Below are positions 1-50,879 of a stretch of 50,879 nucleotides of DNA, piece by piece. Both the position numbers and the translations under genes were made by a program. This DNA is from Candidatus Thorarchaeota archaeon (GTDB taxonomy: Archaea > Asgardarchaeota > Thorarchaeia > Thorarchaeales > Thorarchaeaceae): NCBI GenBank assembly GCA_016839605.1, contig JAEOTX010000051.1, positions 1 to 50,879 on the forward strand. The letters are read 5' to 3'. Under the pieces are notes generated by a model. The model made no database searches, had not been told where the DNA came from, and was given only the letters and a program-made list of their open reading frames with translations. Numbering within the stretch: the stretch's first letter is position 1; every line of letters starts with the position of its first letter.

Positions 1-354
1 AAGTGATTGGGTCTGCTCCGACTCATGAACTCCTCCAATAAAAACGGGATAGCTCTTTCCCTTCGTGATTCGCTTTTTGTCTGCAACGTCAACTCCGATG
101 ACAATTACTGACGAATCAGAGTAGGTGCTTCGTAATTTGTTTATATCTTCTGCATGCACAACTGGCTCGACGAACGTAATATGAAATATCTCGCCAGACT
201 TGAGAATGGATCTGGATAGTATTGCGGAGGCGATTGTGGACTCAGGCATTGATGAGCTTACGATTAGAACGCGCTTACCTGTCTTGAAAGAAAGCTCTGA
301 AAACTGTGTTCTTATGGCCTTGAAACTTGGAGTCTTACGTGACCTGCCGCTCAT
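1..354 (-). CDS. GAN/RecJ-Cdc45 (DHH superfamily)-like protein, N-terminal part, catalytic motifs degenerate (runs off window)
   Basis: Manually translated from ATG at 354 (not in ORF track): MSGRSRK...RVLIVSSSMPESTIASAILSRSILKSGEIFHITFVEPVVHAEDINKL. This follows the GAN/RecJ N-terminal pattern (IxxxSHxDADGxxAxAIL...F). It lies directly downstream of rps15, the usual archaeal position of this gene. Confidence 0.65.
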   Translation of the reverse strand, partial: MSGRSRKTPSFKAIRTQFSELSFKTGKRVLIVSSSMPESTIASAILSRSILKSGEIFHITFVEPVVHAEDINKLRSTYSDSSVIVIGVDVADKKRITKGKSYPVFIGGVHESEQTQSL

Positions 355-388
355 CTCATAACGTAAGAGCGAGGGCTTGATGATAAAG

Positions 389-850
389 CTACCTCAACAA
401 AACTGCGGCTTGATCAGGACTATACTTCCAATCTGCGGAAAGAACATGTTTCTTCCTGTAGTATTTCGACAGTCTGTGAATCTTGCTCTCGATGAGCTGG
501 AGGCCACGCTTTGATACAAAGTCCTTCTTGTTCTCCTCCAGGTGTCTTCGCATTTTTGCAGCTTTGGCAATCATGTTACGAAGATCTTCAGGAACCTGTC
601 GTTCAAGATTGTTCTCTGTGATGATGTCCAATATCTTCTTCCCGGTTATCACCTTCACCAAAGGTACGCCATATTGATCCCTAAGCAGCATACCAATCAT
701 TGATGGGGTATTACCAGCCTTGGCAAGTTCCACTACCTTGTTCTCGACCCATTCTGCATTCTTCTCCTTATCCAACCACTCAGGAGTTTGTAGTGTAGAG
801 GGTCGTCTGCTTCCAGACTGGCCTTTGCGGCGTGTGTGCATTCTTGCCAT
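389..850 (-). CDS. rps15: 30S ribosomal protein uS15 (S15/S13e)
   Basis: MARMHTRRKGQSGS N-terminus; PSMIGMLLRDQYG; KRGLQLIESKIHRLSKYY. Confidence 0.98.
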   Translation of the reverse strand: MARMHTRRKGQSGSRRPSTLQTPEWLDKEKNAEWVENKVVELAKAGNTPSMIGMLLRDQYGVPLVKVITGKKILDIITENNLERQVPEDLRNMIAKAAKMRRHLEENKKDFVSKRGLQLIESKIHRLSKYYRKKHVLSADWKYSPDQAAVLLR

Positions 851-944
851 TAGGATTACCTCTGAGATTCTTAAGTCCCAAGAAACCGGGTCAGCCCCAC
901 GGCCAATGGCTGTGGATATAAAGATTGCTCAATGACTTGTTACA

Positions 945-1571
945 CTAGTGATATCTACCACGTTCTCGAATCTCTTCAACTCGAGAGAGTACTTGTTCTG
1001 TTTCTTCGGCATGGATAGTTCTGTAGCCGTCAAGAGCGGCACTCCACAGGATTGCTTCAAAATCCCAGTGAGTTGTTTCGAACGCTCGCCTCATTAAATG
1101 AAGATCGACTCCCTTCATCTCTACAGTCGCATTCATTTCAGCAAGTCCAAAATCGACAAGCCAAATGTTCCCCCTCGGGTTCACAATCACGTTACTGGTT
1201 GTTGGATCACCGTGAACCATTCCTCCACGATGCAGTAGACCAATCAGTTTCCCGAATTCTCTGGTGATTTTTTGCAGTCTATCAGCTGCTAGCTCTGCGA
1301 CTAGCTGCTTGAGCTGTTTGCCTTGAAGACATTCCATTGCAATAGAGTGATTATGCACATCTATCCAATACACCATTGGAGTGGGGACTCCCAGATTTCT
1401 TGCCACTGTCAGCATCTTGCATTCTCTACTCGTCCTCGACGTTCTCAAGAATTCGTCTATATCCTTCAGTAAGTAGGGTTTCTGTGGACGGTGTTTCAGG
1501 AGTATTATGCGGCCCCATTGTTCGAGTCTGTATATTATAGACTCTGCACCAATGTTCCAAGGCTCCATCAT
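945..1571 (-). CDS. bud32: KEOPS complex kinase Bud32
   Basis: GAES, HGDPTTSN, DFGL, GVDLHL and C-terminal RGRY motifs. Start placed at the ATG overlapping the kae1 stop (ATGA), with GGAGG upstream. Confidence 0.95.
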   Translation of the reverse strand: MMEPWNIGAESIIYRLEQWGRIILLKHRPQKPYLLKDIDEFLRTSRTSRECKMLTVARNLGVPTPMVYWIDVHNHSIAMECLQGKQLKQLVAELAADRLQKITREFGKLIGLLHRGGMVHGDPTTSNVIVNPRGNIWLVDFGLAEMNATVEMKGVDLHLMRRAFETTHWDFEAILWSAALDGYRTIHAEETEQVLSRVEEIRERGRYH

Positions 1572-2560
1572 GACCTCCTCCACACGATGTCTTGTTCATC
1601 TGTACGCCATTTTGGAAGGATGGAAGAATCTGCGACGCTCAGTCGGTCCCCAGCCTCGTGCTGCAAAATTCCAGTCCATGCAATCATTGCACCCTGATCG
1701 CCAGCAAGGGGTGGTGTAACTCGATGAAATGCCGCATTGTGTCGCTTTGCGACTCCTGATAGGATATCTGTAAGACGATTGTTCCGCGCAACCCCCCCAG
1801 TCAAAAGAAGTTCCTTCTTCTTTGTATGAGCAATAGCCCGTTCAGCAATCTCAGCAAGCATACCAAATGCTGTTTCTTGAACACTGAAACATGCGTCTGC
1901 CAATGAAACACCCTCGGAAACGAGCCTATTTGCAGCAGTCAGCATTCCCGAATAACTGAGGTCCATTCCTTTGACGGAATAAGGCAATTGGTGGTAATTG
2001 GTGGCGTTACTAGCTTCTCGTTCTATTTGAGGGCCTGCTGGAAAACGCATCCCCACTTCTCGACCAAAGGTGTCAAGCATATTTCCAATGGCAATATCCA
2101 GAGTTTCACCGAATGTTCGATATCGCTTACCAGCGTATGCAATGATTTGTGTATTGCCTCCTGAAACATATACTGTCACTGGGTCCTTGAAGCCAGATTC
2201 AAGACAGCCTATCTCTATATGTGCGACACAATGATTTACTCCGATCAAGGGTACATCTAGCCTCAGAGATAGGGTGCGTGCGATTGTTGCAGTGGTCCTC
2301 AGACATGGTCCAAGACCAGGACCCCTAGAGAAAGCGACTAGGTCGATGTCTTTGTTGTTAATTGATGCTTCTTCCATTGCATTCCGAATTACACTAGGTC
2401 CTATGTCTGAGTGATGTCGACTTGCCTCGCGTGGATGTATTCCTCCCTCTTCCGGGGAAAACATATCCCAAATATTGGATAGTACATGACCATCACTGGA
2501 TACTACTCCAGCTCCAAAGGAATGGGCAGTTCCTTCGATACCCAGACAGATAATTGACAT
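1568..2560 (-). CDS. kae1: tRNA N6-threonylcarbamoyladenosine synthase Kae1
   Basis: LGIEGTAH, GGIHPREA, GPGLGPCL, NHCVAHIE, SGGNTQ, GAMIAW. Confidence 0.97.
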   Translation of the reverse strand: MSIICLGIEGTAHSFGAGVVSSDGHVLSNIWDMFSPEEGGIHPREASRHHSDIGPSVIRNAMEEASINNKDIDLVAFSRGPGLGPCLRTTATIARTLSLRLDVPLIGVNHCVAHIEIGCLESGFKDPVTVYVSGGNTQIIAYAGKRYRTFGETLDIAIGNMLDTFGREVGMRFPAGPQIEREASNATNYHQLPYSVKGMDLSYSGMLTAANRLVSEGVSLADACFSVQETAFGMLAEIAERAIAHTKKKELLLTGGVARNNRLTDILSGVAKRHNAAFHRVTPPLAGDQGAMIAWTGILQHEAGDRLSVADSSILPKWRTDEQDIVWRRS

Positions 2561-2699
2561 TGTGATTCGAATCCATTTGGTTTGCATCTCAATCGGTACT
2601 TAACATTGACGTGTGGTTTTGAGAAAGTGATTGTTCTAAATTGTTTTTCAGCAAAGGCTTTATAATGTTCAGACTTGGCCTTGACCTGAGGAGAAGACC

Positions 2700-2927
2700 G
2701 TGTCGCAGAACATGCCCATCAAAGCACTAGAATCCGTTCTCAATGATGTCATTTCGATAAAATTGAAAGACCAACGAATCTTCAGAGGACGACTTACTAG
2801 ATGTGACATGTACATGAATCTGACTCTTGCTGATGCGGAAGAGCTCGAGAACGAAGAGATTCGAGCCAAATACGGTCAGCTGTTACTGCGAGGAAACAAT
2901 ATACTTTGGATTCAGATTCCCGAATGA
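2700..2927 (+). CDS. Sm-like archaeal protein (SmAP/Lsm)
   Basis: Sm1 motif G.L...D.YMNL.L.DAEE and Sm2 motif LLRGNNI. Confidence 0.93.
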   Translation: MSQNMPIKALESVLNDVISIKLKDQRIFRGRLTRCDMYMNLTLADAEELENEEIRAKYGQLLLRGNNILWIQIPE

Positions 2928-2945
2928 GGTTCTCTTGGTGTCAAT

Positions 2946-4964
2946 TTAGCGTTCTATCTCGCGCTGATACCGTTCGACGAGTTCAACAAGCTCATCCTCA
3001 CCCTTCTGACGTGCTCTCTCACGCACTTTGTCAATGAACGACCGAAGTAGTATCCCAAACTTCTTCCTGCTGATGAATGCAAACTCATCAACCCTCTGTA
3101 ATTCCACTTCTTCTGCGTTGATAACAGGAATTACTGACAGTATCAGCTCCTCTTCTGATAGATGTGACAAGGGGGTATCCACGATTACTGCGCGAATACC
3201 ACGATCAATTAACAGTCCTGCTGTTTGAGGGCCTCCTCCACTTGCATCCTCAAATAGAACAATATCACCAGACTTCAGTCCTACTTTTTGTATGTATTCC
3301 GAGATACTCTCTCTTGTGAACTGAGGAACTGTCTTAATGGCAAGCATATCACCTCGAATCTCACGTCGTTTGACGCCCCTGAGATTCTCTAGGCGTTTGT
3401 TCAGTTTCTCAACCTCTTTCTGGAGGCCTTTCACCTCGCGCCTAACCTGTTTGAGTTCTTTGTCTTTCTTCACAATTTCTCGGTCACGTTTGATTTTCCA
3501 ATAGTGCTCTTCTGTGACTATATCTAAGCTGTCTGCCAGTTCACTCTCCCGAAACTGCAAGAACTCCACGTAACGTCTTAGATCTTCAACTCTTTCACCG
3601 AGTACGATATTCTTAGCCTCAGCTTCTGCGTGCTTAGCTAGAAGTGACTCAAATCGTTCTTGTGTAAGAGGCTCTTCCTCAGTAGTCAACTCTGGTACAA
3701 TCTCGACTTCTTTTGACTCCTCATGAAGAAGACTGGCCGTGGCTTCCTTCATCGACATGCCTTTGATGACCAGTGCTTTCAATTGGTGTCGATCGACTGC
3801 AAGTTGTTCATCACGAATCTTTCGTTCAATCTGTTGGAGTTTTGGCTGAATGCTACGATATGCATAGACTGCTGCTGTGAGGGCATCACGTTCGTGAGCA
3901 TTTCGTATCTTGATACCGTCAGAAAACTCCCTTGCCAATTCTTGTTTGTCTGAAACTGCTATTTCGCGCTTTGGTACAAATAACTCTGCATTCACCGTAC
4001 TTGCAATCTTCTTCACGAAATGGGGTACAGGAGTGACATCTGTTGCAACCATCACAGGAATTCCTTGTTCATACACCTGCCTGATGATATCTGCTCTAGT
4101 TAGTGACTTCCCACTTACCATTCGATGTATCCTTCCATCTAATGTGAGCATGCAGATTGCAGCTGTAGAACCTGGGTCGATTCCGAGAATGAAATACCTT
4201 GGTCTTAGAGAACTGATGATGGGTTTTGGCTCAAGAGGAAGGAATTCGACCCTCTTTCTGACAGGGGATATGAGAACTTTGAAGTCACCTCCGCGCTTTG
4301 ATTCGATGAGTTTACGAATCTTGGGCAGAGAGGCGTATGCGATTATTCGAGCACTTGCATAGCCAAAATCAGAAGTCCTTACATCAATGTCATAATCGAT
4401 CTTTGCAGTCTTCAGTTGATCTTCAATATGCCTTGTCATTTGCTGAATTTGTGAGTGAACCTTGCGTCTGAATCGATTTGCACTCTGGCCTCCACGACCT
4501 GGTTTTTTACCACGGGCTATCTTAATCTCAGTCTGTTCACCAAAACATTCCAGACTGTGTCCAACACCCATCAAGGCCAACTGAGCTGCAAGATGAGCAG
4601 ACTCAAGGGGTGTTGGTTTCCCGCGAACACTTAATCCATGCCGTTTTGCAAGTCGTTTCAATGACACTTGACGGGGCGGAACTCCCGTCACTTGGACTAT
4701 CCGAGTTTCTACGGGAATCTTGTCAGCAAGATGAAAGAGAGATTTGCTATCAGGTGCAATTTCGAAAATATTATCGGTGCATAGCCATTTGGGGCGAATC
4801 TCTCGGATAAGCTTCAGAAGTGCTGCACGCGAGATTTCAGAATACTCATTGAGTGATACACCCTCATGCATGATTACGCATGCGAACTTTGGACTCCTCT
4901 TAGACTTTGGACTTTGGCCGGGTAGGATATCGAATCCCATTATGAATACGCTTTCATCGCCCAT
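2946..4964 (-). CDS. DUF460-type RNase H-fold protein with C-terminal coiled coil
   Basis: GFDILPG, GRGGQSANRFRR, ILGIDPGSTAA, VATDVTP, NAHERDALTAA motifs; long coiled coil. Confidence 0.85.
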   Translation of the reverse strand: MGDESVFIMGFDILPGQSPKSKRSPKFACVIMHEGVSLNEYSEISRAALLKLIREIRPKWLCTDNIFEIAPDSKSLFHLADKIPVETRIVQVTGVPPRQVSLKRLAKRHGLSVRGKPTPLESAHLAAQLALMGVGHSLECFGEQTEIKIARGKKPGRGGQSANRFRRKVHSQIQQMTRHIEDQLKTAKIDYDIDVRTSDFGYASARIIAYASLPKIRKLIESKRGGDFKVLISPVRKRVEFLPLEPKPIISSLRPRYFILGIDPGSTAAICMLTLDGRIHRMVSGKSLTRADIIRQVYEQGIPVMVATDVTPVPHFVKKIASTVNAELFVPKREIAVSDKQELAREFSDGIKIRNAHERDALTAAVYAYRSIQPKLQQIERKIRDEQLAVDRHQLKALVIKGMSMKEATASLLHEESKEVEIVPELTTEEEPLTQERFESLLAKHAEAEAKNIVLGERVEDLRRYVEFLQFRESELADSLDIVTEEHYWKIKRDREIVKKDKELKQVRREVKGLQKEVEKLNKRLENLRGVKRREIRGDMLAIKTVPQFTRESISEYIQKVGLKSGDIVLFEDASGGGPQTAGLLIDRGIRAVIVDTPLSHLSEEELILSVIPVINAEEVELQRVDEFAFISRKKFGILLRSFIDKVRERARQKGEDELVELVERYQREIER

Positions 4965-5100
4965 GGGCTCTGCACTCGATTGCGCGTTCGCTGTTTTGGC
5001 TATAAGGATTCACATCGGTTCAGAAGCGCACTAGCAAAGAGGATACACAAACAACAAGTATAATAAAGACTTACTTGAGCAACAGACTAACTCATGCGAG

Positions 5101-5391
5101 GTGTTACGACTGTCAGAAACACTGCAAATTGACAACGACGACGCAATTTTACGAATCGGCCGAGCGCTTTCATCGGGAACGAGACTAAAGATACTCAAAC
5201 TTCTTCTGCAGGGAGAGAAGGATGTAACACGAGTAGCACGGCACCTTGGGGGAACAGAAGCCAACGCCAGTGCCCAAATCAAGATACTCTACGAATCGGG
5301 TATGCTGGAGTGCCGTTACGAACCCGGGCAGCACGGTCTAAAGAAGATATCAAAGACGAAAGTCAAGCGGATCATAATTGATTTGGAATAG
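5101..5391 (+). CDS. ArsR-family winged-helix transcription regulator
   Basis: ALSSGTRLKILKLL...VARHLG...ASAQIKILYESGML. Confidence 0.85.
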   Translation: MLRLSETLQIDNDDAILRIGRALSSGTRLKILKLLLQGEKDVTRVARHLGGTEANASAQIKILYESGMLECRYEPGQHGLKKISKTKVKRIIIDLE

Positions 5392-5407
5392 GTAATATTT
5401 TTCCAGC

Positions 5408-5429
5408 CTCACCCGGGACTCCGGGTGAG
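5408..5429. terminator. GC-rich hairpin between convergent genes (possible bidirectional terminator)
   Basis: CTCACCCGG-GACT-CCGGGTGAG: perfect 9-bp stem, 4-nt loop, flanked by AATATTT on both sides. Confidence 0.5.
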
Positions 5430-5477
5430 ATTCAATATTTCCCAAAGAATCAAACAGCTACTTGGATAGCAGGCAGA

Positions 5478-5993
5478 CTAGGTTGCGAGGTGCACCTTCC
5501 ATCTTCTGATCCGCTCAAGGATGTTATCGCGCTCTTCAGGACGAATTCCCTTCTTGCCCCTTGCGCGGAGAAATTTCAATACCACATCCATGTCACGGAC
5601 TACCTTTTCATTGGCTGAATGTTCTTGAACCAGGTAGTTCTTAGCAGCTTCAAGATACTCAGCTATAACCTCCGCAGTTGCCTCTCCTGTCTGTAATTCT
5701 TGCATTATGGGATCAAGAACACGTACAACATTTTCGTTTGTCGGAGGGAGATCTATCAACTCGTCGTGTGGTGGACTTGTAGCTGGTGAAGCTACGACAT
5801 CATCTGTTTCTTTAGTTGCGTCTGAAACCTCAGAGGATATTTGAGCTGATGATAGAGAGGGTGATGATTCAAAATTCTCACCTGCCAGATCCAATTGCCG
5901 TCTGAGTTCATGTAGCTGGTCGAATAGCTCTACAAGTGCAGACTGCATACTATCAATAAGTTTCTTAATTTGCTCAAGGTTTCTATCAGACAA
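5478..5993 (-). CDS. Hypothetical protein: N-terminal coiled coil, S/P-rich linker, C-terminal helical bundle
   Basis: 171-aa ORF with TTG start; amphipathic helices; downstream of herA in the same orientation. Confidence 0.75.
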   Translation of the reverse strand: MSDRNLEQIKKLIDSMQSALVELFDQLHELRRQLDLAGENFESSPSLSSAQISSEVSDATKETDDVVASPATSPPHDELIDLPPTNENVVRVLDPIMQELQTGEATAEVIAEYLEAAKNYLVQEHSANEKVVRDMDVVLKFLRARGKKGIRPEERDNILERIRRWKVHLAT

Positions 5994-6098
5994 ACGCAGG
6001 CCCCCGCATGTCCCGGTAGGTGCTTTGGGGAGAGCTAATGTTTTTTCTTTTTGACTGTTGTGTGAATGGCCTATCGCTCGAAAATGACACAGGTCACT

Positions 6099-7628
6099 CT
6101 ATTTGTCAGCCTTTCTCACAGCCTCAGAAAGACCTTGGGTGAGTCCTGATGGCTCAAAGTGCCTCCTCCGTATCTTAACAAATGTTGGAACAGAAACAGT
6201 TTCTCCTACAAAAAGGGCCTCTCCGACTTCCAGTGTGGTTATGGTGTCCAGTGATGCTCGATCAATGCCTTCACTACTGCGTCCAATGTGTTCAAGATCA
6301 TATGGATTCGTCGCCCTGAGAATTGCTTGGTTGCTACACTGACTTAGCACAGTCGTTGAGAGCTTCACAGGTCTCTGTGAAACCAGACAGAGCAATGCAA
6401 AGAACTTGCGTCCCTCTCTTGCAATGGTCTCGATTCGGCTTTTAGGAAGAGCAAGTTCATGGCGGCTCTCTGGACAGAACTGATGAGCTTCCTCTAAAAC
6501 TAATAGAAAGGGAGGGATTGAACCTCGACGTCTCAGATACATAAGCTCGCTCACCAGATGAGCCACAACAATTTGCTTCTTCTTGAGACTGATGAAGTCA
6601 CTCAAGTCAATGAGGCTTAGCTTACCTGGTTTAACGATGTTTTTGAGATTCGGAACGCCTTCTTTGCCGAACAGACCGGTTTCTTCTAGATTGACGAGCC
6701 ATCCTGCAAGAGCCTCTCTTGTGTTCTTACTGATTGTTTCATCAGTTCTCACATAGTCAATGACATCACCAAGTGTATAGCCGTTCTTGGAGTTCTTGCG
6801 CATTATAGAAACCACTCGCCTTAGATCACGAACTTGAACGGCACTCATGTCTGCAACAAGAGATCCTATTGCTTCAGCTGCAAGAGATTGCACTGGAATC
6901 TGAAAGTGAGAACCTCGAATATGTTCCACATCAACGTCAAGGTCCGGCACCCCCAACGTGTCACTTGTGAGATTCTTCAGGTAAGTGTATTCTCCATGCA
7001 CATCAACAACAATTACAGCAAGCCTACCTTGCTCCTTGGAGCGCGTTAACAGCTCTTCAAGAAGAACAGATACGAAATAAGACTTCCCCGCGCCACTCAT
7101 GGCCAATATAGCAAGATGCTTAGAGAGAAGTCGATTGATAGATGGTTTGAACTCCAGATTATGATGAGCCAGATTGCCCAGCATGAGGCCATCAGTGTCA
7201 TCAAGGTTTAGAAAGGCGGTCAGCACTTCACCGTCCGCCTTGCGTACTTGTGCTCCTGGAGATACTGCGAAGTATGGACGTACTGACCTGTTCTCTGACC
7301 ATAGGCCAAGGACTTGGGCTCTGGCAATGGTATATTGCCAGCGGTCCGTTGGAAAGATTGAACGCAGGGGTTCACCTCTTGATTGGTATTCTCTTACAGC
7401 TTCGGCATGCTGGTAGTAGCGATTGACTCTCACTAAATCTTGCACTCTAGCAATGACTATCTTATCATCATTTGAAACTGAAACGAATTCCCCACGTCTT
7501 ACTACTAGCTCATGAGCTTCGCCTTCAACTACAAATGAAAACTCCATGACATTAGGCGAATCCTGTTCACAAATGACTGTTCCAATCCTGGTGAGTGGTG
7601 GTATTTCGGACAAATCTCTAGCCTCCAA
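6099..7628 (-). CDS. herA: HerA DNA helicase/translocase
   Basis: N-terminal HAS-barrel; HLAILAMSGAGKS, DVHGEY, LEEAHQF, AREGRKF, SQRP; overlaps nurA. Confidence 0.93.
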   Translation of the reverse strand: MEARDLSEIPPLTRIGTVICEQDSPNVMEFSFVVEGEAHELVVRRGEFVSVSNDDKIVIARVQDLVRVNRYYQHAEAVREYQSRGEPLRSIFPTDRWQYTIARAQVLGLWSENRSVRPYFAVSPGAQVRKADGEVLTAFLNLDDTDGLMLGNLAHHNLEFKPSINRLLSKHLAILAMSGAGKSYFVSVLLEELLTRSKEQGRLAVIVVDVHGEYTYLKNLTSDTLGVPDLDVDVEHIRGSHFQIPVQSLAAEAIGSLVADMSAVQVRDLRRVVSIMRKNSKNGYTLGDVIDYVRTDETISKNTREALAGWLVNLEETGLFGKEGVPNLKNIVKPGKLSLIDLSDFISLKKKQIVVAHLVSELMYLRRRGSIPPFLLVLEEAHQFCPESRHELALPKSRIETIAREGRKFFALLCLVSQRPVKLSTTVLSQCSNQAILRATNPYDLEHIGRSSEGIDRASLDTITTLEVGEALFVGETVSVPTFVKIRRRHFEPSGLTQGLSEAVRKADK

Positions 7629-8775
7629 ATGGGTTTCTCGAGCGTCTTCTCTCTAGTGCAGTATAGGTAAGACCAGACAGCGCCATCAATCGGTCAACAA
7701 TGAGTTGGGTTTCGTTGTTACTTATTCGAGCCCGTGCATCTGCTTCAAGTACCGGAGTGGGAATTCCGTACTCAGGATGTTGCCAAGAGAGGGGAAGAAT
7801 AACTGAAAGAGCCTTATCTACTTGTGCAGCTCCATTACTATCGTCAACAAGAATCTCTATCCTGATAGGCAGGTCATCACGTGCAGTCTTCAAGTATGTC
7901 ACCCAGATAGATGACGCCCATATCGAAAGATCGTCTGAGAGTGTGTTTGTGCTTTGTATTAACTCAGCAGAATACTTGAACGCAAATGTTCGTTCACCTT
8001 CTTCTAGGAATGTATCAAGGATATCACAATCTCTGGAAAACTTGAGAAGCCAACGATAGTCCACTCCCTGCATCATCTCGAAAACGCCAGGATTGCGGAG
8101 GATATGAGGAAGAATATCACCAAGAATGTTGACAATTCGCGTTGATCGACTGTCCTTCACTACACCTACTAGGATTGTGCTCTTTTTTCTGGCCTTATGG
8201 TATAACTGTCTATACAGTGCAATTACTTCCTGAAACTTCTCGTACGCAGCTGATCCAACGCTCGGGCGGTCTCGGGGATGATAGAATAGAGAGCCATCCA
8301 CGAGAACTAAATCGACATGGTATTCATCAAGGACAGACAGGGTAACTCTTAGTTCTGCAGCAATGCGTTCTAGCGATGCGAGTTGGTCAAGTTCTGGCCC
8401 TGGTAACGTGAGCATTACTGGCCTGATAGCGGGTTCAGGAAAAGCTCTTGGAAAGAAATCCACGCTTGGTCCTTCTTCTGGCCCAAATTGAAAGACCACT
8501 GCTACGCCACGTGTAAGTATCAAATCTATTGACCTGAATCGTCTTCTTATCAGTCCGCCATCAACTCCTGCAATTCTTAGCCCAGATAAATCGGTGGGTT
8601 CAATTATCTTAGAAAACTGTGTTTCCACAGCATCTGCTGCAAGTGCAGGATATCTTCCCAGATTCAGCTCTCCTTTAATTTGAGATAGAGCTGAACCAAA
8701 TCGTTTTCTTGTTTCTTCAACACGCTCTATTTCCTCGACCAAAATAGCAAGCATTGCGTCAAGGTTACGTTCCAC
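7618..8775 (-). CDS. nurA: NurA 5'-3' nuclease
   Basis: IAGVDGG, VLVDGSL, GVVKDSRS, YGIPTPVLEADARARI; coupled to herA. Confidence 0.93.
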   Translation of the reverse strand: MERNLDAMLAILVEEIERVEETRKRFGSALSQIKGELNLGRYPALAADAVETQFSKIIEPTDLSGLRIAGVDGGLIRRRFRSIDLILTRGVAVVFQFGPEEGPSVDFFPRAFPEPAIRPVMLTLPGPELDQLASLERIAAELRVTLSVLDEYHVDLVLVDGSLFYHPRDRPSVGSAAYEKFQEVIALYRQLYHKARKKSTILVGVVKDSRSTRIVNILGDILPHILRNPGVFEMMQGVDYRWLLKFSRDCDILDTFLEEGERTFAFKYSAELIQSTNTLSDDLSIWASSIWVTYLKTARDDLPIRIEILVDDSNGAAQVDKALSVILPLSWQHPEYGIPTPVLEADARARISNNETQLIVDRLMALSGLTYTALERRRSRNPFGG

Positions 8776-10451
8776 TACGACTTCCCTCTCTGCTTCTTGT
8801 GTTCTAGAGCTGCTCTAATAAGGCCCAAGTAGAGAGGGTGTGGGGAGTCAGGACGAGACTTGAACTCCGGATGGAATTGCACTCCTATCCAAAATGGATG
8901 ATTGACCAATTCAATAGCATTGATTATCTCACCAGTAGTGTCATAGGCAGAAACGATTAATCCCTGTTCCTTCATCCTGTTGATGTATCTATCAATAAGA
9001 TGGAATCTATGCCTGAACCTCTCTCTAGTGGTTGTTTTTCCGTAGATTGCGTGAAGCTTTGTTCCCTCTAGAATTGAAATCTCGTGCCCGCCCAGACGCA
9101 TTGTCCCACCCTTATCATCTACAGTCTTTTGCTCTTCCATTAAGTCTATGACAGGATAGAGGCTATCCGCATCTACTTCCGTAGTATGCGCCCCCTTCCA
9201 GTCCATCATTTTCCTCGCAAAAGCCACGGTTCCAAGCTGAGCACCATAGCAGATTCCTAGTAATGGAATCTCAAGATTAAAGGTCAGTGTAGCCGCACAA
9301 ATCATGCCTTCTACGCCACGCTCGCCAAATCCAGGTGTTAGTAGTACTGCATCTACATCATGTAAGTCCTCATGGAGACTTGTTTCATCGCAACGCTCCT
9401 CGGTTTCAATCCATTTAATCATCACGTTAGCATCACAAGCTGCTGCAGCATGATATAGGGCTTCGTTGATACTTTTGTAGGAATCACTTAGTGTGGTATA
9501 CTTCCCAGGCATTGCGATGACAAGACTCTCAGAAGGAGCTTCGAATTTCTTGACCATTTCACGCCATTTCTCAGCGTTAGATGGACGTTCCTCTAATCCT
9601 AGATGGGTAGTTAGAATACTCCCGAGATCTTGGTCCTCAAATGACAAGGGCAGTCGATAGATGACTGGTATATCAGGATTAGAAATGACACGACTCTCGG
9701 GGACGTTGCAGAAGAGGGCAATCTTACTTTCAGCTGAAGCTGGTAGTTCTTTTTCAGCTCGACAAATTATGACGTCTGGTTGGAGACCAAGACCTTGGAG
9801 TGTCCTGACGCTGTGTTGAGTTGGTTTCGTCTTGAACTCTCCAACAGATCCCATATAAGGAACAAGAGTCACATGTACAAGAGCAGCTCTTTCGCGGCCG
9901 ACTTCGCTCACCATCTGCCGAACTGCTTCAAGAAAGGGCATTGCCTCGATATCCCCTGCAGTGCCTCCTATTTCCACTAGTAAAACGTCGGGCTTCTGCT
10001 CTTCCACAACTTTCCAGATTCGTTGTTTTATTCTGTTTGTGACGTGTGGGATTATCTGAACGGTCCTCCCTAGAAAACTCCCTTTTCGTTCTCCTAGAAT
10101 TACTGAGATGTAAATCTGACCTGAAGTGATGTTTTGCGAAGGATGTACTTCCATCCCAGTAAACCGTTCGTATGTGCCAAAATCTAGATCTATCTCTGAA
10201 ATTATGAATTCAAATCCTTCTGCGGGCCGGAAGATCCATGGTTGATCTGTGACAAATACCTCTCCATGCTCAACAGGGTTCAATGTTCCGGGGTCAATGT
10301 TAAGATAGGGATCGATTTTCATTATCCGGATATTATACCCCCGAAATTGGAAGAGCTTGGCAATTGATGCTGTTGTAACACCCTTTCCAATCCCAGAGAG
10401 TACACCCCCTGTTACAAAAACAAAGCGGGTCCGGTCTTGATTCTTGTTCAA
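8775..10451 (-). CDS. pyrG: CTP synthase
   Basis: [44 protein letters not shown]. Confidence 0.98.
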   Translation of the reverse strand: [558 protein letters not shown]

Positions 10452-10578
10452 GAATGATTCCTCATGTTCTTGAATCCGCTATCATCGTATTCTACGGCTC
10501 AAGACTAAGCGTCGCAGTCGCATGATGTCGTATAAATCGTTCGCTAAAGATGTTGATTCTGCGCCTTTCTTGAGTGTC

Positions 10579-11157
10579 CTAAATGGGTTTTGTCAGAACA
10601 CTTGCACGCATTGCATCTCGAAAGAGGTGTTGGAAGGCTTCAAGGATGTTGAGTCCATCCTTGGCAATGCTTCTGAACACAGGGACTGATCGCGGAAGCT
10701 TTAGACGCTCACGTATTTCATCTTCCTGAACAGCCCCAGGAAGGTCCTGTTTGTTGAGGCAGACTATTATCGGCAGGGGTCTCTCCTCCTCTGCTACCAA
10801 TGCTACCAGCTCATTCCAACTTGCCAGATTCTCCTGTAACAGGTGTTCCTGAGAATCAACCATGAATATAACTCCATCAGCACCCACAAGGACCACTTCT
10901 CTTGTCGATCTATAGAAGTCTTGACCAGTTGCTGACCAAACATGTGCGTTAATCTTCCAGCTATCGCCCAATGCGAAGGGAATCGTGCCAAAGTCACAGA
11001 ACATAGTCCGTCCCACAGTGTTCTCAATGGATGTCAGCTTATCTGCATAATCAAGGCTCGAAAAAAGCCAACGTATAGCTGTGGTTTTGCCGCTCATTGC
11101 AGGACCAAAGAATACAATCTTGAGACCGACCGTACGAGTACCATAGTCTATAATCAT
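10579..11157 (-). CDS. MglA-type small GTPase (Ras superfamily)
   Basis: KIVFFGPAMSGKTT (G1), GRTMFCDF (switch I with MglA-type RT), ATGQ (G3 lacking Asp), NKQD (G4), SIA (G5). Start moved to ATG 11157 after GAGGAGTGA. Confidence 0.9.
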   Translation of the reverse strand: MIIDYGTRTVGLKIVFFGPAMSGKTTAIRWLFSSLDYADKLTSIENTVGRTMFCDFGTIPFALGDSWKINAHVWSATGQDFYRSTREVVLVGADGVIFMVDSQEHLLQENLASWNELVALVAEEERPLPIIVCLNKQDLPGAVQEDEIRERLKLPRSVPVFRSIAKDGLNILEAFQHLFRDAMRASVLTKPI

Positions 11158-11176
11158 CCCTTTCTTCACTCCTCGA

Positions 11177-12097
11177 TTACGTTCCCCACATACTGTCAAC
11201 CCATGCCCCAAGGCCTGATAGTGCACCAGACTTCACACAGTCAGAGAAATCTTCGTGCCACTCTGCACGGATGAAACGAATAAGGTCTGTCAAATCACCG
11301 CCTTCCCATCCGATTGCCTCATACAGATTTCTCTCTGTCAAGGCAGTGGATGCGCCAAGTTCCCGAGCTAGACGGATTCTGGAAAGCAGAGTAACTGCTC
11401 TTCTAGCTGCATGCACATAATTGCTTATTTCCTCATCAAACACATCATGCGTGAGCTTTTCGGATTCATCATCAAGTTTCAGGACTGCATTTACAATGCT
11501 ATTTGATACATTGACTCCACGAAGTGATTTTCTTAGGAGTCGACGGATTCTTTCAAGTGATTGCCGTTTTCTTGTCAGGATTTTACTTACTATCTTCTTC
11601 TCCACTTCCAGACTGCTACTACATGGCTCTATGAGAGAGAAATTCATGGCTGAGGGAGAATCCACGCTTAAAATGCCGCAATTGCTGGAATTCTGTAGTA
11701 CTCGATGAATCACTGTCTGCATCATCTCTTCATCTACATGGATTCCCAATACACTAGCTCCAATAGGGATTGCAAGAAGCCACCCAGGAAATCTGGTTAT
11801 ACGTTCCAGAGCCAAGCGCAGGTTTGATGAAAGCCCACAGACAATGGTTCTGCTAACTTCGTAGTTGTGCTTCTCTTCCTCCCAAACTGAAAGAAGCTCA
11901 CTTTCGGATGTGAAATCACGCCAGAACACAAGCTTGTGGTGGTGGGGGCATAGCATGGTGAGGCTTTCAGTGATATCATCTACCAGTTCAACATCTTGAC
12001 CAGTGACCAAGATAGGAAGACGATTCATTACGGAATTAAGTAGAAGCGGAAAGTCGTCCCCCATTAGCTCAATCATTCGCATTATAGAATAAGTCAT
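11177..12097 (-). CDS. Hypothetical protein, candidate DENN (folliculin C-terminal-like) fold
   Basis: N-terminus SIMRMIELMGDDFPLLLNSVMNRLPILVTGQDVELVDDITESLTMLCP resembles the cDENN core; ATGA overlap with the Roadblock gene. Confidence 0.55.
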   Translation of the reverse strand: MTYSIMRMIELMGDDFPLLLNSVMNRLPILVTGQDVELVDDITESLTMLCPHHHKLVFWRDFTSESELLSVWEEEKHNYEVSRTIVCGLSSNLRLALERITRFPGWLLAIPIGASVLGIHVDEEMMQTVIHRVLQNSSNCGILSVDSPSAMNFSLIEPCSSSLEVEKKIVSKILTRKRQSLERIRRLLRKSLRGVNVSNSIVNAVLKLDDESEKLTHDVFDEEISNYVHAARRAVTLLSRIRLARELGASTALTERNLYEAIGWEGGDLTDLIRFIRAEWHEDFSDCVKSGALSGLGAWVDSMWGT

Positions 12098-13041
12098 GGA
12101 TCTCGCCTCGCTAAAACAACTCCATTGTCAGTCCCTCCAGCCAAAAGCAGTTCCCTCAGATCATCTGGAACTGAGGGGCGCATCACTTCAGCAGTACCGA
12201 GAACCCTCTTGATTTCCCCGATATAGTGCTTGAGTAAAAGCCGCATGAGACCAAGTTTCTGACCGCCACGATTTACCCATAGACTGAACACCCCATTGGG
12301 CACTGCATAGATGAAGTGTCGGATTGGACCAGCTTCGCAGAGTACAGTTTGAAGGGAGCTATTTCGCAGCGTTCGAACCACGCGTTCTGAGGCATCATGA
12401 AGAGCAAATGACATTGCAGCAAGTCTGTCATTGGTGAACCCCTCTAGAGAAACACGAACGCCACCACTGAGGGAAAGAAAGACAGAGTCGATATCAGGGA
12501 TGCTATCATGGACCTGTCGCATTAGTGCTCTCAGTGTAAGAGCTTGAGACCGATCAAGTGAGATGATTGACCGTGATGTGGTATAGGATGTGTCATGTCC
12601 TTCAGCCACAGCAAACCCACTAAGAACACGATGGGTTTCGTCATTGCTGTAGGAACGTAGTGGAGGGAGCCTACCATCCACATGTTGACGCAGCAAGAAT
12701 GAAACACGGGAGAGGTTATCTTTCATCTCTATGAATAGCGCCGCAAGATTCACTCTGGGTGCTGTTGTAACCGTCAGGAAGTAGTCAGGATCATTTGGAA
12801 GCGATGCAAGAAAGACCTTGGAGGTCTCGGACTCCATGAGGAGATACTTGAATTCACCATGAATAAGACGTGCAACTCCATATATTGCACATGTTGATGA
12901 TGCAACCGCGAATACCTCTTCCCTGCTGAACCAGACCCCTGCACTAGCAACAGGGAGTCCATCCTTCTGAATCAGGACTACATTTTCAACGCCGGCTATC
13001 ATTTTGATATTTTGCAGCGTTTCGGTTAGCTCGTCAGTCAA
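12094..13041 (-). CDS. Tandem (double) Roadblock/LC7 (MglB-like) domain protein
   Basis: Two repeats of the Roadblock pattern: GVENVVLIQKDGLPVAS...NLAALFIEMK and DIDSVFLSLSGGVRVS...KLGLMRLLLK. Confidence 0.85.
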   Translation of the reverse strand: MTDELTETLQNIKMIAGVENVVLIQKDGLPVASAGVWFSREEVFAVASSTCAIYGVARLIHGEFKYLLMESETSKVFLASLPNDPDYFLTVTTAPRVNLAALFIEMKDNLSRVSFLLRQHVDGRLPPLRSYSNDETHRVLSGFAVAEGHDTSYTTSRSIISLDRSQALTLRALMRQVHDSIPDIDSVFLSLSGGVRVSLEGFTNDRLAAMSFALHDASERVVRTLRNSSLQTVLCEAGPIRHFIYAVPNGVFSLWVNRGGQKLGLMRLLLKHYIGEIKRVLGTAEVMRPSVPDDLRELLLAGGTDNGVVLARRDP

Positions 13042-13157
13042 TCGCTCAGCTCCGGACCTAGAAGATGGTCCAATGTAGAATCTCGGAGGTCACTATATAA
13101 CCACCACACAGACTGTCTTCTTCATGGTGTGGTTTTGAGCGAAGCTTTAGCTAATAG

Positions 13158-14453
13158 TTACATGTGAATTAGCGCAGCATCTGGGACCTCTTGAAAAACT
13201 TCACGTGCGGCCTTACCGACTTTCTTACGATTACGATCAAATGTGTACACGCGGATGACATCAAGGTATACCTTCATCATCTCTGCAATGTTTGAATATT
13301 CTGAGAGATTATGAGAGACTTTCTTACCATCAATCATCTCGAAGATTCGTATCTCCATAGGATTGAGCTGATGGGGATTGTAAGGAACTGATGGAAGAGT
13401 AGGTACATCAACAATCACTTCGTCAGCTGGTACGCCCGCTAATGCCGCAATCTCATCTTGAATGCTCTCTCTAACTCTTCGTTTGGTGAGGATTTTGGAA
13501 ACAAAGCGGTCTTCGGTGTGTAGGACTTTTTCGAATACTGACTTGTACAAAATACGCGAGTCTAGCATGTTTACCATTGTGACCGCCTCCTTGGCATCAT
13601 CAGATTCGGAGGGGTCAATTTTCCTGATTCGTGATATCAATGACATATCATCTAGTTTCAGAAACTCCTCAGGAGTTGAAAAGCTTGTCAATCCTAAAAC
13701 ACTGTCTGCAGCATTCATCAGCTTTACCAACATTACCTCAACACTACGAACTGTCTTGTGGTAATAGACATTGAGAAACATCTCGTATCGTGCAACAAGG
13801 AATGCTTCTAGTGCGCCTCGAGCTGCAATGTCAAACTCAAGTGTCAAATCATCAGAAACCTCTAGACTATTGATGAGTCGATGAATATCAACAAGACCAT
13901 AATTGACACCACAATAGAATGAATCCCGGATAAGGTAGTCCATCTTATCAGCATCGACTTGACCAGCAACAATGGAACTAACAACCGAATCATTCTTGGT
14001 TTCGCGTCTTCCGCGAACCAGGTTGGCTATTCGGTTCTTGGATATTCCGTTATCCTCGAGCAGGTCTCCAACTTCGCTCTCACGGATAATCCACTCAGTC
14101 ACGTCTTCGTGATTCCATCCTCTTCGTTCGATCAGTGACTCTTCAAACACATGGCTGAAAGGGCCATGACCCATGTCATGAAGGAGACCTGAGATTCGTA
14201 CCTCTTGAAGGGTCTTCTCACCAAGATTCATTGGTCCAAGTAGCTTCTTTCCGATCAGACCTGCCAGAAACATAGCTCCAATGCAGTGTCCGAAACGGCT
14301 GTGCTCAGCGGCTGGATATACAAAATGGCCACCAGAGAGTTGTTTTATCCGTCTGAGCCGTTGATAAGGCTTAGAGTTAATGACTTTGGACTCAAGTTCT
14401 GTGAGCCCGATAAAACCGTGAATGGGATCGTTCAGCTCCATTATGAAATCCAT
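13158..14453 (-). CDS. HD-domain phosphohydrolase (SAMHD1/dNTPase-like family)
   Basis: DPIHG, QRLRRIKQL, HSRFGH, LLHDMGHGPFSH, DADKMDYLIRD, VYYHKT. Confidence 0.92.
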   Translation of the reverse strand: MDFIMELNDPIHGFIGLTELESKVINSKPYQRLRRIKQLSGGHFVYPAAEHSRFGHCIGAMFLAGLIGKKLLGPMNLGEKTLQEVRISGLLHDMGHGPFSHVFEESLIERRGWNHEDVTEWIIRESEVGDLLEDNGISKNRIANLVRGRRETKNDSVVSSIVAGQVDADKMDYLIRDSFYCGVNYGLVDIHRLINSLEVSDDLTLEFDIAARGALEAFLVARYEMFLNVYYHKTVRSVEVMLVKLMNAADSVLGLTSFSTPEEFLKLDDMSLISRIRKIDPSESDDAKEAVTMVNMLDSRILYKSVFEKVLHTEDRFVSKILTKRRVRESIQDEIAALAGVPADEVIVDVPTLPSVPYNPHQLNPMEIRIFEMIDGKKVSHNLSEYSNIAEMMKVYLDVIRVYTFDRNRKKVGKAAREVFQEVPDAALIHM

Positions 14454-14470
14454 AAGAGTCCCTCTGTGGT

Positions 14471-15211
14471 CTACATCTGCGGGTTGAATGACCTCAGTTC
14501 TCGAATTAATTCTTCGGAGGCTAGGTCTGAAACGCAGAGAGGTAGGTGAATACTATCCGCAATTTTGACAGCAAGTGGATCAAGCTCCTTAACTCCTTGT
14601 AATATCACAGCGGCTGGCTTGACCGCAGCAGAAGTTCCAATCTGACTCGCTTTTATTGCAACCATGGGAGAACGCCCAGTGGATACATTTGTGAGAATCG
14701 CCGCTCTTTGAGTGGTTCCCCCATAGAGTCGAAGAAGCTGTTGTGGTGTCAAACTGACAATGGCCTTTACACTGTCTAGTGCTGTGTAGCCGTAGATGTC
14801 GCGATCTAGTAGGTTACTATGTGTGAGAATTTTACATTCAAGCCGATCTACAAGAAGACGAGCTGGCACAGGTAGCCCAAACTCCCTACTATCAAGGATT
14901 GCGTCAGATGCTATTTCTGGAGCTAAGAGTTTCTCAAGTGCCATTGCAACCCTTCCCCCATTAACGGCGTCCATCTCGATGAGACCTTCAACGAATCGTT
15001 TTATGGTTTCAACTCGAGGTGATTTCCTTCTGCCACTTTCATAATCACTGATTACAGATGGTGATACACCGAGATGTTTTGCTAGGTGTTTCTGTGATAT
15101 TTGAAAGCGCTCACGCCAGCGTTTCATTATAGCTCCAGGATCATTTTCTGCGAGGCATATCTCTCCTGCCATGGCCTCTGCTAGCCTATGGAGTGCCTCA
15201 CTTCCTTCCAT
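14471..15211 (-). CDS. XRE-family HTH transcriptional regulator, conserved archaeal type
   Basis: AGEI, KRWRERFQISQ..LA..LGVSPSVISDYESGRRKSP; VSTGRSPMVAIK. Confidence 0.88.
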   Translation of the reverse strand: MEGSEALHRLAEAMAGEICLAENDPGAIMKRWRERFQISQKHLAKHLGVSPSVISDYESGRRKSPRVETIKRFVEGLIEMDAVNGGRVAMALEKLLAPEIASDAILDSREFGLPVPARLLVDRLECKILTHSNLLDRDIYGYTALDSVKAIVSLTPQQLLRLYGGTTQRAAILTNVSTGRSPMVAIKASQIGTSAAVKPAAVILQGVKELDPLAVKIADSIHLPLCVSDLASEELIRELRSFNPQM

Positions 15212-15330
15212 AGCATGACTTCAGAAGGGCGTTTCTGATAAAGATTTGCGAAGTAGTTAATCTCCTATTTCTTATGCGTCACCGAAGGACTCAAAGAGAG
15301 CTCGTTGCTCAAAGCGGTTTGGTTGAAGCT

Positions 15331-16095
15331 ATGTTCTTCGTATTCTTAGTTGGTACTGCCGGATCAGGAAAATCGCTTCTTACTTCATCCCTTGAAAAAT
15401 GGCTTGTAGAAGCAGAAGCAAGCGTCACTGTCGTAAATCTTGATCCTGGGGTCGAGGATCCACCCTACACAAGTGATGTAGATGTCCGTGAATATGTGAA
15501 CTATGGCGAAGTGATGCAACAATTTGGTCTAGGCCCAAATGGTGCTCTTGTTGCTTCCCTGGACATGGCTATAGGCCACGTGGGTGATTTACGAGACGAG
15601 ATATTCGAGTTTGATCGTGATTATGTCCTGGTTGACTGTCCAGGACAGATGGAGCTTTTTGCCTATCGAAACTCCGGACCTCTAATAGTATCAAGCCTCA
15701 TGGGTCAAGATCCCGCTGTTTCACTCTATCTGCTTGATTCGAATATAGCTCGTACACCAGTTGGATATCTTTCTTCAATGCTCCTTGGTATCTCGATAAG
15801 CATTCGTTTCGGCCTTCCACAAATCGGGGTTCTAAGCAAACCTGATATCCTTATGGAGGAGCAAATAGAAGAGATACTATCATGGTCAACTGAAAGCTAC
15901 CTTTTGGAAGAGGCACTTGATGATAGCTCCAGTGGTCTTGTTCGGGAATATTCCAGTGCTATTCTTCGGATGCTTGATGATATCGGCGGGGGTAGTGCTG
16001 TGGTTCCAGTGTCAGCAAAGCTCATGGAAGGGATTGATATTCTATATGGGGAACTTCAACGGGCATTCCTAGGCGGAGATAATCTAATAGTATGA
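15331..16095 (+). CDS. GPN-loop GTPase
   Basis: GTAGSGKS, NLDPG, GLGPNGAL, DCPGQMELF. Confidence 0.95.
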   Translation: MFFVFLVGTAGSGKSLLTSSLEKWLVEAEASVTVVNLDPGVEDPPYTSDVDVREYVNYGEVMQQFGLGPNGALVASLDMAIGHVGDLRDEIFEFDRDYVLVDCPGQMELFAYRNSGPLIVSSLMGQDPAVSLYLLDSNIARTPVGYLSSMLLGISISIRFGLPQIGVLSKPDILMEEQIEEILSWSTESYLLEEALDDSSSGLVREYSSAILRMLDDIGGGSAVVPVSAKLMEGIDILYGELQRAFLGGDNLIV

Positions 16096-16108
16096 GCAGG
16101 GGTTCAAA

Positions 16109-17140
16109 TTGCATACCTTCTTTGTGACTATCTCGGGGGAGAATATCAACCTCGCCAAGGCCGAGATTGATTCATTGATCGGTCTAGCAGAAACTGACGC
16201 CAAAGTTACGTGGCTTGGACAGCTGGCCTATATTGAGTCAACCTATGATTTGACACATTTTCTGTTGGATAGAGCTGCTATGACAAAAGAAGCAGGAGTA
16301 GTAATTGGCCAAGGGCCATTGTCTGATACTTCCATGGAATGGCTGTCAGACGATGTGTTGATGACCTGTGTAAAACCAACAGAAACATTCTCAGTAAGGA
16401 CCAAATCCTTAGCAGCAGGAAGACGTGTAGAACAGAGAGAAAGATTGAGTGTATTGCTGGGGGCACGAATCAGAAACCTGACAAATGCAAGAGTATCATT
16501 AGACAAACCAGACGTCAAAGTACTTGTCATAATGACTGCTGATAGAACGTTAGTTTGTATCTCCAATGAGTCGAGGTTGAGGCAGGAACTAAGACTTAGA
16601 GAACCAGGACGGAGACCCTTCTTCCATCCATCAATGATGAATTCCCAATTGGCGAGAGTTATTTGCAATCTTGCCGGAGTACGATCCAAAGCAACTGTAC
16701 TTGATCCATTCTGTGGTAGCGGTGGTATTTTGTGCGAGGCAGCCACACTAGGCGCCAAGGTACTAGGATGGGACCTTAGCTGGCGTCTGCTTATGGGTGC
16801 GAGGAAGAATCTTACGGAATCATTGGACAGAGAAACATCCGTGATTCAAGCTGATTCGCGTTGGCCCCCTTTACAGGCAAAGCAAGTTGACTGCATAACT
16901 ACCGATCCTCCATATGGTAGGACTAGTTCAACTCGAGGTGCAAAAGCGATAAAACTAGTCCTGACTTTCTTAGAGTCTATTCCTGAAATTGTCAGAGAGG
17001 AAGGGCGTCTATGTATCTGTGGAAGTCACGAAATGAGAATAAAAGAAATGATGCAGGACTTGGGATTCGCTATCAAGTATCATATTCTCGTGCCAGTGCA
17101 TAGAGGTCTCACACGAGAAGTCACAGCAGCACAGTTCTAA
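16109..17140 (+). CDS. tRNA (guanine-10,N2)-methyltransferase Trm11/TrmG10 (THUMP + Rossmann MTase)
   Basis: THUMP region; RPFFHPSMM, LDPFCGSGGIL, TDPPYGR. Confidence 0.9.
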   Translation: MHTFFVTISGENINLAKAEIDSLIGLAETDAKVTWLGQLAYIESTYDLTHFLLDRAAMTKEAGVVIGQGPLSDTSMEWLSDDVLMTCVKPTETFSVRTKSLAAGRRVEQRERLSVLLGARIRNLTNARVSLDKPDVKVLVIMTADRTLVCISNESRLRQELRLREPGRRPFFHPSMMNSQLARVICNLAGVRSKATVLDPFCGSGGILCEAATLGAKVLGWDLSWRLLMGARKNLTESLDRETSVIQADSRWPPLQAKQVDCITTDPPYGRTSSTRGAKAIKLVLTFLESIPEIVREEGRLCICGSHEMRIKEMMQDLGFAIKYHILVPVHRGLTREVTAAQF

Positions 17141-17556
17141 TTGCTAACAACCCTTCCATCCTTCGTAGGGGGTACGAACCAGATAAGGAACCTGTTGAAA
17201 TCATCCTCATCCTCAAATGTAAGCACTAGCTCAATGTATCCCAATGGGGGGTCTTCTTCAGTTTCGTCGACAAGTCGCATCTTTCCATAATATGCTGCCT
17301 GCTTGTCAAAGAATACGGATGTCTTGGTACCATCCCAGTTTGACAGCACTCGTTTCCTGACAGCATCAATAATACGTAGACTGTGAATGTATTGTTGGAT
17401 GTAATCAAGAGAACCTCGTTTAGCTGACCTGAGCATTAGATAGCCATCCTCAGTTTTTTGGCAAGACCTATCCGAAACAAAAAGCTTGGTGAGTGCAGAA
17501 CAGACGCGTTCTGTGTCCTCAGTGGGGTAGATCGGACATCTAACAACTGCATCCAT
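17137..17556 (-). CDS. UPF0201/DUF54 RNA-binding-like protein
   Basis: PIYPTED..RV..AL, I.DAVR, DKQAAYYG, PPLGYI, PPTKDG. Confidence 0.85.
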   Translation of the reverse strand: MDAVVRCPIYPTEDTERVCSALTKLFVSDRSCQKTEDGYLMLRSAKRGSLDYIQQYIHSLRIIDAVRKRVLSNWDGTKTSVFFDKQAAYYGKMRLVDETEEDPPLGYIELVLTFEDEDDFNRFLIWFVPPTKDGRVVSN

Positions 17557-18096
17557 TTACGTAAACCTCTGAACAAGTTTTCCAGACTCGTTCTGCAGCT
17601 CTTCTATGGTTCCTTCATTAACCACGACAATATCACTTAGAGCAATTACTGCTCCTAGGCCGACAGATACCTCACGAAGGTCTCTTTCTCTGAATGTGAC
17701 CCAGTCTTGTGGGTCATCCTTTCGACCACGTTGTTGTAGGCGTGAGAAACGTGCTTTTGGTGAAGAATGCACACAAACTATGCATACTTCATCTGCATAG
17801 TCATCAAACACATCCACCTCGGCGAGGCTTCTACATCCCTCAATCACAACTACTTCAGAATCAGAGTTTTTCAGACTTTCCACGCAGTGCTTAGCAACAG
17901 CACCTGGACCATCCCGCTCGCGAAGCTCCAACATGACATGTTTGTTGTTCTTAGGATTAACATCCATGCCGCGTCGTTTCACTTCATTACGAATGACATC
18001 ACCCATGACAATGACTGGAAGACCAGCCACATGAAACGCCTCTGCAACTGTACTTTTGCCGCCACCGGGCATTCCAGTTAGTATTACGAGCTTCAT
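17557..18096 (-). CDS. P-loop nucleotide kinase (UPF0200/dephospho-CoA kinase-like)
   Basis: LTGMPGGGKST, MGDVIR, EGCRS, RGRKDD, RDLRE..VG, VVNEG. Confidence 0.85.
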   Translation of the reverse strand: MKLVILTGMPGGGKSTVAEAFHVAGLPVIVMGDVIRNEVKRRGMDVNPKNNKHVMLELRERDGPGAVAKHCVESLKNSDSEVVVIEGCRSLAEVDVFDDYADEVCIVCVHSSPKARFSRLQQRGRKDDPQDWVTFRERDLREVSVGLGAVIALSDIVVVNEGTIEELQNESGKLVQRFT

Positions 18097-18203
18097 GGTC
18101 AGATTCCCTTGGTTGCGAACTTGAACTCCACTTTACCCTTGCGGTCGTCAGTCTAATATGGTGCTATGTAACCTTCACTATTCCAGATGAATGAGGTGAA
18201 ATC

Positions 18204-18767
18204 GTGTCTTCGACTAGTAGGGTATTCCTTAGTGTTGACATTGAAAACGACGAGCTTCTCTCTAGGATTGCTCACATTCAGTCAAAACTAGATAGGCAAT
18301 CAGCAAAGATGAAGATAATTGAACGAGAGAATATCCATTTCACATTGAGGTTTCTTGGTGACACACCAAATGCAAAGCTAGAGAAGATAAGAGAGAGTCT
18401 TTCAGGAGTCCGGTTCAACCAGTTCATAATCCGGATTAATGGTGTCGGCGCTTTCCCGAGTGCCAATCGTCCGAGAGTGATATGGATAGGGGTAACTGAG
18501 AATGCAGACAAGCTTACCAGCTTGAAACTGGAAATAGACGATCTCCTTGGAAATCTGGCATATTCGCGTGACAGGAAGTTCCATGCTCACGCCACAATTG
18601 CACGAGTCAGGGCAGTACGGGATCGTAGTTTGACAGCAAAGAATATTGAGAATCTAGCCAGTGAAACAGTAGGAACAATGTCAGTTGACTGTTTTAGGAT
18701 GACTAAGAGTACACTAACCGCTTCGGGACCAATCTATGAAACTCTATGGGAAGTGAGAGCTTCCTGA
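18204..18767 (+). CDS. thpR: RNA 2',3'-cyclic phosphodiesterase / 2'-5' RNA ligase (2H family)
   Basis: Two HxT motifs (HFTLRFLG, HATIAR); GAFP...PRVIW; STLT..GPIY. Confidence 0.93.
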   Translation: MSSTSRVFLSVDIENDELLSRIAHIQSKLDRQSAKMKIIERENIHFTLRFLGDTPNAKLEKIRESLSGVRFNQFIIRINGVGAFPSANRPRVIWIGVTENADKLTSLKLEIDDLLGNLAYSRDRKFHAHATIARVRAVRDRSLTAKNIENLASETVGTMSVDCFRMTKSTLTASGPIYETLWEVRAS

Positions 18768-18777
18768 TAAGGAATGA

Positions 18778-18886
18778 TGGTGGGCCGGGGGAGACTTGAA
18801 CTCCCGATCTCTTGCATTCTGTGACTTGAGGCCCTAGGTCCTTAGCCGCCCCAAGCAAGAATCATACCAAGCTAGACTACCGACCC
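18778..18886 (-). tRNA. tRNA-Pro(GGG) with 32-nt intron at canonical 37/38 (18817-18848), CCA encoded
   Basis: GGGTCGG/CCGGCCC acceptor stem; CTTGC-TTGGGG^T-GCAAG anticodon arm; GGGAG-TTCAAGT-CTCCC T arm; relaxed BHB motif. Confidence 0.92.
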
Positions 18887-18940
18887 ATGCAGTCGTTGTC
18901 GTGCATTGATGCCAAGATAAACATTATTACATGAATCCTA

Positions 18941-18952
18941 GAACACGTGTTC
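18941..18952. promoter_or_regulatory. Perfect palindrome GAACACGTGTTC, candidate operator (copy 1)
   Basis: Lies in the divergent tRNA-Pro/HDAC intergenic region; identical copy at 43902-43913. Confidence 0.45.
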
Positions 18953-19022
18953 GAACTATATTCCGGATGTGAGTCTACACTTATCTGCTGGAAATGAACC
19001 AGAGGCATCAAAGGTGGTGTCA

Positions 19023-20078
19023 ATGACTACAGATTTGCTCTATCATGAAATGTTCACTAAACATGTGATGTCACCGGGTCACCCTGAGAGACCTGAAAGA
19101 CTGATATCAGCTATGAAACACATCCAAGAAACCGGTCTTCTTGAGGAATCCAAAGTCAAGTTGATTGAGGCTACACCAGCCAATCTTGACTTGGTTCATT
19201 CAATACATGAAAAGCAGTACATCGATATGGTCAAGGCCAAGTCCGATGCTGGAGGGGGATACTTCACAATGGATACGGCTGTTAACAAGTACACCTACGA
19301 TGCTGCGATGCTGGCTGCTGGTGCTGGAACATTGGCTATGGATCGAATCATAGAAGGTGTTTCTAAGAATGCATACGTGTTATGTCGCCCACCAGGACAC
19401 CATGCAGAATATGACAGAGCCTTCGGTTTTTGCTTCATCAATAACGTGGCTATTGCAGCAAAACATCTCATTCAACGACATGGAATCCAGAGAGTGCTAA
19501 TTGTAGACTATGATGCTCACCATGGGAATGGGACCCAGAATGCGTTCTATGCAAACAATCAGGTCCTCTATATAGGACTCCACCAAGATGGACGAACACT
19601 GTTCCCTGGGTCAGGGTTTCCGGACGAGATTGGTTCAGGTGAAGGGAGGGGGTACAACGTCAATCTTGCAATGTACCCAGGAGCAGGTGACAAATCCTAT
19701 GATATTGCGTTTTCCGAGATCGTCGAGAAGATTGGCGAATCGTTTAGTCCTGAGTTTGTGCTCGTTTCATGTGGTTTTGATGGACACTTCAGTGATCCGT
19801 TGACCGTATTGGGTTTGACTACCTCTGGAATGGCAATGATGAACTCACGACTGAATTCAATGGCAAAGAAGCTCTGTGAGGGGAAAATCGCGTTCTTCCT
19901 TGAGGGTGGTTATGACCTTGATATAGTAGGAAAATGTTCACGTAACATAATCGAAGAACTCAGTGATACTGATACTACATCATACAATGATATCCATTCT
20001 GAGAGCGAGAATTGCACCCAGCACACAAAAGAGCTCATTGATAGGCTAAAAGACTCCTTGAATGATGTTCATTTTTAG
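19023..20078 (+). CDS. Histone deacetylase-family (Zn-dependent) deacetylase
   Basis: HPERPERL, RPPGHHA, GFCFINN, DYDAHHGNGTQ, GFDGH, LEGGY. Confidence 0.95.
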   Translation: MTTDLLYHEMFTKHVMSPGHPERPERLISAMKHIQETGLLEESKVKLIEATPANLDLVHSIHEKQYIDMVKAKSDAGGGYFTMDTAVNKYTYDAAMLAAGAGTLAMDRIIEGVSKNAYVLCRPPGHHAEYDRAFGFCFINNVAIAAKHLIQRHGIQRVLIVDYDAHHGNGTQNAFYANNQVLYIGLHQDGRTLFPGSGFPDEIGSGEGRGYNVNLAMYPGAGDKSYDIAFSEIVEKIGESFSPEFVLVSCGFDGHFSDPLTVLGLTTSGMAMMNSRLNSMAKKLCEGKIAFFLEGGYDLDIVGKCSRNIIEELSDTDTTSYNDIHSESENCTQHTKELIDRLKDSLNDVHF

Positions 20079-22333
20079 TCGTTCTCGATTTCAAAGTCCT
20101 CGAGAAGAGTCTGTATCGAGTAGGTATCTTCATCATCTTCAGGTTCAATAAGAGAAGTGGTTTCGCCTTCCGTGACCGGTACATCCACTCCAAGCTGTCG
20201 TTTTATTGATTTGGCTAAGGAAGTGCCTATGGTTGGCACGCGGGCGATTTCTTCAAGTGATGCATGATAGAGGTCAGACTGGTTCTTCATGCCATTGGCA
20301 TATAACATCCTGCCTCTTATACGACCGATCCCTCTGAGAACGACAAGATCCAGTAGTTCTCTTTGCACTCCATATTTGAGACGAGACCGAAGATTGTAGA
20401 AGAATGGAATATGTTGCGTAGCATTGACTACTCTTGCAATCTCTGATGCTGAATAGACTAGCCACTCTGCAGTCTGAACATACCTGTGAACATCACCCAT
20501 ACCTACATTGAATCCTTCAGTGATTTCACGTTCCGAACTCTCAGAGATCCACTCTTCAAGCAGTCGTGCTGTCTTTACTTCTGCAAGATACCGGCCATAG
20601 TCTTCAATCTCATCTATTGGAGGTTCAATCATGAAGTCATTCTTGTGTTCTTCTACAAAGGAATCGTACTCATCAAAATCGGTTCTAGTTAGATAGGTGA
20701 TTTGTTGGTCTGGAGTATGGCATATGAGATGTAGAGCACCAATGGACGTGACCTCTTTGGCCTCAGAGAGAGTATCACGGAGTAGTATAGCTGTATAGGG
20801 ATCAATGTACAGTCTAGATGCCCTCCTACCCAAAGGTGTAGCAGAGTATGCTCCAGATTCTGTGCTTTCAATCAATTGACCATCTTGAAGGAATATCAGT
20901 GCTGACGAAACATGGTGTTGAATTTCCAGTGGGTCAAATTGACATGAGAAGAATGTGCCTTTGATCAATGAGTCAACTTCCTCTCTGTTTCGTGTCATAT
21001 CAGTCGCAATGGATGCGAGCAGGTGAGAACGAAGAGCGGAAGGTGATGCGAGCTTGGATGTGATTCTCTCTGGCTCGGCTAACACATACTCGTCAGTCAG
21101 TGCATCACGTTCTAGCTCGGATTTGGCAATGAGAATAGCTTCTCCATAGCTATCGTATTTTGGGCGACCAGCCCTTCCGGCCATCTGTTTGTACTCAAGA
21201 ACAGGGATAGTGTAGCTACCTCTGCCTTGTTCAAAGCGTCGATAATCACGAATGACAACACGTCTGGCAGGAAGATTCACACCAGCAGCTAGGGTAGGAG
21301 TTGCAATAACGACCTTCAACATGTCATCCTTAAAGAAGTCTTCAACCAATGTGCGTTCGTTGTTGTCAAGTCCAGCGTGGTGAAAAGCCACACCCGAAGC
21401 AATGACTCGAGCAAGAGTCTTCGTTGCTTCTGGAGCCGAGGGTCTTTTGGACAGCTTCTTAGCTGCTTTCGTCAACAGCTCTTGTGCGTCTACATTGAGA
21501 TAGGGACGGACAGACGAAGCAATCTTCTTGGCTACTGCAACGGTCGATCGCCTGCTTGATACAAAGACAAGAGCTTGCCCCTTTTCATCCAGAATATCGC
21601 ATACCACATCACTAACTATCTCAGGTCGTCTTCTCGGAATGGATTTGGACCTACCATCAAGAATGAATGAGATCTTATTATCAAAATAGACCCCTTCTCT
21701 CAATGGTACTGGTCTCCATGTACTTGTAACAAGTTCTGCGTTCAACCACTCAGCAATTCTATCTGAATTTGAGATAGTTGCACTTAATGCTACAATTTGT
21801 AGGTCTGGAAGGCTCTGCATCATCTTAGCTATAACCATTTCCAATGTAGGACCACGTTTTGAATCATTGACTAGATGGACCTCATCTACGACAATGATTC
21901 CTATATCTTCAAGCCACTGAGTCCTATGACGCACCAATGAGTCGGCTCTTTCTGTAGTTAGTACAACTATGTCAGCCTCTTTGAGTCGTGTGCCTGGGGA
22001 GTCATAGTCCCCTATCGACATTGCTATTGTAATTCCAAGCGATTCGTATTTCTTGAATTCAGAGTATTTCTCTCGTGCAAGCGAGCGCAATGGAACAAGG
22101 TATAGCGCTTTGCCACGACCTTCTAGGATGCTCTTGAGCATGCATATCTCTGATACCAGTGTCTTGCCAGCACTTGTAGGGACTGCCAGAACAAGGTTGT
22201 TTCCATCTAGTACTCCTGTTTCAAATGCAGACACCTGAGGTGGAAAGAGTGTGGAGATTCCAGTGGCTTGAATCAGGCTGATGACCTTCTTATTTATTGA
22301 CAAGCTCTCAAGTTGCGTTGTGGTCATCTCCAT
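20075..22333 (-). CDS. hel308: Ski2-like DNA helicase Hel308/Hjm
   Basis: PTSAGKT, DEVH, SAT, FHHAGL, TPTLAAGVNLPA, QMAGRAGRP; C-terminal HhH (GIGRIRGR) and PIP-like QTLLEDF. Confidence 0.95.
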   Translation of the reverse strand: MEMTTTQLESLSINKKVISLIQATGISTLFPPQVSAFETGVLDGNNLVLAVPTSAGKTLVSEICMLKSILEGRGKALYLVPLRSLAREKYSEFKKYESLGITIAMSIGDYDSPGTRLKEADIVVLTTERADSLVRHRTQWLEDIGIIVVDEVHLVNDSKRGPTLEMVIAKMMQSLPDLQIVALSATISNSDRIAEWLNAELVTSTWRPVPLREGVYFDNKISFILDGRSKSIPRRRPEIVSDVVCDILDEKGQALVFVSSRRSTVAVAKKIASSVRPYLNVDAQELLTKAAKKLSKRPSAPEATKTLARVIASGVAFHHAGLDNNERTLVEDFFKDDMLKVVIATPTLAAGVNLPARRVVIRDYRRFEQGRGSYTIPVLEYKQMAGRAGRPKYDSYGEAILIAKSELERDALTDEYVLAEPERITSKLASPSALRSHLLASIATDMTRNREEVDSLIKGTFFSCQFDPLEIQHHVSSALIFLQDGQLIESTESGAYSATPLGRRASRLYIDPYTAILLRDTLSEAKEVTSIGALHLICHTPDQQITYLTRTDFDEYDSFVEEHKNDFMIEPPIDEIEDYGRYLAEVKTARLLEEWISESSEREITEGFNVGMGDVHRYVQTAEWLVYSASEIARVVNATQHIPFFYNLRSRLKYGVQRELLDLVVLRGIGRIRGRMLYANGMKNQSDLYHASLEEIARVPTIGTSLAKSIKRQLGVDVPVTEGETTSLIEPEDDEDTYSIQTLLEDFEIEND

Positions 22334-22348
22334 TGCAAAGGTTGTCTG

Positions 22349-24427
22349 TTAGCTTGTGGTTGAAATTCGTATGGTACCACTGCCTTCGCCTTTGGGTCTA
22401 TATACCGTGCCCTCTCGTAGAAGCCGTTCTATGATGGTTTCAGCTCTCTCTCGAGGTAGACCCTTGGCTTCTAATCTCTGCAATAGCTCGACCTCGCTAT
22501 CCGAACCGTCGGTTTCCATTTCTCTAAGGGTGTTGATAATCATAGTTCTAGCGCTTCTCTGAGAAGCACTCTGCTCTGATATTACACGGTCAATGTCATA
22601 TTCGCCAGTCTCAACATCAAAGGCTACCATTTGTAATGACGCTCTCATAAGGTTCACAGCCGCTTGGCCGTCCTCTTTTGTGACGTTCGTTCGCAGAGCC
22701 ATTCTTGCTCGAGCTTCTGCAAGACGGACCAAGGACTCTAGCTGCCGAGCAGTAATTGGTACAGGTGCAGCCCCTCCTTCAGCCCTCTTGCGGAGACCCA
22801 CATAGAAGTCCTCAATTGCCTGAGCAGCCTCCGGAGACAGCTGAGGAATAACATTGCGGTTTGCATATCCAATGTACTTCTTCAAGAGTCCTGGAGGGAT
22901 TGGAGCTGTTTCATCTGTTGTCTTCCGTGGTTTCATCTGATGCATATCCAGAATGAACCTAGCTAGTTCCTTATCACGTTCTTCGTCTGGAGTGTCAATC
23001 ATGACCCAGATTAAATCAAATCTAGATAATATTGTGAAAGGCAGTTTGATGTTTTCTTGTGGGGTCCACGATGTTTCATATCGGCCAAGTGTTGGGTTCG
23101 CCGCAGCTAAGATTGAGGTGCGTGCATTCAATGTTGCAACAATGCCAGCTTTTGCTATACTTACAGTATGCTGTTCCATTGCTTCATGTATTGCTGTTCG
23201 ATCATTTGGGTCCATTTTGTCAAACTCATCGATACATGCAATTCCTTGATCTGCCAAGACCAATGCTCCAGCTTCTAGTGTCATAGCTCCGCTATCAGTG
23301 TCGTGAATAACGGCTGCTGTCAATCCTGCAGCAGTGGTACCTTTTCCTGATGTGTACAAGGCTCTGGAAGCAAGGTTTGATACAAATTTCAGAATCTGGC
23401 TTTTTCCTGTGCCGGGATCACCAACCATCAGAATATTCGACCGTCCTCTCAATCGAGTTCCATCTGGCAGTGTTTTATCGACCCCACCAAATAGAAGAAG
23501 AGAGATGGACGTCTTTATGTCGTCATATCCTTGTATTGCAGGGGCGATTGATCTGTATATCTTCTCATGGACATACGGATTCTTAGACAGTTCGATTATC
23601 TCTTTCTCATCCTCTTCGGAGATGTCGAGCTGCTCATATTCCTTCTCAGCAATTTCGACCCCATTTGCTTCAATGAACACGTTGAAAGTGGCTAGCTTCC
23701 CACCCCTCCTAGAGAAGTCAGGAGTGGTTTGTAGCAGTCCAGTCACCTTGACCATGTCACCAGGTCGCGAAATGTCTACAATGTCGCCTTTGAGCACCAC
23801 ATCAACAGACCTTGGCATTTGTCCAGGAGGAAGCTCTTCGGGAGACTCTTGTATTCGGACCTTCTGCCAGTCTATGAACCGCGATTTCGCAAGCAATAGT
23901 CTCATAGGGGTTTTCTTCCCACAGGTAGAACACAACGGAGGTTCTGTATATCGACCTTCTTCTTGTTCTTGAGGAATTTCAGCCATGCAAACTCTGCATT
24001 GGAATGTAGCATTGACCAATAATGGCTTGACAATACTTGCGCGCATCATGATACCACTTATGCGGATAAGCTTCCCAATATGTCGCGACCGTATGTGTCT
24101 AAGGGGGACATTCTCGGTATAGTTTGTGATACGAACTTGCAGCGCGTCATGCCCAATTGTGTCCACATACTCGGGATCTTCGATTCTGAGAATTGAAACT
24201 AATGCATTATGTGTCATCTTGAGAAATGACTGAGGGTCTTCTGTGGCGAATGCCATGAAGACGTTATCAAAACCAATAAGGTCCTGGAAATTCACAACCA
24301 GTGAAGACTCGTCATCAATAGACATCTGTTGGACTCTGGACCAGTATACTGTGCTCCCTTGTTCATCCTTGTACGTACGAATGAACTCTTCAAATCGCTC
24401 CTGTTCAGTTTCCATTTCTAATGTCAT
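22349..24427 (-). CDS. mcm: Replicative helicase MCM
   Basis: C4 Zn finger, QESPEELPPGQMPR, GDPGTGKSQ, IDEFDKM, LSRFD, TARQLESLVRL. Confidence 0.98.
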   Translation of the reverse strand: MTLEMETEQERFEEFIRTYKDEQGSTVYWSRVQQMSIDDESSLVVNFQDLIGFDNVFMAFATEDPQSFLKMTHNALVSILRIEDPEYVDTIGHDALQVRITNYTENVPLRHIRSRHIGKLIRISGIMMRASIVKPLLVNATFQCRVCMAEIPQEQEEGRYTEPPLCSTCGKKTPMRLLLAKSRFIDWQKVRIQESPEELPPGQMPRSVDVVLKGDIVDISRPGDMVKVTGLLQTTPDFSRRGGKLATFNVFIEANGVEIAEKEYEQLDISEEDEKEIIELSKNPYVHEKIYRSIAPAIQGYDDIKTSISLLLFGGVDKTLPDGTRLRGRSNILMVGDPGTGKSQILKFVSNLASRALYTSGKGTTAAGLTAAVIHDTDSGAMTLEAGALVLADQGIACIDEFDKMDPNDRTAIHEAMEQHTVSIAKAGIVATLNARTSILAAANPTLGRYETSWTPQENIKLPFTILSRFDLIWVMIDTPDEERDKELARFILDMHQMKPRKTTDETAPIPPGLLKKYIGYANRNVIPQLSPEAAQAIEDFYVGLRKRAEGGAAPVPITARQLESLVRLAEARARMALRTNVTKEDGQAAVNLMRASLQMVAFDVETGEYDIDRVISEQSASQRSARTMIINTLREMETDGSDSEVELLQRLEAKGLPRERAETIIERLLREGTVYRPKGEGSGTIRISTTS

Positions 24428-24590
24428 GATTGTTCAGAACACTCCGGATTTGGTCCTAGTGGTGTCACACGACTCTCACACTACGTCTACTGGGTCAGAT
24501 ATTAAAACCCGTTCTCGTTAGTTGTGAGTGTGCCTTTTTAACTCTGCCAGAGGTGTCAGGAATTTGTACGGGCAGTGATTTGTGAATATC

Positions 24591-25163
24591 TTATTCCGTT
24601 ACCATTTCGCGCCAAGTAGAAAGGAGTGTGCCAAGTTCATCGACAAGCCACCGCTCCTCTAATGCCATCTGCTTACGTCTGTCCTGATTTGCTCCAGACT
24701 TCGACTTCGCAACACGCCACAGTTTAGACAAACGAGTTTCGACTAGAATTTCGAGCATGTTTCGTATTTTTTCAATCTCTTCGTGCCGTCGAGGACCAAT
24801 CGATGTCTTGTCACTTTGCAGCTGGTTCACCTTTCGGATAATTGCAGAGTAAAGCAATGGAGGAAATACCTGCAGTTTGTGAGGCTGTTTCTCCTCTGCA
24901 TTATACAGATTCTGGAAACGTCTGAGTGATTCATAGGCCTCTGTTGCATCCAAGTCAACTAGATTGTGTGCAACTAGTTTTTCAATCACCCAATTAGGAA
25001 GCTGGGTTTCGGTTCCAGACTTGAATGGACCCAGCGTTTCGCCGCCAATACTTAGTTCAGGCACATCCTCTCGGAAACTACACGTACGTGTTTCGTTGAG
25101 AAACTGAATTTCAAATCGCTCTTTTGCAGTCCTGACATCGCGCTGAAAGGTCATTGTGTACAC
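24591..25163 (-). CDS. GINS complex subunit Gins23-like
   Basis: B-domain first (ELSIGGETLGPFKSGTETQLPNWV), then helical A-domain (ETRLSKL...MALEERWL); directly upstream of mcm. Confidence 0.8.
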   Translation of the reverse strand: MYTMTFQRDVRTAKERFEIQFLNETRTCSFREDVPELSIGGETLGPFKSGTETQLPNWVIEKLVAHNLVDLDATEAYESLRRFQNLYNAEEKQPHKLQVFPPLLYSAIIRKVNQLQSDKTSIGPRRHEEIEKIRNMLEILVETRLSKLWRVAKSKSGANQDRRKQMALEERWLVDELGTLLSTWREMVTE

Positions 25164-25249
25164 AGGAATCTGTTGAATGACATACCATAAAGAGCTTGTT
25201 CTAGACAGCGGATTATAGTGCTCCTTTTAGTCTAGCAAGAGTACTCTCT

Positions 25250-25270
25250 AACACAAGTTAGGCTTGTGTT
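25250..25270. promoter_or_regulatory. Inverted repeat AACACAAG-N5-CTTGTGTT in the divergent gins/rfcS promoter region
   Basis: Perfect 8-bp arms with a 5-nt spacer. Confidence 0.35.
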
Positions 25271-25351
25271 TCGAATAAACTGATACTTCCGGAGAAGCTT
25301 TTAAGAACACTAGAAGATTGTCACCGCAGCCTACGACTGGATGGGAATCAC

Positions 25352-26308
25352 ATGGATCTAGACCTCTGGACAGAGAAATATCGCCCTCCCACACTCGGAG
25401 AGATTATTGGACAGGAATCAATCATTGAGAGTCTAACCAAGTTCGTGGAGAATAGGAATGTACCACATTGTTTGTTCAGCGGGCCGCCAGGCACAAGCAA
25501 GACTACCGCTGCAATGGCGATGGCAAGAGATCTCTTTGGCGATACTTTTGATCGCAACTTCATGGAGCTAAATGCAAGTGATGAAAGAGGTATTGATGTC
25601 GTTAGAAACCAAATAAAGAACTTCGCCCGGACTATGCCTGCGGGAAATGCTCCATTCAAGATTCTGGTCTTGGATGAAGCAGACCACCTTACTGCTGATG
25701 CTCAACATGCGTTAAGACGTACGATGGAATCGTATGCGGGCTCATGTAGAATGATATTGATTTGCAATTATTCAAGTAGGATAATTCCACCAATTCAGTC
25801 TAGATGTGCAATATTCAGATTTGCCCGCCTAAGTGATGACTCGATGGCCAAGAGATTGAAGTACATTGCCAAAAGGGAGAAGGTTTCTGTCAATGTAAAT
25901 GGACACAAAGCCATACTATATCTTGCAGAAGGAGACATGCGTGCCGCTATCAACCTCCTTCAAGCATCTGCATCAGCAGGGGAAAAGGTGGATGATGCAG
26001 TAGTCTATTCAATAGCCGGTAGAGCGAATCCCAAGGCGATTAAGGAGATGTTGGACTCTGCAGATGTGAACTACGAAGACGCTCTAGAAAAGCTAAGGGT
26101 GCTCATCTATCAGCAAGGAGTATCACCCGTAGATTTAGCAAGGCAACTACATAGAGAGATCCTAAAACTGGACATCTCTGAGAATCAAAAGATGCTGATT
26201 CTTGAGAGGGCTGCAGAAGTTGAATTTAGAATAGGAGAAGGGGCAAGTGGTGAAGTCCAGTTGAGTGCACTATTAGCTCATATAGGACTGGAACGGGGTA
26301 AATCATGA
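25352..26308 (+). CDS. rfcS: Replication factor C small subunit
   Basis: WTEKYRP, GPPGTSKTT, ELNASDERGIDVVR, LDEAD, SRC motif, GDMR. Confidence 0.97.
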   Translation: MDLDLWTEKYRPPTLGEIIGQESIIESLTKFVENRNVPHCLFSGPPGTSKTTAAMAMARDLFGDTFDRNFMELNASDERGIDVVRNQIKNFARTMPAGNAPFKILVLDEADHLTADAQHALRRTMESYAGSCRMILICNYSSRIIPPIQSRCAIFRFARLSDDSMAKRLKYIAKREKVSVNVNGHKAILYLAEGDMRAAINLLQASASAGEKVDDAVVYSIAGRANPKAIKEMLDSADVNYEDALEKLRVLIYQQGVSPVDLARQLHREILKLDISENQKMLILERAAEVEFRIGEGASGEVQLSALLAHIGLERGKS

Positions 26309-27525
26309 ATCACAAGAATCTACCGTGGCCAGAACTTCATCGACCTACGAGTCTCGTACAATTGGCTGGCAACGTTGATGCAATAAGAGGACTGAAAGAA
26401 TGGGTTCAGTCCTGGATTAGGGGATCACCTACTAAGAGAGCTGCATTGCTAATTGGCCCTCCAGGCGTTGGAAAAACTGCTTCTGTTGGAGCGCTTTCTC
26501 ATGATTACGACTTAGAACTGGTAGAGTTCAATTCTAGTGATAAACGAAACAAGGGGAGTATCGAGAATCAGGTCTGGAAAGCAGCAACACAGCAAACATT
26601 GGATGGCAGACTTCGTCTTCTTCTTTTGGACGAGGTAGACGGGCTCTCCGGGACCAGTGATCGGGGAGGGGTGGGTGCAATCCTCAAAATCGTTGAAGAC
26701 ACAGTCCATCCTATCATAATGACTGCAAATGATCCGAGCAGCCCACGACTCAAAGATTTACTGAAGATCTGTAAGGTGTTCAAATTCGACCCGATCGAAC
26801 TGAATGACATGGTGGCTGTCATTAGAGAGATTGCAGCTGCACATGATTCCACATTTACCGATGATGTGTTAGAGGGAATTGCGGACAGGGCTGGAGGCGA
26901 CCTTCGAGCTGCAATATCTGATCTTGAAACTCTCTTTGTAAGCGGACGCACGTCAGATGTTGGACTACCATCACGTGACGTACGTCGTGAGGTTAGGGAC
27001 GCCTTTGGACGATTATTCATGACTACTGATCCAGAGGCTGCTAGGCGCGTTGTTTCAGAATTAGATATAGACCACAATCAGCTTCTTCTGTGGCTTGAAG
27101 AGAATGTTCATCTTCATCTCACGACTCTGGAAGAACTTGACCAAGGGCTTGAATATCTTTCACTTGCTGATTTATCCCTTGGACGAATTTGGAGGCGTCA
27201 GAACTGGAAGTTGTTGGCCTATGTATATGACTTTCTAGCAATTGGGGTGTCTGCAAGCAGGAAGGTGACGCCATATAGGAGTGTCGAGTATTCTCAGCCA
27301 TCCTGGCCAATGCTAATCTGGCGTGGGAATAGAAAACGTGACAAAGAATCAGACCTTCTTCTCAAACTATCTAGAATTGCATCGGTTTCTAAGAGAAGAG
27401 CGGCACGTGCTTATAGAGATGCAATGTTCGAGATGGTCAGACAAAATCCCAGATTGAAAGAAGCCTTTTCAGACTGGCTAGAAGTCAAGGAGGGCTTCTT
27501 TGATGAAAGAAGTAGTCGTCACTGA
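26305..27525 (+). CDS. rfcL: Replication factor C large subunit
   Basis: PWPELHRP, GPPGVGKT, EFNSSD.R, DEVDG, GDLRAAI, WLEEN; ATGA-coupled to rfcS. Confidence 0.93.
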   Translation: MNHKNLPWPELHRPTSLVQLAGNVDAIRGLKEWVQSWIRGSPTKRAALLIGPPGVGKTASVGALSHDYDLELVEFNSSDKRNKGSIENQVWKAATQQTLDGRLRLLLLDEVDGLSGTSDRGGVGAILKIVEDTVHPIIMTANDPSSPRLKDLLKICKVFKFDPIELNDMVAVIREIAAAHDSTFTDDVLEGIADRAGGDLRAAISDLETLFVSGRTSDVGLPSRDVRREVRDAFGRLFMTTDPEAARRVVSELDIDHNQLLLWLEENVHLHLTTLEELDQGLEYLSLADLSLGRIWRRQNWKLLAYVYDFLAIGVSASRKVTPYRSVEYSQPSWPMLIWRGNRKRDKESDLLLKLSRIASVSKRRAARAYRDAMFEMVRQNPRLKEAFSDWLEVKEGFFDERSSRH

Positions 27526-28324
27526 TAGCACTTAAGGTACGTCTGGACCTCCTGAGATAATTCATATGACCACTCAACTGTTTTTGAATCCTTGAAAGGG
27601 CATACCTACTAGTATTCATTCGAATAGGAATCGCTGTTTCCACTAGTACTAGGCATTCTGGTGGAGCTGGCTCAATACCTCCTGGAATTCTGTCACTACC
27701 ATTGAGATGATTTGAGAACGTTTGTATGTTCATTGCGCTGGTGCCAATCTGTAGAAGCAGTGATACTGTCTTTCTGATTAACTTCCAGAGAAAGTTAGTA
27801 CCAAAGATGTCCATAGTAAGGCCATCGTCGGATTCCAGCAGACATGCATTGAGAATAGTAGTTGTAGTCGGTCTATCACCATCTGGCTTGGAGAGAAGAG
27901 AGAAATCGCGGGTTCCTGACAGCAGTTGTGCAGCAGTTCTCATAGATTGCAAATCCATGTCGGATGAATCTATATCGAAATAATACCTGTAATGTCTCAT
28001 AAGTACGTCATATCGGGGATTGAAATTGGATGGGGCTAAAGTAGATGCCCACAATGCAATGTCAGATGGAAGATGTCTATTTACTCTGTCAATGTCGAGT
28101 TTCTTTTCTGTTTTTATTAGCACAATTTGACCTATGCTATGCACTCCACGGTCAGTACGGCCCGAGAATTGGACTGTCTGAGTAGAGTAATCGGTCTTAC
28201 TCTTCGGGTCCCACTGATTCAACGCGTCAATCAGTTCACCCTGGACAGTTATGAGGTTTGGCTGAAATTGGGATCCATGGTAACGATCTCCGAGATAGAA
28301 GAGACGTGTGATATAGGAATGCAA
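27485..28324 (-). CDS. truA: tRNA pseudouridine(38-40) synthase
   Basis: Y.G..YHGSQFQP...TVQG, SGRTDRGVH, RHYRY, G..DF, FLWKLIRK. Confidence 0.93.
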   Translation of the reverse strand: MHSYITRLFYLGDRYHGSQFQPNLITVQGELIDALNQWDPKSKTDYSTQTVQFSGRTDRGVHSIGQIVLIKTEKKLDIDRVNRHLPSDIALWASTLAPSNFNPRYDVLMRHYRYYFDIDSSDMDLQSMRTAAQLLSGTRDFSLLSKPDGDRPTTTTILNACLLESDDGLTMDIFGTNFLWKLIRKTVSLLLQIGTSAMNIQTFSNHLNGSDRIPGGIEPAPPECLVLVETAIPIRMNTSRYALSRIQKQLSGHMNYLRRSRRTLSAISDDYFFHQRSPP

Positions 28325-28340
28325 CTGGTAGACCTCTTAG

Positions 28341-28634
28341 TCATGACTGCCATAGTCCAAACAGATTTCGTAAGGCTCGTGCCCTGTGGTCCTCTATTCG
28401 ATAACGGTAGATTTTGATTCTCCCGAACATCTTTTCCTCGACAAGACCTGATGCGATAAGCACCTCGAGATGTGATTTGGTTGAGCTATGATTCAAAGAA
28501 ACTCTCCGACAGAGTTCGGATATGTTCAACTCGCTGGAAGTGGCCAGTTCTTTTATTATTTTGATTCTTCCTCTTGAAGAGAATAGCTCCTCTATCGGTA
28601 CTCGGAAACTGTCATCAGCATCAGTAGAAATCAT
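28341..28634 (-). CDS. Small winged-helix (ArsR-like) protein downstream of cdc6
   Basis: LFSSRGRIKII..L...ELNISELCRRVSLNH...HL..L...GLVEEKMFGRIKIY. Confidence 0.85.
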   Translation of the reverse strand: MISTDADDSFRVPIEELFSSRGRIKIIKELATSSELNISELCRRVSLNHSSTKSHLEVLIASGLVEEKMFGRIKIYRYRIEDHRARALRNLFGLWQS

Positions 28635-28646
28635 GTAAACCCCCTA

Positions 28647-29840
28647 TTAGGTAAGTAAATCGAGCAGATGTTGTTCTAGCATTTCAGCTGGCACATCAGA
28701 GAGTCCTATCAGAGTTGTCTGGCCTCTCTGTCCAGCACCAGAGCGTTTTGTGTCTAGAAGTCCATGAGCGTTTAGATCCTGCACCCACTCCCAAATCTGA
28801 GTGTGAGCCCTTGGTTCTTCGTTATACTCCTCACATATCGGATGATACATCTCTTCGAGCTCACCCATTGTGATGTAGGCACCCCGATTCACCTTGAGTT
28901 GTCTTGCGGCTGCTAAAAGAAGAAGCATGTTCTGTCGTGGAAGAGCTGCAAATACTTCCTTCCTCAACTCAGGATGTGTGTCGGCTTTAGCCTTACGAGC
29001 ATAGTCAGGAATCACCTTTCTGGAATCCGTACTATCGGCCTGTTTCCCTGCACGCCACAGGAGTTCGATTGCATAACGAGCATCCCCACGTTCTGAGGCA
29101 ATATCACAGATGAGCTGTAGTGTCTCGTCCATGACTGTATCTTGCTCGAATGCAGTATCTACTCGCCCCTTTAGAATATCATACAGAGCAATGGATGCAT
29201 ATTGATTAAAACGCAGTATGTTTCTTTGAAGTGTGCTTAATGTACTTTGGTCCAAGATGGTTTCATCGAGAGGTATCTTTCTCCCCACTCCGATTACAGA
29301 CAGACGTTGGGGAGCATTCAACTGATCATCCGTTAGCCGAGTCAGGTCGTAGAGAATGTCAGCACCTCGTTGTCTAATGAAATAGTCGAGCTCGTCAAGT
29401 ATCAGTAGAAGGTATCTATCTTCTTCGTCAAGTACCTCGATAACCATCTGGAGGATTTCTTCTGGTGAGTGGCCTCGTCTGGGAAACCTTGGTTTAAACT
29501 CTCTTAGCATCCGCAGATACACAAGGTAGGTGCTTTTGCTTACTCGGCAATTGATATGCAGCTTATGCAATCTTATGCCCCGTCGGGTAGCTGCTTTAAC
29601 CATTTGATCTGCAAAACGCTTAGTCACAGCCGTTTTTCCAGTGCCTACTGGACCCTCGATAATGAACTTCTGACTTGTACGACCGGGGGAGGAGATTAGC
29701 GTCTTGAAACTCTGGGCAAGTGTTCTCAACTCGGGCTCTCGATGTGGAAGAGTTTCAGGAACATAATCGATAGAAAGTAATTGCTCCGCTTTGAATACAC
29801 TCTGCCGACTCAGTTCGTCTTCCACATAGTCATGCGTCAT
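28647..29840 (-). CDS. cdc6: Orc1/Cdc6 replication initiator
   Basis: DYVPETLPHRE, GPVGTGKT, INCR, ILDELD, GDARYAIELL, C-terminal wHTH with GQRGQT. Confidence 0.96.
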   Translation of the reverse strand: MTHDYVEDELSRQSVFKAEQLLSIDYVPETLPHREPELRTLAQSFKTLISSPGRTSQKFIIEGPVGTGKTAVTKRFADQMVKAATRRGIRLHKLHINCRVSKSTYLVYLRMLREFKPRFPRRGHSPEEILQMVIEVLDEEDRYLLLILDELDYFIRQRGADILYDLTRLTDDQLNAPQRLSVIGVGRKIPLDETILDQSTLSTLQRNILRFNQYASIALYDILKGRVDTAFEQDTVMDETLQLICDIASERGDARYAIELLWRAGKQADSTDSRKVIPDYARKAKADTHPELRKEVFAALPRQNMLLLLAAARQLKVNRGAYITMGELEEMYHPICEEYNEEPRAHTQIWEWVQDLNAHGLLDTKRSGAGQRGQTTLIGLSDVPAEMLEQHLLDLLT

Positions 29841-29941
29841 GAGGCATCCCGGTCCGAAGTAGAAACAATATAGTAACTTAAAAGAGTTATGCGAATTGTT
29901 CGATTAAATGTATCCGAGGGGTGGTGTTAACCGAAAGTAAT

Positions 29942-30020
29942 AGTGGCGAGCTCGTTACTCAAGATCCATATCATCGTCACTCTGGACTCATTGGGGTCAT
30001 GGCAGTCATCACTCGCCGCT
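29942..30020 (-). ncRNA. Candidate structured small RNA (C/D-box-like)
   Basis: Terminal 9-bp complementary arms (AGTGGCGAG/CTCGCCGCT). Minus strand carries GTGATGA (box C), ATGA, GTGACGA and TTGA at sRNA-like spacing, with TATA-like CTTAAG ~25 nt upstream. Strand uncertain. Confidence 0.3.
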
Positions 30021-30062
30021 CTCGCTTGGGTCCACTCGTCCTTAAGTCTGACGAAAAGAATG

Positions 30063-30166
30063 TGCGGCCGCCGGGATTATCTCGACACACGACAGTCGTC
30101 TGCCGATTCGAACCCGGGTTGGAGGCTTGGGAGGCCTCCGTCCTAACCATGCTAGACTACGGCCGC
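30063..30166 (-). tRNA. tRNA-Gly(CCC) with 30-nt non-canonical intron in the T-loop (~30077-30106)
   Basis: GCGGCCG/CGGCCGC acceptor; GAGGC-CTCCCAA-GCCTC anticodon arm; T-loop TTCGAAT interrupted by a hairpin-forming 30-nt insert. Confidence 0.9.
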
Positions 30167-30283
30167 TGAAGAGGTCATCCTTGTGGTGCATGATAAAAGA
30201 CTATCGGCAAATTGAGACTGAAATGCTCCAAGTCAACGCTTATCAAGGACTTGTGGAACAGCCGGCCCTGAGGATTATACATC

Positions 30284-31420
30284 ATGGCCGGTAGCAATCC
30301 ATCAGTCAACTTCTGGCAAGGGAACCAGGCATGTGCAGAGGCCGCAATTGCAGCAGGCTGTAGGTTCTTCGCCGGTTATCCAATCACTCCAGCTTCTGAG
30401 ATAGCAGAAATAATGGCAGAGAATCTTCCAAGGGTCGGAGGAACGTATCTCCAAATGGAGGATGAGATTGGTGCAATATCTGCTGTGATCGGTGCTTCAT
30501 GGGGTGGCGCTCTGTCAATGACCGCAACATCCGGTCCTGGCTTCAGCCTCATGCAGGAGAATATTGGATATGCTATTATGACTGAAACTCCATGTGTCAT
30601 TGTAGATGTCCAACGTGCGGGGCCTAGTACTGGACAGGCAACAAAAGGTGCACAAGGAGATCTTATGCAATCAAGATGGGGCACACATGGAGATGTTGAA
30701 AGCATAGTATTAGCCCCCAACTCAGCACAGGAAACATTCGAGCTCACATTACGTGCCTTTCATCTATCAGAGAAGCTTAGACATCCCGTGATTGTTCTTT
30801 CGGATGAGATTGTGGGACATTCTCGGGAGAAAGTAGTGGTGAACACAAAGGAAGACCTTGTAGTTCAACGAAAATACGCGATGACGGGGAACCCCCCATT
30901 TGCCGGGGTTGATGATGATGGATGGATTAAGATGCCAAGATTTGGCGATGGTCATAACCTGTTAGTCACTGGATCGACACACGACGAATATGGCTATCGA
31001 AAGACCTCGGACCCTGATGTGCATAACAAGTTGATTCGTAGAATTTCAGCCAAAATTCAAGATGAACACACCAATCTCACGGATGTGGTTGTTTCTGGTC
31101 AAGAGTCTGCTGAGTGGGGAATTATATCATATGGTTGTACCTCAAGATCGGTAGAGGAATTAGTTGCTAGGAGTTCAGGTGCTCCTCCGTTGAAATCACT
31201 ACGTTTGAGAACCATATGGCCATTTCCAGACTCTGAGATAATGGAGTTTGCTGAATCAGTTGATCGATTACTGGTACCCGAGCTTAGTCTGGGGCAGCTC
31301 TCCAGAGAGGTCTCAAGAGTGGTTAGTGGCTCTGTAGATGTGGTCCCGCTGACTAAGATCGGCGGAGGGCTGATGATTGAACCAGATGAACTCATAGAGA
31401 GAATAGGATTCGATTCGTGA
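30284..31420 (+). CDS. 2-oxoacid:ferredoxin oxidoreductase alpha subunit
   Basis: GNQACAEAA, AGYPITPASEI, QMEDEI, TATSGPGFSL, QRAGPSTG, WPFP. Confidence 0.93.
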   Translation: MAGSNPSVNFWQGNQACAEAAIAAGCRFFAGYPITPASEIAEIMAENLPRVGGTYLQMEDEIGAISAVIGASWGGALSMTATSGPGFSLMQENIGYAIMTETPCVIVDVQRAGPSTGQATKGAQGDLMQSRWGTHGDVESIVLAPNSAQETFELTLRAFHLSEKLRHPVIVLSDEIVGHSREKVVVNTKEDLVVQRKYAMTGNPPFAGVDDDGWIKMPRFGDGHNLLVTGSTHDEYGYRKTSDPDVHNKLIRRISAKIQDEHTNLTDVVVSGQESAEWGIISYGCTSRSVEELVARSSGAPPLKSLRLRTIWPFPDSEIMEFAESVDRLLVPELSLGQLSREVSRVVSGSVDVVPLTKIGGGLMIEPDELIERIGFDS

Positions 31421-33156
31421 CATGTGGGAATGATGTGTACCGGGGATATAGGGCCAGGGGGAATTGGGTCCCCAATAATTATCAATATGCTAGATCTCAT
31501 CCAGATGACTATGGGTTGTGAAATGTTAGTTTCTTCGCACCAAGAGCTGTTTATGTACAGATGAAGACTGTGTAATCCCGGATAGATATGGAGAGGGAAA
31601 AGAACCTGTATTGATGAAGTGACGTCTGCATTGTTTATTGTGAAGAAAGGTGTAGAGGTTGAATCGGCATAGATTCGCACATCAGCAGTTCCGATACTCT
31701 GTCCATTATCATCTGTAACATTCAGGCCAATCTCAGCTGTTTCTCCATAATACACCAAATCAAGCATCATATTGACGGAAATGGTCCCATGAACAATGAT
31801 TTCTAGCTCAAGGGGATTTTGGGCTATGTATGAACTGTCAGTTACCTCAATGGATATTGCATGAGGGCCTAATGATGTATTACTTTGGATTGGGAACGTA
31901 ATCTCCGTGGGACTGTTTGCAATAACTGACGCGTTGGTGCCGATCTCGCCAATTGAATCGATGATTTCTATTGGAATCAGCTGGCTCTGTAGCAAGGTGG
32001 AATTGATGCTAATATTCAGGGTGATATTGCTTCCGCGCTTGACTGACCAAGTAACATTCGTTGTGGAAAGATGAACAACGTAAGGTATCACATCAATTGT
32101 GATTGATTCTGACTCGTTTCGATAGAGTGGATTAACAGCTGTAAGATTCAGATTATAAGACCCTGGTTCGACATTGAAAGGTATTGACATGTCATAAAGT
32201 CCGTCACCAAGAATGTTCATTATACCTGAGGAAAAGGATGTGTGCCACTGAATCACACTGTCAGATATTGGCTGACCTTCCACCGTCGTCTGTTCTACTA
32301 ATATGTCTACAGATTCGTTTTGGCTGCCATCTGGTGTCTGACAATGTACCGATGATGGTGCGGATAAAACAGTCAGATTTGAGGCGGCCCTTGTTACTGT
32401 GAGAGGAAAAGATTCTGAGAAGGGCAGGAAGTCCTCTGTCCCATTGCCTGCTACTACCACTGTATAATCGCCTGGAGAACCAGTAGCGTCGGTCCAGTTA
32501 ATCTGAGCTTCTCCATTTGAGGATGTGGTCGTATCAAATTGTAGTATTGAATCAGATGTGGAATTGATGAGTGTGACAGTCACAGGGCTGTTCCTAAATG
32601 GAATAGACTGATTGTGCATACTTACAACTTTGAAGTCAAGAGTGGAATTTGCGTTGAATTCAATGTTCAATGTTGATAATGCAATAACACTAAGATGACC
32701 TCTTGTTATATTCACAATAATGGTATCGCCCCCACCCTGTGAATAGGAGTCGTAAATCTCAACATTGAAAATTACAAATGCTTGCGTGCCATTCATCCCC
32801 GGTGATGTGTCTTCTGGCAGGATGGTATAGGATGAATTGAAATAACGTACATCGGTTGAAGGCGGGATTTCATAGCTATTAGAGAACGCAGGACCTTGGT
32901 CAGTCACTACCGCAAATGACACATAGCACCACCCATCTCCACTGAAATCTGCAATCAACTTAGCAACCATGTTTATTGTCTCACCTACTTCATACACTAG
33001 CTTGTCAGTTTCGAAGTAATGGAATTCGAAATAGAAGGCAGAAACAGGTGCAATCAAACAGAATGTAATACATGTGCAAACGATAACAGCCGCTAGTGTC
33101 CTTTGACTCAAGAAACCCACCAAAACCCGGTCAGTATGTTGCCTAAAAAACAGCAC
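31099..33156 (-). CDS. Secreted/surface protein with Ig-like beta-sandwich repeats (3' end overlaps the OFOR gene antisense)
   Basis: Signal peptide (RTLAAVIVCTCITFCLIAPVSA); repeated beta-rich units (TTTSSNGEA, PGDYTV, PGSYNL, LGPHAI, PGLHSL); many N-x-S/T sequons. True start probably the TTG near 33111. Confidence 0.75.
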   Translation of the reverse strand: MLFFRQHTDRVLVGFLSQRTLAAVIVCTCITFCLIAPVSAFYFEFHYFETDKLVYEVGETINMVAKLIADFSGDGWCYVSFAVVTDQGPAFSNSYEIPPSTDVRYFNSSYTILPEDTSPGMNGTQAFVIFNVEIYDSYSQGGGDTIIVNITRGHLSVIALSTLNIEFNANSTLDFKVVSMHNQSIPFRNSPVTVTLINSTSDSILQFDTTTSSNGEAQINWTDATGSPGDYTVVVAGNGTEDFLPFSESFPLTVTRAASNLTVLSAPSSVHCQTPDGSQNESVDILVEQTTVEGQPISDSVIQWHTSFSSGIMNILGDGLYDMSIPFNVEPGSYNLNLTAVNPLYRNESESITIDVIPYVVHLSTTNVTWSVKRGSNITLNISINSTLLQSQLIPIEIIDSIGEIGTNASVIANSPTEITFPIQSNTSLGPHAISIEVTDSSYIAQNPLELEIIVHGTISVNMMLDLVYYGETAEIGLNVTDDNGQSIGTADVRIYADSTSTPFFTINNADVTSSIQVLFPLHIYPGLHSLHLYINSSWCEETNISQPIVIWMRSSILIIIGDPIPPGPISPVHIIPTCHESNPILSMSSSGSIISPPPILVSGTTSTEPLTTLETSLESCPRLSSGTSNRSTDSANSIISESGNGHMVLKRSDFNGGAPELLATNSSTDLEVQPYDIIPHSADS

Positions 33157-33228
33157 ACGAATAGAACGACAACTTTAATTCAAGACTTACAGCCAACCAA
33201 GCGCTGAAGAGAAGGAGCGTCTAAGAAG

Positions 33229-33594
33229 ATGGTGATCAGACTAAAGAATGCTACAATTGAGTCAATCGAAGACACTGAAACAAAGAGACTGAAAGTTGTC
33301 AAGGTGATTGCCAAGGAAGAAGGGGCTCGAGTATCATTGGAGCTTCCAGAGGTCCTATGCAGTACAATGAATCCAAGAGATGAAGTCACAGTCATAATTG
33401 ATTCTAAACCAATTGCACGAGGAAACAATGCCAAACTATATGCAGAAGGCAAGGTGTTTCGAATAAGGGATGAGAAGGGGGTTGAGGTGACTGGTACAGT
33501 AGGTGGACTAAGGATGACCCTTGATCTTAGTAGTCCTACAGCCGCTCAACGAAAGACATTCGATCACGACAAATTCTTGATAGCAATTGTCTGA
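33229..33594 (+). CDS. rpo8: RNA polymerase subunit Rpo8 (RpoG)/RPB8
   Basis: OB-fold pattern; YAEGKVFRI...TVGGLRMTL matches the RPB8 motif YxMxGKVYRI...SYGGLLMRL. Confidence 0.75.
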   Translation: MVIRLKNATIESIEDTETKRLKVVKVIAKEEGARVSLELPEVLCSTMNPRDEVTVIIDSKPIARGNNAKLYAEGKVFRIRDEKGVEVTGTVGGLRMTLDLSSPTAAQRKTFDHDKFLIAIV

Positions 33595-33769
33595 GAGTGT
33601 GGTTGCTGATTCGCACAGAATAGTTTCGGACATCTCTCTTTCTGTCAGTCCGGACTACTAACACCCATTGTAAAGTATTAGGAATTTACTCTGTAGAACA
33701 ACATATCCTGAGGAACGAACTAGAACCCTCCTGAAATCTAGTTAGGACGCAGACCTACGTATTGTTTGG

Positions 33770-34807
33770 GTGTGGTCTTTGATTGATGAAACATTTGAGG
33801 CTATTCAAAACTTGTCTTGGTCTTGCCCCGACTGTTCGGGTCTGGTAACGACCAACCAGGGCTATATAGTATGTGTAGAATGTGGCTTGGTGATTTCTAG
33901 AGAATACGTATCGCCCACCTATCAAATGGGCGAGAAAGTATCTGAAAATGCTCCTGATGCAAGCGTATACGTTTCTCTTGGTAATCGTATGCATATTGTT
34001 GATGGATTGGGAAGCTATATTGGTTTCCACAAGGATAGATATTTCCAAGATGCACAAGGTCAGACTCTCACAGCACGATCTCAAAAGAAGTTCAAGCGGC
34101 TTAAAATGATATACAGTACGCGAATACGGATTGGCAGAAATGAAGCAAAGTACAGAGCTCTCAGAACGCTCAACCATGTTTCAAAACTGCTTATGTTAAA
34201 CGAACAGGTCCGTGATCGTACTGCCTATCTCTACAAGAAAATATCCTCTGAATCTTCAGAGAAGATTAACAACAATATCCTGCTTATTGCCGTATGCCTT
34301 CTAATGGCTGTGAGAGAGTTCAAGGATGGAGCGCCAATAACCTTGGATGAGATAGCTAATACATTCGAGAAGTGCGGTCATCGTGTGAACGTCAGGGCGA
34401 TTGTAAGAGAAGCTCTGAGACTCAAGTCACTAACAGGTGTTGCTCCTGAAATTCGTCGTCCAGATGACTATGTACCAAGAGTCTTGTCTATGTTGATGAA
34501 CAGTGATAAGGTGCTCAAAAAGGTGATAGCTCGTGGATGGGAACCAAAGAAGTATGAGAATGCGCTCAGAGACAAGATCTTTGAAGTTTTAGAGATGATA
34601 CCAGCATCTAAGAGAGGAGGACGAAATCCCTTCATATTCACTGTTTCTGCGGCGTATGCAAGTGATCGTCTAGTTGCAGATGAGCATGGAAAAAGGTCCG
34701 TGCTTACTCAGAAGCTCACTTCAGAGGCCACTGAAGTAGCTGAGTACAGCATTCGTGATCACTTTGGAATGATGAAGAAAGTGATTGCATCAGCTTCTCT
34801 AGCTTAG
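33770..34807 (+). CDS. Divergent transcription initiation factor B (TFB/TFIIB) paralog
   Basis: Zn ribbon CPDC...VCVECGLV; two cyclin repeats (YVPRV, GGRNP, TQK...VAEYSIRDH). Confidence 0.85.
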   Translation: MWSLIDETFEAIQNLSWSCPDCSGLVTTNQGYIVCVECGLVISREYVSPTYQMGEKVSENAPDASVYVSLGNRMHIVDGLGSYIGFHKDRYFQDAQGQTLTARSQKKFKRLKMIYSTRIRIGRNEAKYRALRTLNHVSKLLMLNEQVRDRTAYLYKKISSESSEKINNNILLIAVCLLMAVREFKDGAPITLDEIANTFEKCGHRVNVRAIVREALRLKSLTGVAPEIRRPDDYVPRVLSMLMNSDKVLKKVIARGWEPKKYENALRDKIFEVLEMIPASKRGGRNPFIFTVSAAYASDRLVADEHGKRSVLTQKLTSEATEVAEYSIRDHFGMMKKVIASASLA

Positions 34808-34830
34808 ACGCCTGATGTAACACATTCGGC

Positions 34831-36564
34831 TTGAATCATGCTCCTAAAGATGAGGTCAAGAGAATGCGGGAAGATGTACTCAGAGTAATTAGATGTCCGG
34901 ACATAAGATGCAAAGAGTGTTCCGAGCTGGTTGCTCCAGATTGTTCAAAGCTCTCCTTGCTATTGGAAGAGAAAACTAAGGAGAAGGTGATTATTCTGGA
35001 AGCTTCCAGAAGTCTTCTTCATCTTGGGGGAATTTCAGGTCCTATCCCAACCAGGCCGCCTTGGAAAGGAGAAGGATGGGAATCAATTTACATCGGTAAT
35101 CGAGAAGAGTTCCCGGACAAAGATTGGTGTCCTATAGATGCTTACTTGGTTGGGCCGTATCTTTCGTTTTACTTCTCACTGACGAGTGAAAAGGAGGTTT
35201 TTCACCGGTCGTATCCATTGGTGAGGACTTCACTCGAATATGGACTGTTGCAAAAACTAAGTGAATCAATTGAGAATGAATTTCACGAACAAGCAGCAAA
35301 AAGGACTGACATCTCCGTTCGACTCAAGCAAATAGCAAACAACGTTTCCAGAGATATCCTGACATCGCTGCCTGAGATAAGCAAAACGACTCGTGAGAGA
35401 ATCTCTAGAATTGTAGCAAACAAAACAACTGTTCTGGACTCACTTCTCCCAATTCTTTTGGATGATGATGTGGAAGAGGTGTATATGGACCGTCCAAGGA
35501 AGCCTATCTATTTTGACCATTGTAGGTTAGGAAGATGCATTTCTAAATACGAGCTTCATCAGGATGATGTGCCGCGTTTTGCAACACTCCTACGAGCAGA
35601 GAGTAACCTCCATCTTGATAGAAGAAACCCATCTCTCAAAACCGATCTGAATCTGTTAGATATGAATCTGCGAGTTTCTGCAAGCCTGCCACCACTTAGT
35701 CCTGATGGTCTACACCTAGAAATTCGAAGGGCAAGAAGAAGACCATTCACCATACTGGACTTGATACGTAATGGTACACTACCGACCGAGGCAGCAGCAG
35801 CACTTCTCCTTGCACTGGGCTGCAGGTTTAATATAACCATAACTGGAGGGCCTGGAACCGGCAAGACTACTCTATTGAATGCACTTGACTTGGATAGTCC
35901 GAAAGTGTGGAGGAAGATCTATATCGAAGATGCAATGGAAAGTAGAAATCTTGAGAATCATCACCAAGTTCGCTTCAAGGTCGATCCGGTTGATGAGATA
36001 GATGGACATTTTGACAAATCCATAGAGATCGTCAAAACTCTCCATAGGTCTCCAGACTATGTCATACTTGGTGAGATTCAAACTGCAGAACACAGTCAAG
36101 CACTCTTTCAAGCTATTGCCGCTGGTCTTCGTGCAATGCAGACCTGTCATAGTTATTCCGCAGCTAGTCTTATGTCCCGTTGGACTACAGGACATGCTAT
36201 CGAAAAATCAAGTTTAGCCATGATGGATTTGATTGTGACAATGGTACGTCCAGTGCCTGGAGAGTCGATTAGACGAGTCAGTGAAATTGTTGAGGTGCAA
36301 CGTGCGGTTTCAGAAGGAGTTCTCGAGTTCAATGGACTTAGTACGGTCTACAACTATCATTCATCTCAGGATTTACAATGGGTACCTGACGGAGCGTATC
36401 TTTCGTACGCACGAGAAGCTGGGCATGAAAGCCATATTCAGGCATATAACGGAATAGTTGATTCTCTAACTCGAAGTTTGCAGACCTCAGTAAATGATAC
36501 TCACAGAGATTTGGGAGAAGAGATTTGGTCGCAAACACATCCATTGTGGTCTGCAGGAGTCTGA
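34831..36564 (+). CDS. Type II/IV secretion traffic ATPase (TadA/CpaF/VirB11/FlaI family)
   Basis: LLDDDVEEV, LPPLSPDG, GGPGTGKTTLLNAL, IED, RSPDYVILGEI, QTCH; Cys-rich N-terminal extension. Confidence 0.9.
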   Translation: MNHAPKDEVKRMREDVLRVIRCPDIRCKECSELVAPDCSKLSLLLEEKTKEKVIILEASRSLLHLGGISGPIPTRPPWKGEGWESIYIGNREEFPDKDWCPIDAYLVGPYLSFYFSLTSEKEVFHRSYPLVRTSLEYGLLQKLSESIENEFHEQAAKRTDISVRLKQIANNVSRDILTSLPEISKTTRERISRIVANKTTVLDSLLPILLDDDVEEVYMDRPRKPIYFDHCRLGRCISKYELHQDDVPRFATLLRAESNLHLDRRNPSLKTDLNLLDMNLRVSASLPPLSPDGLHLEIRRARRRPFTILDLIRNGTLPTEAAAALLLALGCRFNITITGGPGTGKTTLLNALDLDSPKVWRKIYIEDAMESRNLENHHQVRFKVDPVDEIDGHFDKSIEIVKTLHRSPDYVILGEIQTAEHSQALFQAIAAGLRAMQTCHSYSAASLMSRWTTGHAIEKSSLAMMDLIVTMVRPVPGESIRRVSEIVEVQRAVSEGVLEFNGLSTVYNYHSSQDLQWVPDGAYLSYAREAGHESHIQAYNGIVDSLTRSLQTSVNDTHRDLGEEIWSQTHPLWSAGV

Positions 36565-36638
36565 GTTTGTCTTGTTCGGTCTTGGTTTTGAGGGCAGTTA
36601 AAATACCATTCCATGGACAGCTAATCAGGTGGAATTCT

Positions 36639-36833
36639 ATGCATGACCCGATAAGGGATGAACAGGGCGGCCCACTGGTCGAGGAAAGTCTCTTGCTTGG
36701 CATTGCCGTGGTTACTGTATCAATAGTCATTGCTGTGATATTGCAGGCGACAGGTTGGGCGCAAGATGTAGTAGCAGGACTATTTCAAATCCTTGAAGAT
36801 AGTTGGAGTAGTTTCACAAGTCTATTTCCATAG
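36639..36833 (+). CDS. Flp/Tad-like small pilin (class III signal peptide)
   Basis: MHDPIRDEQG|GPLVEESLLLGIAVVTV: short charged leader ending DEQG, Glu at +5, single hydrophobic helix, 64 aa; directly after the ATPase. Confidence 0.65.
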   Translation: MHDPIRDEQGGPLVEESLLLGIAVVTVSIVIAVILQATGWAQDVVAGLFQILEDSWSSFTSLFP

Positions 36834-36928
36834 CAATTTAATGCCACTAGCAGATTATGCCCCGTGATTTGGGAAAGCCTTATTTGTAATCTGGAGTGAG
36901 CACACCCGCTCCGGACTGGTATGCCTTA

Positions 36929-37035
36929 GCTCCGGTAGATGCTTCATGAAACCATGATGCAACCGTATGTAGTCCGGCCCAGCATGAGGGACTCTCGATC
37001 CCTCGACCCGGGTTCAAATCCCGGCCGGAGCACCA
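36929..37035 (+). tRNA. tRNA-Glu(CTC) with 29-nt intron at 10/11 (36939-36967), CCA encoded
   Basis: GCTCCGG/CCGGAGC acceptor; after intron removal D-stem GTGT/GCAT; AGGGA-CTCTCGA-TCCCT anticodon arm; CCGGG-TTCAAAT-CCCGG T arm; clean BHB. Confidence 0.9.
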
Positions 37036-37045
37036 GATTTCATTG

Positions 37046-38983
37046 TTATCCTACTAGACGTCTTCGCCATAGGATTGGTATGCTAACAAGAGAAACCGAT
37101 ATGCCCAGGCTAAGAGTAAGGATTGGAATTCCCACTCCTTGAGCAGCCATTGCCTCTGCTTCAGAGATGATAATGATGTGGTATCCAGTGGAAGAGTGTG
37201 TGAATGGAGCTTCCTCTGTTTCATAATAGAGATTATAGACGCCTGATGCTGCCGGAATACGTAGCCCGAATTCAACAATGCCGGACACTTGACTTAGAGC
37301 AAGGCTTCTATGACTCAGCCATTCATAGTGCATTTCAATATTACCTAGGAGAGTGCCATTTAGGGCTATGATAGATAGTTGAACTGAAATTTCTTGAAGA
37401 GCTGTTGAAACAGAATAACTAACAAGATTCACAGCCACTGGTACTATCCTACTCACAATGATTTCATATTCCAGACTTGTTGGCAGTTCGTATTCCAATA
37501 TACTACCATTATAGCTTATGACCAATTGATGTAATCCCTCCAATAATGGTAGTTCGAATGTTTCCTCTGCAATGCCGTTGTGATTTGTTGTGGAAATAGC
37601 TACTAAACGATCTCCAATATGCCATTCAATTGGTCCGTTTGGTATCTGAATTCCACTAGCGTTGAGCTGAATTTGGAATGTCGCATCTTGAGAAGGGGAG
37701 GCATAACCAAGTATGCTTTGATGGATCATGAAGAGATTTGGTTTGGACCAGACTGTCACCAAGATTGTTCCTGTCTTATTTGTTAGGAAAGGACTGTCCA
37801 GAACTGTGATTTGCATATGTCTGGGCCCAAGAAGACCATCGAAGATGATTTGAGAGGTGGCAATAGTCTGTCCGTGAGAAAATGAAATCAGATATGACTC
37901 TTGAGTGAGTTCATCGAACAATGTGATAGTGGCATTAGGGACCGGTCTCTGTAGGATATCATAGAAGACTACTTGGACTTCTGTTTCAACTCCTGCTTGA
38001 ACCAACTCTGGTAACTGCACAAGGATCACTGCAGGACTTATCACGGTTATCTCAAGTTCAAGATATGAAGCAGCATAACGGAATGTCCCTGTGTACTCTA
38101 TCTTAAGAATATGAATCCCAAGTATGTATCGTGAGTCAATATCCAGACTCAGAGTGGCTAGACCATTGCTATCGCTTACAAGCGCATCAATTGGGTTTCC
38201 ATCAAGAAACACTACAAGTGACGCATTAGAGTGGTTTTCACCCTCAGCCTGAAGTATCATCTGCATCCAGAATGAGTCATTCAATTGAACTTCAGAATTG
38301 TAAACGCCCTGAGTGTCAAGAGATGTTGTGACTTGTTGAACAATAATTGGTATTGAATTCTCAGAAGTATTCAGAAAACGGCCTAGGTCCTGCTCATAGA
38401 CTACTCTCAATGTGTTTTCGCCAATTGTACACCACGAAGCATTACAATCTATGATGAAAGTCACATAGCCACTGATATTAGATAACGCGGCTGATAGCAG
38501 AATGTTATCTCTATAGACAGCCATCGAAGCACCAGCAATGGAAACATTATGATCATCAACAATTCTGGCAGTTAGAATGATTTCATCATCTGGATGAACA
38601 GCTTGTTCGTCAATTCGGACTTCCAAATATGTATGAGAAACTACGATAACAGATAACCATTGGTATGAAGAGGCAAGAAAGAGGGAAGCATTACCTTCGA
38701 AAGTCACATTTAGTAGAGATAAGCCCAAAGGATGATTAATCGAAACGTTCCAAAGCACAGTTGCATAGCCATTGGAGTCTGTTACTGCAGACCCTATGAA
38801 AATGTCTAAGGTCTGATCATAGAAGAGAAGATGCTGGCTGATTACTGGATCTCCAAAGGTTCCGTTCTGAAGAAGCCTTGCAGTGATAGGCACTAACTCC
38901 CCACGGGCTACGATAGGGATTTCTTCAGCAGATACTACCTCTGCAGTTATACTAGATATGAAGAACAGTGCTACAAATACCAT
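37046..38983 (-). CDS. Membrane-anchored surface protein with Ig-like (Big-type) repeats
   Basis: N-terminal signal peptide; repeats with TDSNGYA/SNISGYV/SDSNGLA/TNHNGIA and LGxHxLxxxYxG; C-terminal TM helix followed by WRRR. An in-frame CTG at 39010 after GAGGTGA may be the true start. Confidence 0.85.
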   Translation of the reverse strand: MVFVALFFISSITAEVVSAEEIPIVARGELVPITARLLQNGTFGDPVISQHLLFYDQTLDIFIGSAVTDSNGYATVLWNVSINHPLGLSLLNVTFEGNASLFLASSYQWLSVIVVSHTYLEVRIDEQAVHPDDEIILTARIVDDHNVSIAGASMAVYRDNILLSAALSNISGYVTFIIDCNASWCTIGENTLRVVYEQDLGRFLNTSENSIPIIVQQVTTSLDTQGVYNSEVQLNDSFWMQMILQAEGENHSNASLVVFLDGNPIDALVSDSNGLATLSLDIDSRYILGIHILKIEYTGTFRYAASYLELEITVISPAVILVQLPELVQAGVETEVQVVFYDILQRPVPNATITLFDELTQESYLISFSHGQTIATSQIIFDGLLGPRHMQITVLDSPFLTNKTGTILVTVWSKPNLFMIHQSILGYASPSQDATFQIQLNASGIQIPNGPIEWHIGDRLVAISTTNHNGIAEETFELPLLEGLHQLVISYNGSILEYELPTSLEYEIIVSRIVPVAVNLVSYSVSTALQEISVQLSIIALNGTLLGNIEMHYEWLSHRSLALSQVSGIVEFGLRIPAASGVYNLYYETEEAPFTHSSTGYHIIIISEAEAMAAQGVGIPILTLSLGISVSLVSIPILWRRRLVG

Positions 38984-39243
38984 GACTAATCCTGTGCAGA
39001 CTCGCTTCAGATGCAGTCACCTCGTGATGTGTATTGGGATAATTCTCCGCAATGATTACACAAACAACTCATGCATAATCAGTTCTGAGTTCTCTCATGA
39101 GTCTGCATTCTTGTTTTTAACCTCCTATCGAACAGCGAGATTCCGGGGGGAGTTCATATGTAATCGTAATTCATCAAGAGTAGACTGACTGTAGAGTCAC
39201 GAAGACTTTCACAGGGCTCTGACTCCGGAAGGGTGATGACGCG

Positions 39244-42200
39244 ATGTCCAGCCATGTATTGAGCGAGGGAAGCCGATTTAAAGCACCCAGAAAAGCACAT
39301 CCGAGGTTATGGAGATGGATTGAGATTGGGTGGCTGTCCGGTATTATGGTCTTGACCATTTACTTTGTAGTGGTCTACCTACTCCCACTCTCAAGGCTAA
39401 TTGATCCTGTTTCAATTCCTTCCAAGCTGGCCATCGAAATCATAATTTCCTTATACCCAGTCTTGCTGGGCGGACTTTTAGTTCGTGGAAAGATTAGTTC
39501 TGAACAGATGCTGACAGCTGTCATAGAGGATGACTTGGTTTCAGTACATGTAGGAGATTATGTGATAGCGACATGCTGTCTTGATATCATCTCCGCTCCC
39601 GGATCGGTGCTTGTTACGAGAAATGATCGGCCAGAATATGCAACTGCATTCCTTCTTGCTCTTCGTGCAGGAATGGATAACAAAGTCAGCATGGCATATG
39701 AGGTCGGGGTCTGGGAAGGTGAGGTGTTTCTTCGAATTTTCATAACTGGATCAGGCAAGAGTATGCAGGAGGTTGAGAACACTCTTAGACGTGAAGCAAC
39801 CCGAACTGAGGCCATTTTGCTCTCCTCTCTCAATAATGTAGAACTCCAACAGCTTAGAGGGGATGACCTGAGTGAGGCGGTTTCTGGAATATTGTCACTG
39901 GACCTAGAGAGTGGTTCAGAACTAGTACCTGAAAAAATGCATACAGCGTTGTTATTGATTACTGGAGAGCCACGTGTTTCACCCAGTCTAGAAAGCTCTC
40001 AAATCGGGACTTTCATCTCCACTTCGCTTCGCCAAGGGTACAATGTAAGCTTCACATGCGTTTTTTCAAAGGCTAAGCCTGGACGTGAACAAAGAAAGCT
40101 GGAAGGACATTGGAAGACAATACGGGAGAAAGAGAAGAGAAATGAAGACTCCTTAGCAGACCACTCAGAAAAGAAGAAGCTATTACGTAGTTATGAGGAA
40201 ATACAGGGAAATGCAGGCTGGTTTGATTCTTCGGTTTCCCTTGCGATAAGAGCAGACACTCCCGATCAGCTATCAAGCACTCAAGAGGGTGTGGCTGGTG
40301 TTGTTCAATCAATATGGGGAGGAGAGGACGCACTCAAACTGAAACAGAAAAGCATCGGAAAAAGGGCTGTTTACAAGCTCCTTCTTAGACGACATATCGC
40401 ATCGCAGAGAATTCATGTCAGTAGATTGGCTGCCTTCTTGAATACTCCAGTTCAACAGTTACCGGTTATCACTGCATCTCCGGTTCCTGGCTTTTCCATC
40501 CCCTCGAAAGAATTTGTGAATAATGAGCTCATCATCGGAAAAGCTGTATTTGGAGGGCGCCGTCTAAATGATGTCGGTCTCAGACCCGAGTGGCTTCGAG
40601 AACATGTTGCGGTGATGGGTGCAACCGGCACAGGCAAGACTACTCTTGTTAAACACCTAATTGCAGAACTCAGTACGAAATCGAGTGTTCCATGGTGGAT
40701 ATTTGATATAAAGGGATCAGAATATCACGAATTAGTGGATTTATGTGACAATGACGTTCTTGTGTTGAAACCTGGGACAGACCCATCATTCGTGATTGAC
40801 TTTATGGACCCAGAGGTTGATTCTGGTGAAAGGCATGCCCACACGACCTTTGCAATCTTGAAAGAGCTGCTGAAAGAAAGAGGTGTGTCTTCAGAGCTAT
40901 CGCCTGCTATGGAGAAGCTTCTCCGTGAGGCAGTCCTTGAAATTGCACGTTCTTCAGATAACGGTAACTCAATTCAAGCACTTACTCAAGCAGTATCCGA
41001 GCTTGCAGAGAAAGACCGTACTGGTACCATGACCAGAGATGCACTCCTCAATCGATTGGAGATACTGTCACGCGAACCGCTTGGGAGTATTCTAAGTGGC
41101 GGTCGAAAAGCCCTTAGGATTTCAGATCTCATAGACAGACGAGTGATTCTTGATTTACAGCATGTCGCAAGAACTGGGGGCATGGAAGCAGCTCGCTTAC
41201 TCTATAATCTCATTGCCAAACGCATCTTTGATTGTGCACTGCATCGAGGCATAAGGCCTGGACTTCATCATCTAGTGATACTCGAAGAGGCTAGTAATCT
41301 TGTACCTGAAAGCTATACCAGACATACAGCTGCGGATGTGACAACGGGTGAATCTATGGTGATGCTCCAACGGGCTACCGGACAAGGAGTTATCATTATC
41401 TCAACTCGACCGAATGTGTCTTCAAACATTTTGGCAAATACAGCTACGAAAATCACTTTCCGTCTCCCCTATGACAGTCCCATCGGTGCAAGATTCATGT
41501 CACTAGATGAAGAACAGGAACGATATCTGAAGACACTGAAACGTGGAAGAGCATTGATTGTTTTGCCCGGAAGCGAGCCGTTCGAGATCGCTACACGACC
41601 ATTTGAAATGGCATCCGTTTTGAAGAAACCCATTGAGTCTTTGACGGATGATGAAACCAGAATTGAAGTCGAATCTGATGATGGCAGGGAATCCTCTCTC
41701 GAATATGATATGGAAGCTCAATCAAGACATGTTAGTGCTTCCAAGTCAATAGGAGCGGTCTATGACAGATTAGGAGAGCTAGGATCACATGTTGTGGCGT
41801 TTCTTGCCGCTCGGAGTATGGGAACTCAAGCAGAAATCCAAGGTATTTTGGCATCAATAGATCCTAGGATAGAGGATGATGACATAAGTGAGGTCATTCG
41901 TGATTTGGTATCCTTAGGAACAATTGAGAGAGAGGGATTATCGCTTGTGCCAGGTGACTTCATATTCACTCTGCCGGGCAAAGGACTTGATGCAGTGAGA
42001 ACAGCAATAACTGACTACATCATTGAAAAGCTCGGACTGCTTGATACTACGTGGGAACGGAATTCGGATGAAGGACCGGATATCATTCTTGATGATAGAG
42101 CCATTCTAATAATCCCTCAGCATCTCAAAGCGTCATCAATGAAAACAACTCTTTCCAAGATTCGGAATTATATGAACAATTTGGGGAATAATGTCATAGA

Positions 42201-43035
42201 GTTAATTGTGATTGTTAGAGGAAGTGTTGCCGCAGCCAAGCTTAGAGAAGTCATGGATGAAACGAACGAATTTGAAGCAGTCAGCATAGTTTCAGCATTT
42301 CCTAGTTCACTTGAAACAATGATTGAGAACTTAGTAATGGGGACCTCAACCAATGTAGAGTTGACAACTGATGACAATGAGATGGCCCAAGATAATGCAG
42401 GAGTTAATCTCATTGGGGCTATGCATGATGTTGGAACAGCCACAAACCGAGCAATACAGATGCGTCTGTGGTTTCAGCTGATTCAGGATTTTGTAGATTT
42501 GTCTAATGGTAGAACAGAATGGAGTGTCTTGTTGGAGTTCATTGAAACAACCGCTCTGCAATCACTCAAGGGAAAGTCCACCCCAATGAATGCAGAAGAA
42601 GGAAAACGTGCATTGACAGAGCTTCTGGCCGATGAAGTCTTGATGGCCCTCCGTGTTGGAAATGATTTTGATTTCATTGATCTAGATGAAGGACTTTGGA
42701 TAGTGAACTCAGGTGAATTAGGAAAGCTCAAGGATTCCGCCGTCAATGCTCTGGAGCAAGAACTGCAAAAACGACAAAGCTCGGTTTCTCGTAACCATGG
42801 CTACTACGATCTTTGCACAAATGGTATTTCCTATGTTGTCTTCCCGAATCAACAACAGCTCAACACGTTGCTTCATCTTCAGAGTGATATTGCATGTAGA
42901 ACTTGCAAATCAGAACGAATTGTATGTGTGTTGACCGCTGCAGAGTATCTTGAGGAAACTGTTGTCTTGCCAGATAACATCCTGCTTTATGACTTCTCAG
43001 AGTATGTTGCTGTGGCTAGTGCTACAGGACATTAA
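39244..43035 (+). CDS. Membrane-anchored VirB4/HerA-FtsK superfamily ATPase (CedB-like), 1263 aa
   Basis: Two N-terminal TM helices; VirB4-like N-domain; HVAVMGATGTGKTT, FDIKGSEY, LEEASNL, ILANTATKITFRL; ~450-aa C-terminal extension. Confidence 0.8.
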   Translation: MSSHVLSEGSRFKAPRKAHPRLWRWIEIGWLSGIMVLTIYFVVVYLLPLSRLIDPVSIPSKLAIEIIISLYPVLLGGLLVRGKISSEQMLTAVIEDDLVSVHVGDYVIATCCLDIISAPGSVLVTRNDRPEYATAFLLALRAGMDNKVSMAYEVGVWEGEVFLRIFITGSGKSMQEVENTLRREATRTEAILLSSLNNVELQQLRGDDLSEAVSGILSLDLESGSELVPEKMHTALLLITGEPRVSPSLESSQIGTFISTSLRQGYNVSFTCVFSKAKPGREQRKLEGHWKTIREKEKRNEDSLADHSEKKKLLRSYEEIQGNAGWFDSSVSLAIRADTPDQLSSTQEGVAGVVQSIWGGEDALKLKQKSIGKRAVYKLLLRRHIASQRIHVSRLAAFLNTPVQQLPVITASPVPGFSIPSKEFVNNELIIGKAVFGGRRLNDVGLRPEWLREHVAVMGATGTGKTTLVKHLIAELSTKSSVPWWIFDIKGSEYHELVDLCDNDVLVLKPGTDPSFVIDFMDPEVDSGERHAHTTFAILKELLKERGVSSELSPAMEKLLREAVLEIARSSDNGNSIQALTQAVSELAEKDRTGTMTRDALLNRLEILSREPLGSILSGGRKALRISDLIDRRVILDLQHVARTGGMEAARLLYNLIAKRIFDCALHRGIRPGLHHLVILEEASNLVPESYTRHTAADVTTGESMVMLQRATGQGVIIISTRPNVSSNILANTATKITFRLPYDSPIGARFMSLDEEQERYLKTLKRGRALIVLPGSEPFEIATRPFEMASVLKKPIESLTDDETRIEVESDDGRESSLEYDMEAQSRHVSASKSIGAVYDRLGELGSHVVAFLAARSMGTQAEIQGILASIDPRIEDDDISEVIRDLVSLGTIEREGLSLVPGDFIFTLPGKGLDAVRTAITDYIIEKLGLLDTTWERNSDEGPDIILDDRAILIIPQHLKASSMKTTLSKIRNYMNNLGNNVIELIVIVRGSVAAAKLREVMDETNEFEAVSIVSAFPSSLETMIENLVMGTSTNVELTTDDNEMAQDNAGVNLIGAMHDVGTATNRAIQMRLWFQLIQDFVDLSNGRTEWSVLLEFIETTALQSLKGKSTPMNAEEGKRALTELLADEVLMALRVGNDFDFIDLDEGLWIVNSGELGKLKDSAVNALEQELQKRQSSVSRNHGYYDLCTNGISYVVFPNQQQLNTLLHLQSDIACRTCKSERIVCVLTAAEYLEETVVLPDNILLYDFSEYVAVASATGH

Positions 43036-43044
43036 TCATTCAAT

Positions 43045-43848
43045 CTAGAAACGGATTCTTGTGCATGGCGGGGTTTTCCCAGAAAGTAATGTGGAAAGTC
43101 GACTAGGCACTCCAAGATTGAAGATTGCTATGTCCATGGCAAGACCAGACAATGTGAAGATATCTACAAGTTTTTTTTCCATCCCACCTGTGACATCTGT
43201 GGCTGAGGATGGACCTGCTTTGCCTAGAACAGAGTCTATGTTTGTAGTATCGATTATCTCTATATGGGCAGCCTCAGGATTGGTCTTAGGATCTTCTTCA
43301 AGAACTCCATCTACATCTGTTCCTATGTAGAGAGAGGTGGCTTTCATCTCTTTTGCTAGATAGACCGCAATTGTATCACCACTAAGAATAGAAGCACCAA
43401 GAGATTCGTCAAAGCAGACGTCTCCATGTGTGATGACGGTGAAACCAGACCAAATTGCCTTCTGGAAGAGTGATGTTTGAAAGTTGCTAATCTCTTTGTT
43501 ATTCAGACTAGCTACAAGAAAAGGTGGTAGTACTACTCCGTGGAGACCTGCTTCATTTAGGATTTCTTCGACAGCAAGAGAGAGAGTCGACATATTATGA
43601 CGTATTGAAGGGATTCCTTTGAGTAATTGTTCTGAGGGTGTTGAAGAGTTTCCGAAACCATGTTTGTGAGCTGCTTGATGCCCATGTGCTCCACCACCCA
43701 GAATTACTATGAGTGGTTCTGTCGAAGTCTTCAGTTCTTTGGCTATACGAAGCAAATTCTCTCGATTGACTTTGGGCGGAGATGAGTCCTTGTAGGTTAT
43801 GACTGATCCTCCCAGTTTTACTATTGTAAGCCTATTCAAATCCTGCAC
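43045..43848 (-). CDS. Isopentenyl phosphate kinase (amino-acid kinase fold)
   Basis: KLGGSVITYK, GGGAHGH, HGDV, SILSGD, TDVDGV, DVTGGM. Confidence 0.9.
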   Translation of the reverse strand: MQDLNRLTIVKLGGSVITYKDSSPPKVNRENLLRIAKELKTSTEPLIVILGGGAHGHQAAHKHGFGNSSTPSEQLLKGIPSIRHNMSTLSLAVEEILNEAGLHGVVLPPFLVASLNNKEISNFQTSLFQKAIWSGFTVITHGDVCFDESLGASILSGDTIAVYLAKEMKATSLYIGTDVDGVLEEDPKTNPEAAHIEIIDTTNIDSVLGKAGPSSATDVTGGMEKKLVDIFTLSGLAMDIAIFNLGVPSRLSTLLSGKTPPCTRIRF

Positions 43849-43901
43849 TCTCCCTTTCTGGATATGCTCATACTTATGGACATTGTTATGTAAGATTATG
43901 A

Positions 43902-43913
43902 GAACACGTGTTC
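43902..43913. promoter_or_regulatory. Perfect palindrome GAACACGTGTTC, candidate operator (copy 2)
   Basis: Lies in the divergent IPK/rps10 intergenic region; identical to 18941-18952. Confidence 0.45.
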
Positions 43914-43993
43914 CAAGTCACTCCACAAGACAACCTTTTTATCCAATTGAAATTCCGTTGCGTTATCCACCTCGTAGACGAGGCTGAATTTAC

Positions 43994-44305
43994 ATGACCC
44001 AGAAAGCACGGATTCGACTGTCAAGTACGAGTACTGAACACCTAGATGGTGTCTGCAATCAGATTAGACGAATTACTCGCAAGACGGGAGTCCGGATGTC
44101 TGGTCCGATTCCACTGCCGACACGAAGAATGGTCATTCCTACACGCAAGACTCCTTGTGGGCAAGGATCTGAATCGTGGGACAAGTGGGAGATGAGAATT
44201 CATAAACGTCTGATTGACATTGATGCGGATGAGCGTGCGATTCGTCAAATCATGCGGGTACGTATCCCGGACTCTGTCTATATTGAAATTGAACTCACTG
44301 GTTAG
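43994..44305 (+). CDS. rps10: 30S ribosomal protein uS10
   Basis: [37 protein letters not shown]. Confidence 0.98.
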
Positions 44306-44381
44306 GTCAATTCCCTCTACACAAACCCTTTTTGGTGGATAATATTGTTGTGTATCTATAGTGAGTCTGAGGACCTTGTAG

Positions 44382-46205
44382 ATGTGTGGTATAATAGGTG
44401 TCGTTCAGAAGCGGGGTCAAGTAGCCCCATTCCTTCATCAAGCATTAAAGCGTCTTGAATATCGAGGATACGACTCTGTAGGTGTGACAACTATTGCAGA
44501 AGACCAGCTGCATATGAAGAAAGACAAGGGTAAGATTGAGGAAGTCCATATGAAACTCAATCTCGATGAGATGCCTGGAAGTATAGGAATTGGACATACC
44601 CGATGGGCGACTCATGGGATACCATCAATGTACAATTCACATCCTCACTTTGATTGCAACAATGAGATTGCCGTGGTCCATAATGGCGTTATTGATAACT
44701 TTCTGGAACTTCGGAAGGAGCTTGCGTCAAAAGGGCATAAGTTTGGCTCTGAAACTGATACAGAAGTCATTCCCCATATGATAGAGGATTACATGGCTGA
44801 TGGCATGAATCTCACTGAAGCAATTACTGAAGTTACCAAGAGAATCGAAGGCACTTATGCTATTGTTGCTATGACAACGAAAGAGTATGGGAAAATTGTC
44901 TGTACTCGTGATGGTAATCCCCTTGTACTCGGAAGAAAGGAAGATACTACCTATGTATCATCAGATATCCCTGCATTCTTGCCAATGACTAGTGACATGA
45001 TCTTGTTACTTGATGGCGAAATTGCAGCTCTTGATACGGAAGGTGTTGTGATTCGAAAGTTATCTGATGGTACAGTTGTAGATAGAGAAACCATCGAGAT
45101 AAGCTGGACTGCCGACCAAGCTCAGAAAGGTGGATTTCCTCATTTCATGTTGAAAGAGATACACGAGCAACCAGATGCAATTCGAAATACCCTTCGTCTG
45201 AAACCGGAAATATTGCAAGATGCTGCTCAGCTGATTCTTGAAAGCAGGAATGTCTACTTTCTGGCAATGGGGACATCCGGCCATGCGGCAATAGCTGGAA
45301 AGCACATGTTTGCTTCTCTTGCTGGGATTTTACCCCGGTTCGAGCTAGCCAGTGAATTCCCTGATACTGTCTATGGTGCTTTGTCTGAAAACGATTGTAT
45401 TGTAGCCATTACTCAATCAGGTGAAACGACTGATACTATATCATCTCTCAAGTATGCAAAAGGATTCGACACGAAAGTGATAGCCATCACGAATGTTGTT
45501 GGAAGTTCGGTTACACGAATCGCCGATCACACCATTATTACACAAGCAGGTCCAGAAATTGGTGTTGCAGCCACTAAGACCTTCATGGTTCAACTCACAT
45601 CGCTAGCCCAACTAGCCCTAGTGCTTGGTGAGCTGACTGGTTCAGTAGACAAGAGAATACTGAAAGAAAAACGAAAAAGACTTGAAAAGTTACCTGAGAT
45701 TATCTCAGAAGTCATCTCGAGGAATGAAGAACAAGCCAGACGACTTGCTGGTCTTCTTCATGACAAGCCAAGCCTACTCTTCTTGGGAAGAGGCATTTCC
45801 CAGGCAACATCTGAGGAAGGAGCACTCAAACTCAAGGAGATTGCCTACAATCATGCTGAAGCGTACTCTGCAGGACAGTCCAAACATGGACCAATAGCGC
45901 TTGTTCATGATGGGTATCCTGTGATTTTTGTTGCTCCAAGAGATGAAACCAGAAATCGGATTATCGGAAATATAATGGAGATGAAAGCAAGAGGTGCGTC
46001 GATAATCTCTGTCATTGAGAGAGGCGATGAGGAGTTAGAAAGTCTCTCAGATCATTTGTTTACCATTCCCTCGGGAATCGATTCGGAATTCTCAGTTATG
46101 CCATACGTTGTGCCACTTCAGCTCTTCAGCTACTACATGGCTCGGAGAAAGGGATATGACCCTGACAAACCTCGAAACCTAGCTAAATCGGTCACTGTTC
46201 TCTAA
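44382..46205 (+). CDS. glmS: Glutamine--fructose-6-phosphate transaminase (isomerizing)
   Basis: MCGIIG, LEYRGYDS, GHTRWATHG, QSGET, GPEIGVAATKT, LKLKEI, PRNLAKSVTV. Confidence 0.98.
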   Translation: MCGIIGVVQKRGQVAPFLHQALKRLEYRGYDSVGVTTIAEDQLHMKKDKGKIEEVHMKLNLDEMPGSIGIGHTRWATHGIPSMYNSHPHFDCNNEIAVVHNGVIDNFLELRKELASKGHKFGSETDTEVIPHMIEDYMADGMNLTEAITEVTKRIEGTYAIVAMTTKEYGKIVCTRDGNPLVLGRKEDTTYVSSDIPAFLPMTSDMILLLDGEIAALDTEGVVIRKLSDGTVVDRETIEISWTADQAQKGGFPHFMLKEIHEQPDAIRNTLRLKPEILQDAAQLILESRNVYFLAMGTSGHAAIAGKHMFASLAGILPRFELASEFPDTVYGALSENDCIVAITQSGETTDTISSLKYAKGFDTKVIAITNVVGSSVTRIADHTIITQAGPEIGVAATKTFMVQLTSLAQLALVLGELTGSVDKRILKEKRKRLEKLPEIISEVISRNEEQARRLAGLLHDKPSLLFLGRGISQATSEEGALKLKEIAYNHAEAYSAGQSKHGPIALVHDGYPVIFVAPRDETRNRIIGNIMEMKARGASIISVIERGDEELESLSDHLFTIPSGIDSEFSVMPYVVPLQLFSYYMARRKGYDPDKPRNLAKSVTVL

Positions 46206-46240
46206 GGACCTTAAATCCCCTTGAGGGTAATATCTAACGT

Positions 46241-46498
46241 GTGAATCTAATGCCAGCATATCTACTTAGTCCGTTGGCTGACTTTGCCAACCTGATAGCA
46301 GGGTATTTTGTGGAAATATGGGACTTTCTGATTTTCATAGGTGGGGTTTCTGCAGCGATTGTCGTCCTCGCGGGAGCAATTCTATGGTTCACGGAGGTAA
46401 ATTCGAAACGTGGCAAGGGTCTAGTAATGAGTGGAGTACTTCTTGCAATAATCGTGCAGTACTTTGTCATCTATCCTCCTGTCTTCGGTGTTGGCTAG
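46241..46498 (+). CDS. Small two-helix membrane protein, VirB2/CedA1-like pilin candidate
   Basis: 85 aa; two hydrophobic helices separated by the basic loop TEVNSKRGKGL. Confidence 0.55.
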   Translation: MNLMPAYLLSPLADFANLIAGYFVEIWDFLIFIGGVSAAIVVLAGAILWFTEVNSKRGKGLVMSGVLLAIIVQYFVIYPPVFGVG

Positions 46499-46513
46499 AT
46501 CTTGTGTTGGACA

Positions 46514-50879: not shown

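Follow-up and report, generated by a model that had tools for sequence, protein, structure and literature searches.

A Thorarchaeota operon encoding a tandem Roadblock protein, a predicted longin-less DENN-fold protein and an MglA-type GTPase, conserved across Asgard archaea

In eukaryotes, membrane traffic and nutrient signalling depend centrally on small-GTPase regulators of the DENN and longin/Roadblock kinds, such as FLCN, C9orf72 and Ragulator. In bacteria, the MglA-MglB system controls type IV pili, and MglB by itself is a sufficient GTPase-activating protein (GAP) for MglA (structures 3t12 and 6h5b). For the Asgard archaea, Liu et al. (10.1101/2020.10.19.343400; Nature 2021) predicted a conserved operon that encodes a small GTPase together with a Roadblock and a DENN protein, likened this operon to FLCN/Ragulator and called the GTPase 'Rab-like'.

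The trio described in this study lies in the window (the whole stretch of 50,879 nt that was analysed) on Thorarchaeota contig JAEOTX010000051.1, and it is very probably a copy of the operon described by Liu et al. (10.1101/2020.10.19.343400), with which it shares its gene content and wide conservation among Asgards. As that paper already made the point in 2020/21, the module is not new and the Thorarchaeota locus adds just another copy of it. However, the GTPase here is MglA-type rather than Rab-like, and the Roadblock partner is resolved into two MglB-like domains fused in tandem. A further addition is the tendency of the operon to have genes for a pilus ATPase, a TFB paralog and a HerA-like protein as neighbours, and this leads to a testable idea of what the operon's output is. 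The trio bears on the origin of eukaryotic GTPase regulators; in this compact archaeal version of them, Roadblock platform, DENN module and MglA-type GTPase come as separate proteins, and the operon is a simple system in which to ask what a lone DENN domain does.

In the list of open reading frames the three genes all lie on the (-) strand in the order Roadblock, DENN-like, GTPase (Table 1). The junction between the first two reads ...CCATGACT..., where positions 12094-12097 (ATGA) hold both the TGA that ends the Roadblock gene and the ATG that opens the DENN-like gene. With this 4-nt overlap and the 19-nt spacer that follows the DENN-like gene, the three genes are translationally coupled, and the tight coupling claimed in the original prediction (an ATGA overlap and a 19-bp gap) was read back from the sequence at the same coordinates. 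The GGAG within the spacer is a candidate ribosome-binding site for the GTPase gene, and the region upstream of the Roadblock gene holds a candidate promoter and ribosome-binding site for the operon as a whole. A GTG start for the GTPase (frame to 11226) was rejected because the N-termini of orthologs align with the ATG at 11157.

Table 1. Features of the operon and its junctions on contig JAEOTX010000051.1
Feature	Coordinates	Strand	Details
Tandem (double) Roadblock/MglB-like protein	12094..13041	(-)	315 aa; TTG start preceded by GGAG
Longin-less DENN-fold protein (predicted)	11177..12097	(-)	306 aa; stop TAA 11177-11179
MglA-type small GTPase	10579..11157	(-)	192 aa from ATG at 11157
Intercistronic spacer, DENN-like/GTPase	11158..11176	(-)	19 nt; GGAG 11169-11172, 11 nt before GTPase ATG
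Intergenic region upstream of Roadblock gene	13042..13157	(-)	116 nt; TTATATA 13094-13100, GGAG 13050-13053

Conservation of the operon across Asgards had been put forward as a check on the original prediction, and the arrangement proved to be widespread. The gene order Roadblock, DENN-like, GTPase on one strand was found in all 48 loci fetched, which come from at least nine GTDB families, and the intergenic gaps in these loci range from -13 to +21 nt with a single exception of 107 nt. An arrangement that recurs in this way is not due to chance. The DENN-like gene was detected in 165 of the 301 sampled Asgard genomes, mostly as a single copy (by family: f1, 74/76; f9, 57/68; f12, 15/19; f3, 4/4; f15, 4/4; f24, 5/7). 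Within 4 kb on either side, these three genes are the only ones common to 18 diverse loci, while the flanking genes vary.

The best phmmer matches of the GTPase among PDB sequences are MglA of M. xanthus (E 1.3e-29) and of T. thermophilus (E 1.4e-27), followed at a distance by Arl (E 1.9e-9), in agreement with the MglA-type assignment proposed originally. Its motifs comprise the P-loop GPAMSGKT, a switch I GRT (Arg50) that aligns with DRT of MglA, a G3 motif SATGQ (Gln79, no Asp) that aligns with TVPGQ of MglA, and the G4 motif NKQD. Across 21 orthologs there is no variation in the GRT, TGQ and NKxD motifs, including Arg50, Thr77, Gly78 and Gln79. Judged from its sequence, the protein is thus an MglA-type GTPase that keeps MglA's own switch-I arginine and catalytic glutamine and lacks the G3 aspartate. 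It has no extra domain and no C-terminal Roadblock domain, and it is encoded with an MglB/Roadblock partner in the same operon in 48/48 loci. A Rag-like GTPase was considered and rejected, since the match to Pfam Gtr1_RagA, at 21.8 bits, missed the cut-off of 22 and was much weaker than the similarity to MglA.

In the first protein a single chain carries two fused MglB-like Roadblock domains, the double Roadblock that had been claimed for it. The predicted model places unit 1 at residues 1-121 and unit 2 at approximately 159-285, with a low-confidence linker between them, and the Roadblock succession alpha-beta-beta-alpha-beta-beta-beta-alpha is present. The domains are at least as similar to MglB as to LAMTOR2. 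The pTM of 0.74 for the double-Roadblock model gives no more than a hint of a fixed arrangement of the two units.

The predicted structure of the middle protein (pLDDT 88.9) has a three-layer alpha/beta cDENN core at about residues 1-159, which contains a sheet of five strands, and then a dDENN domain at about residues 164-285 that is entirely helical. Its closest structural matches are the FLCN C-terminal domain, DENND10 and C9orf72/SMCR8, and its language-model neighbours (Pfam C9orf72-like, Folliculin_C/SMCR8_C and SPA/DENND11/Avl9) all belong to the DENN clan. Residue 1 of the model pairs with FLCN residue 345, the start of the FLCN C-terminal domain, so that no longin (uDENN) domain is present; a search for longer, fused relatives found none, which is weak evidence. 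Judged from the model, the protein is a cDENN plus dDENN module that lacks both a longin and nucleotide-binding motifs. Its residues Arg26, Pro28 and Trp304 are invariant. The original prediction had proposed a folliculin/DENN-like protein that stands alone without its longin domain. Both parts of that claim held up, and the by-eye alignment on which it relied, using a peptide that starts at residue 4, is in the same register as the structural one.

In sequence searches the middle protein itself had no Pfam match at E <= 1, and none at the curated cut-off of a DENN-clan family; NCBIfam gave nothing useful, and phmmer against PDB sequences returned chance matches only (EDF1 at E 0.3). The family HMM found no DENN chain among PDB sequences, only spurious helical matches, to ferritin (E 0.002). 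A Pfam scan of 38 relatives matched Folliculin_C in three (best E 4.8e-4) and DENN in one (E 0.093). The Folliculin_C profile had no match in the source archaeon's own genome, and across the 301 Asgard genomes it gave four sub-threshold matches, in proteins of 307-339 aa from families f5 and f21. Neither these proteins nor their neighbours matched any operon profile of the three at a threshold as loose as E 10, so they were rejected as diverged copies of the operon.

Taken together, the locus is likely to be a Thorarchaeota copy of a conserved Asgard three-gene small-GTPase switch. By analogy with MglB-MglA, the fused Roadblock pair may well form an intramolecular MglB-like pseudo-dimer that binds one GTPase and speeds GTP hydrolysis by positioning the GTPase's own Arg and Gln. 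The DENN protein would dock on the Roadblock platform, on the GTPase or on both, and Roadblock, cDENN and dDENN parts supplied as separate chains would rebuild the longin-DENN-dDENN module of eukaryotic DENN/FLCN proteins. For the DENN protein we infer a role as exchange factor (GEF), which is possible though far from assured, or as scaffold or effector, which is put forward still more cautiously.

The genomic neighbourhood suggests what such a switch might act on. Outside Thorarchaeota, genes for a Tad-type pilus ATPase, a HerA-like ATPase and a TFB paralog usually lie no more than about 10 kb from the operon. For the HerA/DUF87 ATPase encoded in the window, 8/8 cases outside Thorarchaeota have a homolog at most about 10 kb away on the contig that carries the operon, and 35 of the 39 Thorarchaeota cases have one within 35 kb; the pilus-gene linkage in Thorarchaeota could be inherited synteny. 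In eight of ten 20-kb loci homologs of the T2SSE ATPase and the TFB paralog flank the operon, and a Flp-like pilin was seen once. By analogy with the bacterial control of pili, the output of the switch might tentatively be placed in the spatial or temporal control of the nearby Tad-type pilus or HerA-like ATPase system. More speculatively, and rather improbably as a whole, the trio would be a switch dedicated to the polarity or assembly of an Asgard Tad-type pilus or HerA-like translocase system, in which the DENN protein would serve the MglA-type GTPase as its exchange factor or adaptor. On this view the DENN fold would first have helped to control a cell-surface machine in archaea and would later have been joined to longin domains and to Rab, Rag or Arf GTPases in eukaryotic membrane traffic.

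The same neighbourhood lends itself to a reading in which the DENN-like protein is not a regulator but an effector or adaptor that binds the GTP-bound GTPase and couples it to the neighbouring pilus or HerA-like ATPase machinery. In several Asgard families the operon is close to genes for a T2SSE ATPase, a TFB paralog and a HerA-like protein, which fits this, and so does the conserved C-terminal tail of the protein, low-confidence in the predicted model, whose motif GDxxxS[LM]WG could serve as a docking peptide. DENND10, one of its closest structural matches, acts as a structural subunit of the Commander complex (8p0v; PMC13392464). However, the trio is also found without pilus genes nearby, the linkage being absent from the examined loci of the Odin-like family f3 and of f15, and strict translational coupling to the GTPase would be more usual for a regulator paired with its GTPase. 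An effector role is a possible though doubtful alternative.

A second alternative is a complex of the FLCN-FNIP type, in which the GAP would consist of the Roadblock pair plus the DENN protein; the latter would dimerise or act as a scaffold rather than as a GEF, and a Roadblock/longin-like domain would supply or position catalytic residues. The best structural matches (the FLCN C-terminal domain, C9orf72 and SMCR8) belong to longin-DENN GAP complexes, and Asgard longins have a GP motif and an arginine finger in common with these GAPs (PMC12290439). Additionally, Roadblock unit 1 carries an invariant DGxP in its beta1-beta2 loop, but no invariant arginine was seen in that unit. The GTPase keeps its invariant switch-I arginine, so an external arginine finger is not needed, and in bacteria MglB alone suffices as the GAP of MglA. 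A GAP of the FLCN-FNIP type is unlikely.

It is also very improbable that the resemblance of the middle protein to DENN is due to convergence and not to homology, the protein being a degenerate P-loop NTPase-like domain (RecA, AAA or VirB11-like) with a helical appendix. Its topology is P-loop-like, but DENN-family chains outscore the P-loop NTPase-like matches by about 1.2-3.3 Z units and cover the helical second domain as well. No Walker A or B motif was found in the family, in which the loop after strand 1 reads xVxGxxxxx-VD without GxxxxGK[ST], and both the three Folliculin_C matches and the DENN-clan neighbours speak against convergence. That the three genes are merely adjacent, with no functional link, is scarcely credible given their overlap and short spacer and an order that is identical across families while the flanks vary.

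The likely reading as a three-gene GTPase switch can be set against the known systems. Compared with FLCN-FNIP, C9orf72-SMCR8, DENND1A/B and DENND10, the Asgard DENN protein has no longin (uDENN) in its chain and shares just 9-14% identity, and its partner GTPase is MglA-type rather than a Rab, Rag or Arf. The catalytic arginine of eukaryotic FLCN, C9orf72-SMCR8 and GATOR1 is located in the longin domain (PMC12290439); because this is the domain that the Asgard protein lacks, the DENN part alone predicts no activity. Compared with Ragulator-Rag (LAMTOR2/3 and the C-terminal Roadblock domains of RagA/C), the Asgard GTPase has no C-terminal Roadblock domain, the trio has no p18-like wrapping subunit, and the resemblance of its Roadblock domains to MglB is equal or better. 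The original prediction had seen in the trio a minimal prokaryotic prototype of the Ragulator-FLCN-GTPase module. As the GTPase is not Rag-like, this stands as a fold-level analogy only, and the module it described had already been published. The bacterial MglA-MglB pair of M. xanthus and T. thermophilus (PDB 6h5b, 3t12) is a further relevant system. There, MglB forms homodimers from chains with one Roadblock domain each; in the Asgard operon two diverged domains are fused and a DENN-fold gene is inserted between the Roadblock and GTPase genes.

The three genes of the operon (see table) are tightly coupled as the original prediction had described, with an ATGA-type stop/start overlap and a 19-nt gap that can be read directly from the sequence. 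At the Roadblock/middle gene junction, CCATGACT, the TGA stop overlaps the following ATG, and the middle gene ends in a TAA at 11177-11179, followed by 19 nt with GGAG and the GTPase ATG at 11157. A longer GTG-started frame for the GTPase was rejected because the N-termini of 21 orthologs start at the ATG position. The 116-nt spacer upstream of the Roadblock gene contains TTATATA and GGAG and is a candidate promoter of the operon. The neighbouring gene upstream encodes an HD-domain protein and the one downstream CTP synthase; the source genome is an Asgard of 3.08 Mb (80% complete) in which the window is contig C205.

Conservation of the operon across Asgards, which had been proposed as a check, was evident. 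A family profile search found the DENN-like gene, mostly in single copy, in 165/301 sampled Asgard genomes: 74/76 in the window's own GTDB family (f1), 57/68 in f9, 15/19 in f12, 4/4 in each of f3 and f15, and 5/7 in f24. Using this profile it was not found among the searched genomes of f5 (0/28), f22 (0/21), f14 (0/11) or f27 (0/11). The order Roadblock, DENN, MglA on a single strand was seen in 48/48 loci examined, and the junctions measured -13 to +21 nt in 19/20 diverse loci. Within 4 kb on either side, only the three genes themselves were common to 18 diverse loci; the trio is a self-contained three-gene module.

Features of the operon, its neighbourhood and related loci
Feature	Location	Strand	Remarks
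Roadblock gene	12094-13041	minus	315 aa, TTG start (ORF reading)
Middle (DENN-like) gene	11177-12097	minus	306 aa (ORF reading)
Conserved C-terminal tail of middle protein	11177-11221		residues 292-306
GTPase gene	10579-11157	minus	192 aa counted from ATG (ORF reading)
TFIIB-like gene (TFB paralog)	33770-34807
T2SSE (Tad/VirB11-type) ATPase gene	34831-36564
HerA/DUF87 ATPase gene	39244-43035		1263 aa
Window genes with homologs flanking the L069 trio	25352-26308, 27485-28324, 28647-29840, 46514-47728
MglA-like paralog L050, window's genome	G000:C192:37861-38376		44% identity
MglA-like paralog L051, window's genome	G000:C14:8527-8949		36% identity
Second MglA-like GTPases, f9 loci	L033:2217-2912, L034:5995-6681, L043:219-878, L044:2131-2820, L061:5170-5823, L062:6779-7459, L066:14185-14865
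Folliculin_C-matching loci L057-L060, f5/f21	G044:C38, G097:C66, G068:C176, G061:C1

In database searches the middle protein was closest to "hypothetical proteins" from Candidatus Thorarchaeota MAGs (74-94% identity). Pfam and NCBIfam searches gave no match, a PDB sequence search gave nothing meaningful, and only 63 clusters, mostly of ~300 aa, came out of 1.84 billion representatives that were searched exhaustively, whose named members are annotated Thor-, Hel-, Baldr- and Lokiarchaeia. The AF2 model (38-sequence alignment, pLDDT 88.9, pTM 0.86) has an alpha/beta domain to residue ~159 and then long helices. When this model was searched with Foldseek, as had been suggested for FLCN/DENND1B, the top match was FLCN (6ulg_L, E 2.3e-3, probability 1.0), and next came 8dhb, 3v42, 6nzd, C9orf72, DENND1A/B and DENND10. 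At its start the structural alignment places FLCN residue 345 on model residue 1, the very register that had been proposed by eye for likeness to the folliculin C-terminal DENN core. A P-loop-like resemblance of the fold is expected, given that the topology of the DENN core is minimal and P-loop-like while residues for nucleotide binding are missing from it (PMC3521125); the family lacks a Walker A motif. Independent hints agree with a DENN fold: Pfam Folliculin_C matched 3/38 relatives (best E 4.8e-4), and the families borne by language-model neighbours were C9orf72-like, Folliculin_C/SMCR8_C, SPA, DENND11 and Avl9. On the fold matches, register and hints together, the middle protein is a cDENN + dDENN module which, as had been claimed, stands alone without a longin domain; that searches found no longer fused relatives is weak evidence for the same. 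The tail, of low confidence in the model, carries a conserved GDxxxS[LM]WG motif (Trp304 in 31/34 sequences, Asp298 in 28/34) that could be a short docking peptide. Separately, f5 and f21, where the profile search did not find the trio, contain 307-339-aa proteins that weakly match the N-terminal part of the Pfam Folliculin_C model (E 1e-4 to 7e-4). None was matched by any operon profile, and they may be another DENN-like family.

Pfam recognizes a single Robl_LC7 domain (residues 6-90) in the Roadblock protein. The AF2 model (21-sequence alignment, pLDDT 76.9, pTM 0.74) contains two complete alpha-beta-beta-alpha-beta-beta-beta-alpha units, 1-121 and ~159-285; the linker that connects them is poorly predicted. 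Each has a structural match in MglB (residues 1-119 with M. xanthus 6h5b_C: 12.7, 1.5, 116; residues 159-285 with T. thermophilus 3t12_C: 11.1, 2.2, 125), which confirms the proposed double Roadblock.

The GTPase gave only generic Arf, Ras and Roc matches in Pfam. Against PDB sequences it matched MglA of M. xanthus (E 1.3e-29) and T. thermophilus (E 1.4e-27), with Arl the next family (E 1.9e-9). Its GRT aligns on the MglA DRT (intrinsic arginine) and its SATGQ on TVPGQ, which retains the catalytic Gln and replaces the Asp of DxxGQ; GPAMSGKT, GRT, TGQ and NKxD vary little or not at all across 21 orthologs. The GTPase is MglA-type, as predicted, and neither a Rag nor a Rab. The window's genome has two more MglA-like paralogs, one of which (L050) sits inside a 304-aa open frame and perhaps has an additional domain. 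Loci of f9 (Loki-type) encode another, longer MglA-like GTPase (217-231 aa, ~32% identical, E ~1e-20) on the opposite strand, 0.6-2.6 kb past the operon GTPase gene.

The original prediction saw in the trio a minimal prototype of the Ragulator-FLCN-GTPase module. The module is not novel: Liu et al. (10.1101/2020.10.19.343400) describe what is very probably the same operon, compare it with FLCN/Ragulator, suggest a GEF role and place its GTPase outside the Rag family. The coupling, co-occurrence and three fold or family assignments are established here, and the folds and gene identities had been named correctly, but the prototype reading was overstated for a GTPase of MglA rather than Rag type. 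If the trio works as MglA-MglB does, one GTPase would bind to the fused Roadblock pair, which would serve as its GAP by holding Arg50/Gln79 of the GTPase itself in position. DENN biology would have the DENN protein join this platform as GEF, scaffold or effector, and the three chains together would rebuild a longin/Roadblock-DENN-dDENN module piecewise. Published work discusses Asgard longins that resemble those of FLCN/SMCR8 GAPs (PMC12290439). Because the catalytic arginine of FLCN-type GAPs sits in the longin domain (PMC12290439), the DENN part alone predicts no activity. Thorarchaeota Roadblock and Rab-like structures are already solved (PMC10933270); no bench work on the trio was found in the literature.

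In the window, the TFIIB-like, T2SSE and HerA genes (33.8-43.0 kb) lie about 21-28 kb from the operon. A HerA-like ATPase homolog shares a contig with the DENN gene in 47 genomes, at no more than 35 kb in 35/39 Thorarchaeota cases (median 29.6 kb) and within ~10 kb in 8/8 cases from f9, f12 and f28. HerA-like homologs flank the trio in 8/10 non-Thorarchaeota 20-kb loci (f9, f12, f28, f24); most of these eight also carry T2SSE ATPase and/or TFB paralog homologs, and one a Flp-like pilin. Pilus/translocase homologs are within ~10 kb of the trio in f9, f12, f24 and f28 (loci L061-L068) and ~28 kb away in most Thorarchaeota; the 20-kb loci of f3 (small, Odin-like genomes) and f15 showed no such neighbourhood.

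Two further observations concern these flanks. At least 20 f9 genomes have the start of the DENN gene ~1.0-2.2 kb from a contig end (e.g. G071:C49:1631, G049:C28:1555, G192:C9:1593, G008:C15:1733, G156:C2:1410), which puts the assembly break within ~1 kb of the Roadblock gene on its upstream side. A repeat or strain-variable stretch, perhaps pilin/adhesin genes, may thus separate the trio from the HerA-like ATPase. In the small 1.4-Mb Odin-like genome of L069 (G001:C1:592000-611999) homologs of window genes (see table) flank the trio, so that some wider synteny with the Thorarchaeota window survives there in the absence of the pilus genes.

Because the immediate flanks of the trio are otherwise unconserved, the recurrent proximity suggests that the GTPase switch serves HerA/T2SSE surface machinery, though proximity is not proof. 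In bacteria, MglA controls type IV pili, and the link proposed here for the archaeal trio resembles that control.
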